A DNA stretch of 64,000 bases from positions 1,024,001 to 1,088,000 of the forward strand of contig CAWANH010000029.1 of assembly GCA_963783375.1 (NCBI GenBank). Reading direction: 5' to 3'. This document shows positions 1-64,000 of this stretch, one piece after another. Each line of letters opens with the position of its first letter. Position 1 is the stretch's first letter. Made by a program: the position numbers and the translations under genes. The notes under the pieces were generated by a model. It saw nothing but the letters and a program-made list of their open reading frames with translations. It had not been told where the DNA came from and ran no database searches. The stretch comes from Candidatus Eiseniibacteriota bacterium (GTDB lineage Bacteria; Eisenbacteria; RBG-16-71-46; JABDJR01).

Positions 1-830
1 TCCCGCTGGGACGGGAAGTCGACCCCGACGTCCTCTTCGCCCACGGGGCGGTCCTCTGGTGCGGCCAACGGGCTGGATTCCTCCGAGGACGAGCGGATCA
101 AGGACCTGGCCGACCTCCTCGCCGGCTTCCATGAGGCCGGGGGCGGGATCATCCTCGCGGGATGGTTGATGAACTTCTACCTTCCCCCGAAGATCCAGCA
201 GGTCCTGAACGTCGTCGACTGGGACCGGCCGGTCAGCGTCACTCCGACGCGCCTGCTCTCCCCCCAGCTCCCGGGACTCACGCCCATCGGCCCCGCCCCC
301 GACGTCTCCTCCGCGTTCAACTGCGCGGTGCCGGTGTTCGGCCCCGGCGGGGGGATCTATACCTACTACCGGCTGGGTTCCGAACCCAGCCTCCCCTGTG
401 CTTCGGCTCCACCGACTCCACCGGGGCCCAGATCGTGGTGCTCTCCGCCGGCCCGTCCTATCTCGATCCGGTCGCGCTGAGCCAGAACATGTCCCGCATC
501 CTCGCGACCCTCGGCCTCGATCCCGGGGTGATCGGGGTGCCGGACGGGGAGCCCCGAGGCCCACCCTCAGCCCGGCGTTCCCCAATCCCTCTCACGGAAC
601 CGCGTCGGTCAGCTTCCGGGTGGACGCCCCCTGCCCGGTCAACGCCCAGGTGTACGACCTTCAGGGGCGCCGGGTCCGGCTCTTGACCTCGGGAAACTGC
701 CCGGCAGGAGTCTCGATCCTGACCTGGGACGGCCGGGACGACACGGGCCGCCGGGCCCCGGGGGGATCTATTTCGTGCGGGTTTCCACCCAATCTTTCCG
801 TGCCTCCCGGCGCGCGTCCTCCTCCCCTGA
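1..830 (+). CDS. 3' part of a protein with a C-terminal FlgD Ig-like/T9SS-type sorting domain (5'-truncated, apparent frameshifts)
   Basis: Frames join to give ...AFPNPSHGTASVSF...VYDLQGRRVRLL...WDGRDDTGRRAPGG/IYFVRV; stop TGA at 828-830; breaks mostly at C/G homopolymers. Confidence 0.7.
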
Positions 831-903
831 TCCGTCTCAAGTTCCTCTCCCCGTGTCCGATATCCGAAGCACCCGTCCGTGTCATCCGGGGAGGAGAACG
901 TCC

Positions 904-2429
904 ATGTCTTCGACGGTCAGAACGACCCAACCTGGGTGATATCCTCACCCGACTCAAACTGATCGACGACGAGCAGGTCCGCGCCGCCCTGGAACTCCAG
1001 CAGGAGACAGGGAAGCTGTTCGGAGAGTGCCTGCTGCAGCTCGGCGCCATCGCCGAGGACGACCTTGGGTGGGCGCTCAGCAGCCAGCTCGATCTCCCGT
1101 TCATGAACGTGACCCCGGAGATGCCCGACCCGGAACTCCTGGCCCGCTTCCCCCGGGACTTCCTGCGGCGGAACCTCGTCCTTCCCCTGGTGGAGTCGGA
1201 GGACAGCCTGTCGGTGGTGCTCTCGGATCCTACCGATGAGCTCACCATGGCCCGCTTGAAGCGGCTATCGGGATGTGAGCTGCAGGCGGCGGTGGGCACC
1301 CCCACCGCGATCCGCCGGGCCCTGGACGTTCTCCTCGGTCCCGCGGCCGACGGCGATGAGGAGGCGGGGTCGACCGGGTCGTCGCCGGGGTCAAGCGTCG
1401 CGCGGCCAGCCTGGCCGCGCCCGAACTGACCCAGCTCCTGGACCGGGCGCTCACCGAAGGGGCTTCGGCCATCCATCTGGACCCCGAGGAGGGAAAGGTG
1501 CGGGTGCGGTTCCGGGTGAACGGCTATCTTGTCGAGGGGGGGGTATCCCGGCCAAGGCGATGGACGAGCTGATGGAGAATCTTCCGGGATGGCTGGGAGA
1601 TCCGATCGAGACCGCCCCCGGCGTCCATCGCTGGGGCGAGGGAGCCTCGGGAGCCGAGGCGGCGCCCTTCCGGGTGATCACGGCCGCCGGGCGGGAAGGG
1701 GCCTCCGCCACCCTCATCCTGGAAGGAATGGACTACACCCGTCGCAAGCTCTCCGCTCCGTTCGAACCGGAGTGGGACCGGCTGAACGGCCTCGTGAACC
1801 GACCCCGCGGCCTGGTGGCCGCGGTGGCGCCGTCCCTGGCCGAACGCGAGCAGCTCCTGAGCCGACTTCTGGGTCTGATCGATGTGTCCCACCGGCGCGG
1901 GTGGGTGCTGGCCCCCGAGGGGCTCGCGCTTCCCCGCCGGATCTCCTGCTTCCCCGCCGATCCCAGCCTGGAGCTCACCCGGGCCTTTGCGGAAATGGAG
2001 GGGGTGGACCTCCTGGCCGGGGTCTTCGCCGGCCCGGAACACGCGACCGTCCTTGCCGAGGCCGCCGAGCGCGACCGGCTGGTGGTGGCGGTCTTCCCCG
2101 GGAACTCCGCCCTCGGATTCCTGGCCCGGCTTCACGAGTCCGGCGTCTCCGCGGTCCTTCTCGCCGAGTCCCTCGTGGCGGTGGTGGCCCAGCGCATCCT
2201 CCCCGGGCCGGACCCGGAAGGGGCGGCCCGCGCCATCGCCGAAATTCTTTTCGTGGACACGGGGATGCGACGAACCCTCCAGAACGGGGGGCGGATCCAG
2301 GACCTTCGCGGGGCGGCCGCCGAGCAGGGGTTCGTGGAGCTCGCGGGCCGGGCCCGTTCTCTCGAGTCCGTGGACGCAACCGTGATCGACGACCTCGACC
2401 GGCACCGGTATCTGGAGGACGCGGCATGA
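904..2429 (+). CDS. GspE/PilB-like protein with N-terminal MshEN-like domain and degenerate ATPase domain (frameshifted in this sequence)
   Basis: GGAG then ATG 904; NLGDILTRLKLI..QVRAALELQ..KLFGECLLQLGAI; ALTEGASAIHLDP..VRVRFRVNG; LAESLVAVVAQRIL; stop overlaps pilT ATG. Confidence 0.7.
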
Positions 2430-3520
2430 GCCTCGACATCAACAAGCTCCTGGCTTTCACCCTGAAGCAGGGCGCCTCGGACCTCCACCTGAGCGCGGGG
2501 ATGCCCCCCATCATCCGCCTGCACGGGGAGATGACCCGGCTCGACGTTCCCGCTCTTGCCTCCGAGGAACTCGAGTCGCTCCTCAACTCGATCATGACCG
2601 AGGACCAGACCAGGGAATTCGAGAAGGCCATGGAGCTGGACTTCGCCATCGAGCTGGGGGACATGGGCCGGTTCCGGGTGAACGCCTTCAACCAGACCCG
2701 GGGGCCGGGAGCGGTGCTCCGCACCATCCCCACCCAGGTCCCCACCCTCGATGACCTCAAGCTCCCCAAGGTGCTGGCGGAATTGGCCATGAAGGAGCGC
2801 GGGCTGATCCTGGTCACCGGGCCCACCGGGAGCGGGAAGTCCACCACCCTGGCCGCCATGGTGAACCATGTGAACGAGCGCCGTCGCGGCCACATCATCA
2901 CCATCGAGGACCCGATCGAGTTCGTCCACCAATCCAAGAGCTGCCTCGTCAACCAGCGCGAGGTGGGACGGAACACCCATTCCTTTGCCGCCGCGCTCCG
3001 GAGCGCGCTGCGCGAGGACCCCGACGTGATCCTCGTGGGCGAGCTCCGCGACCTCGAGACCACCCAACTCGCCATCACCGCCGCCGAAACCGGCCACATC
3101 GTCTTCGGTACCCTGCACACCAACAGCGCGGCCAAGACGGTGGACCGCATCATCGATGTCTTCCCCAGCGGCCAACAGGCCCAGATCCGGAGCATGTTCT
3201 CCGAGTCGATCGTGGGCATCATCTGTCAGACCCTGCTCAAGACCAAGGACGGCAAGGGGCGGCTCTGCGCTCAGGAGATCCTGGTGGCGGTGGCCGCGGT
3301 CCGGAACCTGATCCGCGAGGACAAGACGTCGCAGATCATGTCGGTGATCCAGACCGGAGCCCAGCACGGCATGCAGAGCATGGACCAGTGCCTGAAGGCC
3401 CTGGTGATGGAAGGGAAGGTGGCGGCGGAAGAGGCGGCGACGAAAGCCACCATGCCCTCGATCATCCTGGGTGCGGGGAAGGACGCCGAGGGCCTGCCGC
3501 CCGCGCGCAAGGCGGCCTGA
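2426..3520 (+). CDS. pilT: Type IV pilus retraction ATPase PilT
   Basis: GASDLHLSAG, Walker A GPTGSGKST, TIEDPIE, ALREDPDVILVGE, GTLHTNS, AVRNLIRE, GMQSMDQ. Confidence 0.93.
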   Translation: MSLDINKLLAFTLKQGASDLHLSAGMPPIIRLHGEMTRLDVPALASEELESLLNSIMTEDQTREFEKAMELDFAIELGDMGRFRVNAFNQTRGPGAVLRTIPTQVPTLDDLKLPKVLAELAMKERGLILVTGPTGSGKSTTLAAMVNHVNERRRGHIITIEDPIEFVHQSKSCLVNQREVGRNTHSFAAALRSALREDPDVILVGELRDLETTQLAITAAETGHIVFGTLHTNSAAKTVDRIIDVFPSGQQAQIRSMFSESIVGIICQTLLKTKDGKGRLCAQEILVAVAAVRNLIREDKTSQIMSVIQTGAQHGMQSMDQCLKALVMEGKVAAEEAATKATMPSIILGAGKDAEGLPPARKAA

Positions 3521-3613
3521 TCAGGAGGCCGACCCGGAGATCGCCTCGACCGCCGGCCCCGGCGGAATCGACGGACGCGGGCGAGGATGTCGCGGCCGCG
3601 GGCCGGAGCCCGG

Positions 3614-4882
3614 TCAGGGTTTGAGCGCCCACTCCGCGTGGACGCTGCGGAAGAGCACCTCGTCCGCCGGCTCCATCAAGACCTCGCGTCGGGCCATGAC
3701 CCGGCGGGCGACGACCAGGGCCTTTTCCAGGTCGTAGGGAACGATCCCTCCCGAGCCGCCCCATGAGAACGAGGGCACGTGCTTCGGCCCGAACCCCGCC
3801 CCGAACACGTTGGCGCTCATCCCGACCACGGTGCCGGTGTTGGTGAGCGTCCCGATCGCGGTCTTGGAGTGATCCCCCATGAAGAGCCCCACGAACTGCT
3901 CCTCGGAGTCGATCTCACCCCCCGGGGTCCAGATCCGGACGGTGGAGTAGTTGTTCTTCAGGTCCGAGGTGTTGGTGGCCGCGCCCAGATTGGTCCAGGC
4001 CCCCAGATACGAGTGACCCACGTAGCCGTCGTGCTGCTTGTTGGCGTAGCCCTGAAAGATCGATGCCTCGACCTCTCCCCCCACCTTGCACTGCGGACCG
4101 ATGGAGACCGGGCCCTCGATCTTGGCCCCCACCTTGATCACGCTTCGCGGCCCCAGGTAGGCCGGGCCGAGGATCACCGCGTTCTGAAGCACCCGCGCCC
4201 CTTCGCCGAGGATGATCGGACCGGACCCCGCGTCGAGGATGGCCCCGGCCTCGATTCTCACCCCCTCCCGAAAGAGGATGCGGTCGCGGTGGAGGATCTG
4301 GCAGCCGGGGGCGAGCTCGGGTTCGGCCCGGGGGGTCGAGGCGTCCACCCCGGCGAAGTCGTCGACCAGGACCTCGCCGTTCCACTTCACCAGGTCCCAG
4401 AGATGGCGAACCAGGCGGATCCCCGCGGGGGCGCCGGTCACGGTGTGGTCGCGGGGGAGGGGCGACGGTCCGCCCGCGGCCAGGGCCTCCTCGAGGGTCC
4501 GCCGGAAGTCCGAGGCGGCCCGGCCGGTGACCCGCGCCGCGGCCAGCTCCCCGCTCTCCTGCACCGCCACCGCCTTGTCGAGAAGGGTGATGAGGTCGTC
4601 GAGGGCGTCTCCGAGGCAGAGGAGACGCCCGTTCAGGAACAGCACGTCGCCTTCCGCGTCGTGGTTCACCCGGTGGCCGGGGTGGTCCCGCTCCACCAGG
4701 GGGCGGAGCACCGGCCGGCAGAGGTAGTCCACCCGCTTGATGTCGCGCTGGGCGAGCTGGGCGGCAAGCCGGCGTCCGAGGCTCACCGCCCCCACCCGGC
4801 AGTCGAAAGCCGGACGGGTGAGGGTGATCGGATAGAGCCGCCGCCAGCCCACGTCCTCGAAGATCACCACCTGGCGGCTCAT
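3614..4882 (-). CDS. GlmU-like putative sugar nucleotidyltransferase / hexapeptide-repeat acyltransferase
   Basis: LYPITLTRPAFDCRVG N-terminus; hexapeptide repeats; KVGGEVEASIF, NKQHDGYVGHSYLGAWTNLGA, SDLKNNY. Confidence 0.85.
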   Translation of the reverse strand: MSRQVVIFEDVGWRRLYPITLTRPAFDCRVGAVSLGRRLAAQLAQRDIKRVDYLCRPVLRPLVERDHPGHRVNHDAEGDVLFLNGRLLCLGDALDDLITLLDKAVAVQESGELAAARVTGRAASDFRRTLEEALAAGGPSPLPRDHTVTGAPAGIRLVRHLWDLVKWNGEVLVDDFAGVDASTPRAEPELAPGCQILHRDRILFREGVRIEAGAILDAGSGPIILGEGARVLQNAVILGPAYLGPRSVIKVGAKIEGPVSIGPQCKVGGEVEASIFQGYANKQHDGYVGHSYLGAWTNLGAATNTSDLKNNYSTVRIWTPGGEIDSEEQFVGLFMGDHSKTAIGTLTNTGTVVGMSANVFGAGFGPKHVPSFSWGGSGGIVPYDLEKALVVARRVMARREVLMEPADEVLFRSVHAEWALKP

Positions 4883-6639
4883 CGTTCGCCCTCCGAAGCG
4901 GGGAAGGCCGGGTCCTTCCACGCGGTCTTTCCGTCCACCACCGTCCAGAGCGCCCGGGCGCCGAGCAGGTCCGGCGGATCGCAGGTCACGAGGTTCCGGT
5001 CGAAGACCGTGAAGTCGGCGCGCTTCCCCGGGGTCAAGGTGCCGGCCGCGGCGAGATCGCCGGAAACGTAGGCGGGGCCCGCGGTCGCCGCGACGAGGGC
5101 CTCCTCGCGGCCCAGCCGCTCCTCGGGGATCCATCCCCCTACGGGGCGGCCTTGGGCGTCCTGCCGGCTGACCGCGGCGTGGAGTCCGCGAAGCGGATCG
5201 TGGGACTCCACCGGAAAATCGCTCCCCAGGACGAACACGGCGCCCCCGTCCACGAGGGTACGCCAGGCGTAAGCCCCGTATAGCCGGTCCTTCCCCAGCC
5301 GGTCCGGCGCCCACGGCATGTCGCCGGTGCAGTGGGTGGGTTGCATGCTGGCTACCACGTGGAGGGCGCCGACCCGGGGGAGATCGGCCGGAGCGATGAT
5401 CTGGGCGTGTTCGAGGCGGACCGGGGGGCGGACGGCGGGCACGTCGCCCACCAGGGAGCGCGGAGCTTCGGGGGCCGGGGACGCCTTCGCCGCCTCCGGG
5501 TCGCTCTCCCGGATCGTGGCCCAGGCGTCGAGCACCTCCCGGTTCCCCCGGTCGCCGATGGCGTGCACCGCGCACTGGAACCCACGTTGCAGCGCGAGCG
5601 CCATCCCGGCCCGGAGAACCCCGGGTTCGGTGATCAGGAGTCCCCGGTTTTCCGGATCGTCGCTATATGCGCTCAGGAGCGCCGCCCCGCGGGAGCCGAG
5701 GGCGCCGTCGGCGTAGAACTTCACCATGCCGAGCTTGAAGCGGCCGTGGTCCCAGTCGCGGTCGGGGCCGTTTTCGAGCGCCGCCGCGAGCCCGGGGTCC
5801 GTCGCGGCTTCCGCCGGGAGATCGTTGCCCGCCGAGAGCGCGGCGTAGATCCGGATCGCGAGCCGGTTCGTCCCGGCCAACTCCCGGTAGATCGCGAGTT
5901 CCCCGGCGCTCATCCCCATATCGTGAACGGTGGTGAGGCCGACCCGGGCGAGAGTCCGGACGGCGGCTTCGATGGCCCGCGCCTTGGCTTCGCGACCGGT
6001 CCGCGGCACCACCCGCGTCACCAGACCCTCGGCATTGTCCACCAGGATCCCGGTGGGGTTTCCGTCGGGATCGCGATGGATTTTGCCTCCCGCAGGATCG
6101 GGGGTGGCCGCGGTGATCCCGGCCAGGGCCAGGGCCCGGGAGTTCACCCACAGGGCATGTCCGTCCACCCGGCTCAGGGAGATCGGGAGGTCCCCGCTCA
6201 CCCGGTCCAGGTCGAGCCGGTCGGGGAAGCGCTCCCCGGGCCAGTCGTTCTGGTCCCAGCCCCGGCCCAGGATCCACGCGTCCCCGCCGGCGGTGCGCCG
6301 GCCGGCCACCGCATCGGCCACCCGGGCCAGGGTCTCCTCCAGGGTGGCGATCCCGGTCAGGTTCACCCGTTCCAGGCTCTGGCCGAGGCCCAGGACGTGG
6401 CAATGGGCATCCACGAGCCCCGGGGTCACGAACGCCCCGTGAAGGTCGATAACCGGGGTGTCGGGGCCGGCCAGGCCGGCCACCGAGGCCTCGGAGCCGA
6501 CCGCGCGGAGGGTGGGGCCCTCCACCAGCATGGCCTCCGCCCAGAGCCGCGACGGGTCCCCGGTCCAGATCACGCCGTTCTTCAGGAGCATCGACTGCGC
6601 CTCCGTCAATCCGGCCATCGTAAGCCCGGCCAAGAACAT
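4879..6639 (-). CDS. Amidohydrolase (YtcJ-like, Amidohydro_3), probably exported; start uncertain
   Basis: PGLVDAHCH, GRGWDQNDW, KFYADGALGSRGA, HAIGDRGN, EHAQ, SMQPTH, GSDFPVE. Confidence 0.9.
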   Translation of the reverse strand: MFLAGLTMAGLTEAQSMLLKNGVIWTGDPSRLWAEAMLVEGPTLRAVGSEASVAGLAGPDTPVIDLHGAFVTPGLVDAHCHVLGLGQSLERVNLTGIATLEETLARVADAVAGRRTAGGDAWILGRGWDQNDWPGERFPDRLDLDRVSGDLPISLSRVDGHALWVNSRALALAGITAATPDPAGGKIHRDPDGNPTGILVDNAEGLVTRVVPRTGREAKARAIEAAVRTLARVGLTTVHDMGMSAGELAIYRELAGTNRLAIRIYAALSAGNDLPAEAATDPGLAAALENGPDRDWDHGRFKLGMVKFYADGALGSRGAALLSAYSDDPENRGLLITEPGVLRAGMALALQRGFQCAVHAIGDRGNREVLDAWATIRESDPEAAKASPAPEAPRSLVGDVPAVRPPVRLEHAQIIAPADLPRVGALHVVASMQPTHCTGDMPWAPDRLGKDRLYGAYAWRTLVDGGAVFVLGSDFPVESHDPLRGLHAAVSRQDAQGRPVGGWIPEERLGREEALVAATAGPAYVSGDLAAAGTLTPGKRADFTVFDRNLVTCDPPDLLGARALWTVVDGKTAWKDPAFPASEGER

Positions 6640-6753
6640 GGGAAAAAGGACCCAGGAGCCGGAGACCGAGCTTCGCCGGCCGCCGGACCCGGCCCCGAAC
6701 CGCCGATACCCCAAGCTACCGCCCCGTCCAACCCGCTCGGAGGAGACATCACC

Positions 6754-7890
6754 TTGGAGAATCAGTCGCACTCAGCCATCTCCGCCTCCGACGGACACCG
6801 GACCCCCGAACCCGAGCGGCCATCCTACCGCGCTATCCTGCGTCATGAACACCTGCTCGGCGACGACGGCCCGGCGCCTTCCGCCCCGCCGCACCGGGCC
6901 ACGCGGTGGCCGGCCCTGGCCCGGATCGGCGCGGGACTCGCGGCGTCGGCGGTCACCACCCCCTTCATCTACCTCCTGTGGCAGCCTCCCGCCCACTATC
7001 TTGTGCCCGCCGCGGCCCTTCTGGCCCTGACCGGGGTGCTGGGGGCCCAGGCCAGCCATGCGGTGACCCGAAGGGAGATCTCGGTCTGGATGACCCGGCT
7101 GGCCCGGCGGAGCGAGCGCATCTTCCGCGGGGAATCCCTTCCCCGCACCGAGCCCGACGACGTGGAGGGGTACCTCCAGGGTATGGCCCAGGGCCTGGAA
7201 ATGAGCCTGGAACGGGAGCTTCGGAACGAACGCGATGCGATTCTCTCCACCATCACCACCCTGGTCTCCGCCCTGGAGGCTCGTGACCCCTACACCCGGA
7301 ATCACTCCTCCCACGTGGCCCAGTTCGCGGTCCGGCTGGGGAAGGAGATGGGCCTCACCCGGAGCCAGCTCTACGAGATCCACCTGGCCGGACTGCTGCA
7401 CGACATCGGGAAGATCGGGATCCCGGACAGCATCCTCCTGAAGCCGGCCGGACTCACCCGCGAGGAGTACGAGGTCATGAAGACCCACCCGGTCCTGGGG
7501 GCGCGGATCCTCTCCGGCATCCCCGGGCTGTCGGCGGTGAACGAGATCGTGCTCCACCACCACGAGATGTGGGACGGGCGTGGGTATCCGGACGGACTCG
7601 CCGGGAAGGACGTTCCGCTGGGTGCGCGCATCATCGCGGCCAGCGACACGTACCTGTCGATGGTCGAGGACCGCCCCTATCGCCAGGGCCAGAAGATGAG
7701 CCGGGTGTTCAACGAGCTCCGCCGGGTGGCCGGCCGTCAACACGACCCCGACGTGGTGGACGCACTCCTGGTCATGGTCCGGCGCGAGATGGACACCTTC
7801 GGGGTGCCGCTCATCGCCGGCGTGGACAGCATGGAGGGGTTCCTCAGGGATACGCTGCCGGTCGAGAGCCCGGAGCGCGAGGCGGCGTAG
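6754..7890 (+). CDS. Membrane-anchored HD-GYP domain phosphodiesterase
   Basis: AGGAG then TTG 6754; two hydrophobic segments; EARDPYTRNHS, LLHDIGKIGIPD, HHEMWDGRGYPDGL, RPYR. Confidence 0.88.
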   Translation: MENQSHSAISASDGHRTPEPERPSYRAILRHEHLLGDDGPAPSAPPHRATRWPALARIGAGLAASAVTTPFIYLLWQPPAHYLVPAAALLALTGVLGAQASHAVTRREISVWMTRLARRSERIFRGESLPRTEPDDVEGYLQGMAQGLEMSLERELRNERDAILSTITTLVSALEARDPYTRNHSSHVAQFAVRLGKEMGLTRSQLYEIHLAGLLHDIGKIGIPDSILLKPAGLTREEYEVMKTHPVLGARILSGIPGLSAVNEIVLHHHEMWDGRGYPDGLAGKDVPLGARIIAASDTYLSMVEDRPYRQGQKMSRVFNELRRVAGRQHDPDVVDALLVMVRREMDTFGVPLIAGVDSMEGFLRDTLPVESPEREAA

Positions 7891-7944
7891 CCCAGCCCGG
7901 TCACGACATTGCTCGAGCCGCGGGCGGGAATTCCCCCCCCCGGC

Positions 7945-8895
7945 TCAGTCCCGGTCGAAGAGCGCGGCGGCGAACGCCTCGGCTTCGAATGGCGCGAGAT
8001 CCTCCATCCCCTCCCCCAGACCCAGGAACCGGACCGGGATCCCGAGCTGATCGGCGATGGCCACCACCACCCCGCCCTTGGCCGTTCCGTCCACCTTGGT
8101 GAGCACCAAACCGGTGATCTCCATCACCTGCCCGAACTGCCTGGCCTGCTGGATGGCGTTCTGGCCGGTGGTGGCGTCGAGCACCAGGAGCACCTCGTGA
8201 GGGGCCCCGGGGACGCGCTTGCCGACCACGCGGCCGATCTTCCGGAGCTCCTCCATCAGGTTCACCTTGGTCTGGAGGCGGCCGGCGGTATCCACCAGGA
8301 CCACGTCCACGCCTCGGGCCTGGGCGGCGCCCACCGCGTCGTAGGCCACCGAAGCCGGGTCCGCGCCCGACTGGTTGGCGATCAGCTCCACCCCCGCGCG
8401 GTCGGCCCAGATCCGGAGCTGCTCCACCGCGGCGGCCCGGAAGGTGTCGGCGGCGGCCACCAGGACCGTCTTCCCTTCGCCCCGGTAGTGATGGGCCAGC
8501 TTGCCGAGGGTGGTGGTCTTCCCCGTCCCGTTCACCCCGACCAGGAGCACCACCCGGGGCTTCACCTCCGCCTCCGCCGGCGCCGCGCCCTCGCCCTTCC
8601 GAAGGATCGCGGCCACTTCTTCGGCCAGGACCTCCTCCAGCGCCGCCCCGTCGGCCAGACCGTCGGTCTTGATTCGCTCCCGAAGGCGCACCACCAGCTT
8701 CTCCGCCGCCGCCACCCCGACGTCGCCGGCGATCAAGGCCTCTTCCAGGTCCTCCCAGGTCTCCTCGTCGATCCGTGGCCGCCCGGTCAGCGCCTTGTGG
8801 ACGTTTTCGGCCAGGTTTCGCCGGGTGCGGTCGAGGCTCTCCTTGAGCTTCGCTCCGCCCAGGGTCTCTTTGAGCTTTCCGAAGAACTTGCGCAT
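7945..8895 (-). CDS. ftsY: SRP receptor FtsY
   Basis: [36 protein letters not shown]. Confidence 0.96.
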
Positions 8896-8975
8896 GGGTT
8901 TTCCGTTCGGAATCGGTGGACCGGGAGGCGCGATGAGGGTTCGGGGCCCGGACCGTGCGCCGCCCAAAATGAGCG

Positions 8976-9004
8976 GGGCGGGGCCGAACCGGCGACCCCG
9001 CCCC
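8976..9004 (-). terminator. GC hairpin between smc and ftsY, possible terminator or attenuator
   Basis: GGGGCGGGG...CCCCGCCCC stem; short T run nearby on the minus strand. Confidence 0.4.
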
Positions 9005-9025
9005 GAACCCGGAAAGAATATCAGG

Positions 9026-12000
9026 TTACTGCGCGATCATCGACTCCGGGGAAAGGGGATCGGCCTCGTCGTCCCCGGAGCCGTGACCGTTGTCTCCGGA
9101 GCCGTTCCCGCCCCCGTTGGTCCCGCCGTTCCGCCGGGTGGAGCCGTTGGCGCCTCGGACCCCGGCGCCGGTGTGCGCGGCCACCTCCTCGGCCCGGAGC
9201 CCGTCGAGCTTCACCGACACCACGCTCGAGACGCCCGGTCGTTGCATGGTCACCCCGTACAGGCAGTCCGAGGCCTCCATCGTCTTCTTGTTGTGGGTGA
9301 TGACGATGAACTGGGTCCGCTTGGAGAACTCCTTCACCATGGCCACGAACCGGTCGATGTTGGCGTCGTCCAGGGGCGCGTCCACCTCGTCCAGGATGCA
9401 GAAGGGGGACGGCTTCACCAGATAGATGGCGAAGAGGAGGGCGATGGCGGTGAGCGCGCGCTCGCCGCTCGAGAGCTGGGCGATGGACTGGGGGCGTTTT
9501 CCGCGCGGCCGGGCCATCACCTCGATGTCCGCCTCCAGGGGATCGTCCCCCACCAGGCCGAGCGAGCACTCCCCGCCCTGGAAGAGCACCTGGAACGTCT
9601 TCTGGAAGTTCTCCTGCACCTGGGTGAAGGTCTCCATGAACATCCGGGCCGCGGTGTGGTTGATCTGCTCGATCGTCTTGACCAGGGTGTCCTTGGCCCG
9701 GAGAAGGTCGTCGCGCTGGGTGGTCATGAACTCCAGGCGCACTCGCTTTTCCTCGAACTCCTCCACCGCCAGGAGGTTCACCGGACCGATCCGCTTCAGC
9801 CGGTCCTTGAGCTCGACCAGGGTCTGGTGGGCGTCCTCGGGAAGCTCCCCCGCCTCGACCCGGTCCAGTTCCTCGGCGGTGACCTCGTACTCCTCGTAGA
9901 GACGCTCCTCCAGGTGCTTGACGTCGCTGCGGATCTCGCTCAGGCGGAGCTCGGAGTCGTGGGCGGCCTGGCGGGCCTGGCCGGCGCGCCGCCTCACCTC
10001 GCGGAGGCGATCCGCATCCTCCTGCTCGCGGGCCGAGGCCTCGCTCTTCTCCCGCTCCCGCTCGACCACCACGTCCTGCTTCTCCGTCCGCGCCCGATGC
10101 AACTCCTCGATCTTCGCGCCCAGATCCTTGAGGTCGCGCTCGATCTCACCTACCCGGACCACCGCCTCTTCCTCGTCGCGCACGGTGCGGTCGCGCTCCG
10201 AGGCCAGGTCCTCGCGTTCCTGGCGAAGCCGTTCGTCGGTGGAGCGCGCGTCCTTGAGCTCGCCCTCCAGCCGGGCCCAGCTCATGCGCATCTCGTGAAC
10301 GCGGGCCAGGACCTCCTCACGGGTGCCCTCGGCCCGGGCCAGAAGTTCTTCCAGCTCGGTCAGCGCCTTCTCCGCCTCCCCCGCCGCGTCCCCGATCCCG
10401 GAGAGCCGGATCGTGAGCCCGTCCCGCTCCCCGTTTAGGGTGTTCCGGGCCGCGTCGAGCCGCGACCGCTCCTCCTCCAGACCGTTCAGGATTTCCGCCG
10501 CGTGGCGCTCCTCGAGCCGGAGGTCGGCTTCCTCGCGATCCAGGGCGGCGCGGGCGGTCCGGGCCGCTTCCAGCTCGTCCAGCCGGCCGGCCAGCTCGGC
10601 GTCCAGGGCCTCCTCTTCGGAGCGGAGTTCCGACTCCTCCCCGGTGAGCGCGTCCAGGGTTCCGGCCAGGGTCTCGATGTCGCGCCGGCAGCGCTCGATC
10701 GTTTCCTGCCGCTCCAGGAGCTCGGCCCCCGCCGGTCCACCCTGGCCGCCGGCCAGGACCGCGGCATCCACATACTGGCCGCTTCGGGTGGCCGCCCGCG
10801 GGGCGCGCCCCTCCCCGACCAGGGCGATCGCCTCGTCGAGGCTCTCCACCAGGGCCAGGTCCCCAAGGAGATAGCGGACCAGCCCCCGCGTGTCGTCCGT
10901 GGCCTGGACCGTTTCCGCCGCCCACCGTACGTCGCCGTTTCGCTCCGGGGCCTCGGGAACGCGATCGAGGGCGATCAGGGTGGCGTAGCCCAGGGAATCG
11001 TCCCGGAGCCGGTCCAGCAACCGCCGGGCGGCGCCGGTGTCGTTCACCACCACGAACTGCCAGGCCGCGCTGAGTGCGGGCTCCAGCGCTTCCCGCCACT
11101 CGCCGGGGACCTGGATCAGGTCCCCAAGGGTGCCACGCACCCCCGGATCGCGCCCCTCATCGAGCATGAGCGCCCGCACCCCGGGATCGAATCCTTCATA
11201 TCGCTCGCGGAGGTTCTCCAGGGTGGAGAGCCGGGACCCCGCCGCCGCCTCTTCCTGGCGCTTCTCGCTCACCCGCCGGCGGTGCAACTCGATCCGCTCT
11301 TCCAGGTTCTTCCGGCGGACCTCCAGCACCTCGCGATCGTTTTCGAGCTCGGCCACCCGTGACGCCGCCTTCGACGCGTTGCCCCGCGAAACCTCCAGGG
11401 ACTCCGCGAACTCCCGGGTCCGGGTCCGGGCGGTCTCGATCCGTTCCGCGTTCAGGGACAGGCGCGCCTCCAGGTCCTCCAGGCGGCGCCCGGCGGTTTC
11501 GACCTCGCCCTCGGCCCGGATGCGCTCGTCGCGGAGGCGGATCGCCTCCTGCTTGCGGCCGGCCACCCCGTCCCGAAGTTCGCGCACTCGGCTCTCGGCG
11601 GCGGTCAGCTCCGTCTCGCCCTGGTCCAGGCGTGCCCGCTCCGTCCCCTCCCGCGAGCCGAGGTCGGTGAGGCGCACCGTCACTTCCTCGGCCCGGAGGG
11701 TGTTCCGCTCCAGGCGGTCGACGAGGCGAACCTTCAGCTCGCGCGCCTCGGCGATCCGGTTCGTGGTGGCGGTGAGCCGCTCCCGGAGCACCATGATCCG
11801 GCTGTTGTGGTTCCCGATCTCGTCGTCCACCTGGGCCAGCTCCTCGCGGGCCTCGGAGAGTTTCCGCTCCTCCTCCAGCACGGTGAGGTGCAGGGCCTCC
11901 AGGCGGGCCTCCAGGGTGGCCACCTCGGTCTCCCCGGCCTCCGCGGTGTTGAGCGCGCTCCGGTACGTCTCATCGAGGCTGCCCAGCTCGTCCAGCCAGC

Positions 12001-12706
12001 GCCGCCGCTGGGTCTGGGACCAGGCGAGGTCGATCCCCCGGATCTCCTCCATGAGCTCCCGGTAGCGCCGGGCCTTGCCCACCTGCCGGCGGAGCGAGGT
12101 CACCTGGCGGTCCACCTCGGAGATGATGTCGCTAACCCGCACCAGGTCCCGGTCGGTGGCCTCGAGTTTGTTCAGGGCCTCCTTCTTCCGGGACTTGTAC
12201 TTCATGATCCCCGCCGCTTCCTCGAACAGGAACCGGCGGTGGCCGGTGGTGTCGGAGAGGATATTGTCCACCATGGTCCGCTCGATCACCGAGTAGGCGT
12301 GGCTCCCCATGCCGGTGTCGAGGAAGAGATCGCGCACGTCCTTGAGCCGCACCGGCTGCTTGTTGATGGTGTACTCGGAAATGCCGGACCGGTAGAGCCT
12401 ACGGCCCACCGTCACCTGCCCGTAGTCGATGGGGAGGCGCCCGCGATCGTTGTTGAGGGTGAGCTCGACCTCGGCCAGGGAGAGGGGCTTCTCCTCGCGG
12501 GTGCCGTTGAAGATCACGTCCTCCATCTTCGACCCGCGGAGCTGCTTGGTGGACTGCTCACCGAGGACCCAACGCAGGGCGTCCACGATGTTGCTCTTCC
12601 CGCAGCCGTTGGGGCCGATGACCCCCGAGATGCCGGGCCCGAAGTCGAGGTGGATCTTCTGGTTGAAGGACTTGAATCCGAATAGGCTCAGTTTCTCGAC
12701 GAACAC
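9026..12706 (-). CDS. smc: Chromosome segregation protein SMC
   Basis: GFKSF, GPNGCGKSN, long coiled coils and hinge, LSSGE, ILDEVDAPLD, ITHN. Confidence 0.97.
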   Translation of the reverse strand: MFVEKLSLFGFKSFNQKIHLDFGPGISGVIGPNGCGKSNIVDALRWVLGEQSTKQLRGSKMEDVIFNGTREEKPLSLAEVELTLNNDRGRLPIDYGQVTVGRRLYRSGISEYTINKQPVRLKDVRDLFLDTGMGSHAYSVIERTMVDNILSDTTGHRRFLFEEAAGIMKYKSRKKEALNKLEATDRDLVRVSDIISEVDRQVTSLRRQVGKARRYRELMEEIRGIDLAWSQTQRRRWLDELGSLDETYRSALNTAEAGETEVATLEARLEALHLTVLEEERKLSEAREELAQVDDEIGNHNSRIMVLRERLTATTNRIAEARELKVRLVDRLERNTLRAEEVTVRLTDLGSREGTERARLDQGETELTAAESRVRELRDGVAGRKQEAIRLRDERIRAEGEVETAGRRLEDLEARLSLNAERIETARTRTREFAESLEVSRGNASKAASRVAELENDREVLEVRRKNLEERIELHRRRVSEKRQEEAAAGSRLSTLENLRERYEGFDPGVRALMLDEGRDPGVRGTLGDLIQVPGEWREALEPALSAAWQFVVVNDTGAARRLLDRLRDDSLGYATLIALDRVPEAPERNGDVRWAAETVQATDDTRGLVRYLLGDLALVESLDEAIALVGEGRAPRAATRSGQYVDAAVLAGGQGGPAGAELLERQETIERCRRDIETLAGTLDALTGEESELRSEEEALDAELAGRLDELEAARTARAALDREEADLRLEERHAAEILNGLEEERSRLDAARNTLNGERDGLTIRLSGIGDAAGEAEKALTELEELLARAEGTREEVLARVHEMRMSWARLEGELKDARSTDERLRQEREDLASERDRTVRDEEEAVVRVGEIERDLKDLGAKIEELHRARTEKQDVVVEREREKSEASAREQEDADRLREVRRRAGQARQAAHDSELRLSEIRSDVKHLEERLYEEYEVTAEELDRVEAGELPEDAHQTLVELKDRLKRIGPVNLLAVEEFEEKRVRLEFMTTQRDDLLRAKDTLVKTIEQINHTAARMFMETFTQVQENFQKTFQVLFQGGECSLGLVGDDPLEADIEVMARPRGKRPQSIAQLSSGERALTAIALLFAIYLVKPSPFCILDEVDAPLDDANIDRFVAMVKEFSKRTQFIVITHNKKTMEASDCLYGVTMQRPGVSSVVSVKLDGLRAEEVAAHTGAGVRGANGSTRRNGGTNGGGNGSGDNGHGSGDDEADPLSPESMIAQ

Positions 12707-12707
12707 G

Positions 12708-14141
12708 TCATGAAGCTCCTTGCTCGATGGCCGCGGACCAGGCCTCGCGCACGAGACCGGGTATAGGGCCCTCCTCCTCCGCGGACACCGTCCGGAGATC
12801 CAGGAGGATCTTCTCCTCCTGCACCCGGCCGAGAAGAGCCGGGCGGACGTGCCGCAGTGCCCGCTCGAGGCGGGCTGCCGACGTGTGCGGCCGCGGATCG
12901 AGGACCACCACCGAAGTGACGAGCCCTTCCAGCGGGAGGGTCCCCCCTCCCACCGCCGCGGTCGCTTCCTCCACCATCACCTGTGGAGCCGGTTCCGTCA
13001 GAGCATCCCTCAGCGCATGGGCCAACCGATCGGCCCGCGCCCGGACGCTCTCCGGAGCCTCGAAAATCATGCGCAGGACGGGGATCTCGCGCCGGGCGCG
13101 CTCCCCATCCAGATAGGCGGCCAGGGTGACCTGCAGCGCCGCCAGGAGCAGCTTGTCGATCCGCACCGCGCGGGCCAGGGGGTGGCGCCGGATCCGCTCC
13201 ACCATCTCCCGCCGCCCAACCACGATCCCGGCCTGGGGTCCGCCCAGGAGCTTGTCGCCGCTCAGGGTGACCAGGTCCGGACCCTGGGCCACCACATCCG
13301 AAACCACCGGTTCGGGGCGGATGCCCGCATCGCCCACGTCCAGGAACGCGCCGCTCCCCAGGTCCACCACCACCGGGATCCCGTGCTTCGCCCCGAGGGC
13401 GGTGAGCCGGGAGAGTTCGACCTCGGCGGTGAACCCCTCGATCCGGTAGTTGCTGGTGTGCACCTTGAGCAGGACCCCGGTATCGGGGCCCACCGCGTTC
13501 TCGAAGTCCCGGAGGTGGGTCCGGTTGGTCGTTCCCACCTCGCGGAGCCGCGCACCGCTCTGTTCCAGGATATCAGGAATTCGGAAGGATCCACCGATTT
13601 CCACGAGTTCGCCCCGGGAAATGACCACGTCCTTCCCGCGAGCGAGCGCGGCCAGGGTGAGCATCACCGCGGCCGCGTTGTTGTTGACCACGAAGGCGTC
13701 CTCGGCCCCGGTAAGCAGGGTCAAGAGTTCGGTCGCGTGATCCTGTCGCGATCCCCGCCGCCCTTGTTCCAGATCCATCTCCAGGTCCGAGTACGCTCCC
13801 CCCACCTCGACCAGATGCCGGAGCGCGGCGGTCGAGAGGGGCGAGCGGCCGAGATTAGTGTGGATCAACACCCCGGTGGCGTTGATCACCCGCTCCGGTC
13901 GCGGGACAGCCAGACCCTGAAATCGCGCCCGCACCCGCCCGGCCAGCGCCTCAGCGGAGAGGTCCTCGCCGGCGGCAAGGGCCCCTCCCTCCCTCACGTC
14001 CCGACGCGCCTCATCCAGCATCCGGCGGACCAGGAGCGTGACCAGCCACGGGGTCGCGGGGAGCGGATCCGCCGCCAGGACGGCAAGTACGGCATCGACC
14101 CCGGGAATCCGGCGAAGCCGTTCCCGGAGTTCAGGTTCCAT
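12708..14141 (-). CDS. selA: L-seryl-tRNA(Sec) selenium transferase
   Basis: INATGVLIHTNLGR, VNNNAAAV, SRGELVEIGGSFRIPD, EVGTTNRTH, SGDKLLGGPQAG. Confidence 0.96.
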   Translation of the reverse strand: MEPELRERLRRIPGVDAVLAVLAADPLPATPWLVTLLVRRMLDEARRDVREGGALAAGEDLSAEALAGRVRARFQGLAVPRPERVINATGVLIHTNLGRSPLSTAALRHLVEVGGAYSDLEMDLEQGRRGSRQDHATELLTLLTGAEDAFVVNNNAAAVMLTLAALARGKDVVISRGELVEIGGSFRIPDILEQSGARLREVGTTNRTHLRDFENAVGPDTGVLLKVHTSNYRIEGFTAEVELSRLTALGAKHGIPVVVDLGSGAFLDVGDAGIRPEPVVSDVVAQGPDLVTLSGDKLLGGPQAGIVVGRREMVERIRRHPLARAVRIDKLLLAALQVTLAAYLDGERARREIPVLRMIFEAPESVRARADRLAHALRDALTEPAPQVMVEEATAAVGGGTLPLEGLVTSVVVLDPRPHTSAARLERALRHVRPALLGRVQEEKILLDLRTVSAEEEGPIPGLVREAWSAAIEQGAS

Positions 14142-14502
14142 GGCGACTATGAATACCAGATCTGGTAGGGTCGGTCAAAAGAATTTCCAAATCCTGGGGG
14201 GCTTTCGTGCCCCACGGGGGAGGCGGGCAGGCGTGGCGCGGTCTTTCCGGACGACCCCGCCTCCCCGGCCGGTTGAGCCGATGATTATGCCACGGAGCGG
14301 GGGGGGCGGGGCAAATGACTGCTGCCGACGGAGATCCGGCCCCGCGGATCTTCCCGGGAAGCCACGACCGGATTTGCGCCGTTGGTACACTGGAGGTGAC
14401 TGCTGTCAGGGCACCGGTCGCGTCCGATAGACTGGCAATCCCCCTCGAATCCGGGCCCGGTAGCGTGGGCCGGACCCCGTCCCCCTTGGAGATGACCGTT
14501 AC

Positions 14503-15177
14503 GTGACCTCGCGACTCGCCGAACTGGATCGCGCCTACCGGCGCGCGATGCGCATCACCCTGCCCCTGGCCGCGATCCTGCTCGCCGTCGGCCTCATGAC
14601 CCTTCCCTCCCCGCACCCGGCCATCTACCGGGATCGCACGGTGGGGTTCAAGGGGCCGCTCCACATCATGCCGGAACTGGACATCACCCCCGAGGAGCTG
14701 AGCGAGCGACGGCTGACCGCGGCCCCCCGAAACGCCTCCGCCGCCGACTTCGTGGCGGTGGAGATCGACCTGGTGCCGGACGAGCGGGAGATGGCCGAGG
14801 AGCCGGTGCCCCTTCCCAAGCCCCTGGACAAGGACCAGGTCGAGGTGCTCACCACCGACAACGTCCAGGACGCCATCCGCACCACCGGTCTCCCCGTCCC
14901 CGCCCAGACCGACCTGGAAGTTCTCTTCGCCGCTCGGCCGGTGTATCCCGCGATGGCCGTCCTGCGGGAGATCGAGGGACGGGTGGAGGTTCTGCTGCTG
15001 GTGGACCGGCAGGGGTCGGTGACCGTGGCCTACGTGGTGGACCCGGGCCGCAAACCCCTGCTCGAGGAGGCGGCACGCCGGGCCGCCCGCCGCTATATCT
15101 TCCGCCCCTACAAAGTGAACGGGGAGCCGACCCCGTTCTGGGTGCGGCTCCCCTTCGAGTTCCACCTGGTGTCCTGA
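14503..15177 (+). CDS. TonB-family energy transducer
   Basis: N-terminal TM; C-terminal PVYPAMA..REIEGRVEV...PYKVNGEP..VRLPFEF. Confidence 0.8.
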   Translation: MTSRLAELDRAYRRAMRITLPLAAILLAVGLMTLPSPHPAIYRDRTVGFKGPLHIMPELDITPEELSERRLTAAPRNASAADFVAVEIDLVPDEREMAEEPVPLPKPLDKDQVEVLTTDNVQDAIRTTGLPVPAQTDLEVLFAARPVYPAMAVLREIEGRVEVLLLVDRQGSVTVAYVVDPGRKPLLEEAARRAARRYIFRPYKVNGEPTPFWVRLPFEFHLVS

Positions 15178-15228
15178 GCGGCGCGGAGCGATCGGGCCGC
15201 TCCCGTGGAGATTCGTGAATAAGTCGGG

Positions 15229-15735
15229 CTAGAACTCGAAGCGGCCGAAGTCGCCGGGATCCATGTCCTCCAGAAGCTTCTTGAGTTCGGCCGCTGTCTC
15301 CTCTTCCGTCTTCTCCACCGGCTTGGCGCTCACGCTCACCCCCTGGCCGCTGACCATGACTTCCTCGGCCACGAACAGGGGCGCCTCGGCCCGAAGAGCC
15401 ACGGCGATGGAGTCCGACGGGCGCGCGTCGACCAGGATCTGTTCTCCATCCCGCTCCAGGTGGATCTCCGCGAAGAAGGTGTTTTCCTTGAGCGCGGTGA
15501 TGGAGACCCCGACCACCCTGGCCTTCAGGCTCTTGACCAGAGTGGTCATCAGATCGTGGCTCATCGGACGTTCGAACTTCTCGCCGGCCAGGACGATACC
15601 GATCGCCCGGGCCTCCGCCTCCCCGATCCAGATGGGGAGGATTCGCTCCCCACCCTCCTCCTGGAGAATCACGATCGGCGATTTGGATCGATCGTCCATC
15701 ATGAGCCCGCGCACGCGGACCCGAACCATCGCCAT
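15229..15735 (-). CDS. Bifunctional nuclease family protein (DUF151)
   Basis: LPIWIGEAEA, RPMSHDL, DARPSDSIAVALR. Confidence 0.9.
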   Translation of the reverse strand: MAMVRVRVRGLMMDDRSKSPIVILQEEGGERILPIWIGEAEARAIGIVLAGEKFERPMSHDLMTTLVKSLKARVVGVSITALKENTFFAEIHLERDGEQILVDARPSDSIAVALRAEAPLFVAEEVMVSGQGVSVSAKPVEKTEEETAAELKKLLEDMDPGDFGRFEF

Positions 15736-15764
15736 GATGCGCCCTTTCACTGGCTCCCGCTGAG

Positions 15765-17045
15765 CTACCGGCCTCCCGCCGCGGCCTGCTTCATGATCTC
15801 ATCCGGCGACCCGAATTGGGAAGGATCGTCGTTCAGGTGCTCGAGGAGATAATCCCCCGCCTTCCGCCAATCGGAGTCCCCGAACTTCTGCTGAAGCCTG
15901 AGGAACGCCCGCTTGGCGTTCTCCTGCTTCTTGTCCGCGGTGAGAAAGAGGTAGCCGATCATGAACTGGGCCTCAGGGGCCGAGTCGCAATCGGCGAAGT
16001 CGAAAGCCACCCGCCGGTAGAGTTCGATACGGCCGTCGGGGTCGGGGTGCTTGCCCGCCATCTCCATGATGCGCTGACAGTTGTTCGGAACCCCGGTAAA
16101 CTTGGTGAACGCCTCGGAAATGAACTTCGCCTTGGTTTCCTCGCGCGCTTCGGTCAGCTGACTCTGGTACCAGTTCGGCCAGAGGTCCTTGTTGAGGATG
16201 AGGACGATCTGGTCGTAAGCCTGGTCGAGGGTCTGGACCTTATCGCCCTCTCTCTTCTCCGCCTTCACCACGTGCCAGCCGTCGGTCAGGTGAACCGTCC
16301 CGATCTCCCCCGGATTGAGTCCGGCCACCAAATCGTAGAAGGCCGGATCCTTCCCGATCCCCATCACCTCCGTGTCCCGCTGCACGTAGCCGAGCGCCCC
16401 GCCCAGGTCCCGGGTGAGGCTGTCCTGGGAGTACTGGCGGGCGAGATCGGCGAAGCTCTGCCCTTCCTTGGCCAGCTTCTCGATCCGCCGGGCTTCCGCT
16501 TCGGTGGGGACCTTTATGTGGCGAACCGCCACCCGGAGCGGGGTGAAGAACTTGTCCTGGTGCTCCCGGTAGTATTTCTCCACCGCCTCCCGGCTGGGGG
16601 AGCCTTGGGGGAGCAGGACTTCGTTCATGTATTTCGTGGCCAGGAGTTGCGAACGCAGGGCGTCGATCTGCCTTTCGTCGTCCGCGTCGAGCTTCATGCC
16701 CCGCTTGAGCGCCATGTCGGCCCAGACGAACTGGTCCATCAGGCTTCCCAGGGCCACCTGCACGATGTCCGCGCTCTGCATGTACCGATCGACCGTCTTT
16801 TCACCGGTGGACTTCACCATGTGATTCCGCAGGTCCCCGACGGTGATCGGCATGTCGCCCACCTTGGCCAGGACGATGTGCATCCGGGCCAGGGAATCGG
16901 CGACGGTCTTGTTCAGCCCGGAGGGAACGTCGGGCACCGTACCGGAGAATTGCTTCGGCTCTCCCCCACCGCACCCCACCGCCAGGAATGCGGCGCCGAG
17001 GATCAGGGCGAACAGGATGGGAAGCCGGTACTGCTTCTTGGGCAC
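15765..17045 (-). CDS. PpiC/PrsA-type peptidyl-prolyl isomerase lipoprotein with C-terminal TPR-like region
   Basis: Lipobox LAVGC; RHIKV, FADLARQYSQD, GGALG, GWHVVK. Confidence 0.85.
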   Translation of the reverse strand: MPKKQYRLPILFALILGAAFLAVGCGGGEPKQFSGTVPDVPSGLNKTVADSLARMHIVLAKVGDMPITVGDLRNHMVKSTGEKTVDRYMQSADIVQVALGSLMDQFVWADMALKRGMKLDADDERQIDALRSQLLATKYMNEVLLPQGSPSREAVEKYYREHQDKFFTPLRVAVRHIKVPTEAEARRIEKLAKEGQSFADLARQYSQDSLTRDLGGALGYVQRDTEVMGIGKDPAFYDLVAGLNPGEIGTVHLTDGWHVVKAEKREGDKVQTLDQAYDQIVLILNKDLWPNWYQSQLTEAREETKAKFISEAFTKFTGVPNNCQRIMEMAGKHPDPDGRIELYRRVAFDFADCDSAPEAQFMIGYLFLTADKKQENAKRAFLRLQQKFGDSDWRKAGDYLLEHLNDDPSQFGSPDEIMKQAAAGGR

Positions 17046-17086
17046 GGCGGGCTCCTTGTCGTTCGGCGGTCCGGGTCCAGGGCGAG

Positions 17087-17530
17087 CTACTTCTTGACGA
17101 CCCAGACCTTGACCTTGCCTTCCACGTCCTGGAAGAGCTTGATGGACACGTTGTACACACCGAGCTGCTTGAGCGGCTCATCCAGGAGGATCTTGCGCTT
17201 GTCCACCTCGACCCCCTGGACCTTCAGGGCCTCGGCGATGTCGGCCGAGGTCACCGAGCCGAAGAGCTTGTCCTCTTCGCCGACCTCCACCGGGATGTGC
17301 ACGGAGATGTTCTCGAACTTGCGGGCCGCTTCCTCCGCCTCGCGCTTGGCCTTGGTGTCGCGGTGCGCGCGCTGGCGCTCCAGCTCCGCAAAGACCTTGG
17401 CCCCGGCTCCGGTGGAGGCGATAGCCAGCTTGCTGGGAATGAGGTAGTTGCGGCCGTAACCGTTCGCGACCCGCACCTTGTCCCCGCGCTCCCCCAGGCC
17501 CTTCACGTTCTCGATCAGGATGACTTCCAT
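17087..17530 (-). CDS. rplI: 50S ribosomal protein L9
   Basis: MEVILIENVKGLG..VANGYGRNYLIP, KLFGSVT. Confidence 0.97.
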   Translation of the reverse strand: MEVILIENVKGLGERGDKVRVANGYGRNYLIPSKLAIASTGAGAKVFAELERQRAHRDTKAKREAEEAARKFENISVHIPVEVGEEDKLFGSVTSADIAEALKVQGVEVDKRKILLDEPLKQLGVYNVSIKLFQDVEGKVKVWVVKK

Positions 17531-17549
17531 GACGACATCTCCCTCCGTT

Positions 17550-17792
17550 TCAGCGAAGCTGGTCGTTGGTGTAGGGGAGGAGCGCCAGCACCCGCGCGCG
17601 CTTTATGGCGCGGGTGACCTGGGCCTGGTGACGGGCGCAGGACCCCGAGACCCGCCGGGGAACGATCTTCCCGTGGTCGGTCAGGAATCTCTGAAGCTTG
17701 CGCTCGTCCTTGTAGTCTATGTGGGTCACCTTCTCGAAGCAGAGCTTGCAGTATTTCCGCTTCGGGGTGCGCGGGCCTTTTGTTCTAGCCAT
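17550..17792 (-). CDS. rpsR: 30S ribosomal protein S18 (Zn-binding Cys form)
   Basis: [33 protein letters not shown]. Confidence 0.96.
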
Positions 17793-17827
17793 GATCTGTC
17801 TCCCTCTATATGCCACCGGAAGACCGG

Positions 17828-18184
17828 TTATTCCTCGGAGTCGTCGTCGTCGTCCCGGTCCGAGCGCTCCCGCTTGGCCGCCTGCTCCTCGGCAGTAGGT
17901 CCCTCGAAGAGAACGGTGAGGAACCGGAGCATGTTCTCGTTCAGCCGATACCGCCGATCCAGGTCGGACAGGATGTCCGGCCCGCTGCGGAACCGGATCA
18001 GGGTGTAGATCCCCTCTTTCTTCTTGTTGATCTCGTAGGCGAGCTTGCGCCGGCCCCATTTCTGGATCTCGGTGACCTCGCCGCTCCGGCCGGTGATGAA
18101 CTCGCGCACCTTCTCGACCTCGGTATCCACCTGGGCGTCGTCCACGCCGGGGTCGAGAACAAAGATGGTTTCGTACTCTTTCAT
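17828..18184 (-). CDS. rpsF: 30S ribosomal protein S6
   Basis: [22 protein letters not shown]. Confidence 0.96.
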
Positions 18185-18209
18185 TGTTGGATCTCCCGAA
18201 CTCGTTGTT

Positions 18210-20312
18210 CTAGAAAAGCTTGCCGTGCAAGGCCATGATGGCCGGGGCGAACACCAGGGACACGATGGCCATGAGCTTCAAGAGGATGTTGAGCGCGGGC
18301 CCGGAGGTGTCCTTGAAGGGATCCCCCACCGTGTCCCCGACCACCGCCGCCTTGTGGGGATCGCTCCCCTTCCCCTGGACGTTTCCGGCCTCGTCGATCA
18401 GGTTCCCGCTCTCGATGTACTTCTTGGCGTTGTCCCAGGCCCCGCCGGCGTTGGCCAGCATGAGGGCCAGGGGCACCCCGGAAATGAGGGCCCCGGCCAG
18501 GAGCCCCCCCAGGGTCTCCACCCCGAACACGATTCCCACCCCCAGGGGGATGGCCACCGCCAGGACCCCGGGCCCGATCATCTCCTTCAGAGCGGCCTCG
18601 GTGGTGATGGCCACGCAGCGGGCATACTCCGGCTTGGCCGTTCCCTCCATGAGGCCGGGGATCTCCCGGAACTGGCGCCGCACCTCGTTGACCACGCTGA
18701 ACGCGGCCCGGCCCACTGCGCGCATGGTATCCGCGGCGAAGAGGAAGGGCACGATACCCCCCACCATGAGGCCGGCGAGCACGTGGACGTTGGTGATGTT
18801 GAACTCCTCGGGCAGGATGCCGGTGGCCTGCACGAAGGCGGTGAAGAGCGCCAGGGCGGTGAGCGCGGCGGAGCCGATGGCGAAGCCCTTGGCGATGGCC
18901 GCAGTGGTGTTGCCGGCCGCGTCCAGGCTGTCGGTGACCGCCCGGACTTCCTTGGGAAGGTGAGCCATCTCGGCGATGCCGCCCGCGTTGTCGGCGATGG
19001 GGCCGTAGGCATCCACCGCCACCGTCATCCCGGTGATCCCCAACATGCCGATGGCGGCGAGGGCGATGCCGAAGAAGCCGGCCAATGAAAAGGAGATGAG
19101 CACGGCCCCCGCGATCACCACCAACGGGAGCACGGTGCTCTTCATCCCCACCGCGAACCCGGTGATGATGTTGGTGGCGGATCCGGTGCGGGAGGCTCGG
19201 GCGATGTCCTCCACCGTCTTCCCGGAAGTGTAGTACTCGGCCACGAAACCCACGATCATCCCGGCCGCCAGACCGGAGAAGGTGGAGAGGAAGAGGCCCC
19301 AGGGCCCGTGTACGTGCTGCACCCCTCCAATCGTGGAGGACCAGGTCAAGTCCCCGTAGAGGCCGAAGGTCATGGCCAGGGTGCCGAGGGAAAACAGGAC
19401 GGCGGCGGAGACGGTGCCGTTCCGCAGGGCGATCTGGGGATTTCCCCCTTCCTTCACCCGCACGAAGAACACCCCGAGGATGGAGGCGCCGATCCCGATG
19501 GCCGCGGTAAGGAAGGCGAAGCTGATCGCCTTCACCGAATCCAGTTCGGGGATGGCCACCGAGATCACGATGGCGCTGACGATCGTGCCCACGTAGGACT
19601 CGAAGAGGTCGGCGCCCATGCCGGCCACGTCCCCCACGTTGTCCCCGACGTTGTCGGCGATGGTGGCGGGATTCCGGGGATCGTCCTCGGGAATGCCCGC
19701 TTCGACCTTGCCTACCAGGTCCGCCCCCACGTCGGCGGCCTTGGTGTAGATGCCGCCGCCCACACGGGCGAACAGTGCGATGGAAGAGGCGCCCATGCTG
19801 AACCCGGCTATGATCTCGGCCGCGCCCCCGATCTGATCGTTGAGCCCGTAGAGGTAGAAAGCCAGGGATAGACCGGCGAGGCCGATGCCGGCCACCGCCA
19901 TCCCCATCACCGCGCCTCCGGGAAAGGCCACCCCGAGGGCGGCGTTGAAGCCCTTGGTGGCGGCCTGGGCGGTGCGGGCGTTGGCCCGGGTCGCCATCTG
20001 CATGCCGATGAAGCCCGCGCTCACCGAGCACACGGCCCCGAACACGAAGGCCACCGCGGTCTTCCAGCCCAGCCCAACCGTGTGCCCCTTGATGCCCAGG
20101 GTGATGACCACGGCCAGGAGCAGGACGAACACGGCGATCGCCCGGTATTCGCGGGTGAGGAAGGCCATGGAGCCTTCATGAATGGCTTCGGAGATCTCGA
20201 CCATGGTCTCGTTGCCGGGGGCCGCTTTCATCACGCGGCCGAAGGCCAGGTAGGCAGCGAAGATCAGGGCCACCAGGCCCGCCCCCAGCGCCACCAGGAT
20301 CTGCACGGGCAT
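18210..20312 (-). CDS. hppA: Membrane-bound K+-dependent (probably Na+-translocating) pyrophosphatase
   Basis: GGGIYTKAADVGADLVGKVE, DNVGDNVGD, GNTTAA, GGAWDNAKK, GDTVGDPFKDTSGP. Confidence 0.95.
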   Translation of the reverse strand: MPVQILVALGAGLVALIFAAYLAFGRVMKAAPGNETMVEISEAIHEGSMAFLTREYRAIAVFVLLLAVVITLGIKGHTVGLGWKTAVAFVFGAVCSVSAGFIGMQMATRANARTAQAATKGFNAALGVAFPGGAVMGMAVAGIGLAGLSLAFYLYGLNDQIGGAAEIIAGFSMGASSIALFARVGGGIYTKAADVGADLVGKVEAGIPEDDPRNPATIADNVGDNVGDVAGMGADLFESYVGTIVSAIVISVAIPELDSVKAISFAFLTAAIGIGASILGVFFVRVKEGGNPQIALRNGTVSAAVLFSLGTLAMTFGLYGDLTWSSTIGGVQHVHGPWGLFLSTFSGLAAGMIVGFVAEYYTSGKTVEDIARASRTGSATNIITGFAVGMKSTVLPLVVIAGAVLISFSLAGFFGIALAAIGMLGITGMTVAVDAYGPIADNAGGIAEMAHLPKEVRAVTDSLDAAGNTTAAIAKGFAIGSAALTALALFTAFVQATGILPEEFNITNVHVLAGLMVGGIVPFLFAADTMRAVGRAAFSVVNEVRRQFREIPGLMEGTAKPEYARCVAITTEAALKEMIGPGVLAVAIPLGVGIVFGVETLGGLLAGALISGVPLALMLANAGGAWDNAKKYIESGNLIDEAGNVQGKGSDPHKAAVVGDTVGDPFKDTSGPALNILLKLMAIVSLVFAPAIMALHGKLF

Positions 20313-20367
20313 ACGTCCGGTCTCCTCCTCCCGGTCTCCCGGGTCCTAGCGCCCGCCCCGTGGCGGA

Positions 20368-20940
20368 CTATCGGTTGAAACGGTTCATTGCCGCGTCCGC
20401 GCCTTCCCCGATGAGGGCTCGAACGCACTCACTCGCCCCGGCCAACCAGGGCTCCATCGCCTTCTCCTCCTCGTCGGAGAAAGGCTCCAAGACATATTCC
20501 CTCAGGGCGCGCCCCTCATCGCCCCCCCCGATTCCCATCCGCAGCCGTGGAACCTCGCCGGTCCCCAGGGCGTCAAGCACCGATTCGAGGCCGTGATGGC
20601 CGCCCGCGCTTCCCGCGGTCCGAAGCCGGAGCGAGCCGAAGGGCAGGGCCACGTCGTCGACCAGCACCAGATGCCGTTCCGGAGGGACTGTCGCCGATTC
20701 CGGCGAGCGAATCAGGGCGTCTCCCGACCGGTTCATGAACGTCATGGGTCGGATCAGGGTCACCTGAAACCCTCCCCACTCCGCCCGGGCGGTCAGGTAG
20801 ACCCCTTCGTCCCGTTCGGGGCCGGCCCCCAGATCCCGGGCCAGACGGTCCAGGAGGCGGAAACCGGCGTTGTGGCGGGTCCGCGCGTAGGTCGGACCGG
20901 GATTCCCCAGCCCCACGACCACCCAGTTCTCCTCCGGCAA
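20368..20940 (-). CDS. pth: Peptidyl-tRNA hydrolase
   Basis: VGLGNPG..YARTRHNAGF, TFMNRSG, GSAGGHHG. Confidence 0.95.
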   Translation of the reverse strand: MPEENWVVVGLGNPGPTYARTRHNAGFRLLDRLARDLGAGPERDEGVYLTARAEWGGFQVTLIRPMTFMNRSGDALIRSPESATVPPERHLVLVDDVALPFGSLRLRTAGSAGGHHGLESVLDALGTGEVPRLRMGIGGGDEGRALREYVLEPFSDEEEKAMEPWLAGASECVRALIGEGADAAMNRFNR

Positions 20941-20943
20941 GGG

Positions 20944-21612
20944 CTACTCTTCTCCCTCCTCCTCCTCCTTCTTGCGTCCCACCACCTCCGGTTCGGCCGG
21001 CTCCGCCGCAGCCGCCGCGTCGACCTCTTCCGCGGTGGGCTCCTTGATCACCGTGGGCGGCACCACCGATGCGATGGTGGTGTCGGCCTCCTCCAGGATC
21101 TCCACGTCGGGAATCTGGAGGTCGCTCACGTGGATGGAGTCGCCGACGTTCAGCGCGGACACGTCCACCTTGATATCGTTGGGAATCTTGTCCACCATGC
21201 ACTTGAGGAGGAGCGATCGGACGGCGTGCTGGAGAATCCCGCCGAACTCCTTCACCCCGATCGCGATCCCCTCCAGCTCGACCGGCACTTCCACCTCGAG
21301 CCGCTCGGTGGTGGAGATGCGGTTCAGGTCCACGTGAACCACGAATCCGGAGAGCGGGTCGACCTGGACCTCGCGGATCAGGGTCTTGACCAGCTCCGCC
21401 GATCCTCCGACGTTCAGGTCCACCACCAGGTTCGAGACCGTGTGTCCGCTCACCGCGCGCATGAACTCGCGCTCGTCCAGATCGAGGAGGACGGGCTCCG
21501 TTCCCTTGCTGTAGAGCACCCCGGGAATCCGCTTGGCGGCGCGCAGCTTGCGCGCCACGCCCTTGCCCGTACCCAAACGGACGTTTCCGTTCAATTGAAC
21601 CGTGATCGCCAT
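20944..21612 (-). CDS. rplY: 50S ribosomal protein L25/Ctc
   Basis: GKGVARKLR..IPGVLY, HVDL, GVKEFGG, LNVGDSIHVSDL. Confidence 0.95.
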   Translation of the reverse strand: MAITVQLNGNVRLGTGKGVARKLRAAKRIPGVLYSKGTEPVLLDLDEREFMRAVSGHTVSNLVVDLNVGGSAELVKTLIREVQVDPLSGFVVHVDLNRISTTERLEVEVPVELEGIAIGVKEFGGILQHAVRSLLLKCMVDKIPNDIKVDVSALNVGDSIHVSDLQIPDVEILEEADTTIASVVPPTVIKEPTAEEVDAAAAAEPAEPEVVGRKKEEEEGEE

Positions 21613-21673
21613 GTGACTGTTCCTCCTGATCCAGGGCCCGCGTTCCGCGGGTCCGATCCGGTCTCCGCCCGCG

Positions 21674-22618
21674 TCAGATGAAGAGCGAGCTCAAAGACTC
21701 CTCCTGGTGGATGCGATGAATGGCCTCGCCAAGAATGCGGGCCACCGAGAGAATCTCCACCCGGTCCGTCCGGCCCGCCAGCGCCGCCGGGTCCTGGTAG
21801 ATGGTGTTGGTCACGTTGAGCCGGTAGAGATCCGAGTGGTTGAGCTTGTCGAATACGCTGTCCGCGAAGACGGCGTGGGTGACGCAAGCCATGATCTCGA
21901 GCGCCCCCCGCTCCTTGAGCGCCCGCGCCGCCTTCACCAGGGTGCCGCCGGTGGAAATGATATCGTCGAAGATCACCACGTTCTTGCCGTTCACGTCCCC
22001 GATCACGTTCATGACGTCGATCTCGTCGTGGCGGGGACGCCGCTTGTCGATGAGGGCGAGGGGCGCTTCCAGACGGGTGGCGTAGGCCCGGGCCATCTTG
22101 ACGCTACCGATGTCCGGCGCCACCACCACCACGTTGGAAGGGAAGGTGGATCGGACGTTTTCCACGAACACCGGCGAGGCGTACAGGTGATCGAAGGGAA
22201 TATCGAAGAAGCCCTGGATCTGGACGGAATGCAGATCCATGGTGAGCACCCGTTCCGCACCCGCCGTGGTCATGAGGTTGGCCATGAGCTTGGCGCTGAT
22301 GGGGACGCGGGGCTGGTCCTTGCGGTCCTGACGGGCGTAGCCGAAGTACGGAATGACCGCGGTCACCCGCCGGGGAGATGCCCGGCGGATGGCGTCCAGC
22401 ATGATCAAGAGCTCCATGATGTTCCGGGCCGGCGAATTCGTGGACTGGATGACGAAGACATCGTGCCCGCGGATGTTCTCGGTGATCTTGCACCAGGTCT
22501 CCCCGTCGGCGAAGTCGCGCACGTCGGCCTCGCCCAGGGGACGCTTCAAGTACCGGCAGATCTCCTGGGCCAACGAGCGGTTGGAGTTTCCGGAAAAGAT
22601 CTTGAGCATGCTGTCCAC
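21674..22618 (-). CDS. prs: Ribose-phosphate pyrophosphokinase
   Basis: FADGE, PYFGYARQDRK, DLHSVQIQGFF, APDIG, DDIISTGGT. Confidence 0.97.
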   Translation of the reverse strand: MDSMLKIFSGNSNRSLAQEICRYLKRPLGEADVRDFADGETWCKITENIRGHDVFVIQSTNSPARNIMELLIMLDAIRRASPRRVTAVIPYFGYARQDRKDQPRVPISAKLMANLMTTAGAERVLTMDLHSVQIQGFFDIPFDHLYASPVFVENVRSTFPSNVVVVAPDIGSVKMARAYATRLEAPLALIDKRRPRHDEIDVMNVIGDVNGKNVVIFDDIISTGGTLVKAARALKERGALEIMACVTHAVFADSVFDKLNHSDLYRLNVTNTIYQDPAALAGRTDRVEILSVARILGEAIHRIHQEESLSSLFI

Positions 22619-22915
22619 GGTACGATTCCCCCAGAAGACGTCCCCGCCCGCGCGCGGTCCGTCCGCCGTGGCCCCGGGCGCGCGTCTCCCGACCGGAAAA
22701 CAGGCACGCGACGGATCCTGGGCCCGATCGCGACCGGATCCCCAAGGAGGCGGAGGCGCCGGGCGGTATGTTCAATCCGACAGGTGAGGGCGTACGGGAC
22801 GCCCGCAAGGTACCGACATCCGGGGCGGTAGCCCCGGTGAGATCATCGACCGGCGGATCTTACGCGGCTGTGGTACGTTGCCGCGGGTCAGGGTGTGAAA
22901 TGACCATGGATCGAT

Positions 22916-23230
22916 CTACCGGCTTCGCCGGGGGAGGCGAGGAGGGGTCTCCTTCCACCAGTCCTCTCCGGCTTCTTGAAGCACAGCATTGTACTCGCCC
23001 AGGACCATGTCTTCAAGGACCTTTCGAAAGGCGTGGTTTATGGGGTGGGCGATGTCCTGGAACTCCCCGTTCTTCTTCCGGCGGCTGGGCATGGCGACGA
23101 AGAGCTTCTCGTCCTGCCCCCGGATGATCTTGAGGCTGCGGACCACGAAGCAATCCTCGAGGGTGATGCTGGCATACCCCAACAATCGGGGGTCGTGCTT
23201 GAGGGTCACCCGGACTTCGGTGATTCTCAT
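22916..23230 (-). CDS. spoVG: SpoVG family nucleic-acid-binding protein
   Basis: MRITEVRV, ASITLEDCFVV, LFVAMPSR, FQDIAHPIN. Confidence 0.92.
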   Translation of the reverse strand: MRITEVRVTLKHDPRLLGYASITLEDCFVVRSLKIIRGQDEKLFVAMPSRRKKNGEFQDIAHPINHAFRKVLEDMVLGEYNAVLQEAGEDWWKETPPRLPRRSR

Positions 23231-23343
23231 CAATTTTCCACCTGGAAGCCCGCCGGATCGCCGTTCTCCCCGAACAGCGCGCCGCCACGAGCCTGGTCGT
23301 CCACGGGTCGGTGTGGGGTTGAATCCCACCGTCGGGGCGTAGC

Positions 23344-24276
23344 TCACCCCGACTTCCGCGTCCATGGAACCACCCTGGCCCCGAATCCCACCGGCGAGAC
23401 GCCCATGCGGGCGTACCCCGAGGTCTCGAACCTCTTGTCCAGGAGCAGGTTGGCGGCCCCCTGCGGCCTGGTGAGGGCAAACAACGCCGAGCCGCTGCCC
23501 GTCAGGCCAACCGCCGAAGCTCCATGAGCCAGAAGCTCGAGTCGAATCGAGACCAGCCGAGGTTGTATCCGGACTACCCCAGCCTCAAGGTCGTTCCCGA
23601 GATTCTCAAAGAACCGTTCGTAGTCGCCTTTCTCGAAGGCGGTTAGCAAGATGTTAATTCTCTGTTTCATCCCTGTCAAGCTCGGTGACACCATTTGAAA
23701 CGCTTCTGCAGTGGAAATCCGGAACTCGGGGACGACCAGGACCCATTCGCACGGGGGTGGCGCATGAACCGGGGTCAGGTGCTCCCCACGGCCCTCTCCC
23801 AGGACGGTCCCCCCCACCAGGAAGAACGGGACGTCGGAACCCAGCTCCTGGGCCAGACCGGCCCGCTCCCCGGGGTCGGGGTCGAGCCCCCACAGCGCCT
23901 CCAGGGCCAGGAGCGTGGCGGCGGCGTCGCTGGAACCGCCCCCCAGGCCCGCCCCCGCCGGAATCCGCTTCAGAAGCCGAATCTCCGCCCCCCGGCCGGG
24001 GGCGCGCCGGCGGGCCAGGCTCTGCCCTGCCCGGACCACGAGGTTATCCGGGCCCGAGGGGACCCCCGGGGCCTCGGGCCCGGTCACGACGAGGGACACC
24101 CCGGGCAAGGCCCGCTCCCGCACCCAGAGGTCGTCGTGGAGATCGATGGCCTGGAAGATGGTACGAAGGTCGTGGTAGCCGTCGGGACGCCGGCCGAGGA
24201 TCTCCAACCCCAGGTTCAGCTTGGCCGGGGCCTCGGCCCGGAGGTCCCAGGAGCCGGGACTAGACCCGGGAGGCAT
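23344..24276 (-). CDS. ispE: 4-diphosphocytidyl-2-C-methyl-D-erythritol kinase
   Basis: APAKLNLGL..GRRPDGYH, KRIPAGAGLGGGSSDAA, LGSDVPFF, GLTGSGS. Confidence 0.94.
   Translation of the reverse strand: MPPGSSPGSWDLRAEAPAKLNLGLEILGRRPDGYHDLRTIFQAIDLHDDLWVRERALPGVSLVVTGPEAPGVPSGPDNLVVRAGQSLARRRAPGRGAEIRLLKRIPAGAGLGGGSSDAAATLLALEALWGLDPDPGERAGLAQELGSDVPFFLVGGTVLGEGRGEHLTPVHAPPPCEWVLVVPEFRISTAEAFQMVSPSLTGMKQRINILLTAFEKGDYERFFENLGNDLEAGVVRIQPRLVSIRLELLAHGASAVGLTGSGSALFALTRPQGAANLLLDKRFETSGYARMGVSPVGFGARVVPWTRKSG
23651..23679 (-). promoter_or_regulatory. Sigma70-type promoter inside ispE
   Basis: TTGACA (23679-23674), 17 nt, TAACAT (23656-23651), in an AT-rich patch. Confidence 0.65.
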
Positions 24277-25156
24277 AGATCACCACCACCACGGCGATCA
24301 CCCATCCGAGGGTGGTGAGAAGGATGGGAACGTCCCGGTAGAGGGTGCGGCTGGGCGAGCCCCCTTCCTCCCGCACCTGGACCAGGTAGAGGTAGCGGAA
24401 GAGCCCGTACACCACGAAGGGAATGGTGAACACCAGCGCCGGGGAGTGGAACTTGTTGAGGGTCCCGGGGGCGATGGTGTAGATCGCGTAGGCGATCAGG
24501 GTGGCCGCGGCCGCCACGGTGATGAGCTGATCCAGGAAGGGGCGGGAGTACTGGCCCAGGGTGGCCCGATGGTCGGAGGCCGTGGCCTCGAGGATGGTGA
24601 GCTCGTGGCGGCGCTTCCCGAAACCCAGGAATAGGGCCAGGAACAGGGTACAGACCAGGAGCCACGGCGAGAGCTCGATGGCCGGGTCGAAGGGGCGAAG
24701 CGCCATCACCCCGGCGATGGCCCGCACCACGAAGGACATCGCGATCATGAGGACATCCAGGATGACCAGATTCTTGAGTCTGGCGGAGTAGGCGATGTTG
24801 ATGAGGAAGAACACGCTCAGGGAAAGGAAGAATGCGCCCCCCAGACGGTAACTCACCACCATGGTGATGATGACCAACCCACCGAAGAGCGCGACGGCTT
24901 GGGGGATGCCGATCCGGCCGGCGGGGATGGGGCGGTGGCGCTTTCGGGGATGAATCCGGTCCCGGTTCACGTCGAACACATCGTTCAGGACGTAGACCGC
25001 GGAGGAGGCCAGGCAGAACACCAGGAAGGCGGCCAGCGCCCGGCCGTCGTAGGCCGGCTCCATCATGTGGACGCTGAATACCAGGCCGGCGAACAGGATG
25101 AGGTTCTTGCTCCATTGCCAGGGGCGGAGCAACAGGACGACGTCGCGGGCGGTCAA
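24260..25156 (-). CDS. UbiA-family polyprenyl-phosphate phosphoribosyltransferase
   Basis: LLRPWQWSKN, SSAVYVLNDVFD..DRIHPRKRHRPIPAG, GKRRHE; multiple TMs. Confidence 0.9.
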   Translation of the reverse strand: MTARDVVLLLRPWQWSKNLILFAGLVFSVHMMEPAYDGRALAAFLVFCLASSAVYVLNDVFDVNRDRIHPRKRHRPIPAGRIGIPQAVALFGGLVIITMVVSYRLGGAFFLSLSVFFLINIAYSARLKNLVILDVLMIAMSFVVRAIAGVMALRPFDPAIELSPWLLVCTLFLALFLGFGKRRHELTILEATASDHRATLGQYSRPFLDQLITVAAAATLIAYAIYTIAPGTLNKFHSPALVFTIPFVVYGLFRYLYLVQVREEGGSPSRTLYRDVPILLTTLGWVIAVVVVIYASRV

Positions 25157-25749
25157 TCGGTTCCTTCCCCGAAGAGGGCGGCTTCCACCAGCTGGCAGAT
25201 GAGATGGCCGGCGCAGATGTGCGTCTCCTGGATACGGGCCACGTTTTCGCTCGGCGCCACCAGGGCCAGGTCGCAGGTCCGGGCGAAGGCTTCGCCGCGG
25301 GCACCGGTGAACCCGATCACCGTCATCTCCTTCTGCCGGGCCATGGCCACCGCCCGGACCACGTTGGCGCTTCCCCCGCTGGTGGTGATGGCCAGGAGCA
25401 CGTCCCCTTTCTTCCCCGTCCCGTCGAGCTGGCGGGAGAACACCTCTGCGTAGTCGAAGTCGTTCCCGATCGCGGTCAGGGCCGAGGTGTTGACGGTGAG
25501 GGCGACCGCGGCCAATCCCGGACGGTCGATGTAGAACCGGCCCGAGAGTTCGGCCGCGATGTGCTGGGCGTCGGCCGCGCTTCCGCCGTTCCCACAGGTA
25601 TGGAAGGTCCCTCCGGCCCGGAGCGAACGCTCCACCGCCTCCGCGGCGCGCACCACGAACTCGGCGTGGGTCCCGGCCACCTCGGTGAGAATGCGCGCCG
25701 ATTCCCGGAACTCGTTCTGGACCAGGGTCAGAAGATCGTGTCGGATCAA
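25153..25749 (-). CDS. gmhA: Phosphoheptose isomerase
   Basis: CGNGGSAADAQHIAAEL, TAIGNDF, TSGGSANV, RIQETH. Confidence 0.93.
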   Translation of the reverse strand: MIRHDLLTLVQNEFRESARILTEVAGTHAEFVVRAAEAVERSLRAGGTFHTCGNGGSAADAQHIAAELSGRFYIDRPGLAAVALTVNTSALTAIGNDFDYAEVFSRQLDGTGKKGDVLLAITTSGGSANVVRAVAMARQKEMTVIGFTGARGEAFARTCDLALVAPSENVARIQETHICAGHLICQLVEAALFGEGTD

Positions 25750-25803
25750 GTTTCCTCCCCGACCGCGAGACTTCCCCGCATCGCGATCGCCGTCAAGATG
25801 AAA

Positions 25804-26664
25804 TCAACCGGCCGCGGGGGGACCGGAGCGCCCCGCCAGGTACGCGGCCAGGGCCCGGGGCCAGGGGCGGAGATCCACCCCGTGGCGCTCCCGCGCCCGA
25901 GCTGCGTCCAGCACCGAGAACCGAGGCCTCGGCGCCGGCCTCCCCGCCGCTTCGGTGTCGACCGGCCGGACCCGTTCCGGATCCAGGCCGGCCAGCCGCG
26001 CCGCCTCGCGGGCCAGATCGAACCACGAAGCCCGGCCCGCGTTCACCACGTGGTAGATCCCCCGGGCCCGGGCCGCGACCAGGGCCGCGATCCCCGCGGC
26101 GAGGTCGGAGGCGTAGGTCGGGGAACCGATCTGGTCCGAGACCACCGACACCGTCTCCCGGGTTTCGAGAAGACCCAGGATGGTATCCACGAAATTCCGG
26201 CCTCCCCCGCCGTAGAGCCAGGCGCTCCGCACCACCGCCCAGTCGGTGGAGGCTCCGGCGATTCCCTCCTCGCCGGCGAGCTTGCTCCGGCCGTACACGC
26301 TCAGGGGACCGACGGGGTCATCCTCGGCATAGGGCGTCCCCTTGGTCCCGGCGAAAACGTAGTCGCTGGAGAGGGCGAGCACGCGGGCGCCCCGGCGCTC
26401 GGCCTCCGCCGCCACCAGGCGCGAACCCTCGGCGTTCACCCGAAACGCCTCTTCCTCCGCGCTCTCGCAGGCGTCCACCGCGGTCATGGCGGCCAGGTGG
26501 ACCACCACGTCGGGGCGGAAGGCGTCGAGGCGGGAGCGAACGAGGTTCGGGTCGGCGATGTCCCCGTCGGCGATCCCCATCCCGGCCACCTCGTGGGACT
26601 CCCGAAGGAGGGGGACCAGGGCGGAGCCCAGGAGCCCGTCCCACCCGGTCACGAAGATCCGCAT
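25804..26664 (-). CDS. rfbD: dTDP-4-dehydrorhamnose reductase
   Basis: HLAAMTAVDACE, SSDYVFAG, YGRSKLAGE, DQIGSPT, RPAPRP. Confidence 0.93.
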   Translation of the reverse strand: MRIFVTGWDGLLGSALVPLLRESHEVAGMGIADGDIADPNLVRSRLDAFRPDVVVHLAAMTAVDACESAEEEAFRVNAEGSRLVAAEAERRGARVLALSSDYVFAGTKGTPYAEDDPVGPLSVYGRSKLAGEEGIAGASTDWAVVRSAWLYGGGGRNFVDTILGLLETRETVSVVSDQIGSPTYASDLAAGIAALVAARARGIYHVVNAGRASWFDLAREAARLAGLDPERVRPVDTEAAGRPAPRPRFSVLDAARARERHGVDLRPWPRALAAYLAGRSGPPAAG

Positions 26665-27728
26665 CAACAGACCTCGATCCGGGCGAGGTCCCCCACCAGG
26701 AAGCGATAGGTGGCGGGCCGGGTGGCTACGCGGACGATCTCCACGTTCCGTCCGAGGAGGCTTGATTCCATGCGGTGCTGGAGGCCCACCACCCGTGCCC
26801 CCTCGAGCAGGATGGAGTGCTCGATCTCGCTTCCCTCGATCACCGCCCCGTTGTGGACCGAGGTGAAGGGGCCGATGAAGGCGTCGGTGATCGTGCAGTT
26901 CTCGCCGATGATGAGCGGTCCGCGCAGGGTGCTCCCCAGAATGCGGCTCCCCTTCCCGACGACCACCTCGCCCTCGATCCGGCTCCGCGCGTCCACCTCG
27001 CCCTCGATCCGGCCGGAGAGCCCGGAGAGGACGATGCGGTTGGCCTCGAGCATGTCCTCCAGCTTGCCGGTGTCCTTCCACCAGCCGGTGATGATGTGGC
27101 TCCGGACGTCCCGCCTGGAGTCGATCAGGTGCTGGATGGCGTCGGTGATCTCCAGCTCGCCGCGTTTCGAGGGCTGGATGGCGTCCACCGCCTCGAAGAC
27201 CGAGGCGTTGAACATGTAGACCCCGACCAGGGCGTAGTCGGACCGGGGCTCGGCGGGTTTCTCCTCCAGGCGCACCACCCGGTTCCCGTCCAGCTCGGCC
27301 ACCCCGAACTCCTGGGGGTTCTTGACCCGGGCGAGGAGGATCTGGCAATCGGGCTTCTCGGATTCGAACTCGCGGACCAGGGAGGTGATGCCGTCCCGGA
27401 TGAGGTTGTCCCCCAGGAACATGACGAAGCGATCGTCGCCGAGGAACTTCCGGCTCACCTTGACCGCGTGGGCCAGCCCCAGGGGAGCCTCCTGATGGAT
27501 GTAGGTGACGCGGATCCCGAAGCGCGAGCCGTCCCCCACCGCGGTCCGGATCTCCTCGTGGGTGTCGCCGACCACGATGCCCACGTCGGTGATGCCGGCG
27601 TCGCGGATGGCCTCCACCCCGTAGAAGAGGATCGGCTTGTTGGCCACCGGGACGAGCTGCTTGGCGCTGGTGAAGGTGATGGGGCGGAGCCGCGTCCCCT
27701 TGCCGCCGGAGAGGATGAGGGCCTTGAT
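26664..27728 (-). CDS. rfbA: Glucose-1-phosphate thymidylyltransferase (long form); apparent ATC start
   Basis: (I)KALILSGGKGTRLRPITFTSAKQLVPVANKP, LGLAHAV, LGDN, LEEKP, RGELEITDA, WWKDTG. Confidence 0.92.
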   Translation of the reverse strand: MKALILSGGKGTRLRPITFTSAKQLVPVANKPILFYGVEAIRDAGITDVGIVVGDTHEEIRTAVGDGSRFGIRVTYIHQEAPLGLAHAVKVSRKFLGDDRFVMFLGDNLIRDGITSLVREFESEKPDCQILLARVKNPQEFGVAELDGNRVVRLEEKPAEPRSDYALVGVYMFNASVFEAVDAIQPSKRGELEITDAIQHLIDSRRDVRSHIITGWWKDTGKLEDMLEANRIVLSGLSGRIEGEVDARSRIEGEVVVGKGSRILGSTLRGPLIIGENCTITDAFIGPFTSVHNGAVIEGSEIEHSILLEGARVVGLQHRMESSLLGRNVEIVRVATRPATYRFLVGDLARIEVC

Positions 27729-27907
27729 GTTGCACCTCCGAGGTTTCGGTCGTTGGTCCTGCTCTGGGGATGGGAGGCCGAACCGAGCCCAAGACGTTAG
27801 CAGAGCGGAGCTTAGGGAGTCAACGCACGGCCGGGAACCGGGGCCGCGCCAGGTCCGGCCGGAAGACCCGATCGGTCGCGGATCCCCGGACGGCCCGCGT
27901 CCCCCGG

Positions 27908-30568
<2,661 letters not shown>

Positions 30569-30670
30569 GGTCTCCTCTCTCCCCGCCCGGGAGTGGGGTT
30601 CCGGTCGCGCCACGGGGGGTCGCATAAAGCGTTTGAGTATACCAGCCCGGCCCCGGTTCCCGGCGGGCGG

Positions 30671-32329
30671 TCAGTACTGGCGGGCCACGAAGACGAGGGT
30701 GAGGTTGAGCTGGGAAAGCTCCATGGTGGTTCCCGCCTCCCCCTGGGCCACGATGTAGAACGAGTTGGCTCCCGCCGCGACCGGGAAGAGGCGCTGGGAG
30801 ACCATCGGCGCGCACTGGCGAACCGAGTTGAACCCGTAGATCCGGTATTCCGTCTTGGCCAGGGAGTCGAGGGTGTTGTTCTCCGCCGAGACCGAGAACT
30901 GGAGCGGATGCTCCAGGCCGGACCCCGACGCTTCGATGCAGGCCTGGCCGCTCCCCACCGCCATGACCCATCCCGCCGCGGGACAGGTGATGGTCTTGGT
31001 GACTACGGACAGGGCCTGGTCGGTGAGGCTCCGGACGTCGGGATCCCCCAGGTACGCCACCCCCGGCCCGTCCATGAAATCCGCGGCCCGGAGCGAGCCA
31101 TCCTTCACCCGGGAGCCGGTGACCGCGTCCGGCGCGAGCCGGGTGGAGTCCACCGCGCCCGGGGCCAGGTCGACGCCGGTCAGGCTACCGTCGGACACGT
31201 TGACCCCGGTCACCGCGCCCACCGCGAGGTCGGCCGAGCCCACCGACCCGCTGGCCAGATCGGCTCCGGTGAGGGAACCGTCCTGGATGTGGGCGCCGGT
31301 GATCCCCTCGGGAGGAAGCCGGGACGGATCCAGGGTTCCGGCGGTGAGTTCCGAGGCGTTCACCGTCTTGGTGTGATGGGCGCTGGGATTGCCGGCGTGG
31401 CCGGCCAGGTCGGCGTCGGTGGCATAGACCGGGTGCGGATCGGGGGCGTTCACGTGGGCTTCGAGATCGGTGTCGAGGGCGTACTGGGGATGATCGTCGT
31501 CCAGAAGCCCGGTCAGCTGGCCGTGGTCGGTCACCCCCGCCCCCCGGTTGTCGATCTGGTCGGCGAACCCGGAAGGCACGTCGGTGAGGTTGAACCAGCT
31601 CACCAGGTTCTTTCCGGTGTTGGGGCCCAGGCTGTCGCTCTGGACCAGGTCGGTGCGGAGCGCGTACTGGGGATGATCGTCGTCCAGAAGTCCGGTCAGC
31701 TGGCCGTGGTCGCTCACCCCCTGGTCCTTCCCGTCGGCGAAACCGTCCGGTACGCCGGTCAGGTTGTTCCAGTGGACCCGGTTCGAGCCCTGGTTGGGCG
31801 GGTTCCCGTCGTTCACCGAGAGCGCGACCACCGCCCCCTTGGGTTCGAAGTCCGCCGGGGTTTTCCCCTGGAGAGACTCGGCCTGGAGGGCGAAGGGCAC
31901 GCTGGTCACCACCAGGCGCGGGAGGAGCTCGGCCCCGTCGTTCACGGTGATTCCCAGGTAGCGCGATTCCGCGGTGAAGGCGTCGGCGGAGAAGCTCACC
32001 AGGGACCCCAGGAGCACCGAGGCCACTCCCTGGGCCAGGGGCACGTCGGTGTGGGTCTCGGTCCAGAGCACCGAACCCGCCACCGGCGCGTTGTAGAGGC
32101 GGAAGGTCAACTTGACCGGGCCGGCCAGGGGATTGCCCGCGGGATCGGTGAAGCGTCCCTGGTACTGGAGAAGCTTGGGGGCGACCTGGGGGGAAAGCGC
32201 CTCTTCGGCGCCGGCCTCCGGCCCGGAGACGGCGCCGCCTTCCGGTGCGGCGGCTCCCGGAGCCGCTCCGGCGCGAACCGGGGCCAGGAGAAAGAGAACG
32301 AAGACGAACATGAACGGTCGGGCTCGCAT
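30671..32329 (-). CDS. Secreted phage-tail-fibre-like repeat protein A
   Basis: Signal peptide; YQGRFTD N-domain; 2x WxNLxxVPxGFAD + DHGQLTGLLDDDHPQY; HVNAPDPHPVY; decapeptide repeats; distinct C-domain. Confidence 0.75.
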   Translation of the reverse strand: MRARPFMFVFVLFLLAPVRAGAAPGAAAPEGGAVSGPEAGAEEALSPQVAPKLLQYQGRFTDPAGNPLAGPVKLTFRLYNAPVAGSVLWTETHTDVPLAQGVASVLLGSLVSFSADAFTAESRYLGITVNDGAELLPRLVVTSVPFALQAESLQGKTPADFEPKGAVVALSVNDGNPPNQGSNRVHWNNLTGVPDGFADGKDQGVSDHGQLTGLLDDDHPQYALRTDLVQSDSLGPNTGKNLVSWFNLTDVPSGFADQIDNRGAGVTDHGQLTGLLDDDHPQYALDTDLEAHVNAPDPHPVYATDADLAGHAGNPSAHHTKTVNASELTAGTLDPSRLPPEGITGAHIQDGSLTGADLASGSVGSADLAVGAVTGVNVSDGSLTGVDLAPGAVDSTRLAPDAVTGSRVKDGSLRAADFMDGPGVAYLGDPDVRSLTDQALSVVTKTITCPAAGWVMAVGSGQACIEASGSGLEHPLQFSVSAENNTLDSLAKTEYRIYGFNSVRQCAPMVSQRLFPVAAGANSFYIVAQGEAGTTMELSQLNLTLVFVARQY

Positions 32330-32358
32330 GGTACTCCCTCGATCCGCGGGTCCGGTGA

Positions 32359-34323
32359 TCAGTGCGGCCGGCTCACGGTGTAGGTCACCCGGACGGAAAG
32401 AACCCTCAGCTTGTCCCCCTGGGGGGTGCTGGGAAAATCGGCCACGAGCCAGTAGACGAACTCGTTGTCGTCCACCCCGGTCTCCGCGATGGTGGCGTCG
32501 CTCCCCGACCTCCAGCCCGTGCTCTGCCCCTGGCTCTCCACCGACGCGATCTTGAGGGGGGAACCGTCGGTCTGAAGGGCCCGCCACAGGGAGATCTCCA
32601 TCAGCGACGCGCTGTCGTCCCAGTAGGTCACGTGGAAGCCGGTGATCTGTGCGCCGTCGGGGATCTGGACGGAGGCGGTGAACTTGTCCTGGGCGCCCAC
32701 GTTGCTGAGCGAGTCCACATAGACGTACCCGCCGGCGGGGACCACGGTGAACTTCCCCACCGGGGTGACCGGCCGGAAGGCCGCTCCCGAAACCGCCACC
32801 GCGGTGGTCACCGGAAGCCAGTTCGGGCTCGACTGGGACACGAACCGGCCGTCGTATGCGCTCCCCGAGAAGTACGACGGGCTCAGGCTGACCGACGATC
32901 CGCTCACCTGGATCCCCTGCCCCGCTCCCACCGCGAGGGTGATGTCGCCGCTCTGTCCGCCTCCGGAAAGCCCTCCGGCCACGTTCACCGCGGTGACGTC
33001 CCCCACCGTGAAGCCCATGTCTCCGGGCTGGACGGTGCCGTCGGCGATCTGGGTCGAGGTCACCGAGCCCGCGGCGAGATCCTCGGCCAACAACGACCCG
33101 TCCTTGACGTCGATGGTGGTGAGGGTCCCGTCCAGGATGTCTCCGCTCCGGATCGAGTCGTCGGTGATGTTGTCGCCGGTGATCGTCTCCAATGCGATCT
33201 TGTCTCCGGTGACTGCGCCCGGGGAGAGCTTCTGCCCGGTGATGGTCTGGTTGGCCATGTCGAACCCGGTCACGGTGAAGTCCTGCAACGCGGCCCCGGT
33301 CACCGCCCCCGGCGCGAGCTCGCGGGCGGTGACGCTCCCGGACCGGAGGTGGGAGCCGTCGAGGGTGGCCGGCGCGACCTTGATCCCGGTGATCGTGCTG
33401 TCGGCAAGGTCCACCGCGGTGATCGTGCTGTCCACGATGTCCGCTCCGGTGACCGGGCCCCCCGTCCCTCCGCTCCCGGTGTTGTCCACCCCGTCGGCGA
33501 AATCGGTGGGCACGTTCACCAGGTTGTTCCAGCTCACCAGGTTCGCCCCCTGGTTGGGAGGGGTCCCGTCCGAGGCGGCGGCCTGGTTCCGGAGCAGGTA
33601 CTGGGGATGGTCGTCGTCCAGCAACCCGGTGAGCTGGCCGTGATCGGTCACCCCGCGTCCGGTGTCGTCCACCGCGTCGGCGAAGCCGGCGGGAACGTCG
33701 CCGAGATTCATCCAGCTCACCCGGTTCGAGCCCTGGTTGGCCGGGGTTCCGTCGGGGAGCCGGAGCGAGTCGGCCAAGGCGGCCGCCGCCCCCGCGTTCT
33801 CGAAGCTCCCGGCGTCCCGGCCGTCCACCCGGTCGGCCTCCAACGCGTAGGGCACCGAGGTGACGGCAAGTCGAGGCGCCAGCACCGTGCCGCCGACCTC
33901 GATCTCCAGGTAGCGCTGGGCGGCGCTGAACGCGTTCTCCGGGAGGGAGACCAGGCTCCCCAGGAGCACCGCGGCCACGCCCTCGTTCAGGGCCACCCCG
34001 TCGTGCTCCTCGGTCCAGAGCGCGCTGCCTCCGGCGGGGAGCACGAAGAGCCGGAAGACGAGATCGACCGGTCCGGCCAGGGGCTTTCCCGCCTCGTCGG
34101 TGAACCGTCCCTGGTAGTTGAGCACCGAGGGGGAGGTGGCCGGGGCGCCCGCCGGGGGCGACACCGCCGCGGGCGCGCCCGTGGCGCCGCTCGCGGGCTC
34201 CGAGGCCTCGGTAGTTCCCGCCGCCAGCATGGTTCCCAGCGCCAGAAGCGTGATGGTTCCGGAAAGGAGGCGGGCCGACGTCGTGCCGGGGTCCCGCCGG
34301 CGGAGCACGGAAGCGATTCTCAT
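32359..34323 (-). CDS. Secreted phage-tail-fibre-like repeat protein B (paralog of A)
   Basis: N-terminal hydrophobic segment; YQGRFTD domain; DHGQLTGLLDDDHPQY; long run of ITGxxIxDG-type repeats; GDVTAVNVAGGLSGGG. Confidence 0.75.
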   Translation of the reverse strand: MRIASVLRRRDPGTTSARLLSGTITLLALGTMLAAGTTEASEPASGATGAPAAVSPPAGAPATSPSVLNYQGRFTDEAGKPLAGPVDLVFRLFVLPAGGSALWTEEHDGVALNEGVAAVLLGSLVSLPENAFSAAQRYLEIEVGGTVLAPRLAVTSVPYALEADRVDGRDAGSFENAGAAAALADSLRLPDGTPANQGSNRVSWMNLGDVPAGFADAVDDTGRGVTDHGQLTGLLDDDHPQYLLRNQAAASDGTPPNQGANLVSWNNLVNVPTDFADGVDNTGSGGTGGPVTGADIVDSTITAVDLADSTITGIKVAPATLDGSHLRSGSVTARELAPGAVTGAALQDFTVTGFDMANQTITGQKLSPGAVTGDKIALETITGDNITDDSIRSGDILDGTLTTIDVKDGSLLAEDLAAGSVTSTQIADGTVQPGDMGFTVGDVTAVNVAGGLSGGGQSGDITLAVGAGQGIQVSGSSVSLSPSYFSGSAYDGRFVSQSSPNWLPVTTAVAVSGAAFRPVTPVGKFTVVPAGGYVYVDSLSNVGAQDKFTASVQIPDGAQITGFHVTYWDDSASLMEISLWRALQTDGSPLKIASVESQGQSTGWRSGSDATIAETGVDDNEFVYWLVADFPSTPQGDKLRVLSVRVTYTVSRPH

Positions 34324-35093
34324 GGGAGCCTCACCACTTTCTGAACGTCGCGGACCTCACCCGCCCGGACCTCGAGGAAGTAGATTCCGCGGGCGGTGGC
34401 CGCGGGCGGCGTCACCGCCACCGCGTGGGTTCCGGCAGGGATGCGGCCGAGGTCTCCCCCGGCTACCTCGGCGCCCCGGATGTCGAAGAGCCTCCAGTGC
34501 ACCGGGGCTTCGACCGGCAAGGCGAAGGTGAGAACGAAGGCCTCCCGGAACGGGTTGGGGGAGGCGGCCAGAACCCGCGGGGTGGTGGAAAGCGATTCCC
34601 GGTCCAGGGTCACCGTCCAGGGGCCGAGGACCTCCTCGCCGCCGTCCCGGAGCCGGGCGCGAAGGCGGTAGCGATAGGTGGCGCCGGCCTCCACCCCGGT
34701 GTCCAGGTAGCGGTGGGGTCCGGGTCCGTCGAATGTGAGACCCACCGAGGCGTAGTCGGAGGGGATCCCGCCCGCGACCCGCGCCCGCTCCAGCCGGAAG
34801 AAGGCCACCCGCTCATCCTCGGGAACCCGCCACGAGATGGACACCCCGTCTGCTTCCACGGTGAGCTGGAGCGCGGTCAACAGCACCGGGGTGGGGATCC
34901 CGATCCCGTAGAGGAGCCCGGTCTGGACGCTGACTCCGGTCCCGGCGCTGGTCCCGGCGAAGGGAAGGCCGAAGGTGTCCTGGACGTGGATCGTGCCCCC
35001 GGCGCGGTCGCCGCCCCCGGCATCGAGACCGCCGGCAGCGTAGGCGGTGACCGGGAACACGAGGATCAGGAGCGCGAGCAGGATTGGGCGCAT
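34320..35093 (-). CDS. Secreted protein with Gly-rich N-domain, Fn3-like region and FlgD/T9SS-like C-terminal domain
   Basis: Signal peptide; YLDTGVEAGATYRYRL; SPNPFRE, LFDIRGAEV, GIYFLEV...KVVRL. Confidence 0.75.
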   Translation of the reverse strand: MRPILLALLILVFPVTAYAAGGLDAGGGDRAGGTIHVQDTFGLPFAGTSAGTGVSVQTGLLYGIGIPTPVLLTALQLTVEADGVSISWRVPEDERVAFFRLERARVAGGIPSDYASVGLTFDGPGPHRYLDTGVEAGATYRYRLRARLRDGGEEVLGPWTVTLDRESLSTTPRVLAASPNPFREAFVLTFALPVEAPVHWRLFDIRGAEVAGGDLGRIPAGTHAVAVTPPAATARGIYFLEVRAGEVRDVQKVVRLP

Positions 35094-35207
35094 GAGCAGG
35101 GTTCCGTCCGGTAGCGGTCCCGGCTGGGCCAGTTCGCGAGCCGGGAGCCTAAGCTCAAAAAACAAGCCGAGATAGTGTGGATTCCATCGAGGACGATGTC
35201 AAGGCGA

Positions 35208-35708
35208 TCAGGGCTCCCCGTCGTCCTCGATCGATTCCCGGAGGGCTTTCCGGGCGGTCTCGAAGTCGAACCCCCGCCGGAGGAGGAACTGCTCGGCCTT
35301 CCGGCGCCGCTCCGGCGCGGGACGGCCGGCCAGGGCCCGGAGCTTCGCCGCCACCGCGCGGCGGGCCGAGGCCACCGGGTCCTCGGTCTCCTCCAGCTCC
35401 GCCAGGGCCCGGTCGATCACCTCCCGGGCCACCCCGCGGGCGGCGAGGTCGGCGGCGAGACCGCGGGCGCCCCGGGGCCGCGACCGCTGGCGCGAGGCGA
35501 GGAAGGCCCGGGCGAAGGCGAGGTCGTCCACCAGATCGACTTCGACCAGCCGATCGAGGACCCGGGCCGCGACCTCGGTCGCCACCCCCTTCCGGTAGAG
35601 CTTCCGCTCCAGCTCGCGGCGCGAGTTCATGCGCCGCTCCAGGGCGCGAAGGCAGATCTCCCGGGCGCGCTCTTCGGATGGGAGCCCGCCGTCTCGTTCC
35701 TCGCTCAT
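35208..35708 (-). CDS. recX: Regulatory protein RecX
   Basis: SRRELERKL, LVDDLAFA, FLLRRGF; directly downstream of recA. Confidence 0.88.
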   Translation of the reverse strand: MSEERDGGLPSEERAREICLRALERRMNSRRELERKLYRKGVATEVAARVLDRLVEVDLVDDLAFARAFLASRQRSRPRGARGLAADLAARGVAREVIDRALAELEETEDPVASARRAVAAKLRALAGRPAPERRRKAEQFLLRRGFDFETARKALRESIEDDGEP

Positions 35709-35791
35709 GCCCCTTTCCTTCCGGACGGGAGTCGGCCCCCTGGTGTGCCGGCGCGCGGGGGGACGGCTTCACCAACCCCGCAACAGCGAAA

Positions 35792-35813
35792 AGCGAACCC
35801 CGCGGGGTTCGCT
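35792..35813 (-). terminator. Hairpin between recA and recX
   Basis: Perfect palindrome AGCGAACCCCGCGGGGTTCGCT followed by T residues on the minus strand. Confidence 0.6.
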
Positions 35814-35850
35814 CCTCGACTTGGATCCTTCGACCGCGGAGCGTCCCCGG

Positions 35851-36990
35851 TCAGGCCCGGGACCTGGCCGTCCGCCGGCCGTTCTGCTTGTCCCGCTCCT
35901 CGGACGCTTCGTCGGAGGCGGATTCCTCCCGGGGCGCGGGCGCAGCGCCGCCGGCGAGAGCCGGGATCCCCAGGCTCTCGCGAATCTTGATCTCGAGATC
36001 GTCCATGATCTCCGGGTGCTCCTTGAGGAAGTTCCGGGCGTTCTCGCGCCCCTGCCCCATCCGCTCGCTGTTGTAGGAGAACCAGGTTCCCGACTTCTCG
36101 ACCAGGTTCCGGTCCACCGCGAGATCGAGGATCTCGCCGGTCCGGGAAATCCCCTCGTCGTAGTAGATGTCGAACTCGATCACCTTGAAGGGCGCGGCCA
36201 CCTTGTTCTTGGCCACCTTGACCTTCACCCGGTTCCCCACCACCTGGTCCCGGTCCTTGATGCTGGCGATCCGGCGGATGTCGAGCCGGACCGAGGCGTA
36301 GAACTTCAGCGCGTTGCCGCCGCTGGTGGTTTCCGGGTTCCCGAACATCACCCCGATCTTCATGCGAAGCTGGTTGATGAAGATGACGCAGGTGTGGGAC
36401 TTGGAGACCGATCCGGTGAGCTTGCGCAGGGCCTGGCTCATGAGCCGGGCCTGAAGCCCCACGTGGCTGTCCCCCATCTCCCCCTCGATCTCCGCCTTGG
36501 GCACCAGGGCGGCTACCGAGTCCACCACCACCACGTCCACCGCGCCCGAGCGCACGAGCTGGTCGGTGATCTCCAGCGCCTCTTCCCCGGTGTCCGGCTG
36601 GGAGACGTGGAGGTTGTCCAGGTCCACCCCGATGGTCTGGGCGAACTCCGCCGGGAAGGCGTGCTCGGCGTCGATGAACACCGCCGCGCCTCCCAGTTTC
36701 TGGGCCCGCGCGATGATGGTCAGGGCCAGGGTGGTCTTCCCGCTCGCTTCCGGGCCGTAGATCTCCACCACCCGGCCGCGGGGCACGCCGCCGATCCCCA
36801 GGGCGTGGTCGAGCCCGAGGGACCCGGTGGGGATGGAGGGAACCTTCACCGCCCGCTCCGACCCCAGCTTCATGATCGAACCCTTGCCGAACTGCTTCTC
36901 GATCTGGGAGACCGCCAACTCCAGGGCTTTCGCCTTTTCCTTGCTCATTCCTTGGTCCACCTTCGTGCCCTTCTGGGCTTCCTTGGTCAT
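35851..36990 (-). CDS. recA: Recombinase RecA
   Basis: [52 protein letters not shown]. Confidence 0.98.
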
Positions 36991-37113
36991 GATCGTGACT
37001 CCTCGACGGGCTTGACGTGCCCCGGGCTATGACGCCCGTGGACTGTGCCCAGGTCGGGCGCGTGGGTATTGGTGGGAAAGTCGGGTAGCCGTGAAGCCTG
37101 ACGGGAGTTTCCC

Positions 37114-37142
37114 ACGGTAATGGGGAGCGTTCCCGGTGTCAA
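37114..37142 (-). promoter_or_regulatory. Sigma70-type recA promoter
   Basis: TTGACA (37142-37137), 17 nt, TACCGT (37119-37114). Confidence 0.55.
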
Positions 37143-37227
37143 CCGGGTTTCGGGGCGGGGCTCTCGCTCCCCGGCCGGGGTTGCCGTATTCTCGGCCCGG
37201 GCGTCCTCGAGCGCCCGCGGAGGGCCC

Positions 37228-38697
37228 ATGACGAAGGACGAGCAGGACATCGTGGTCATCGGCGGCGGCGCGGCCGGCCTCACCGCCGCCGGCATCTGCG
37301 CCTCCTTCGGGGCGCGCACCCTCCTGGTCGAGAAGCGCCGCCTGGGGGGCGATTGCACCTGGACCGGCTGCATCCCTTCCAAGACCCTCCTCCATGCCGC
37401 TCACGCCCACGCCGCGGAGCGCGACACCGGAGCCCCGGTGGATTTTTCCCGCCTGATGGAGCACGTCCGGGCGGTCCGCCGGCGGGTCTACGAGGAAGCG
37501 GATTCCCCCGAGATCCTCGCCCGGCGCGGGGTGGCGGTGGCGTTCGGAGAGGCGGCCTTCGCCGGCTCCCGCGCCCTTCGCATCCGCTCCGAGGCCTCGG
37601 AGCGGACGGTGCGGTTCCGCGCGGCGGTGATCGCCACCGGAAGCACCCCCGCCGTGCCCGGGATCCCGGGCCTCCGCGAGGCCGGCTTCCTCACCAACGA
37701 GACCCTCTTCGAGTTGAACGCGCTTCCCCGCCGGCTGGCCGTCCTGGGGGGCGGGCCGGTGGGGGTCGAGACCGCCCAGGCCCTGGCGCGGCTCGGGTCC
37801 GAGGTCACCCTGGTCACCCGCGCCTCGCGACTCCTGCCCCGGGACGAGCCGGAGTGCGTCGAGGTACTCCAGAAACAACTCGAAGCCGATGGGGTCAAAC
37901 TATTTTACAACAGCACGTTCTGCTCTGTGGAACGCAAGCCGGAGGGACTGCGGATCGGGCTCGATCCCGGCGGGGATTCCCTGGTGGTGGACGCGGTGAT
38001 GGTGGCGGCAGGACGGAGGCCCGGGGTGGCCGGGTTGGAGCTGGAGCGCGCGGGCGTGCGATCGGCCGCGGATGGAATCCCGGTGGACCGCCGGTGCCGG
38101 ACCGCCGCCGGTCACGTGTTCGCGGTGGGGGACGTCACCGACTCCCTCCGCTTCACCCACGTGGCCGAGGACATGGCGCGGGCGGCGGCGATGAACGCGG
38201 TGCTCCGGCTCCCCCTCTTTCGCCGGGAGACCGGGGTCGTTCCCTGGGTCACCTACACCGACCCCGAGGTGGCCCACGTGGGGCGGAGCGCGGAGGAGTT
38301 GAGGGCGGCAGGGACCGCGTTCGAGACCCTCGCCTTTCCCTACTCCCGGATCGACCGCGCCGTGACCGAGGACGCGACGGCGGGGATGATCCTGGTGCAC
38401 GCGGTTCCGCCCCGGTTCGCCGGACTCGGGGGCGGGCGGATCCTGGGGGCGAGCGTGGCCGGCCGCCACGCCGGCGAGGCCATCGTGGAGCTGGCGGTGG
38501 CCATGAAGCACCGGATCGGCCTTCCCGCTCTGGCCCGCACCGTCCACCCCTACCCGACCTGGCTTCTCGGGGTGCGCCGCGCCGCCGATCAGACCCTCAT
38601 CCGGCGGCAGCGGCCGTGGATGTCCCGCCTGGTGCGGCGACTCTACGGCTATCGCGGGGAGATCCCGGCGGGAGTGGGCTCGGACGAGGTGCTCTGA
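37228..38697 (+). CDS. Class I pyridine nucleotide-disulfide oxidoreductase (Lpd/MerA-like)
   Basis: GGGAAG, GGDCTWTGCIPSK, GGGPVGVE, YTDPEVA, HPYPT. Confidence 0.9.
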   Translation: MTKDEQDIVVIGGGAAGLTAAGICASFGARTLLVEKRRLGGDCTWTGCIPSKTLLHAAHAHAAERDTGAPVDFSRLMEHVRAVRRRVYEEADSPEILARRGVAVAFGEAAFAGSRALRIRSEASERTVRFRAAVIATGSTPAVPGIPGLREAGFLTNETLFELNALPRRLAVLGGGPVGVETAQALARLGSEVTLVTRASRLLPRDEPECVEVLQKQLEADGVKLFYNSTFCSVERKPEGLRIGLDPGGDSLVVDAVMVAAGRRPGVAGLELERAGVRSAADGIPVDRRCRTAAGHVFAVGDVTDSLRFTHVAEDMARAAAMNAVLRLPLFRRETGVVPWVTYTDPEVAHVGRSAEELRAAGTAFETLAFPYSRIDRAVTEDATAGMILVHAVPPRFAGLGGGRILGASVAGRHAGEAIVELAVAMKHRIGLPALARTVHPYPTWLLGVRRAADQTLIRRQRPWMSRLVRRLYGYRGEIPAGVGSDEVL

Positions 38698-38775
38698 GCC
38701 GGATCGGTCGGCGGGATCCCGGGAGACGGACACCGCGGCGGGGAGGAACGCCGGCCGGTGGGGCGGGCCTTCGCC

Positions 38776-39246
38776 TCAGCTCGCCGCCTCGTACCGCGTG
38801 CGCACCGCTTCCATGCGCTTCCGGTTCACCCCCAGGTCCGAGTGCCCGAGGCGCGAAGCGGATCGGAAGCGGATCAACCCGGCGCGGTGGTCGAAGCGGA
38901 ATTCCACGTCGTCGATGAAGCCGATCACCGGGGTGCGGAACTCCACGTGGAGGTAGTCGGGGTCGTTCCGGGCGATGCGGGTCCGGGGAGTGGCCCGGAT
39001 CACCGCCAGCAGGCGTTCCCGGGCCCGGGCGGGCGGGCCGTCGTAGGGAATCGGCTCCATGGCGTGGGCGGGGTCGGCGGCTTCGGTGCTCACGCAGTTG
39101 GGCGAGTCCGGGCAGGGAGCGAGCCGGCCGTCGCGGAGCCCAAGGCCCCGGGGAGTCGGCGCGGTCCTGGCCCACACCATGACGGCAAGGAAACCCGCGG
39201 CCAGAACGATCAGCGTCCAGAGCACGGCGCGGTTCGTGGAGGGCAC
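38776..39246 (-). CDS. DUF1499 family protein
   Basis: LAPCPDSPNCVST, GFIDDVEF, RSASRLGHSDLGVNRKR. Confidence 0.9.
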   Translation of the reverse strand: MPSTNRAVLWTLIVLAAGFLAVMVWARTAPTPRGLGLRDGRLAPCPDSPNCVSTEAADPAHAMEPIPYDGPPARARERLLAVIRATPRTRIARNDPDYLHVEFRTPVIGFIDDVEFRFDHRAGLIRFRSASRLGHSDLGVNRKRMEAVRTRYEAAS

Positions 39247-39289
39247 GGCGCGAGCTCCTTTCGCGGGGCCGGCGCGAACGCCGTCGCGC

Positions 39290-39862
39290 TCACTTCCCCG
39301 CCCCCCCGGCGAGGCTCGCGACGTGGAGCGGCTCGTAGATCGAGCCCCCCGGGGAGAGGGTGCTCCGGATCACCCCCACCTCGCTCACGGTGAAGGAGGC
39401 GACGGGACCCCGGCCGTCGCAGGCGGCGCGGGCCGCCTCCGGATCGAATTCCCGCGTGTCCCGCCAGCGCCCGAGGGTGAGATGCGGCTTGAACGGCTTG
39501 TCCGCTTTCCCGAGCCGCGCCTCCCGGAATCCCCGCTCCAGGGTGCGGGCCAGGGCCTCGAGGATGGGCCCTCCACGCCCGGCGCCTACCCAGAGCACCC
39601 GGGGCCGGCGCCAGTCCGGAAATACCCCGACCCCCTCCAGGGCCAGCTCGAAGGGCGCGGCGCCGGCGCCCACTGCGTCCAGGACCTCCCCCGCGCGGGA
39701 GGCCTCCTCCGCGGTCAGCTCCCCGAAGAAGCGGAGGGTGAAGTGGAGGTTCCTTTCGGCGGTCCACCGGAGCGCCCTCATCGCCGGCTCGAGGCCCCGC
39801 CGGAGTTCCCCGAGCGCATCCAGCACCGCCGGGGGCGGGAACACCGCCACGAAGGTGCGCAT
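39290..39862 (-). CDS. thpR: RNA 2',3'-cyclic phosphodiesterase
   Basis: MRTFVAV, two HxT motifs (NLHFTLRF, FKPHLTLGR), PRVLWVG. Confidence 0.9.
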   Translation of the reverse strand: MRTFVAVFPPPAVLDALGELRRGLEPAMRALRWTAERNLHFTLRFFGELTAEEASRAGEVLDAVGAGAAPFELALEGVGVFPDWRRPRVLWVGAGRGGPILEALARTLERGFREARLGKADKPFKPHLTLGRWRDTREFDPEAARAACDGRGPVASFTVSEVGVIRSTLSPGGSIYEPLHVASLAGGAGK

Positions 39863-39879
39863 GGTGTCGGACGCGCCGG

Positions 39880-40317
39880 TCACGACTTCCCGGACGTTCC
39901 GCCGGCGAGGGCCCGGCGGCGGCGCTCCTCGGTCCGGAGCCGGGCGGCGGTGAGCGTCTCCTCGGGGTCCACCGCATCGACCTCGGTCAGGAAGGCCACC
40001 GCGCCGCCTCCCTCGCGGCGAACCCGGTATTCCCGGCCGGCCGGATCGCGCTCCAGGTAACCGGCATCGACCAGCTCCCGCCGGAGGGCCACCCGGTCGA
40101 TTTCCAGGGGCCGTCCTACGGACTGGAGCCAGGCTTCCAGGAGCCCGTCCACTTCGCGCTCGGAGAGGGAGCGGTCGGGCGCCAGGTCCCGGGTCGCGCA
40201 CCGGAAGAGGATGTGCCGGTCCCGGGGCCGGCGCGGGAGCCACGGACCTCCCCCCGAACCGAGGAGCGCGACCAGGCGGCGTTTGAATTCCGGGGCGGTG
40301 ATCGGCGTGTTTTCCAC
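39880..40317 (-). CDS. DUF2087-like protein
   Basis: SEREVD..L, DRVALRRELVDAGYLERD..GREY. Confidence 0.7.
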   Translation of the reverse strand: MENTPITAPEFKRRLVALLGSGGGPWLPRRPRDRHILFRCATRDLAPDRSLSEREVDGLLEAWLQSVGRPLEIDRVALRRELVDAGYLERDPAGREYRVRREGGGAVAFLTEVDAVDPEETLTAARLRTEERRRRALAGGTSGKS

Positions 40318-40487
40318 GGACGGTTCCTCCTTCCGGGGAATCGAGAGGTATCGAGGCTCCGCGCCGCGGGGAGGATCCGAGGGCGCGGGAGCAGACGCTT
40401 CCAGTATGCCACGATCCGGGGGGCGGCGTCCGGACGGGCGCGCGGCCCTGCCATATCCGGATCGCAGCCGACTCTCGACCGATGGGC

Positions 40488-41732
40488 CTACTTCACGCCC
40501 AGAAGCACCAACCGGAGGCGATTCACGTCGGTGGCCACCGCGCGCTCCACCACCGTCCGGCGGTCGCCGGGGTAGGTGGAGCGATAGGCGCGGGTGCCGG
40601 TGGGGGCGGCGATCGCGCTCAGGACCAGGCCGACCGGCTTCTCGGGCGAGCCGCCGGTGGGGCCGGCGATTCCGGTGGTGGCCACCACCACGTCCACCCC
40701 GCTCCGGGCGCGAAGCCCCTCGGCCATGGCCCGGGCCACCGGCTCGCTCACCGCGCCGTGCTCGGCGATCAGGGCCTCAGGCACCCCCAGAAGCTCCACC
40801 TTGGCCCGGTTCGAATACGCCACCACCCCGCGGTCCACGTACCGGCTGGATCCGGAGACCGAGGTGAGATACGCGGCGATCGATCCGCCGGTGCAGGATT
40901 CCGCGGTGGCCACCGTCCAGCCACGCTGGACCAGGAGTTCCCCCACCACCCCGGCCAGATCCTCGTCGTCGGCGCCGTAGACGTAGGTGTCGAGACCCTC
41001 CCGGATCACCCGCTCCGCGGCCTCGAGGCGCCGCCGGGCGGTGGGGGTGTCGCCGGCGCGCGCGGTGAGCTTCAGGTTCACTCCCGGGGTCTGGGGATAG
41101 AACGCCAGTTCGACGTCCGCCAGCGTGTCGAAGATCGTCCCGTAGCGGGTGACCAGGTCCGACTCGCCGACCCCCTGGGTCTTGAGCACCCGGGTCATGA
41201 GCGCGCGAACCGGCCGGTGAGCGGTGAGCCAGGGGAGGATGGAGCCGTCGAGAATGGCCCGCATCTCCCGGGGAATCCCCGGAACCACGAAGAGCACCGA
41301 ACCCTCACGCTCCATCCGGAAGCCGGGGGCGGTGCCGGCGGGGTTGGGCAGGGGATCCGCCCCTTCGGGGAGGGTGATCTGGGTGAGGTTCACCTCGGGC
41401 ATGTCCCGCCGGCCAAAGCTCCGGAAGCGGGCCTCCAGCGCGGGGAGCAGCTCGTCGCGGCGCACGCGGCCCACCCCGAAGGCCCGGGCGATCCCATCCC
41501 GGGTCCGGTCGTCGGGGGTGGGGCCAAGCCCCCCGGTGACCACCACCACTTCGGCCCGGGCCATGGCCTCCCGCACTGCGGCGGCGATGGCGTCCTCCTC
41601 ATCGTCGACGGTCACGTGGCGGGAGAGAGCGATGCCCAGGCCCCTCAGGGCCCGGGCAAGGTCGCGGGCGTTGGTGTCGAGGATGTCCCCGGCCAGGATC
41701 TCCGCCCCGATGGTGAGGATCTCCGCGTTCAT
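40488..41732 (-). CDS. cinA: Competence/damage-inducible protein CinA (NMN deamidase fusion)
   Basis: AEILTIGAEILAG, TGGLGPTPDDRTR, GTAPG, AESCTGG, HGAVSE, TGIAGPTGG. Confidence 0.94.
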   Translation of the reverse strand: MNAEILTIGAEILAGDILDTNARDLARALRGLGIALSRHVTVDDEEDAIAAAVREAMARAEVVVVTGGLGPTPDDRTRDGIARAFGVGRVRRDELLPALEARFRSFGRRDMPEVNLTQITLPEGADPLPNPAGTAPGFRMEREGSVLFVVPGIPREMRAILDGSILPWLTAHRPVRALMTRVLKTQGVGESDLVTRYGTIFDTLADVELAFYPQTPGVNLKLTARAGDTPTARRRLEAAERVIREGLDTYVYGADDEDLAGVVGELLVQRGWTVATAESCTGGSIAAYLTSVSGSSRYVDRGVVAYSNRAKVELLGVPEALIAEHGAVSEPVARAMAEGLRARSGVDVVVATTGIAGPTGGSPEKPVGLVLSAIAAPTGTRAYRSTYPGDRRTVVERAVATDVNRLRLVLLGVK

Positions 41733-41772
41733 GTCGGCCTCTCGGCGCCCGGACCCGCGTTCTGGACCGTGA

Positions 41773-42312
41773 CTAGTGTTCCCCGCCCGAGCCGGCGGGA
41801 GGCATCTCACCGGCGGAGCTGTCGGGGGCACCGGCCCCGGCGTGACCCGCGCTGTCCGCTCCCGCCGCCCGGCCGGTGGTGTCGGCAGCGGCGCTGTCCG
41901 CCGCCGCGGGGAGCCCCCCGGGGGTCTCCGTGATCCCGTAGCGTTTCATGAAGTCGCCGCGGCCGGGCACCGGGACGATCTCCCGGCTCTCCACCGGATC
42001 CACCTGGCCGCGCTCGGTGGTGTCGGCCAGGGTCAGCACGAAGAAGATTCCCAGGAAGGTCAGGGCGGCGAGGAGAATCAACCCGTTGAACCGCTCGTCC
42101 CACTTGAGCCCCATGAAGATCAGGGCGACCAGGCTCGCCTTGGCGGTGGCGATGGCCATGGCCACGATCAGGTTCCCGGTCCCGAAGTCGAAGTAGGAGA
42201 TCCGGACCGTCAGGAAGGTGAGGATCAGGAGCCCGACCCAGACCATGAAGTAGATCCGGATCGGGACGACGTGGTGCTTGTGTTCCGCGGCGGCGGCGTT
42301 TGCTTGGCTCAT
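41773..42312 (-). CDS. Cytochrome c oxidase subunit IV
   Basis: LLILTFLTV, IATAKASLVALIFMGLKWD; follows subunit III. Confidence 0.85.
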   Translation of the reverse strand: MSQANAAAAEHKHHVVPIRIYFMVWVGLLILTFLTVRISYFDFGTGNLIVAMAIATAKASLVALIFMGLKWDERFNGLILLAALTFLGIFFVLTLADTTERGQVDPVESREIVPVPGRGDFMKRYGITETPGGLPAAADSAAADTTGRAAGADSAGHAGAGAPDSSAGEMPPAGSGGEH

Positions 42313-42319
42313 CGCGTCC

Positions 42320-42973
42320 CTACTTGATCAGGTAGAAGAGTGGAAAGAGGTAGATCCAGATCATGTCCACCAGGTGCCAGTAGAGCCCGGTCAGCTCCAC
42401 CGGGGTGTAGTAGGAGCTGGAGAAGCGCCCCCGGATGGTGTTCACCAGGATCCAGGTGATGGCGATCATCCCCGCGATCACGTGCAGGGCGTGGAGCCCG
42501 GTCATCATGAAGTAGAGCCCGAAGAAGATGTTCCCATTCACCGGGTCGGTGAGTTCGTGCGGGTTGTACCAGTACCCGGGGAGGAGCCCATGATGGAACT
42601 TCTCGGTGTACTCCACGTACTTGATGCAAAGGAAGACCGAGGCCAGGAGAAGGGTGGTCACCAACAACCCGATGGAGAGCCTCCGGTTGTCGGTCTGGGC
42701 CGCCCGCACCGCCAGGGCCATGGTGAGGCTGGAGCAGATCAGGACCACGGTGTTCGTCCCGCCGAGGATCCGGTTCAGGTTGTGGTGGGCCTCCCGGAAC
42801 ATGTCCGGGAACATGTTCTGGAAGACCACGAAGGCCACGAACATGCCGCCGAAGAGGAGCACTTCGGTGGCCAGGAAGAGCCAAAAGCCCAGCTTGGCCG
42901 AGGAGAACTCCTGGGCCGCGTCGGCGTAGTGGTGGCCGACCTCGTGACGCCAGGCCCTTGGATCGGTGCTCAT
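42320..42973 (-). CDS. ctaE: Cytochrome c oxidase subunit III
   Basis: GFWLFLATEVLLFGG, NTVVLICSS, TGLHALHV, GLYWHLVD. Confidence 0.92.
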   Translation of the reverse strand: MSTDPRAWRHEVGHHYADAAQEFSSAKLGFWLFLATEVLLFGGMFVAFVVFQNMFPDMFREAHHNLNRILGGTNTVVLICSSLTMALAVRAAQTDNRRLSIGLLVTTLLLASVFLCIKYVEYTEKFHHGLLPGYWYNPHELTDPVNGNIFFGLYFMMTGLHALHVIAGMIAITWILVNTIRGRFSSSYYTPVELTGLYWHLVDMIWIYLFPLFYLIK

Positions 42974-43010
42974 GGACGCGATTCCTCCAGGTGCGGGTTC
43001 GATTCCGACA

Positions 43011-44660
43011 TCAGGATCCCACCGCCTCGGGTTCCGGGTTCTCCCCGTAGACCTTCTGGTAGTCGTAAGGACCGTAGGCCAGGCTCGGCTCCTCCTCGAA
43101 GTTCTCCACCGGCGGGGGCGAGGGCACGCGCCACTCCAGCCCCAGCGATCCCCACGGGTTGGCCGGAGCCTTCTCCCCCGCCCGGAGGGAGTACATGAAG
43201 TAGATCACCATGGTGAGGAATCCGAACCCGAGGATCCACGAGCCGAAGGTGGAGAGCTGGTGCAGAGGCTGGAACTGCTCGAGATAGTCGTAGTACCGGC
43301 GGGGCATCCCACGGCTCCCCAGAACGAACTGGGTGAGGAAGGTCACGTTGAACCCGATGAAGACGGTCAGGGCGGTCATCCGGGCCACCGTCTCGGGATA
43401 CATGCGGCCGGTCATCTTGGGCCACCAGTAGTGGAGACCGGCCAGGAAAGCCATCACCGTCCCCCCCATCATCACGTAGTGGAAGTGGGCCACCACGAAG
43501 TAGGTGTCGGTGAGGTGGACGTCCACCGAGAGGGCCCCCAGGAAGATCCCGGTCAGTCCCCCGATGGCGAAGAGGAAGAGAAAGGCGAGCGCGTACAGCA
43601 TGGGGGTATCGAGCGCGATCGACCCCTTGTACATGGTCGCCGTCCAGTTGAACATCTTGATCGCGGACGGGATGGCCACGAAGAAGGTGAGGAACGAGAA
43701 CATCATGGTCGAGACCTCGGACTGGCCGCTCACGAACATGTGGTGTCCCCACACCAGGAAACCGAGCACGGCGATGGCCAGTGAGGAGTAGGCCACGAAC
43801 CGGTAGCCGAAGATGTGGCGGCGGGAGAACGTGGTGACGACCTCGCTCATGATGCCCATGCCGGGGAGAATCATGATGTACACCGCGGGATGGGAATAGA
43901 ACCAGAAGAAATGCTGGAAGAGAATGGGGTCGCCGCCAAGGGCGGGATCGAAGATCCCGATGTGCATGACCCGCTCGGCCACCAGGAGGAGCAGGGTGAT
44001 GCCAAGGACCGGGGTGGCCAGCACCTGGATCAGGGCGGTGCCGTAGATGGACCAGAGGAAGAGCGGCATGTCGAACCAGCCCATCCCCGGCATCCGGAGC
44101 TTGTGCAGGGTGACCAGGAAGTTGAGCCCGGTGAAGATGGAGGAGAAGCCGAGGATGAAGATGCCGAGCCCCATCCAGATCACCGAGCTGTGGCTCTGAA
44201 CGCTGTAAGGGGTGTAGAAGGTCCAACCGGTGTCGATCCCCCCCCGCAGGATGGCCACCAGGGTGAACACCGCCCCGGTGCACCAGAGGTAGAAGCTGGC
44301 CAGGTTGAGTTTGGGGAAGGCCACGTCCTTGGCCCCGATCATGATGGGCAGGAAGAAGTTCCCGAGGGCGGCGGGGATCGACGGGATGATGAACAGGAAG
44401 ATCATGATGATGCCGTGCAGGGTGAAGACCTCGTTGTAGGTCTGAGCGGACATGATCGTCCTTCCGGGCAGGAACAGCTCCAACCGGATGAGGAGGGCCA
44501 TGATCCCTCCCAGCAGGAAGGAGGTCGAGATGGCGATGAGGTACATGATCCCGATCCGCTTGTGGTCCCGGGTGAGGAGCCACGAGCGGAGGCCGTGGGT
44601 CACGTTCAGATAGTTGGTCCCCGGGACGGGGGCGTGTGCGTCGATGGTCTCTGTCGCCAT
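43011..44660 (-). CDS. ctaD: Cytochrome c oxidase subunit I (type A2)
   Basis: [40 protein letters not shown]. Confidence 0.96.
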
Positions 44661-44690
44661 GGGGGTCGCCTCTCTATCCGATAGCCGGGG

Positions 44691-45626
44691 CTACTTCTGA
44701 GCCTTGATGAACTCGATCAACGCGTCGATCTGGTTGGGCTTCAGGAGCCCCTGGAACGTCGGCATCACCGGTTCGAATCCCGCCACCACCTGGGAAGTCG
44801 GGTCGAGGATGGACTGGCGGACGTAGTTCTCGTCGGCGGTGGTCGAGCTGCCGTCGGCGAACTCGACCTTGTGCCCGAAAACCCCCTTGAATGACGGACC
44901 GGTCTTCCGGCTCCCGTCCAGGGAGTGGCAGGTGATGCAGGCCTTCTGCTTGTAGAGCTGGGCCCCGTAGTCGGCCAGGCTCATCCCCGCCGCCGGTCCT
45001 GCCGAGCTCTCCTTGTACTTCTCGAAATCGGCGGGGCTCAGGACGTGGATCTTCCCCAGCATCCCCGAGTGCCCGGTACCGCAGTACTCGGTGCAGAAGA
45101 GGTCGTAGTCCCCGGTGGCCGTGGCCTGGAACCACAGGGTGGTGTAGCGGTTGGGGATGGCGTCCTGTTTCACCCGGAACGCGGGGACGTAGAAGCTGTG
45201 GATGACGTCCTCGGAGCGAAGGATGACCTTCACCGGCTGGTCCACCGGCACCGTCATCTCGTTGACCGAGGTCTCGCCGTCCGGGGACTGGATCTGCCAC
45301 AACCATTGCTTGGCGGTGACGTGATACTCCAGCGCGCCGCCCGGGGAAACGGCGAGCGCCATGTAACCCTTGAAGCCCCAGACGAAGACCAGGATGACCA
45401 GGGCCAGGGGGATCACCGTCCAGGTGACCTCGAGGGGGGTGTTGTGGGAGGCCCTGGGGGCCATGGTCTGCCCCGGCCGCCGGCGGTACTTCAGGACGAA
45501 GATCAGCGAGAGCCCCACGATGAGCAGGAAGAAGAATACGGAGCCCCAGAAGATGAAGTAGTAGAGCGAGTCCACCTGGTGAGCCATGGTGGAGGCCTGC
45601 GGCGGCATCTGGAATGTCCCGTTCAT
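44691..45626 (-). CDS. ctaC: Cytochrome c oxidase subunit II with fused cytochrome c (caa3)
   Basis: LEVTWT, DVIHSF, CuA CTEYCGTGHSGM, heme CITCH. Confidence 0.94.
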   Translation of the reverse strand: MNGTFQMPPQASTMAHQVDSLYYFIFWGSVFFFLLIVGLSLIFVLKYRRRPGQTMAPRASHNTPLEVTWTVIPLALVILVFVWGFKGYMALAVSPGGALEYHVTAKQWLWQIQSPDGETSVNEMTVPVDQPVKVILRSEDVIHSFYVPAFRVKQDAIPNRYTTLWFQATATGDYDLFCTEYCGTGHSGMLGKIHVLSPADFEKYKESSAGPAAGMSLADYGAQLYKQKACITCHSLDGSRKTGPSFKGVFGHKVEFADGSSTTADENYVRQSILDPTSQVVAGFEPVMPTFQGLLKPNQIDALIEFIKAQK

Positions 45627-45687
45627 GCCCTGGTTCCTGTTCGTGAGGCCGATCGCCCGAAGGCTCTACGGCCGGTCTACTGTCCGC

Positions 45688-46530
45688 CTAGGCCGACGCG
45701 TGGTGGGTGCGGTGCCGCTCCTTCATCCACAGGCCGCCCATGAGTCCCCCGAGGCCGATCAAGGTCAACACACCGCCCAGCTTCATCACCTGGAAAGCCA
45801 CGACGGTGTACTTGTGCGTTCCCGGATCGTACTGGCAGCAGAACAGGATCAGCTTGTCGAGCGGCGAGCCAAGCTTTCCCTCCGAGGCCTCGATCAGGGA
45901 CAGCCGAAGATCCTTGGGGGGATACTCGATCCCGTAAAGGGTCCGGCTGATCTTCCCCTGCGGCGTCAACACGAAGATTCCCGCCGCATGGTAGTACTGC
46001 TGCGTCTTTTCGTCGTACCGGTACTTGAACCCCACCGATCGGGTGAGCGCCTCGATCGAGGGTTCCCCGCCGGTCAGGAAGTGCCAGCCGTCCCCGGCTT
46101 CCGGACGATCGAGGGACGAGATATAGTTCTGCTTCTTCTCCTTGGCCAGCTTCGGAGTGTCCTTCGGATCGAAGCTGACCGTCACCACCGCGTACTCGCG
46201 GCCCGGGGTCCAGTCCATCTTCCGGGCCGAATCCAGATAGGCGTTCAGCACCTGGGTGCAGAGCATCGGGCAGCTGTAGTAGACGAGCTGCAACACGATC
46301 GGCCGGCCCTGGTTGAAGAAAGCGTCCAGGCGCACGGGGTTGCCGTTCTCGTCGTTGAAGGTCAAGTCCCCCGGGACCATGTCTCCCGAGTGATCAACCA
46401 GGTCCACCCCCTCGAGCTGGGGCGGGGTCTGGTCGGACGACATCTGGGCGCCGGCCCCCCCCGCTAGACCCCAGGAAACCAGGATCATCACGGCCGTCAC
46501 GTGGACGGCAAACCAGCGCATGCTCATCAA
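45688..46530 (-). CDS. SCO1/SenC family protein
   Basis: YYSCPMLC, VSFDP, WHFLTG, YYHAAG. Confidence 0.9.
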   Translation of the reverse strand: MMSMRWFAVHVTAVMILVSWGLAGGAGAQMSSDQTPPQLEGVDLVDHSGDMVPGDLTFNDENGNPVRLDAFFNQGRPIVLQLVYYSCPMLCTQVLNAYLDSARKMDWTPGREYAVVTVSFDPKDTPKLAKEKKQNYISSLDRPEAGDGWHFLTGGEPSIEALTRSVGFKYRYDEKTQQYYHAAGIFVLTPQGKISRTLYGIEYPPKDLRLSLIEASEGKLGSPLDKLILFCCQYDPGTHKYTVVAFQVMKLGGVLTLIGLGGLMGGLWMKERHRTHHASA

Positions 46531-46838
46531 CCTCCTGCCCGGGAAGCCCGGCGCTCGCGGGCCTCTTTGGCCATCAGCTCCATCGCGCGATCGATGGGAA
46601 TGTGGGCCACGCCCTTCTGCTGGTCCACCCAGCCGTAGGAATTGAGCTGGGTGGCCTCTTGGGCGCGGAGTTCCCGGAGCTTCACGTTCTGGACCGAGAG
46701 CACCTTGCGGTAGATCTCGTTGTTACGGCTCACCTCGAAGTACGAATGCAGCCACAGGATCGCGGTCACGAACAGGGCCGCGGACACCAGACCGGCGGCG
46801 AGGATCCACCCGGTTCTCACTCCGCTCGAATTCGCCAT
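46527..46838 (-). CDS. Small membrane protein, putative ACIII subunit ActG
   Basis: One TM; YGWVDQQKGVAHIPIDRAM; position between actF and SCO. Confidence 0.65.
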   Translation of the reverse strand: MANSSGVRTGWILAAGLVSAALFVTAILWLHSYFEVSRNNEIYRKVLSVQNVKLRELRAQEATQLNSYGWVDQQKGVAHIPIDRAMELMAKEARERRASRAGG

Positions 46839-46896
46839 CGGTCAGTCCCCTTCCCGAATGGACGCGATCTTTCTGAGTCCGGTCACACTACCCTCC

Positions 46897-48099
46897 TCAA
46901 TACGCGTGTTCCAGGGCCAGGGACTCGGGCAGGCGGGGATCCCCCGCGGGCACCAATGCGGCCCGGGTGAGCTTGGCGGTGAACACGAACAGGAAAACTC
47001 CTCCCACCGCCACCACGCAGACCGGGTCCAGCCAGTGGAAGGTCGCGCTCCCGGTGTGAAAGCTGGGCATCACCATCCAGAAGATGTCGAAGTAGCACAT
47101 GAAGAGCACCCAAACCGCGGTCACGGCCACCAGGGCCGGGCGCCGCTTGAGCCAGCGGGAGATGAGCAGCATGAACGGCACCGCGAAGTGCCCGACGGCC
47201 AGGAAGAGGCTCGCTCCGCCCCAGCTCCCGTGGATCCGCGGAAGGAACCACACCGTTTCCTCGGCGATGTTCCCGTACCAGATCAACATGAACTGGGAGT
47301 AGGCGATGTAGGCCCAGAACACGGTGAAAGCGAACAGGAGCCGGCCCAGGTCCTGGAAGTGGTCGGTGCGCAGGAGACCGGTCAGCCCCCCGCCGCGGCG
47401 AACACAGAAGGCGGCCAGGGTCAGGAACGCCAGGGACGAGAGCACTCCCCCCGACCAGACGTATACTCCGAAGATCGTGGAATACCAGTGCGGGGTGAGG
47501 GACATGATGAGATCGAAGGACATGAAGCTGAAGCTCAGCGCATAGAGGACCATGGCCGGGGCGGCCCGCCTCTGCAGGACCACCGTGGTCATGGGATCGC
47601 GGGTTTCATCCTGGCGCACCGAGCGCGAGTAGAAGTAGCGCGCCATCACCGTCCACAGGATGAAATACGCGGCAAGCCGAATCAGGAAGAACGGGACGTT
47701 CAGGTACCCCGCCTTGGCCTGGAGCACCGCGTCGTGGGCCGCGGCGCCGGGCTGGGCCCAGTGGTAGACGACCCCCAGGCCGGGCAGAAGGGGCAGGAAT
47801 AGCGCCGCGAACACCGGCACCGTCCACCCCGCGGTCTCGGCCAGCCGCCGGACGGCCACGCTCCACCCGGCCCGGCTGAGGTGCTGGACCAGGGTGAAGA
47901 AGAGGGCTCCCAGGCAAAGGGTCAGGAAGAAGAGATAGGCGGTCAGATAGGAGAAGAAGAACTGCTCCCGGTCCACCGCGAACCCGACGGCGGCCAGGAG
48001 GAACCCCGCCACCGCGGCAACGGCGAAGAGGGTCCGGGCGCCCTTCCAGGCCCCGCGGGGAACGTCGAATCGGTCGGTGGCGGCGGTCGTCTGTTTCAC
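46897..48099 (-). CDS. actF: Alternative complex III subunit ActF
   Basis: AGWSVAVRR, MSLTPHWYSTIFG, WAYIAYSQFMLIWYGNI; polytopic. Confidence 0.9.
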   Translation of the reverse strand: MKQTTAATDRFDVPRGAWKGARTLFAVAAVAGFLLAAVGFAVDREQFFFSYLTAYLFFLTLCLGALFFTLVQHLSRAGWSVAVRRLAETAGWTVPVFAALFLPLLPGLGVVYHWAQPGAAAHDAVLQAKAGYLNVPFFLIRLAAYFILWTVMARYFYSRSVRQDETRDPMTTVVLQRRAAPAMVLYALSFSFMSFDLIMSLTPHWYSTIFGVYVWSGGVLSSLAFLTLAAFCVRRGGGLTGLLRTDHFQDLGRLLFAFTVFWAYIAYSQFMLIWYGNIAEETVWFLPRIHGSWGGASLFLAVGHFAVPFMLLISRWLKRRPALVAVTAVWVLFMCYFDIFWMVMPSFHTGSATFHWLDPVCVVAVGGVFLFVFTAKLTRAALVPAGDPRLPESLALEHAY

Positions 48100-48103
48100 G
48101 GCT

Positions 48104-48724
48104 CTACTTCAACTTCCCGCGTTCGTCCGGAGGGACGTCGGCGACGCTGGCGTTCTGGCTCCGCTCGAGGGCGCGGAGATAGGCCACAATGGCCCAGCGG
48201 TCGTCCACCGGGATCTGCGGTCCGTAGGCCGGCATGTTGCGAATCCCGTGGGTGATCACGTTGAAGATGTACCCGTCGGCGAACTGGCGGACGCGGTCGA
48301 TGTGGAACGAAGGGGGCGGCACGAACCCGTAGCCGATCACCATCCCCTTCCCGCTCCCCGTCCGGTCGTGGCAGGGAGCGCAGTAGATGTTGAAGCGGTT
48401 CCGGCCCCGCTTCAGGAGTTCCCCGGTGATGGGGCGCGGGTTGTGGGCGATGTAGTCCTCCCCGGCCTTGCCCTCGAAGTAGGCCTGGTCCGCCTTCACG
48501 AACCCCCGGGGCACCGTGCCCTCGGGCGGGGTGCGCATCATGCGATGGTCGGCGAAGAACGGGGTCTCTCCCTGGGCCTTGAACTTCCGCTGGAACTCCA
48601 TGTCCGGGATGATCATCAGCGGCCGCTTCTCCCGCGGCTGGCCCCGGGCGCATCCCCCCACGGTCACCAGGCCGGCCAGAAGGGCGAGGATCACCGCTTT
48701 CGGTATGCCTTGGTACACGCTCAT
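48104..48724 (-). CDS. actE: Alternative complex III monoheme cytochrome c ActE
   Basis: Lipobox VGGC; CAPCH; ITHGIRNMPAY, DRWAIVAY. Confidence 0.9.
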   Translation of the reverse strand: MSVYQGIPKAVILALLAGLVTVGGCARGQPREKRPLMIIPDMEFQRKFKAQGETPFFADHRMMRTPPEGTVPRGFVKADQAYFEGKAGEDYIAHNPRPITGELLKRGRNRFNIYCAPCHDRTGSGKGMVIGYGFVPPPSFHIDRVRQFADGYIFNVITHGIRNMPAYGPQIPVDDRWAIVAYLRALERSQNASVADVPPDERGKLK

Positions 48725-49278
48725 CCCTCCACCAACTCCACGTTCTCGCCCCCGGTGGTTATCAGGAGCTGGCGGGCCTTTTCCACCTCGAACATGGGAT
48801 CGTCGGCCTCGATGGCCAGGAAGAACCGGTCGTCGCTCGCCCGATGGAAGGTCGAGTGCTTGAAGACCGGGTGGTAGTACTGGGGGAGCTTGTTCAGGGC
48901 CAGCATGCCGAGGAGGGCGGCGAAGGCCGAGAACAGCACGGTCAGCTCGAACGTCACCGGCACGAAGGCGGGGATGGAGAAATACGGCTTCCCCGCCACT
49001 TTGATCGGGTAGTTCACCGCCGCGGTCCACCACTGGAGCCAGAGCCCGAGGGAACCTCCGAAGATCGCTCCCAGCAGTACGATCCAGGGCACCTTGGAGC
49101 CGGGGTTCCCCAGCACGCGGTCCAGACCGTGGACCGGGAACGGGGTGTAGGCGTCGAGCCGGGAGTAGCCCTGGGCCCGCACGCGCTCGGCGGCGTGCAG
49201 GAGATCCTGGGTGGTCGCGTATTCGGCCACCACGCCGTAGATCTCGTCCTTGGGCGCGGGGGCGGTCTTGGTGCTCAC
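48721..49278 (-). CDS. actD: Alternative complex III subunit ActD (DUF3341)
   Basis: [40 protein letters not shown]. Confidence 0.9.
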
Positions 49279-50705
49279 GACGTGGGCTCCTCCGCGGGCT
49301 CCGGTTGGAGCTTCCGATGGGGATTCGCCTGGGGCAGGACCCCCTTGACCTCGAACATGGCGATCATGGGCAGGAACCTGAGGAACAAGAGGAAGAAGGT
49401 GAAGAAGAGCCCGAAGCTTCCGGCCAGGGTTCCGAGGTCCACCCAGGTGGGCTTGTAGTAGCCCCACGCCGACGGGAGGTAGCCCCGGTGGAGCGACATC
49501 ACGATCACGAAGCGCTCGAACCACATCCCGACGTTGACCAGGATCGAGGCCACGAACATCACCGGAATGTTCCGGCGGAGCTTGCGTATCCAGAAGATCT
49601 GGGGCACCAGCACGTTGCAGCTGACCATGATCCAGTAGGCCCACCAATAGGGACCGAAGGCCCGGTTGATGAACGTGAACGCCTCCACCGGGTTGGCGCT
49701 GTACCAGGCGATGAAGAATTCGGTCGAGTAGGCGTAGCCCACCATCATCCCCGTCAACAGCATGATCTTGTTGACGTTGTCCAGATGGTCGATGGTGATG
49801 AGGTCCTCGAGCTTGTAGATCCGGCGGGCGATGACCGCGAGGGTCATCACCATGGCGAAGCCGGAGTAGATGGCTCCGGCCACGAAGTACGGGGGGAAGA
49901 TGGTGCTGTGCCATCCCGGGACCACGGCCACCGCGAAGTCGAAGCTCACCACGGAGTGCACCGAGAGAACCAGCGGCGTCGAGAGGCCGGCCAGGATCAG
50001 GTAGGCCTTCTCGTAGTTCACCCAGTGCCGATTGGATCCGCGCCAGCCCAGGGCCAGCACCCCGTAGACGAGCTGGCGGATCTTCCCCTTGGCCCGGTCC
50101 CGAACGGTGGCCAGGTCGGGGACCAGTCCGGTGTACCAGAAGAGGAGGGACACGGTGAAGTACGTGCTCACCGCGAACACGTCCCAGAGAAGCGGGCTCC
50201 GGAACTGGGGCCAGATCATCTCCCAGTTGGGAATGGGCAGCGCCCACCAGATCACCCAGATACGCCCCACGTGGATGGTGGGGAACATGAGGGCGCAGAT
50301 CACCGCGAAGATGGTCATGGCCTCCGCGAAACGATTGATGGCGGTCCGCCACTTCTGGCGGAAGAGATAGAGCACGGCGCTGATCAGGGTCCCGGCGTGC
50401 CCGATCCCCACCCACCACACGAAGTTCACGATGGCGAAGCCCCAGCCCACCGGACTGTTGACCCCCCACACCCCGATCCCGGTCCAGATCAGGTAGGCCA
50501 CCATGGCCACGAACAGGCCGAGGAGGGAGAGCGCCCCCCCGAAGGCGACGTACCAGCCGACGGGGGTCTTGGCCAGGACCGGCGCCGTCACCATCCGGGT
50601 GACGTCGTCGAATCCGTGCCCGCCCTCCACCAGCCGGGAGCGGCTGCGGGGATCGTCGTAGAACTCGGGTCCCTCGGGCTTGGCGGGAATGCTCGCGCTG
50701 GTCAT
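49275..50705 (-). CDS. actC: Alternative complex III subunit ActC (NrfD-like)
   Basis: [48 protein letters not shown]. Confidence 0.93.
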
Positions 50706-53700
50706 CACGCGCTCTCCAGCTCGGGATTGGGGTTCCGAAGCCTGGCCAGGTAGCTGGTCCGGGGCCGGGTATCCAGGTCGGCGAGCAGGGTATAGTCCCG
50801 ATCCTGCGCCTTCAGCTTGGACACCTGGGTCTGGGGGTCGTTCACGTCGCCGAACACGATGGAGCCGGTCGGGCACACCTCCTGGCAGGCGGTCCGGATC
50901 TCCCCGTCCCGGACCGCGCGCGACTCGTTCTTGGCGTCGATCTTGACCCGGTTGATCCGCTGCACGCAGTAGGTGCACTTTTCCATCACCCCCCGCATGC
51001 GGACGGTGACGTCGGGGTTCTTCTCCATCTTCTCGACTTCGGTCATGCCCCGGTTCCAGTCGTAGTAGTTGAACCGGCGCACCTTGTAGGGGCAGTTGTT
51101 GTTGCAGTACCGGGTGCCGATGCAGCGATTGTAGGTCATGTCGTTCAGACCCTCGTCGCTGTGCGCGGTGGCCTGGACCGGACAGACGCTCTCACAGGGC
51201 GCATTCTCGCACTGCATGCAGGGAATCGGTTGGTGCACCGCCTCGGCGTTCTCCATCTCGCCCACGTAGTAGCGGTCAAGCCGGATCCAGTGCATCTCCC
51301 GGCCGCGCCGCACCTGGTCCTTGCCCACGATGGCGATGTTGTTCTCGGACTGGCAGGCGGTGGTGCAGGCGTTGCACCCGATGCAGGTGTTGAGGTCGAT
51401 GGAGAGCCCCCACTGGTGGCCCTCCTTGAAATCGTATTCGCGGTCCAGATAGAGCGAGGTGGGCCCCTTCGGGAGTTCCGCCATCTCCTTGGCGAACTCG
51501 GGGTTCTTCCGGTACTCCTCGAGGGTCCCCTCGCGCATGAGGGGACGACCGTCCATGGTGAAATGGGTCTGGGTGGAGACGAGCTCGTAGGTATCGCCGG
51601 TCCGGGCGATCGTGGCCCCCTGGACGGCGTGCGCATTGTCCGAGGCGCGGATGGTGTACGCGTTGAAGCCCGGACCCTCGCCGATCCGCCCGGCCACGGT
51701 GCGTCCGTACCCCAGGGGAAGGGTGATGCTGTGGTCGGCCTGGCCGGGGGCCACCCAGACCGCCACCGTGAGCGCGCGCCCCCCCACCTTCAGGCTCACC
51801 ATGTCTCCGGTGGCGAGCCCCAGCGCCTTGGCGGTGGCCGGGCTCACCAGAGCCGCGTTGTCCCAGACCATCTTGGTGAGGTTGTCGGGAAGTTCCTGAA
51901 GCCACCCGCTATTGGCCCAGCGGCCGTCCCAGACCCGGTGATCGGGGCGAAACACCACCTCGAGGCTCTGCGGCCCCGGCGCCGCCGCGAACTTCCGGCC
52001 GGTCCAGGCCCGGCCCACCGCGGCTCCCTCGGGAGAGGCCGGAACCTCGGCGTAGGCGGTTCCGGCCACCAGGCCGTCGTTGAGCGCCCGGCGCCACTTC
52101 GCGGTCACCCCCAGGGCCCCCCACTGCTTTCCGTAGAGCTCCTGGAGAATGTCGTGCCCGTCCTGGGCCGGTCGGTCGAGGAGGAAGGCCAGGAGCTCGA
52201 TCTCGCTCTTCCCCTCGTAGAGGGGGGCGATCAAAGGCTGCTGGATGGAAAGGGTGCCGTCCCAGGCGCGCCCGTCCCCCCAGCTTTCCAGGAAGTGGGC
52301 CTTGGGGAGGTGCCAGGATGCGGCGGAGCCGGTCTCGTCACGATAGAGTCCGAGATGGACGGCGTTCTTGACCTTGCCCATCCGCTCGGCGAACCGGAGA
52401 TCGGCGGGGGCGTTGTAGACCGGGTTCCCCCCGAGCACGAACAGCGTGTCCACCTCGCCCCGGTCCATGGCGCCGGCCAGATCGGCCAGGGAGGCGGTCT
52501 GCTCCTGCGGCTGGGGCTCCTCGGTGTACCGCACCACCGGCCCCACGTTCGAAAGCGCGGCGTTCAGCGCGTGGACCAGGGCGTGAACTTCCGCGGGCTG
52601 GCCCGACCCGGCCAGGACCACGGAGCGTCCCCGGTGGCCGGCAAGATCGGCGGCCAAGGCTCCCAGGAACTTCCGCTGGTCTTCGGTCAGGGTCTTCGAC
52701 GCCTCGGCGGTGGTCCCCGCGTCCACGCCCGCCACCGCCACCCCGCGGGACGACAGGGCGCCGGCCAGGGCCAGGGCAAACCCGGCCACCTGGACGTGGG
52801 GAAGCCGAAGACGATGGTCGGCCATGGTGCCGGTCACCGAGAACGGGCTCTCCACCACGTAAAGCCGGTTCATGGTGTCCTTCTCCGAGGCCACCCGCCG
52901 CCGCGACGCGAAATCGCGGGCGTGACGCACCGAGTTGGGCTCGGTGTAGAGGAAGTCCGAATCGAGGGAGAGAACGACGTCGGCCTGATCGAGCTGGAGC
53001 TGGGTGCGAAGCGGCCGTCCGAAAGCGATCCGGGAGCCCTCGATCGGCGCATCGCGGTTCACCGGTTCGTAGACGTGCCACCGGGCCTTGGGATAGGCCC
53101 GCGCGACCTCGTCCGCCAGCGCGGCCACCGACGGAGAGCTCGTGCTCTCCATGAGGAAGCGGAGGCGGGCGCCGCCGTCGGCCCGGTGCCGGGCCAGTTC
53201 GGGCCGGACCCACGCCGCGAAGTCCTGCCAGGTCCTCTGATTCGGCCCCTGGAAAAGGTGCTGGGAGCGGTCGGGGTCGTAGAGCTCCAATGTCGCGGCC
53301 TGGGCCCACACGTGGGTGGCCCCGAGGCTCGACGGATGGTCCGGGTTCCCCTCGATCTTGGTGGGCCGGCCCTCGTTGCTGGTGACCAGGATCCCCTCGG
53401 CCACCCCCCGGAAATTCATCACGCTCGCGTACTGCTGGGGGACCCCGGGAAGCAGGTCCTCGGGCATCCGGCTGTAGGGAAGAATCCTGGCCAGCGGACG
53501 GCGACAACCCACCAGGCCGGAGAGCGCCACCGCCGCTCCCATGAGGCCCATGAACTTCCGCCGCGAGACCGGATCGCTCACCTCATCTAGCATGGAGGGA
53601 AACTTCCGGGCCACGAGCTTCTGGAACTCCGGCGTGTCGGCCGCCTCTTCGAGGCTCCGCCAGTAGGTCCTCCCGCTGATGTCCGGCCCGGCGTGGGTGG

Positions 53701-53713
53701 AGGATTCGCTCAT
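50705..53713 (-). CDS. actB: Alternative complex III subunit ActB (molybdopterin-oxidoreductase-like + Fe-S)
   Basis: YWRSLEE, Tat motif [51 protein letters not shown]. Confidence 0.93.
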
Positions 53714-54351
53714 CGGTGACACCCCGAGCAGTTGGTGGTCGGATTGATGTTGTTGGCCTTCTTGAGTTTCATCCCCAGGGTGAGCTGGTCCCCCGGCGGT
53801 TGGTAGCCCATGGTGGTTACCTGGTCCTTGGGCCGGAGGAACTTCTCGGGATGGCGGTGGCAATCGAGGCACCAGGCCATGTTGAGGGGCTTGGCCTGGA
53901 ACACCCGCTCCATCTGGTCGATCCGACCGTGGCAGCTTTCGCAACCCACTCCCGAGTTCACGTGGATGCTGTGGTTGAAGTAGACGAAGTCGGGGGAATG
54001 GTGGACGCGGACCCACTCCACCGGCATCCCGGTGGCAAAGCTCTCCCGCACCGGCAAGAGCTTCTCGCTCTCGGGCTTGATCAGCTTGTGGCAGTTCATG
54101 CAGGTCTGGGTGGCGGGAACCATGGCCACCGGCGAGCGCTCGACCCCCACGTGGCAGTACCGGCAGTCCATGCCGAGGTCGCCGGCGTGAAGCTTGTGAC
54201 TGTAGGGGACGGGCTGCTCCGGCGAGTACCCCACCTGGGTGGTGTAGGGCGAGAGGTTGTAGGTGGCGAATGCGATGACCCCCACGAAGAGCAGGGTTCC
54301 CACCGCTCCGGCCCAAAAGGGCGCCCGATTGGACCACTTGGGAAACAACAT
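53710..54351 (-). CDS. actA: Alternative complex III pentaheme cytochrome c ActA
   Basis: Five CxxCH motifs (CRYCH, CMNCH, CESCH, CLDCH, CSGCH); PEQPVPYSH. Confidence 0.93.
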   Translation of the reverse strand: MLFPKWSNRAPFWAGAVGTLLFVGVIAFATYNLSPYTTQVGYSPEQPVPYSHKLHAGDLGMDCRYCHVGVERSPVAMVPATQTCMNCHKLIKPESEKLLPVRESFATGMPVEWVRVHHSPDFVYFNHSIHVNSGVGCESCHGRIDQMERVFQAKPLNMAWCLDCHRHPEKFLRPKDQVTTMGYQPPGDQLTLGMKLKKANNINPTTNCSGCHR

Positions 54352-54813
54352 GGTCTGTTTCCGTCCTCCTCGCCCGCCTCGAGACGCAGCCCGCGGTTCA
54401 ACCGCCGCCCCACGCCCCGCCGGGCCCGTTTGATAGCGGAGCAACCTCAGGTTTCGATGCGGTCCCGGGAAGGCGCCCTGGAACCGCGGAGTCGGCTCCC
54501 CACGGAAGGAAGCAGAGTCCACCCAAAGGCCGGACCGTGACAAGTGAGTCCGAAGGCCGCGAGTCCGGCACCCGGGCGAGCCACCTGATATCCGACAAGG
54601 GCGGTCCTGTTTGAGATCAAACCAACCCGTTTCGGCCTTCCCGGGAGCCCCGCGATCCGGGGATCAAGGTGCTGCCCACTTTCGAAGATGACAAAGATTG
54701 GATAACCGTCATCTACGTCTTTGCCGTCTTTCGCCCGTAAGCGCTTGTCCGAGCGGAAGTAATCCTTGTTCGAACCAACGTGCGGGAGGGCCGTTAACGG
54801 GAACCAGTCGACG

Positions 54814-54865
54814 ATCTTACTCATCCCGCCCGGGTCTGTCAGCAACTTTGTGACGAAATTCACAA
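54814..54865 (-). promoter_or_regulatory. Putative promoter with adjacent Rex/CRP-like operator upstream of the act-cta operon
   Basis: Palindrome TTGTGACGAAATTCACAA at 54848-54865; CTGACA-17nt-TAAGAT at 54842-54814. Confidence 0.6.
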
Positions 54866-55225
54866 GTGAGACTGTCCCTCTCCGGAGCCGCCCTCGGGGG
54901 TGTAGCGGTCGAGCATGAGCCCCAGCACCCCGAGGCCCGCGGTGAAGGATCCCAGGAAGAGGAGCGGGAGGTCGGGCCAGAACATGTGGGTCTGGAAGAA
55001 GTGTGGGAGGAAGCGGGCCAGGTAGAGGAGACCGAGCCCGGACAGGATGATCTGGGCCCAGGCCGTCCGGCGCTCGGTCAGCACCGCCAGGACCATCAAC
55101 ACCACCCCGCCGGCGAGGCCGGCGATCAGGGAGCGCTCACTCCCCCACCGGGTGTAGGCCAGGATTCCTCCGGCGATCGAGACCAGCGCCAGGAGCGATC
55201 CCATCACCGCGGCCGCTCGCGTCAT
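54860..55225 (-). CDS. TMEM14-family small membrane protein
   Basis: GGILAY..GSERSLIAG; four hydrophobic segments. Confidence 0.7.
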   Translation of the reverse strand: MTRAAAVMGSLLALVSIAGGILAYTRWGSERSLIAGLAGGVVLMVLAVLTERRTAWAQIILSGLGLLYLARFLPHFFQTHMFWPDLPLLFLGSFTAGLGVLGLMLDRYTPEGGSGEGQSHL

Positions 55226-55240
55226 GGTTTTCCCTCCCTC

Positions 55241-55741
55241 TCACACGCCCCAGCCGGCCAGCCTCATGATGATCCGGAGGGCGAGGTTAGCGTAGATCCC
55301 GGCCATCAGGTCGTCGGCCACCACTCCCTGGCCGCCGGGGAGGTTCTGGGCCCGACCGGCCGGAAAGGGCTTCACCACATCCAGGATCCGGAACAGAACG
55401 AACCCGGTGAGGAGCACCGCCACCTTGGTCCCGAGGTCGGGAGCCAAACCGATCCCCAGAAACGTCACCAGCATCCCCGCCACCTCGTCGATCACGATGG
55501 CCCTGGCGTCGTGGCCGTAGAACCGCTCGGCCCGGGTACTGACCAGGACGCCCACCCAGGTCACCCCGGCCAACAGCGCCACCTGCCCCCAGATCGGCCA
55601 GCCGAGGATCCAGAGCAGGAAAGGGATCGTCGCCAGCGATCCGAAGGTGGCCGGAGCGAAGGGGGCGGCCTCTCCGATCAGGAGGAAGGTGGCGGCGAGC
55701 CGGATTCCCATCGGGGTGCCGGAGGCGGGCGAACGCTTCAT
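55241..55741 (-). CDS. pgpA: Phosphatidylglycerophosphatase A
   Basis: APATFGSL, HDARAIVIDEVAG, FRILDVVKPFP, GVVADDLMAG. Confidence 0.92.
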   Translation of the reverse strand: MKRSPASGTPMGIRLAATFLLIGEAAPFAPATFGSLATIPFLLWILGWPIWGQVALLAGVTWVGVLVSTRAERFYGHDARAIVIDEVAGMLVTFLGIGLAPDLGTKVAVLLTGFVLFRILDVVKPFPAGRAQNLPGGQGVVADDLMAGIYANLALRIIMRLAGWGV

Positions 55742-56131
55742 GCCCGGCCTCGACCGACGGCAGCGGTCCGGCCGGTGGGCCAGGCATCGGCCCGGCCCTC
55801 TCTGCCGCTTCTGGGTACACGGTTCGCGACCGGAGCCCGGGATTCTTCTCTCATCGGGCGCGAACTGTAGCACGCCTTTGCCCCGATCGCCTCCCCCTTT
55901 CCCCACTACCATGCCAACTTGCGGTATCCGGCCCGGTTCCCGGGAAAGGCTACCACGTCCAACCGGGATGGGATCGGCGGCCGGCGTCGGTCCCAACTCA
56001 TGCCGGATGCGTCTATAGTTGTTTTTGATACAACATGGCGCCAAATTTCCGGATGAACGTTCATGGGCGCCCCTCCCCGTGCCGATGATCGAAGGGGAGA
56101 CGGGCCGTCGGCCAACTGGAAGGAAGCCTCC

Positions 56132-57079
56132 ATGCTGATGCAGGACTCGCAGAAACTGACCCGGAATGCCCCGGTGTTCGGGCCGGTCGATCTTCCCGAA
56201 GAGGTCGCGCTGGAGCGGCACAGCTGGCGTAACTGGATCCTGGTCACGGCCATTCTCTTCGTGACCACCACGGGGCTGGCGGCGGCCATCCTGAGCCTGC
56301 TCGAGGACCGGGGCTACAGCCCCTGGCCCTGGTCTCACAGCGACGCCGCGCTCCTGGGCGCCCTGGTGGCGGTGGAGCTCCTGTTCATCGGGTACCTCAC
56401 CGTCCAGGAGAAGCGGGTGATGGGGATGAGGAGTCATCTGGCGCGACTCCAGAAAGAGACCATCGAGCGGATGGAGGCCCACTACCGGCGCCTCGACGAC
56501 ATCCTGAAGGTGACCCGGACCACCGGCGCCACCACCGACCCTCAGGAGGTGTTCGACGTCATCACCCGGACTTGCGCCGAGACCTTCCGCTGCGACCAGG
56601 TCTCGTTCATGCTCTTCGACGCGAAGAGTGGGATGCTGGAGGTGCGGTCCGCCACCGGTCACGAGAACCTGGGCCAGGTCCTTGGGGCCCGCCAGCAACT
56701 GGGACAGGGAGTGGCGGGATGGGTGGCCGAGGCCCGCGAACCCCTCATCCTCGGGCCCCACGTCGACCCCGCCCGCTTCCGGAACCTCCAGAGCAAAGTG
56801 GCTACCCTCTCCGCGGCCATGGTGGTGCCGATCGTCCTCCGGGACGAGTTGCTCGGAGTGCTGAGCGCGAGCAGCCGGGTCGAGGGGATGCGCTACGACA
56901 AGAACGACCTTCGCGCGCTGGAGGTCTTCGCCGAGACCGCGGGGATCAGCGTTCGCCACGCCCAGCAGAGCGAGTGGATGCGGGAGACCATCCGGAAGCT
57001 CGACGCCGCCCTCCAGGAGCAGGAGATTCACCTGGGGCTCGGAAGACGGGCCCGGGAGGAAATCGCGCCGGCCGCGTGA
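56132..57079 (+). CDS. Membrane protein with two TMs and a GAF domain; start may be 56063
   Basis: Two hydrophobic helices, coiled coil, GQGVAGWVA..EPL, SAAMVVPI..ELLGVL. Confidence 0.78.
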   Translation: MLMQDSQKLTRNAPVFGPVDLPEEVALERHSWRNWILVTAILFVTTTGLAAAILSLLEDRGYSPWPWSHSDAALLGALVAVELLFIGYLTVQEKRVMGMRSHLARLQKETIERMEAHYRRLDDILKVTRTTGATTDPQEVFDVITRTCAETFRCDQVSFMLFDAKSGMLEVRSATGHENLGQVLGARQQLGQGVAGWVAEAREPLILGPHVDPARFRNLQSKVATLSAAMVVPIVLRDELLGVLSASSRVEGMRYDKNDLRALEVFAETAGISVRHAQQSEWMRETIRKLDAALQEQEIHLGLGRRAREEIAPAA

Positions 57080-57124
57080 CCGGGGCGGCGACCCGTCCGA
57101 GGCGAGGCCGGCGCCCGGGACCGG

Positions 57125-57736
57125 CTAGTCCCCCTCCTCCATCGGCTTCCGCCCGGAGAGCGCGCGGGATAGGGTGGCCTGGTCCGAGTACTCCAGGTCG
57201 CCTCCCATGGGAATGCCGCGGGCGATGCGGGTCACCCCCACCGGGTAGGGCTTGAGAAGATCGGCCAGGAAGTGCGCGGTGGCCTCGCCGGGGGGGTTGG
57301 GGTTGGTGGCCAGTATGACCTCGGTGACCTCTCCGTAGCGCACCCGCTCCACCAGCTCCCGGGAACGGATCTCGTCCGGACCGACGTTCTCCAGCGGGTT
57401 CAGGGCTCCCCGAAGCACGTGGTACTGCCCCCGGTAGCCGCCCGAGGCCTCGATGGCCAGGACGTCCATCGGCTGCTCGACCACGCAGATGGTGTCGCGC
57501 TGGCGGCGCTCGTCGCGGCAGATGAGGCAGGGGTCGTCCTCGGTGAAGTTCCCGCACACCGTGCAGGTGCGCACCTGCTCCTTCACCGCGCGGATGGCCT
57601 CGGCCAGGGCCAGCGCTTCCTCACGTCCCGTCTTCAGGAGATGGAAGGCCAAACGCTGGGCGCTCTTCCGCCCCACGCCGGGGAGCTTGGTCAGCTCCTC
57701 GACCAGGGTCTCGACGGATCGGCTGGAGAACTGCAT
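57125..57736 (-). CDS. recR: Recombination protein RecR
   Basis: LPGVGRKSAQRLA, C4 zinc finger, EVILATNP, RIARGIPMGGDLEY. Confidence 0.96.
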   Translation of the reverse strand: MQFSSRSVETLVEELTKLPGVGRKSAQRLAFHLLKTGREEALALAEAIRAVKEQVRTCTVCGNFTEDDPCLICRDERRQRDTICVVEQPMDVLAIEASGGYRGQYHVLRGALNPLENVGPDEIRSRELVERVRYGEVTEVILATNPNPPGEATAHFLADLLKPYPVGVTRIARGIPMGGDLEYSDQATLSRALSGRKPMEEGD

Positions 57737-57755
57737 GGGCGGGGCGCCGGCGCGC

Positions 57756-58076
57756 TCAGAAGAGGCCGGGGAGGTTCATCCCCCCGGTCACCTTGGCCAT
57801 CTCGGTCTGCATGAGGGTTTCGGCGTGGTTCCGGGCCTCGCGGATGGCCGCCAGCACCAGGTCCTCGAGCATCTCGACGTCGTCGGGGTCCACCGCCTCG
57901 GGCTTGATCTTGAGACCCAGCACCTCCTGCTTGCCGTTCATCCGCACGGTGACCATCCCGCCCCCCGCGGTCCCCTCCACTTCCCGGGCCTCCAGCTCTT
58001 CCTGGACCCGGGCCATCTTGGCCTGCATCTCCTGGGCCTGCTTCATGAGCTTGCCCATGTTGCCCATTCCCTTCAT
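57756..58076 (-). CDS. ybaB: YbaB/EbfC nucleoid-associated protein
   Basis: MKQAQEMQ, GTAGGGMV, DVEMLEDLV. Confidence 0.93.
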   Translation of the reverse strand: MKGMGNMGKLMKQAQEMQAKMARVQEELEAREVEGTAGGGMVTVRMNGKQEVLGLKIKPEAVDPDDVEMLEDLVLAAIREARNHAETLMQTEMAKVTGGMNLPGLF

Positions 58077-58146
58077 ATGCATCCGCTCCTTCGCGTGGTG
58101 ATGATGACCGAAAGCAATCCCGCCGTCCGTCCCCGGAAAACCAGTC

Positions 58147-59960
58147 CTAGGGAAGGATCTCGCCGTCGAACATGTCGAGCGCCTTCTGGAGCATCGGCTC
58201 GTCCTTGAAGATCTGACCCATGGTGCGGGTGTCCTCGGCCGCGCGCTTGGCCCGGGGCTTCTTCCCCTCCGCCGCGGGAGGGGCGGGCTCGGCCCCCGCC
58301 GCTTCGGGGGAGGCGCCCTTGGCCGGGGCACGCCGGGCGGCTTCGACCTCCGACGGGGCGACTTCGGGAGCGGCGTTCCCGGCCGGAGCGGCGGCGCGCG
58401 GCGGGCCGGGGGCACCCCGTTTCGTCCCTGGTGCGGCGGATCCCTCCAGCCGCACCGCCGGCGCGGCGCAGCCCAGATCGGCCAGGATCTCCGCCAACAG
58501 CTCCCGGGTCGTCTCCTCGGCCAGGGTGTCGGCCAGCATGCTCCCGCCCCCGGTGGCCCGGAGGATCAGGGCCCCGTCCTCGGCGGTTCCCACCGCCTCG
58601 GCGTTGTGGCAGGTGGCCCAGATGCGCTTGTTCCGCTCCTTGAGTGCCTCCATCGCGCCGGCCCAGATCCCGACGGCATCGCCTGCAGCCTTCGCGGGGG
58701 CGGCGCGCCGACTCTCACCCCCGGACCGCGAGGGGGGGGTGCCCCGGCCCTTGGCCGGGGCGCGGGGCGCCGAGGCCTCGGAGGGGCGATCGGGAGCGGC
58801 CGGAGGGGTTTTCCCCCCCAGGCGCGCCTCCAGGTCCAGGAGCCGCGCGGCGAGATCGGCCAGGGGCACCCGCGACGCGGCCTGGGCCATCTCCGCCAGG
58901 GCGAGTTCCATGGTGAGGCGCGGGTTGGGGCTCCGCCGGAGCGCCACCGTGGTGTCGGCGGCGCGCTCCACCAGATCGGTCAGGGCTTCCCGGCCGAAGG
59001 CCGCGGCCTGGGCGGTGAGACGCGGGACCTCGGTCTCCGAAGCCTCGAGTATGGAGGCCAGGGCCGGGTCGATCCGGAGCATGAGGAGGTCGCGCAGATG
59101 GCCGGCCAGCCCTTCGGCCAGCTCCCCCAGATCCGCCCCGCTGGTGTAGATGGTGTCCAGGAGGCCGAGCGCGCCCGCGGCATCGCTCGCGGCCAGGCGG
59201 TCGGCCAGGGTGAGGTAGAAGTCGGCGCCCACCAGCCCCAGGATCCGCTCCACGCTTTCCCGTTCGATCGCCCCGTCGGCGGCGGAGATGATCTGATCCA
59301 TGAGGGAGAGCGCGTCCCGCACCCCCCCGCCGCCCGCCGGGCCACCAGGGACAGGGCGTCGGGGGATGCCTCGATCCCCTCCTGCTTCATGAGCGCGGCC
59401 AGGTGGCCGGCGATCTCCCGCGAGGGGATGCGGGCGAAGTCGAAGCGCTGGCAACGGGAGAGGATGGTGGCCGGAAGCTTGAAGGGTTCGGTGGTGGCCA
59501 GGACGAAGACCACGCTGGCCGGCGGCTCTTCCAGGGTCTTGAGCAGGGCGTTGAACGCCTCGTGGGTGAGCATGTGGACTTCGTCGATGATGTAGACCTT
59601 CGACCGTCCGCCCGAGGGCGCGTAGCGGGCATTCTCGCGCAGCTCGCGCACCTCGTTGATGCCGCGGTTCGAGGCCCCGTCGATCTCCAGCACGTCCATG
59701 CTCCGGCCGCCGGTGATCTCCCGGCAGGCGTCGCATTCATTGCAGGGAACCGCGGCCGGGCCCTTCTCGCAGTTCAGGGCCTTGGCCAGGATGCGGGCGG
59801 CGGTGGTCTTTCCCACTCCGCGAGGCCCGCAGAAGAGATAGGCGTGGGCCACCCGCCCCGCGGCGATGGCGTTTCCCAGGGTGCGGGTCACGTGCTCCTG
59901 GCCCACCACGTCCTCGAACACCTGGGGGCGGTACTTTCGCGCCAGGACGAGATAGGACAT
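58147..59960 (-). CDS. dnaX: DNA polymerase III subunit gamma/tau (one frameshift at a G7 run, 59322-59328)
   Basis: [42 protein letters not shown]; continues [10 protein letters not shown] in a shifted frame. Confidence 0.93.
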
Positions 59961-60018
59961 GGGTTCCCTCCGCGTTCGGGGGCGGCGGACGGGTCGGGCC
60001 GCCGCTCCGGAAGAAAAA

Positions 60019-60290
60019 GGGTCGTGCACCTGCTTTTCGACCAACACCGGGCGCCGACTACGAACGGCCAGCTCCGGCCAGGGACTCCGACGGCACACCG
60101 AGGGAATTGCTTACCGCTGCTACCTTCCGGTCCTGACGGGGTTCACAAGCCTCGATTGCGCCGGACCTGGCCCTCAACACCGCCATCTTCCGTAGTCCGC
60201 ACGCCAGATGCAGGCCTCGAGCAGGAATTCAGCCCCGCTATAGCGGATTGCGGGTACAGGGCACCGCTAACTCCCCGCCTAGCACGACCC
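60019..60290 (-). ncRNA. ffs: Signal recognition particle RNA, large (Alu-containing) bacterial type
   Basis: Conserved GTCAGGACCGGAAGGTAGCAGC core; 5' GGGTCGTGC pairs with 3' GCACGACCC; upstream of dnaX. Confidence 0.92.
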
Positions 60291-60408
60291 AGAACGATTC
60301 AGGCACGGTTCCGGCCGGGACGATTCCCCGGCGGAGCCGCCCGGATCCAACGGCGGGCCGACCCCGGCCGCCTCTTCCGGACCGCCGCCGCGGGCCTGAT
60401 CGGGATCC

Positions 60409-60484
60409 TGGTGGAGATGAGCGGGATCGAACCGCCGACCTCCTCGTTGCGAACGAGGCGCTCTCCCATCTGAGCTACATCCCC
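60409..60484 (-). tRNA. tRNA-Ala (anticodon CGC)
   Basis: GGGGATGTAGCTCAG...CCTCG-TTCGCAA-CGAGG...GTTCGATCC...CTCCACCA; 76 nt. Confidence 0.96.
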
Positions 60485-60719
60485 AATTCCGAGCGCCCCC
60501 CCGATGGGGGGCGGGAGCCGGATATTCTGGCACACCGCCGAGTCTTCGGGCAAGAGCCGGGGCGGCGCGGGGCGCCCCTGGGCGCGGCGATCGGGGCTTC
60601 CGGCGCAGGCTCCCGGCCCGGACCGAGCCCTGCACGCCGGGCCCGGGCGCATTTACGGCTTGCCGGAAGTCGACGAAGCGGAAACCATTGGGCCCCGTGA
60701 ACGAGACTGGAGCGTCCTC

Positions 60720-62321
60720 ATGATCCCGAGCCGGCCGCCGGGCGGCGGCGGCGACCCCATCCGCGCCGGCCGGTGGGCAGGCTACGCCTGGCTCCTCCCG
60801 GTCTGCGCGGCGGTGTTCCTGGCCGGGCAGGCGGTCCGCCCCCTCACCGACTCCAGCGAGGGCCGCTTCGCCGAGATCGCCCGGGAAATGCTCACCTCCG
60901 GCGACTGGTTCATACCCACCCTGAACCACGTTCCCCACATCCTGAAGCCGCCGCTACTGAACTGGCTCATGGCCGGCTCCATGGCCCTCTTCGGGGTGAA
61001 CGAATGGGGAGCGCGGGCGCCGGGATTCCTGGCCTTCGTGCTCACCGTGGTGCTGGTGGCGCGCCTGGCGCGGGTGCTCGGCCGGCCCGAGGCCTCGGGG
61101 TGGGCGGCGCTGCTCTACGGGCTCTCCGCCGGCCCACTCACCGCCGCCACCTTCCCCACCACCGACACCCTGCTGGTCTGTTTCGAGACCGCCGCCGCCC
61201 TGGCCTACCTGGAGCACCGCCGGGGCGCCCGCGCGGGACGTTGGTTCTTCTTCGCGGCGGCGGGTGCGGCGTTCCTGACCAAGGGACCGCCCGCTCTCCT
61301 GGTGCCGGCCGCGGTGGTGATCGGCGACCGCCTGCTCCGGCGGCGGGGCACGGAGGGGACCCGGCGACCGCTTCTGGGCTTCGGCTGGGGCTGGGCTCTG
61401 TTCGCGGTTCTGGGGCTCGGGTGGTACGTGGCGGTGGTGATCGCGCACCCCCCGGTCCTCGACTACTGGATCCATTACGAGGTCGTGGACCGGATCTTCA
61501 CGAACCACTTCGGGCGAAACCAGTCTCCGGCGATCTACCTGGCCGGGTTCGCGGGAGGGCTTCTCCCCTGGTGGTTCCTGTTTCCGGGTTTCGTCCGGCG
61601 GCGGTGGCGCGGGTTCCCACGGGAATGGCGGGGCCGGGCGGGCGCGGTGCTCCTGGCCTGGTTCGTGTTGCCGCTCATCGTGTTCACCTTCAGCAAGTCG
61701 CGGCTCGTGCTCTACGTGCTACCCCTCTTTCCGGCGCTCATCCTGGCCCTTGCGCTCGATCACCCGAGGCGCCTACGCGAGGTCCCGGGGCGCTGGTTCG
61801 GGCTCCGCCCGGGATTCGTGCTGGGCTACGCCGCGCTCTGGGCGGTGGTGTCCTGGATCTCGGTTCCCGCCGCGGGGGGAAGCAGCTGGAAGGGCGAGGC
61901 GGCCCGGCTTCGGGCGACGCTCCCCCCCGGCCCGACCGAGCTGGTGCTCTTCCGCTGGGACCGCTTGAGCTCGATCGCGTTCTACTTGAAGTCCCCGGGG
62001 GAGATCGCGGCCCTGGGGGAACGGCGACGCGGAGAGACCTGGGACACCCTGGCCGAGGAGATGCGCGAGATGCGCGACACCCCCGAGGGCGAGGCCGCGC
62101 ACCTCTTCGTGACCCACACCGGATTCGAGGAGGAGCGGTTCCGGGCGGGGATCGAGCCGCCGGCCCAGGAGGTCGGCCGCCACGGCCGCTACACGGTCTG
62201 GTTCCAGCCGCCGCTCCGTCCCGGGAAGCCGCTCGACCTTCCGCCGGATCTGGGCGAGGCGCCGAAGGGGCCGGAATTCGTCACCTTCGAGCCACGGACG
62301 GCGATGTTCGGGTTCGAGTGA
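60720..62321 (+). CDS. ArnT/PMT-family (GT-C) membrane glycosyltransferase
   Basis: SEGRFAEIAREM..GDWFIPTLN, KPPL, FGVNEWGAR, LTKGP, SKSRLVLYVLP. Confidence 0.9.
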   Translation: MIPSRPPGGGGDPIRAGRWAGYAWLLPVCAAVFLAGQAVRPLTDSSEGRFAEIAREMLTSGDWFIPTLNHVPHILKPPLLNWLMAGSMALFGVNEWGARAPGFLAFVLTVVLVARLARVLGRPEASGWAALLYGLSAGPLTAATFPTTDTLLVCFETAAALAYLEHRRGARAGRWFFFAAAGAAFLTKGPPALLVPAAVVIGDRLLRRRGTEGTRRPLLGFGWGWALFAVLGLGWYVAVVIAHPPVLDYWIHYEVVDRIFTNHFGRNQSPAIYLAGFAGGLLPWWFLFPGFVRRRWRGFPREWRGRAGAVLLAWFVLPLIVFTFSKSRLVLYVLPLFPALILALALDHPRRLREVPGRWFGLRPGFVLGYAALWAVVSWISVPAAGGSSWKGEAARLRATLPPGPTELVLFRWDRLSSIAFYLKSPGEIAALGERRRGETWDTLAEEMREMRDTPEGEAAHLFVTHTGFEEERFRAGIEPPAQEVGRHGRYTVWFQPPLRPGKPLDLPPDLGEAPKGPEFVTFEPRTAMFGFE

Positions 62322-62469
62322 GGGCGACGCCCGAGGGTGCGAGGGCCGGTTGCCTGGTGCGTTCCGCCGCGGTTCGCCCGATCACGACGGTGGCGGGCGG
62401 TCGCTCACCGACTGGCTCGGGTTCATCGTGCGGGTTCGCGTTTTTGCACAACCAATGCGTTTGTATTCT

Positions 62470-62622
62470 GGTGGACCCGGGTACACATTGTTCACAATCA
62501 GGCGCCGGCGTGCTTCCCCGGGGAAGCAATGTTCGTGATAACGCCCCGGCGTGCTTCCCCGGGGAAGCAATGTTCGCGATAACGCCCCGGCATGCTTCCC
62601 CGGGGGAACAATGTTCACAATA
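62470..62622. repeat. 41-bp tandem repeat with palindromic core, three copies plus one degenerate
   Basis: TGCTTCCCCGGGGAAGCA at 62511 and 62552, variant at 62593; (A/T)TGTTC..(A/G)AT motif recurs every 41 bp from 62487. Confidence 0.85.
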
Positions 62623-62692
62623 AAGCTGCGCTCACGAACCTGCTTGCCGGCGGAGCTGCGACCGGAGGCCCGAACCTCGCGTTGTTGATCGG

Positions 62693-63242
62693 TGGCGGAG
62701 AGGGAGGGAGAGTCGTGGCGCCCGCTACGCTCCGCCACGACATCCCCGGTCGCCGTGCTTCCTCAGGTTCCAGCGGATGACTACCTGAGTTGTCTTCATG
62801 TGGCGGAGAGGGAGGGAGAGTCGTGGCGCCCGCTACGCTCCGCCACGACATCCCCCGACACCGTGCGAACCGGAGGAGCAGCCGACAATCAACGTTGTCA
62901 TCACATGGCGGAGAGGGAGGGAGAGTCGTGGCGCCCGCTACGGCCACGACATCCCCGGTCGCCGTGCTTCCTCAGGTTCCAGCGGATGACTACCTGAGTT
63001 GTCTTCATGTGGCGGAGAGGGAGGGAGAGTCGTGGCGCCCGCTACGCTCCGCCACGACATCCCCGGTCGCCGTGCTTCCTCAGGTTCCAGCGGATGACTA
63101 CCTGAGTTGTCTTCATGTGGCGGAGAGGGAGGGAGAGTCGTGGCGCCCGCTACGCTCCGCCACGACATCCCCGGTCGCCGTGCTTCCTCAGGTTCCAGCG
63201 GATGACTACCTGAGTTGTCTTCATGTGGCGGAGAGGGAGGGA
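62693..63242 (-). repeat. tRNA-linked tandem array: five 104-108 bp units, each ending in the last 17 nt of tRNA-Ser
   Basis: TGGCGGAGAGGGAGGGA (+ strand) at 62693, 62801, 62906, 63010, 63118 and 63226 (the tRNA itself). Confidence 0.92.
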
Positions 63243-63313
63243 TTCGAACCCTCGGAACCCGGAGGTTCAACGGTTTTCGAGACCGCCCGATTCAACCACT
63301 CTCGCACCTCTCC
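63226..63313 (-). tRNA. tRNA-Ser (anticodon CGA)
   Basis: GGAGAGGTGCGAGAGTGG...GCGGT-CTCGAAA-ACCGT, long variable arm, GGTTCGAATCC...TCCGCCA; 88 nt. Confidence 0.96.
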
Positions 63314-63373
63314 GCAAAACCTTTACATCAGGCGGGCGGAAGAGGTTAGCAGGTTTGCGTAGCGGGAACAAGA

Positions 63374-63400
63374 CGGCCGGGCCCTTCGGGAGCCCGGCCG
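63374..63400 (-). terminator. Probable intrinsic terminator after the last gene
   Basis: CGGCCGGGC...GCCCGGCCG stem followed by TCTTGTT on the minus strand. Confidence 0.5.
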
Positions 63401-63439
63401 CCCCAAACGTCCGAATGCGGGTCCAGGTGCCCCACCCCG

Positions 63440-64000
63440 TCACTCGAGCAGGATGGCCCTTCGCACGCGGGTCTCTCCTCCCGCCTGTATCTTGATCAGA
63501 TACCACCCGGCGGCGGCCCGTCCGCCGGCGTCGGTCCGGCCTGCCCAGGTCGCGGTGTGGGTCCCGGGTCCATTCACCTCGTCAACCAGGGTGCGGACGA
63601 CCCGTCCCTGGAGGTCGTGGACCGTGACCCGCACCGCCCGGGTCTCGGGGAGCGAGTAGGAGAGGCTCATGCGCCCGCTGGATGGGTTGGGGACGGCGCG
63701 CCCCGCCGTGAATCCGGCGGGGATCCCCACCGCCGCCGGAAGCACCGCCGGCCCGATCCAGCCCCGGTTGCCGGAGCGGCTGAGCTCCGCCAGCCAGTAC
63801 TCCACCATTCCCAGGGGGGCGGCGGGATCGCGGAAGTCGTACTCCGTACGCCCGGCCAGGAGGCCCACGCTGAGACCGACGCGTTCTCCGCCCGGCTCCC
63901 GACGATAGACCAGGAACCCGGCATGGTCGGTCGCTTCGGCCACCCGCCACCGGAGCAGGGCCTCCACCCCCACACGCTCCGCGGTGAAGGACGACAACCG
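63440..64000 (-). CDS. 3' part of a protein with a C-terminal FlgD Ig-like/T9SS-type domain (start outside window)
   Basis: AVPNPSSG, VHDLQGRVVRTLV, WAGRTDAGGRAAAGWYLI. Confidence 0.8.
   Translation of the reverse strand, partial: RLSSFTAERVGVEALLRWRVAEATDHAGFLVYRREPGGERVGLSVGLLAGRTEYDFRDPAAPLGMVEYWLAELSRSGNRGWIGPAVLPAAVGIPAGFTAGRAVPNPSSGRMSLSYSLPETRAVRVTVHDLQGRVVRTLVDEVNGPGTHTATWAGRTDAGGRAAAGWYLIKIQAGGETRVRRAILLE

Follow-up and report, generated by a model that had tools for sequence, protein, structure and literature searches.

Tandem tRNA-linked repeats behind a bacterial tRNA-Ser(CGA) gene and their possible spread as folded single-stranded DNA

The array behind tRNA-Ser(CGA)

The window analysed here is a 64,000-nucleotide stretch of a contig from a Candidatus Eiseniibacteriota bacterium. 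Near its end, on the minus strand, a tRNA-Ser(CGA) gene is followed by five tandem units, with a gene for a FlgD-domain protein upstream and a gene for an ArnT-like glycosyltransferase downstream. The array starts at the base right after the CCA of the tRNA, lies on the same strand as the tRNA, and runs from 63225 to 62693 in units of 108, 108, 104, 105 and 108 bp, as a preliminary description of the locus, made from the sequence alone, had claimed. Its parts are as follows.

63226–63313, minus strand: tRNA-Ser(CGA), the host gene (ARAGORN; Rfam RF00005, 54 bits); its last 17 nt (63226–63242) are the repeated tail
63118–63225, minus strand: unit 1, type A, 108 bp (sequence comparison)
63187–63214, minus strand: linker hairpin of unit 1, 7-bp stem, without a U tract (fold; without a terminator on the minus strand)
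63167–63172, minus strand: GGGGAT arm of unit 1, antisense to the first bases of the tail (fold and alignment of family cores)
63137–63166, minus strand: inner hairpin of unit 1, 9-bp stem, capped by the mini-hairpin GCGTAGC at 63149–63155 (fold, alignment)
63118–63134, minus strand: tail of unit 1, a copy of the tRNA from T60 to CCA (sequence comparison)
63010–63117, minus strand: unit 2, type A, 108 bp, same sequence as unit 1
62906–63009, minus strand: unit 3, type A, 104 bp, its mini-hairpin motif broken by a 4-nt deletion
62801–62905, minus strand: unit 4, type B, 105 bp, with another linker and the arm and hairpin of type A
62693–62800, minus strand: unit 5, type A, 108 bp, same sequence as unit 1

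The order within a unit is a 53-nt linker containing the 7-bp hairpin, the GGGGAT arm, the 9-bp stem with its GCGTAGC cap, two unpaired nucleotides and the tail, and the arm is predicted to pair with the start of the tail in the unit. The preliminary description had the linker roughly right at about 50 nt and the stem right at 9 bp, but it missed the arm and the two nucleotides that part the hairpin from the tail. It likewise gave the tail its correct extent of 17 nt to the CCA, but the copy starts not in the T-stem but with T60, which closes the T-loop. In all five units the tail is exactly the 17 terminal nucleotides of tRNA-Ser(CGA), which upholds the earlier claim; about 1.4e-7 such 17-mers would be expected by chance in a stretch of 550 nt, and the 12 exact copies in the genome of the window (G000) all lie in three tRNA genes and their arrays. 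Both irregular copies noticed earlier were also confirmed: the 4-nt deletion of the unit at 62906 sits in the hairpin loop of unit 3, and the diverged linker at 62801 belongs to unit 4, the hairpin of which is unchanged. The linker of unit 4 is closest to the units at the tRNA-Ser(GGA) locus, and its nearest unit at another locus is a GGA unit of the same genome (0.73).

Examination of the neighbour genes revealed no integrase or cas gene adjoining the array, in agreement with the preliminary description, and no terminator-like site was found on the array strand (minus). The Infernal/Rfam comparison that had been proposed returned no Rfam family for the unit. Folded as RNA, the whole unit behaves like its shuffles (z about −1).

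Other features of the window were recorded in passing. At 62489–62623 lies a separate 41-bp repeat in 3.3 copies, centred on a CCCGGG palindrome (fold z −3.4), which belongs to a REP-like family dispersed through the genome (140 BLAST pieces, several arrays); CCCGGG-type palindromes similar to it come after several Ser arrays in relatives, and no Y1 transposase for it was found in the genome. A second ARAGORN tRNA-Ser(CGA) at 29798–29890, without CCA or a normal T-arm, looks spurious, and a dnaX-like gene at 58147–60098 is apparently split over two reading frames in the list of open reading frames.

The array is unlikely to be an assembly artefact, an explanation that we rejected on junction contigs in public runs and on homologous arrays in five other genomes. 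Runs X1 and X2 contain exact 138-nt contigs across the head-to-tail junction, and X5 a piece with one mismatch; the three runs come from one study and X1 and X2 contain a near-identical strain, so their support is not fully independent. A contig of this length (108 + 30) is compatible with a tandem array and a circle alike. In X1 and X2 the depth of the unit is about that of single-copy DNA, without excess, as judged from contigs, from which copy number is not derivable.

The layout is that of the tRNA-linked repeats (TLRs) of Escherichia coli, on which Egan and Landy in 1978 and Rudd in 1999 reportedly published earlier papers. According to excerpts of a later article (PMC8144298), TLRs have been known since 1978 without a known function, E. 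coli K-12 has 22 of them at ten loci with one to five at each, and their hallmark is that the 18–19 terminal bp are identical to the 3' terminus of the tRNA or rRNA before them. The window has five units directly downstream of the CCA, within the one to five per locus, and we counted its tail as equivalent, although at 17 nt it is one short of the E. coli 18–19. By layout the array is, as judged from these comparisons, a TLR array, though the Rfam model of one such repeat, RF00391 (RtT), had no match in the window or in 8/8 family genomes at E<=1. Because the array has the defining layout of known TLRs, the earlier proposal of an undescribed system is not supported.

Host genes and exchange of units

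In G000, copies of a gene's own 3' end occur downstream of only five genes, the four genuine tRNA-Ser genes and tmRNA, among 57 ARAGORN calls of which about ten look spurious and one is a tRNA at a contig end. The other Ser arrays (three units at GGA, two at GCT, three and a short one at TGA) are built of units homologous to those of the window; the TGA units end, unlike the window's, in the tail of the TGA gene itself. The first tRNA-Ser(GGA) unit (L001, G000:C29:1090891-1091000) has a tail 2 nt shorter just upstream of the discriminator. Units stand behind 4/4 tRNA-Ser genes both in G003 (45 tRNA genes examined) and in G006 (49), where the sole other hit is a full-T-loop fragment together with a weak 70-nt piece that lacks the TLR design, behind the tRNA-Leu(TAA) gene of G003. 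This last locus (L302) is a 299-bp segment with a gene remnant inside, ends in a tRNA-Leu 3' half with a full T-loop, and is likely a decayed island. A search behind 5S rRNA in five genomes found no array-like tail copy, only one lone weak match 430 nt off in G000.

Across 206 genomes of the phylum, a tandem-tail pattern matched ten, namely six of the eight genomes of the window's family and four outside it. The four proved to be adjacent real tRNA-Ser genes and were dropped; the two family genomes without a match are 75% and 88% complete. A short-spacing tmRNA pattern matched 4/206, all in the window's family. By these exact patterns, which would miss other tails or spacings, arrays of this type were seen only in the window's family among the 206 genomes. 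Serine loci carry 0–6 units each, and some are empty. The comparison with the genome and relatives that the preliminary description had called for found arrays at other tRNA-Ser genes and at tmRNA, with a varying copy number.

Arrays with full tails follow tmRNA in G000, G001, G003, G004, G005 and G007, and arrays with truncated tails in G006. The tmRNA arrays (L066, at G000:C3:189100-189335, and L067-L072) comprise unit classes of 44–45, 80–84, 106, 124, 141 and 206 bp, some of them common to different genera; the 206-bp and 44–45-bp classes recur at the tmRNA of different genomes. Their units have long arms antisense to the tmRNA tail with one bulged base, and mini-hairpins on the antisense strand.

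We also scanned GTDB genomes with a pattern that required the arm and 16 nt of the tail, which gave at least 120 matches, and examined the DNA of 80. After 22 of 75 candidate units had been dropped as adjacent real tRNA genes, there remained, among the matches listed, 39 loci with 53 non-tRNA units behind called tRNA genes in many phyla, and 41 of these 53 have a tail of 18–19 nt in common with the host. One locus, L135, carries the window's unit type and was left out of this wide set in the motif counts below as being of the same lineage. At L145, L132 and L167 the T-loop and T-stem of the host recur in the arm as a long, exact, inverted copy.

The bodies of the units resemble one another by genome rather than by locus. 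For 35 distinct unit bodies, which are related so that the counts are not independent events, the nearest neighbour lay at another locus of the same genome in 27 cases, at the orthologous locus in three and elsewhere in five; in the unit tree most grouping follows the genome, and the deep branches are weakly supported. Best-pair identity was 0.775 for loci of the same genome with the same tail (8 pairs), 0.665 for the same genome with different tails (13 pairs), 0.616 for orthologous loci (28 pairs) and 0.617 for the remaining 87 pairs. Arrays contain units of more than one kind, with linkers and hairpins reassorted, as in G003 GCT and window unit 4, and many arrays close with a partial copy. 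Every tail is that of its own host gene, also at loci that share a hairpin but differ in tail, and a metagenomic relative (L325) has the window-type hairpin with a TGA-specific tail; the tail is 17–19 nt long in 43 of 46 family Ser units (18–19 nt in 32 of the 46). Because units group by genome, arrays mix and the L325 hairpin has a TGA tail, unit bodies appear to move while tails stay host-specific, and, from such sequence likeness, units seem to be traded between serine tRNA and tmRNA genes within the family. In JGI metagenomes the exact window linker had no match; a looser window pattern found five loci, all directly behind tRNA-Ser genes, and therefore no cargo-bearing version was found.

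Folding of the units as RNA or DNA

We aligned 24 of the 30 distinct family cores, leaving out six near-duplicates. The structure described above pairs in 88.5% of the alignment cells, against 37–51% in slid controls, the GGGA:TCCC pairing is invariant in 24/24 cores, and the one-sided changes are of the G-U type. On covariation, a check suggested at the outset, 5/5 pairs of the inner stem show changes on both sides, and RNAalifold gives the same outer and inner stems; because the aligned sequences are related, we take the covariation as support, not as a probability, and changes that look compensatory can also arise by template switching in the absence of selection.

Complementarity of the arm to the tail in register was 32/32 only at the anchored GGGA and 3–12/32 over the first four acceptor positions; its maximum is on the T-stem side, and a second, weaker one is at the acceptor end. 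In the predicted folds the stems are broken and pairing extends into the discriminator/CCA region. The suggestion of CCA-ended tRNA-mimic small RNAs fails and was rejected because the arm pairs with the T-stem side and no 7-bp acceptor helix to position 72 with a free NCCA forms in the predicted folds.

The mini-hairpins bear on the question of which nucleic acid folds. In its strict form, GCGN(N)AGC, the motif is found on the sense strand of 14/32 family cores and on the antisense strand of none; in the wide-set cores, among the matches listed, the numbers are 25/42 and 2, and random genomic windows have it in 5.5%. When CCGN(N)AGG is added, the Ser units have the motif on the sense strand in 27/34 and on the antisense strand in 4, and the tmRNA units on the antisense strand in 14/17 and on the sense strand in 3, in all seven genomes. 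On the tmRNA sense strand the loops of the perfect stems are TTC, TCC or TTTC; C(TTCG)G, which would give the C(UUCG)G tetraloop in RNA, is not among them. Mini-hairpins of the C(GNA)G type are described in parts of PMC13037366 as having a far higher stability in DNA than in RNA, as poor SSB binders, and as occurring at the phage G4 and ssiA origins and N4 promoters. Since the mini-hairpins are on the sense strand at tRNA-Ser and on the antisense strand at tmRNA, their strand placement points to folding as DNA.

Against this stands the sense-strand preference of the Ser cores, which is stronger with RNA parameters (fold z −1.74 sense, −0.79 antisense) than with DNA parameters (−1.18 and −0.67), and the one-sided G-U changes fit RNA equally. 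A census of G-T versus A-C mismatches gave few cases only. The sense strand of the arrays is G-rich and likely the leading strand; because such placement is usual for tRNA genes, the replication strand does not discriminate. An enrichment of GNRA tetraloops came mostly from spurious 2-bp stems and was discarded, and a motif common to exactly the five host genes was set aside as circular because it was derived from those five genes.

Possible mechanisms and comparison with known systems

Because units appear to be traded between genes and have hairpin loops of a DNA-stable type, they likely act as folded single-stranded DNA, and we put at an even chance the full reading that this is a TLR array whose units are selfish DNA cassettes spread by recombination in the tail. 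In such a scheme a strand would fold while exposed at a replication fork or in an R-loop, arm and tail would form a duplex attachment site by analogy with integron attC or a CTX-type site, and a putative trans-acting enzyme would insert units at the 3' end of a tRNA-Ser gene or of tmRNA. Once in place, the units would be multiplied and homogenised by slippage and gene conversion, which would also reshuffle linkers and hairpins, and RNA, if made, would be a read-through by-product. The evidence we count for it is the layout shared with E. coli TLRs, the host restriction, the variable copy number, the likeness of units within genomes, the mixed arrays and the recurrence of unit classes at tmRNA, the two-sided changes in the inner stem, the strand of the mini-hairpins, and a tail that starts in the region used by T-stem-type integrases. 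Counted against it are the absence of any enzyme tracking the arrays or Ser-type unit in viral contigs in the searches below and the lack of excess unit depth in contigs; moreover, a tail that is always the host's own despite a common hairpin is not predicted by simple circle integration. A mini-element at the tRNA 3' end, one of the two readings first offered, is supported in part, by the shared units, mixed arrays, fixed-length tails and DNA-type hairpins, but neither its enzyme nor a circle was found.

As to a partner, G000 encodes XerC-like and XerD-like proteins, an integron integrase (IntI) and two copies of a degenerate-looking recombinase, and XerC/XerD-like genes are the only candidates common to all five genomes examined. 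The two copies (G000:C28:1350637-1351071 and C5:4964-5398) belong to a tyrosine-recombinase-like gene of 292 aa with apparently degenerate catalytic motifs in its C-terminal part. RAYT/Y1 transposase (0/5 genomes), reverse transcriptase (2/5; absent from G000, G001 and G003), IS110 (3/5; absent from G000 and G004) and IntI were rejected as partners, none of them tracking the arrays across genomes: IntI exceeds the cut-off in 49/121 class genomes, most of them without arrays, is not above it in the array-bearing G002 and G004, and in G000 lies on another contig than the array. No cognate recombinase tracking the arrays was found among the enzyme families searched. Two Ser-specific patterns had 0 matches in viral contigs. 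The E. coli serX array was found among phages in one unannotated 2-kb record, and the two plasmid matches examined for it are chromosomal infA-clpA fragments.

The strongest alternative, which we nevertheless consider rather improbable, is that the array is a co-transcribed trailer, cut at the tail copies by the normal 3'-processing nucleases into structured small RNAs or processing aids like RrA/B/F and RtT. The units lie on the tRNA strand right after the CCA without a terminator-like site, the Ser units show a sense-strand fold preference and G-U changes, and three E. coli TLRs behind 5S (rrA, rrB and rrF) are, in the excerpts of PMC8144298, transcribed and processed and bind Hfq and CsrA, rrB being processed 3 nt past its repeat; as 5S rRNA has no T-loop, these TLRs also speak against the cassette reading. 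A trailer is at odds with a copy number of 0 to 6 and empty loci, with orthologous loci no more alike than unrelated ones, with stable loops on the untranscribed strand of tmRNA units, and with the absent acceptor stem and unremarkable whole-unit RNA fold. Unlikely to a further degree is a passive repeat, in which a hairpin trapped between tails promotes slippage and gene conversion moves units, with no enzyme and no function. It would account for homogenised arrays, partial last copies, linker/hairpin chimeras, the highest exchange between loci with identical tails, and the failure to find a partner enzyme, but leaves unexplained why the arm, the GNA loop and the 18–19-nt tail recur in many phyla and why both Ser and tmRNA arrays appear in one family. 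Least probable is that the units are scars left by integrase islands that have lost all but their ends, or additional att cores that divert integration from the tRNA gene: the tail matches the att-core region, the 2-nt loss in the tRNA-Ser(GGA) unit resembles 'damage' described in part of PMC4383910, and at L185 an island-like end abuts a TLR hairpin, but islands at five other loci appear by inspection to have used the tRNA rather than the unit as their point of entry, and the exact 17-mer in G000 is confined to tRNA genes and arrays.

Wider than the preferred reading of the units as DNA cassettes, and doubtful though conceivable, is the extension to all TLRs as widespread gene-less cassettes integrated as single-stranded DNA at tRNA and tmRNA 3' ends by a putative host or roaming recombinase. 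If this were true, tRNA ends would be integron-like platforms, and there would be a new class of minimal mobile element with a novel single-stranded DNA recombination activity, acting at the commonest integration hotspots of bacterial chromosomes. TLRs are treated only as RNAs in the literature we found, which was largely open-access and in which Islander was the only DNA-level or mobile account. The value of the present data is comparative: opposite-strand mini-hairpins and unit traffic suggest action as DNA, and this evidence on strand and exchange makes the old TLR question testable in E. coli K-12 with its 22 TLRs.

Among known mobile systems, integron attC cassettes and Xer-exploiting elements use folded single-stranded DNA as att sites. 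The units share with attC an imperfect long hairpin, an unpaired gap, bulged bases, a variable terminal structure and mixed stacks; they differ in that inspection revealed no RYYYAAC/GTTRRRY boxes and that a tRNA end takes the place of attI or dif as target, and with IntI elsewhere and not tracking the arrays we do not class the array as an integron. With REP/RAYT and IS200/IS605 they share short non-coding hairpins likely handled as single-stranded DNA, but they stand only behind five genes and are not dispersed, and the Y1 transposase expected in a REP/RAYT genome was found in 0/5.

Islands of the Islander type, made by tyrosine integrases at T-stem/junction sites, likewise leave, downstream of an intact gene, a displaced 3' fragment that keeps the gene's orientation, with tandem stacking and an occasional damaged fragment, as set out in part of PMC4383910; the same part places the site of T-stem-type integrases at the 3' side of the T-loop, the region where our tail starts. 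The units have such a displaced fragment, but are about 0.1 kb long (104–108 bp in the window) without integrase or cargo and with neighbours that are not integrases, whereas genomic islands carry a tyrosine integrase in 2–200 kb and the Islander filter is 2 kb. At L128, L134, L138, L161 and L189, TLR units stand behind displaced tRNA fragments with a full T-loop, most of them preceded by short direct repeats like integrase arm sites. Because the fragment keeps a full T-loop upstream of the TLR, the islands appear, by inspection, to have entered the tRNA, pushing the TLR off it. The island-like end at L185, like that of L138, runs straight into a TLR arm and hairpin, not into a T-loop, and is a possible link between TLRs and integrase att sites.

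The closest relatives are the E. coli TLRs themselves. We extracted those of tyrT/tyrV, serX and lys, which have an antisense arm, GAGCGAAGCG-type hairpins, an 18–19-nt tail and a partial last copy. The family units differ from them: the inner hairpin is single, the tail has 17 nt, the arm is short and the linker lacks a terminator; the tyrT/tyrV repeats are 178 bp with rttR (RF00391), the family units 102–114 bp. Family hosts are tRNA-Ser and tmRNA only, with none at 5S rRNA in five genomes, whereas E. coli TLRs also follow 5S, and tmRNA is not among the E. coli hosts named in the available part of PMC8144298. What this work adds is the restriction to tRNA-Ser and tmRNA, the exchange between loci and the strand-reversed mini-hairpins. 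The two have in common tandem non-coding units right behind a stable-RNA gene, one to five per locus, each closed by the 3' end of its own host; an arm that is antisense to the first bases of the tail; hairpins of the GAGCGNAGCG type; and a partial final copy. The inner design of the tyr, ser and lys TLRs, antisense arm and GCGNAGC hairpin, which we observed here and which is not a published criterion, is present in the window array. Because the extracted TLRs have the same arm, hairpin type, tail and partial copy, we regard the window array as a TLR array, and the likeness to tyrT/rtT noted in the preliminary description proves closer than it allowed, the two being the same kind of element.
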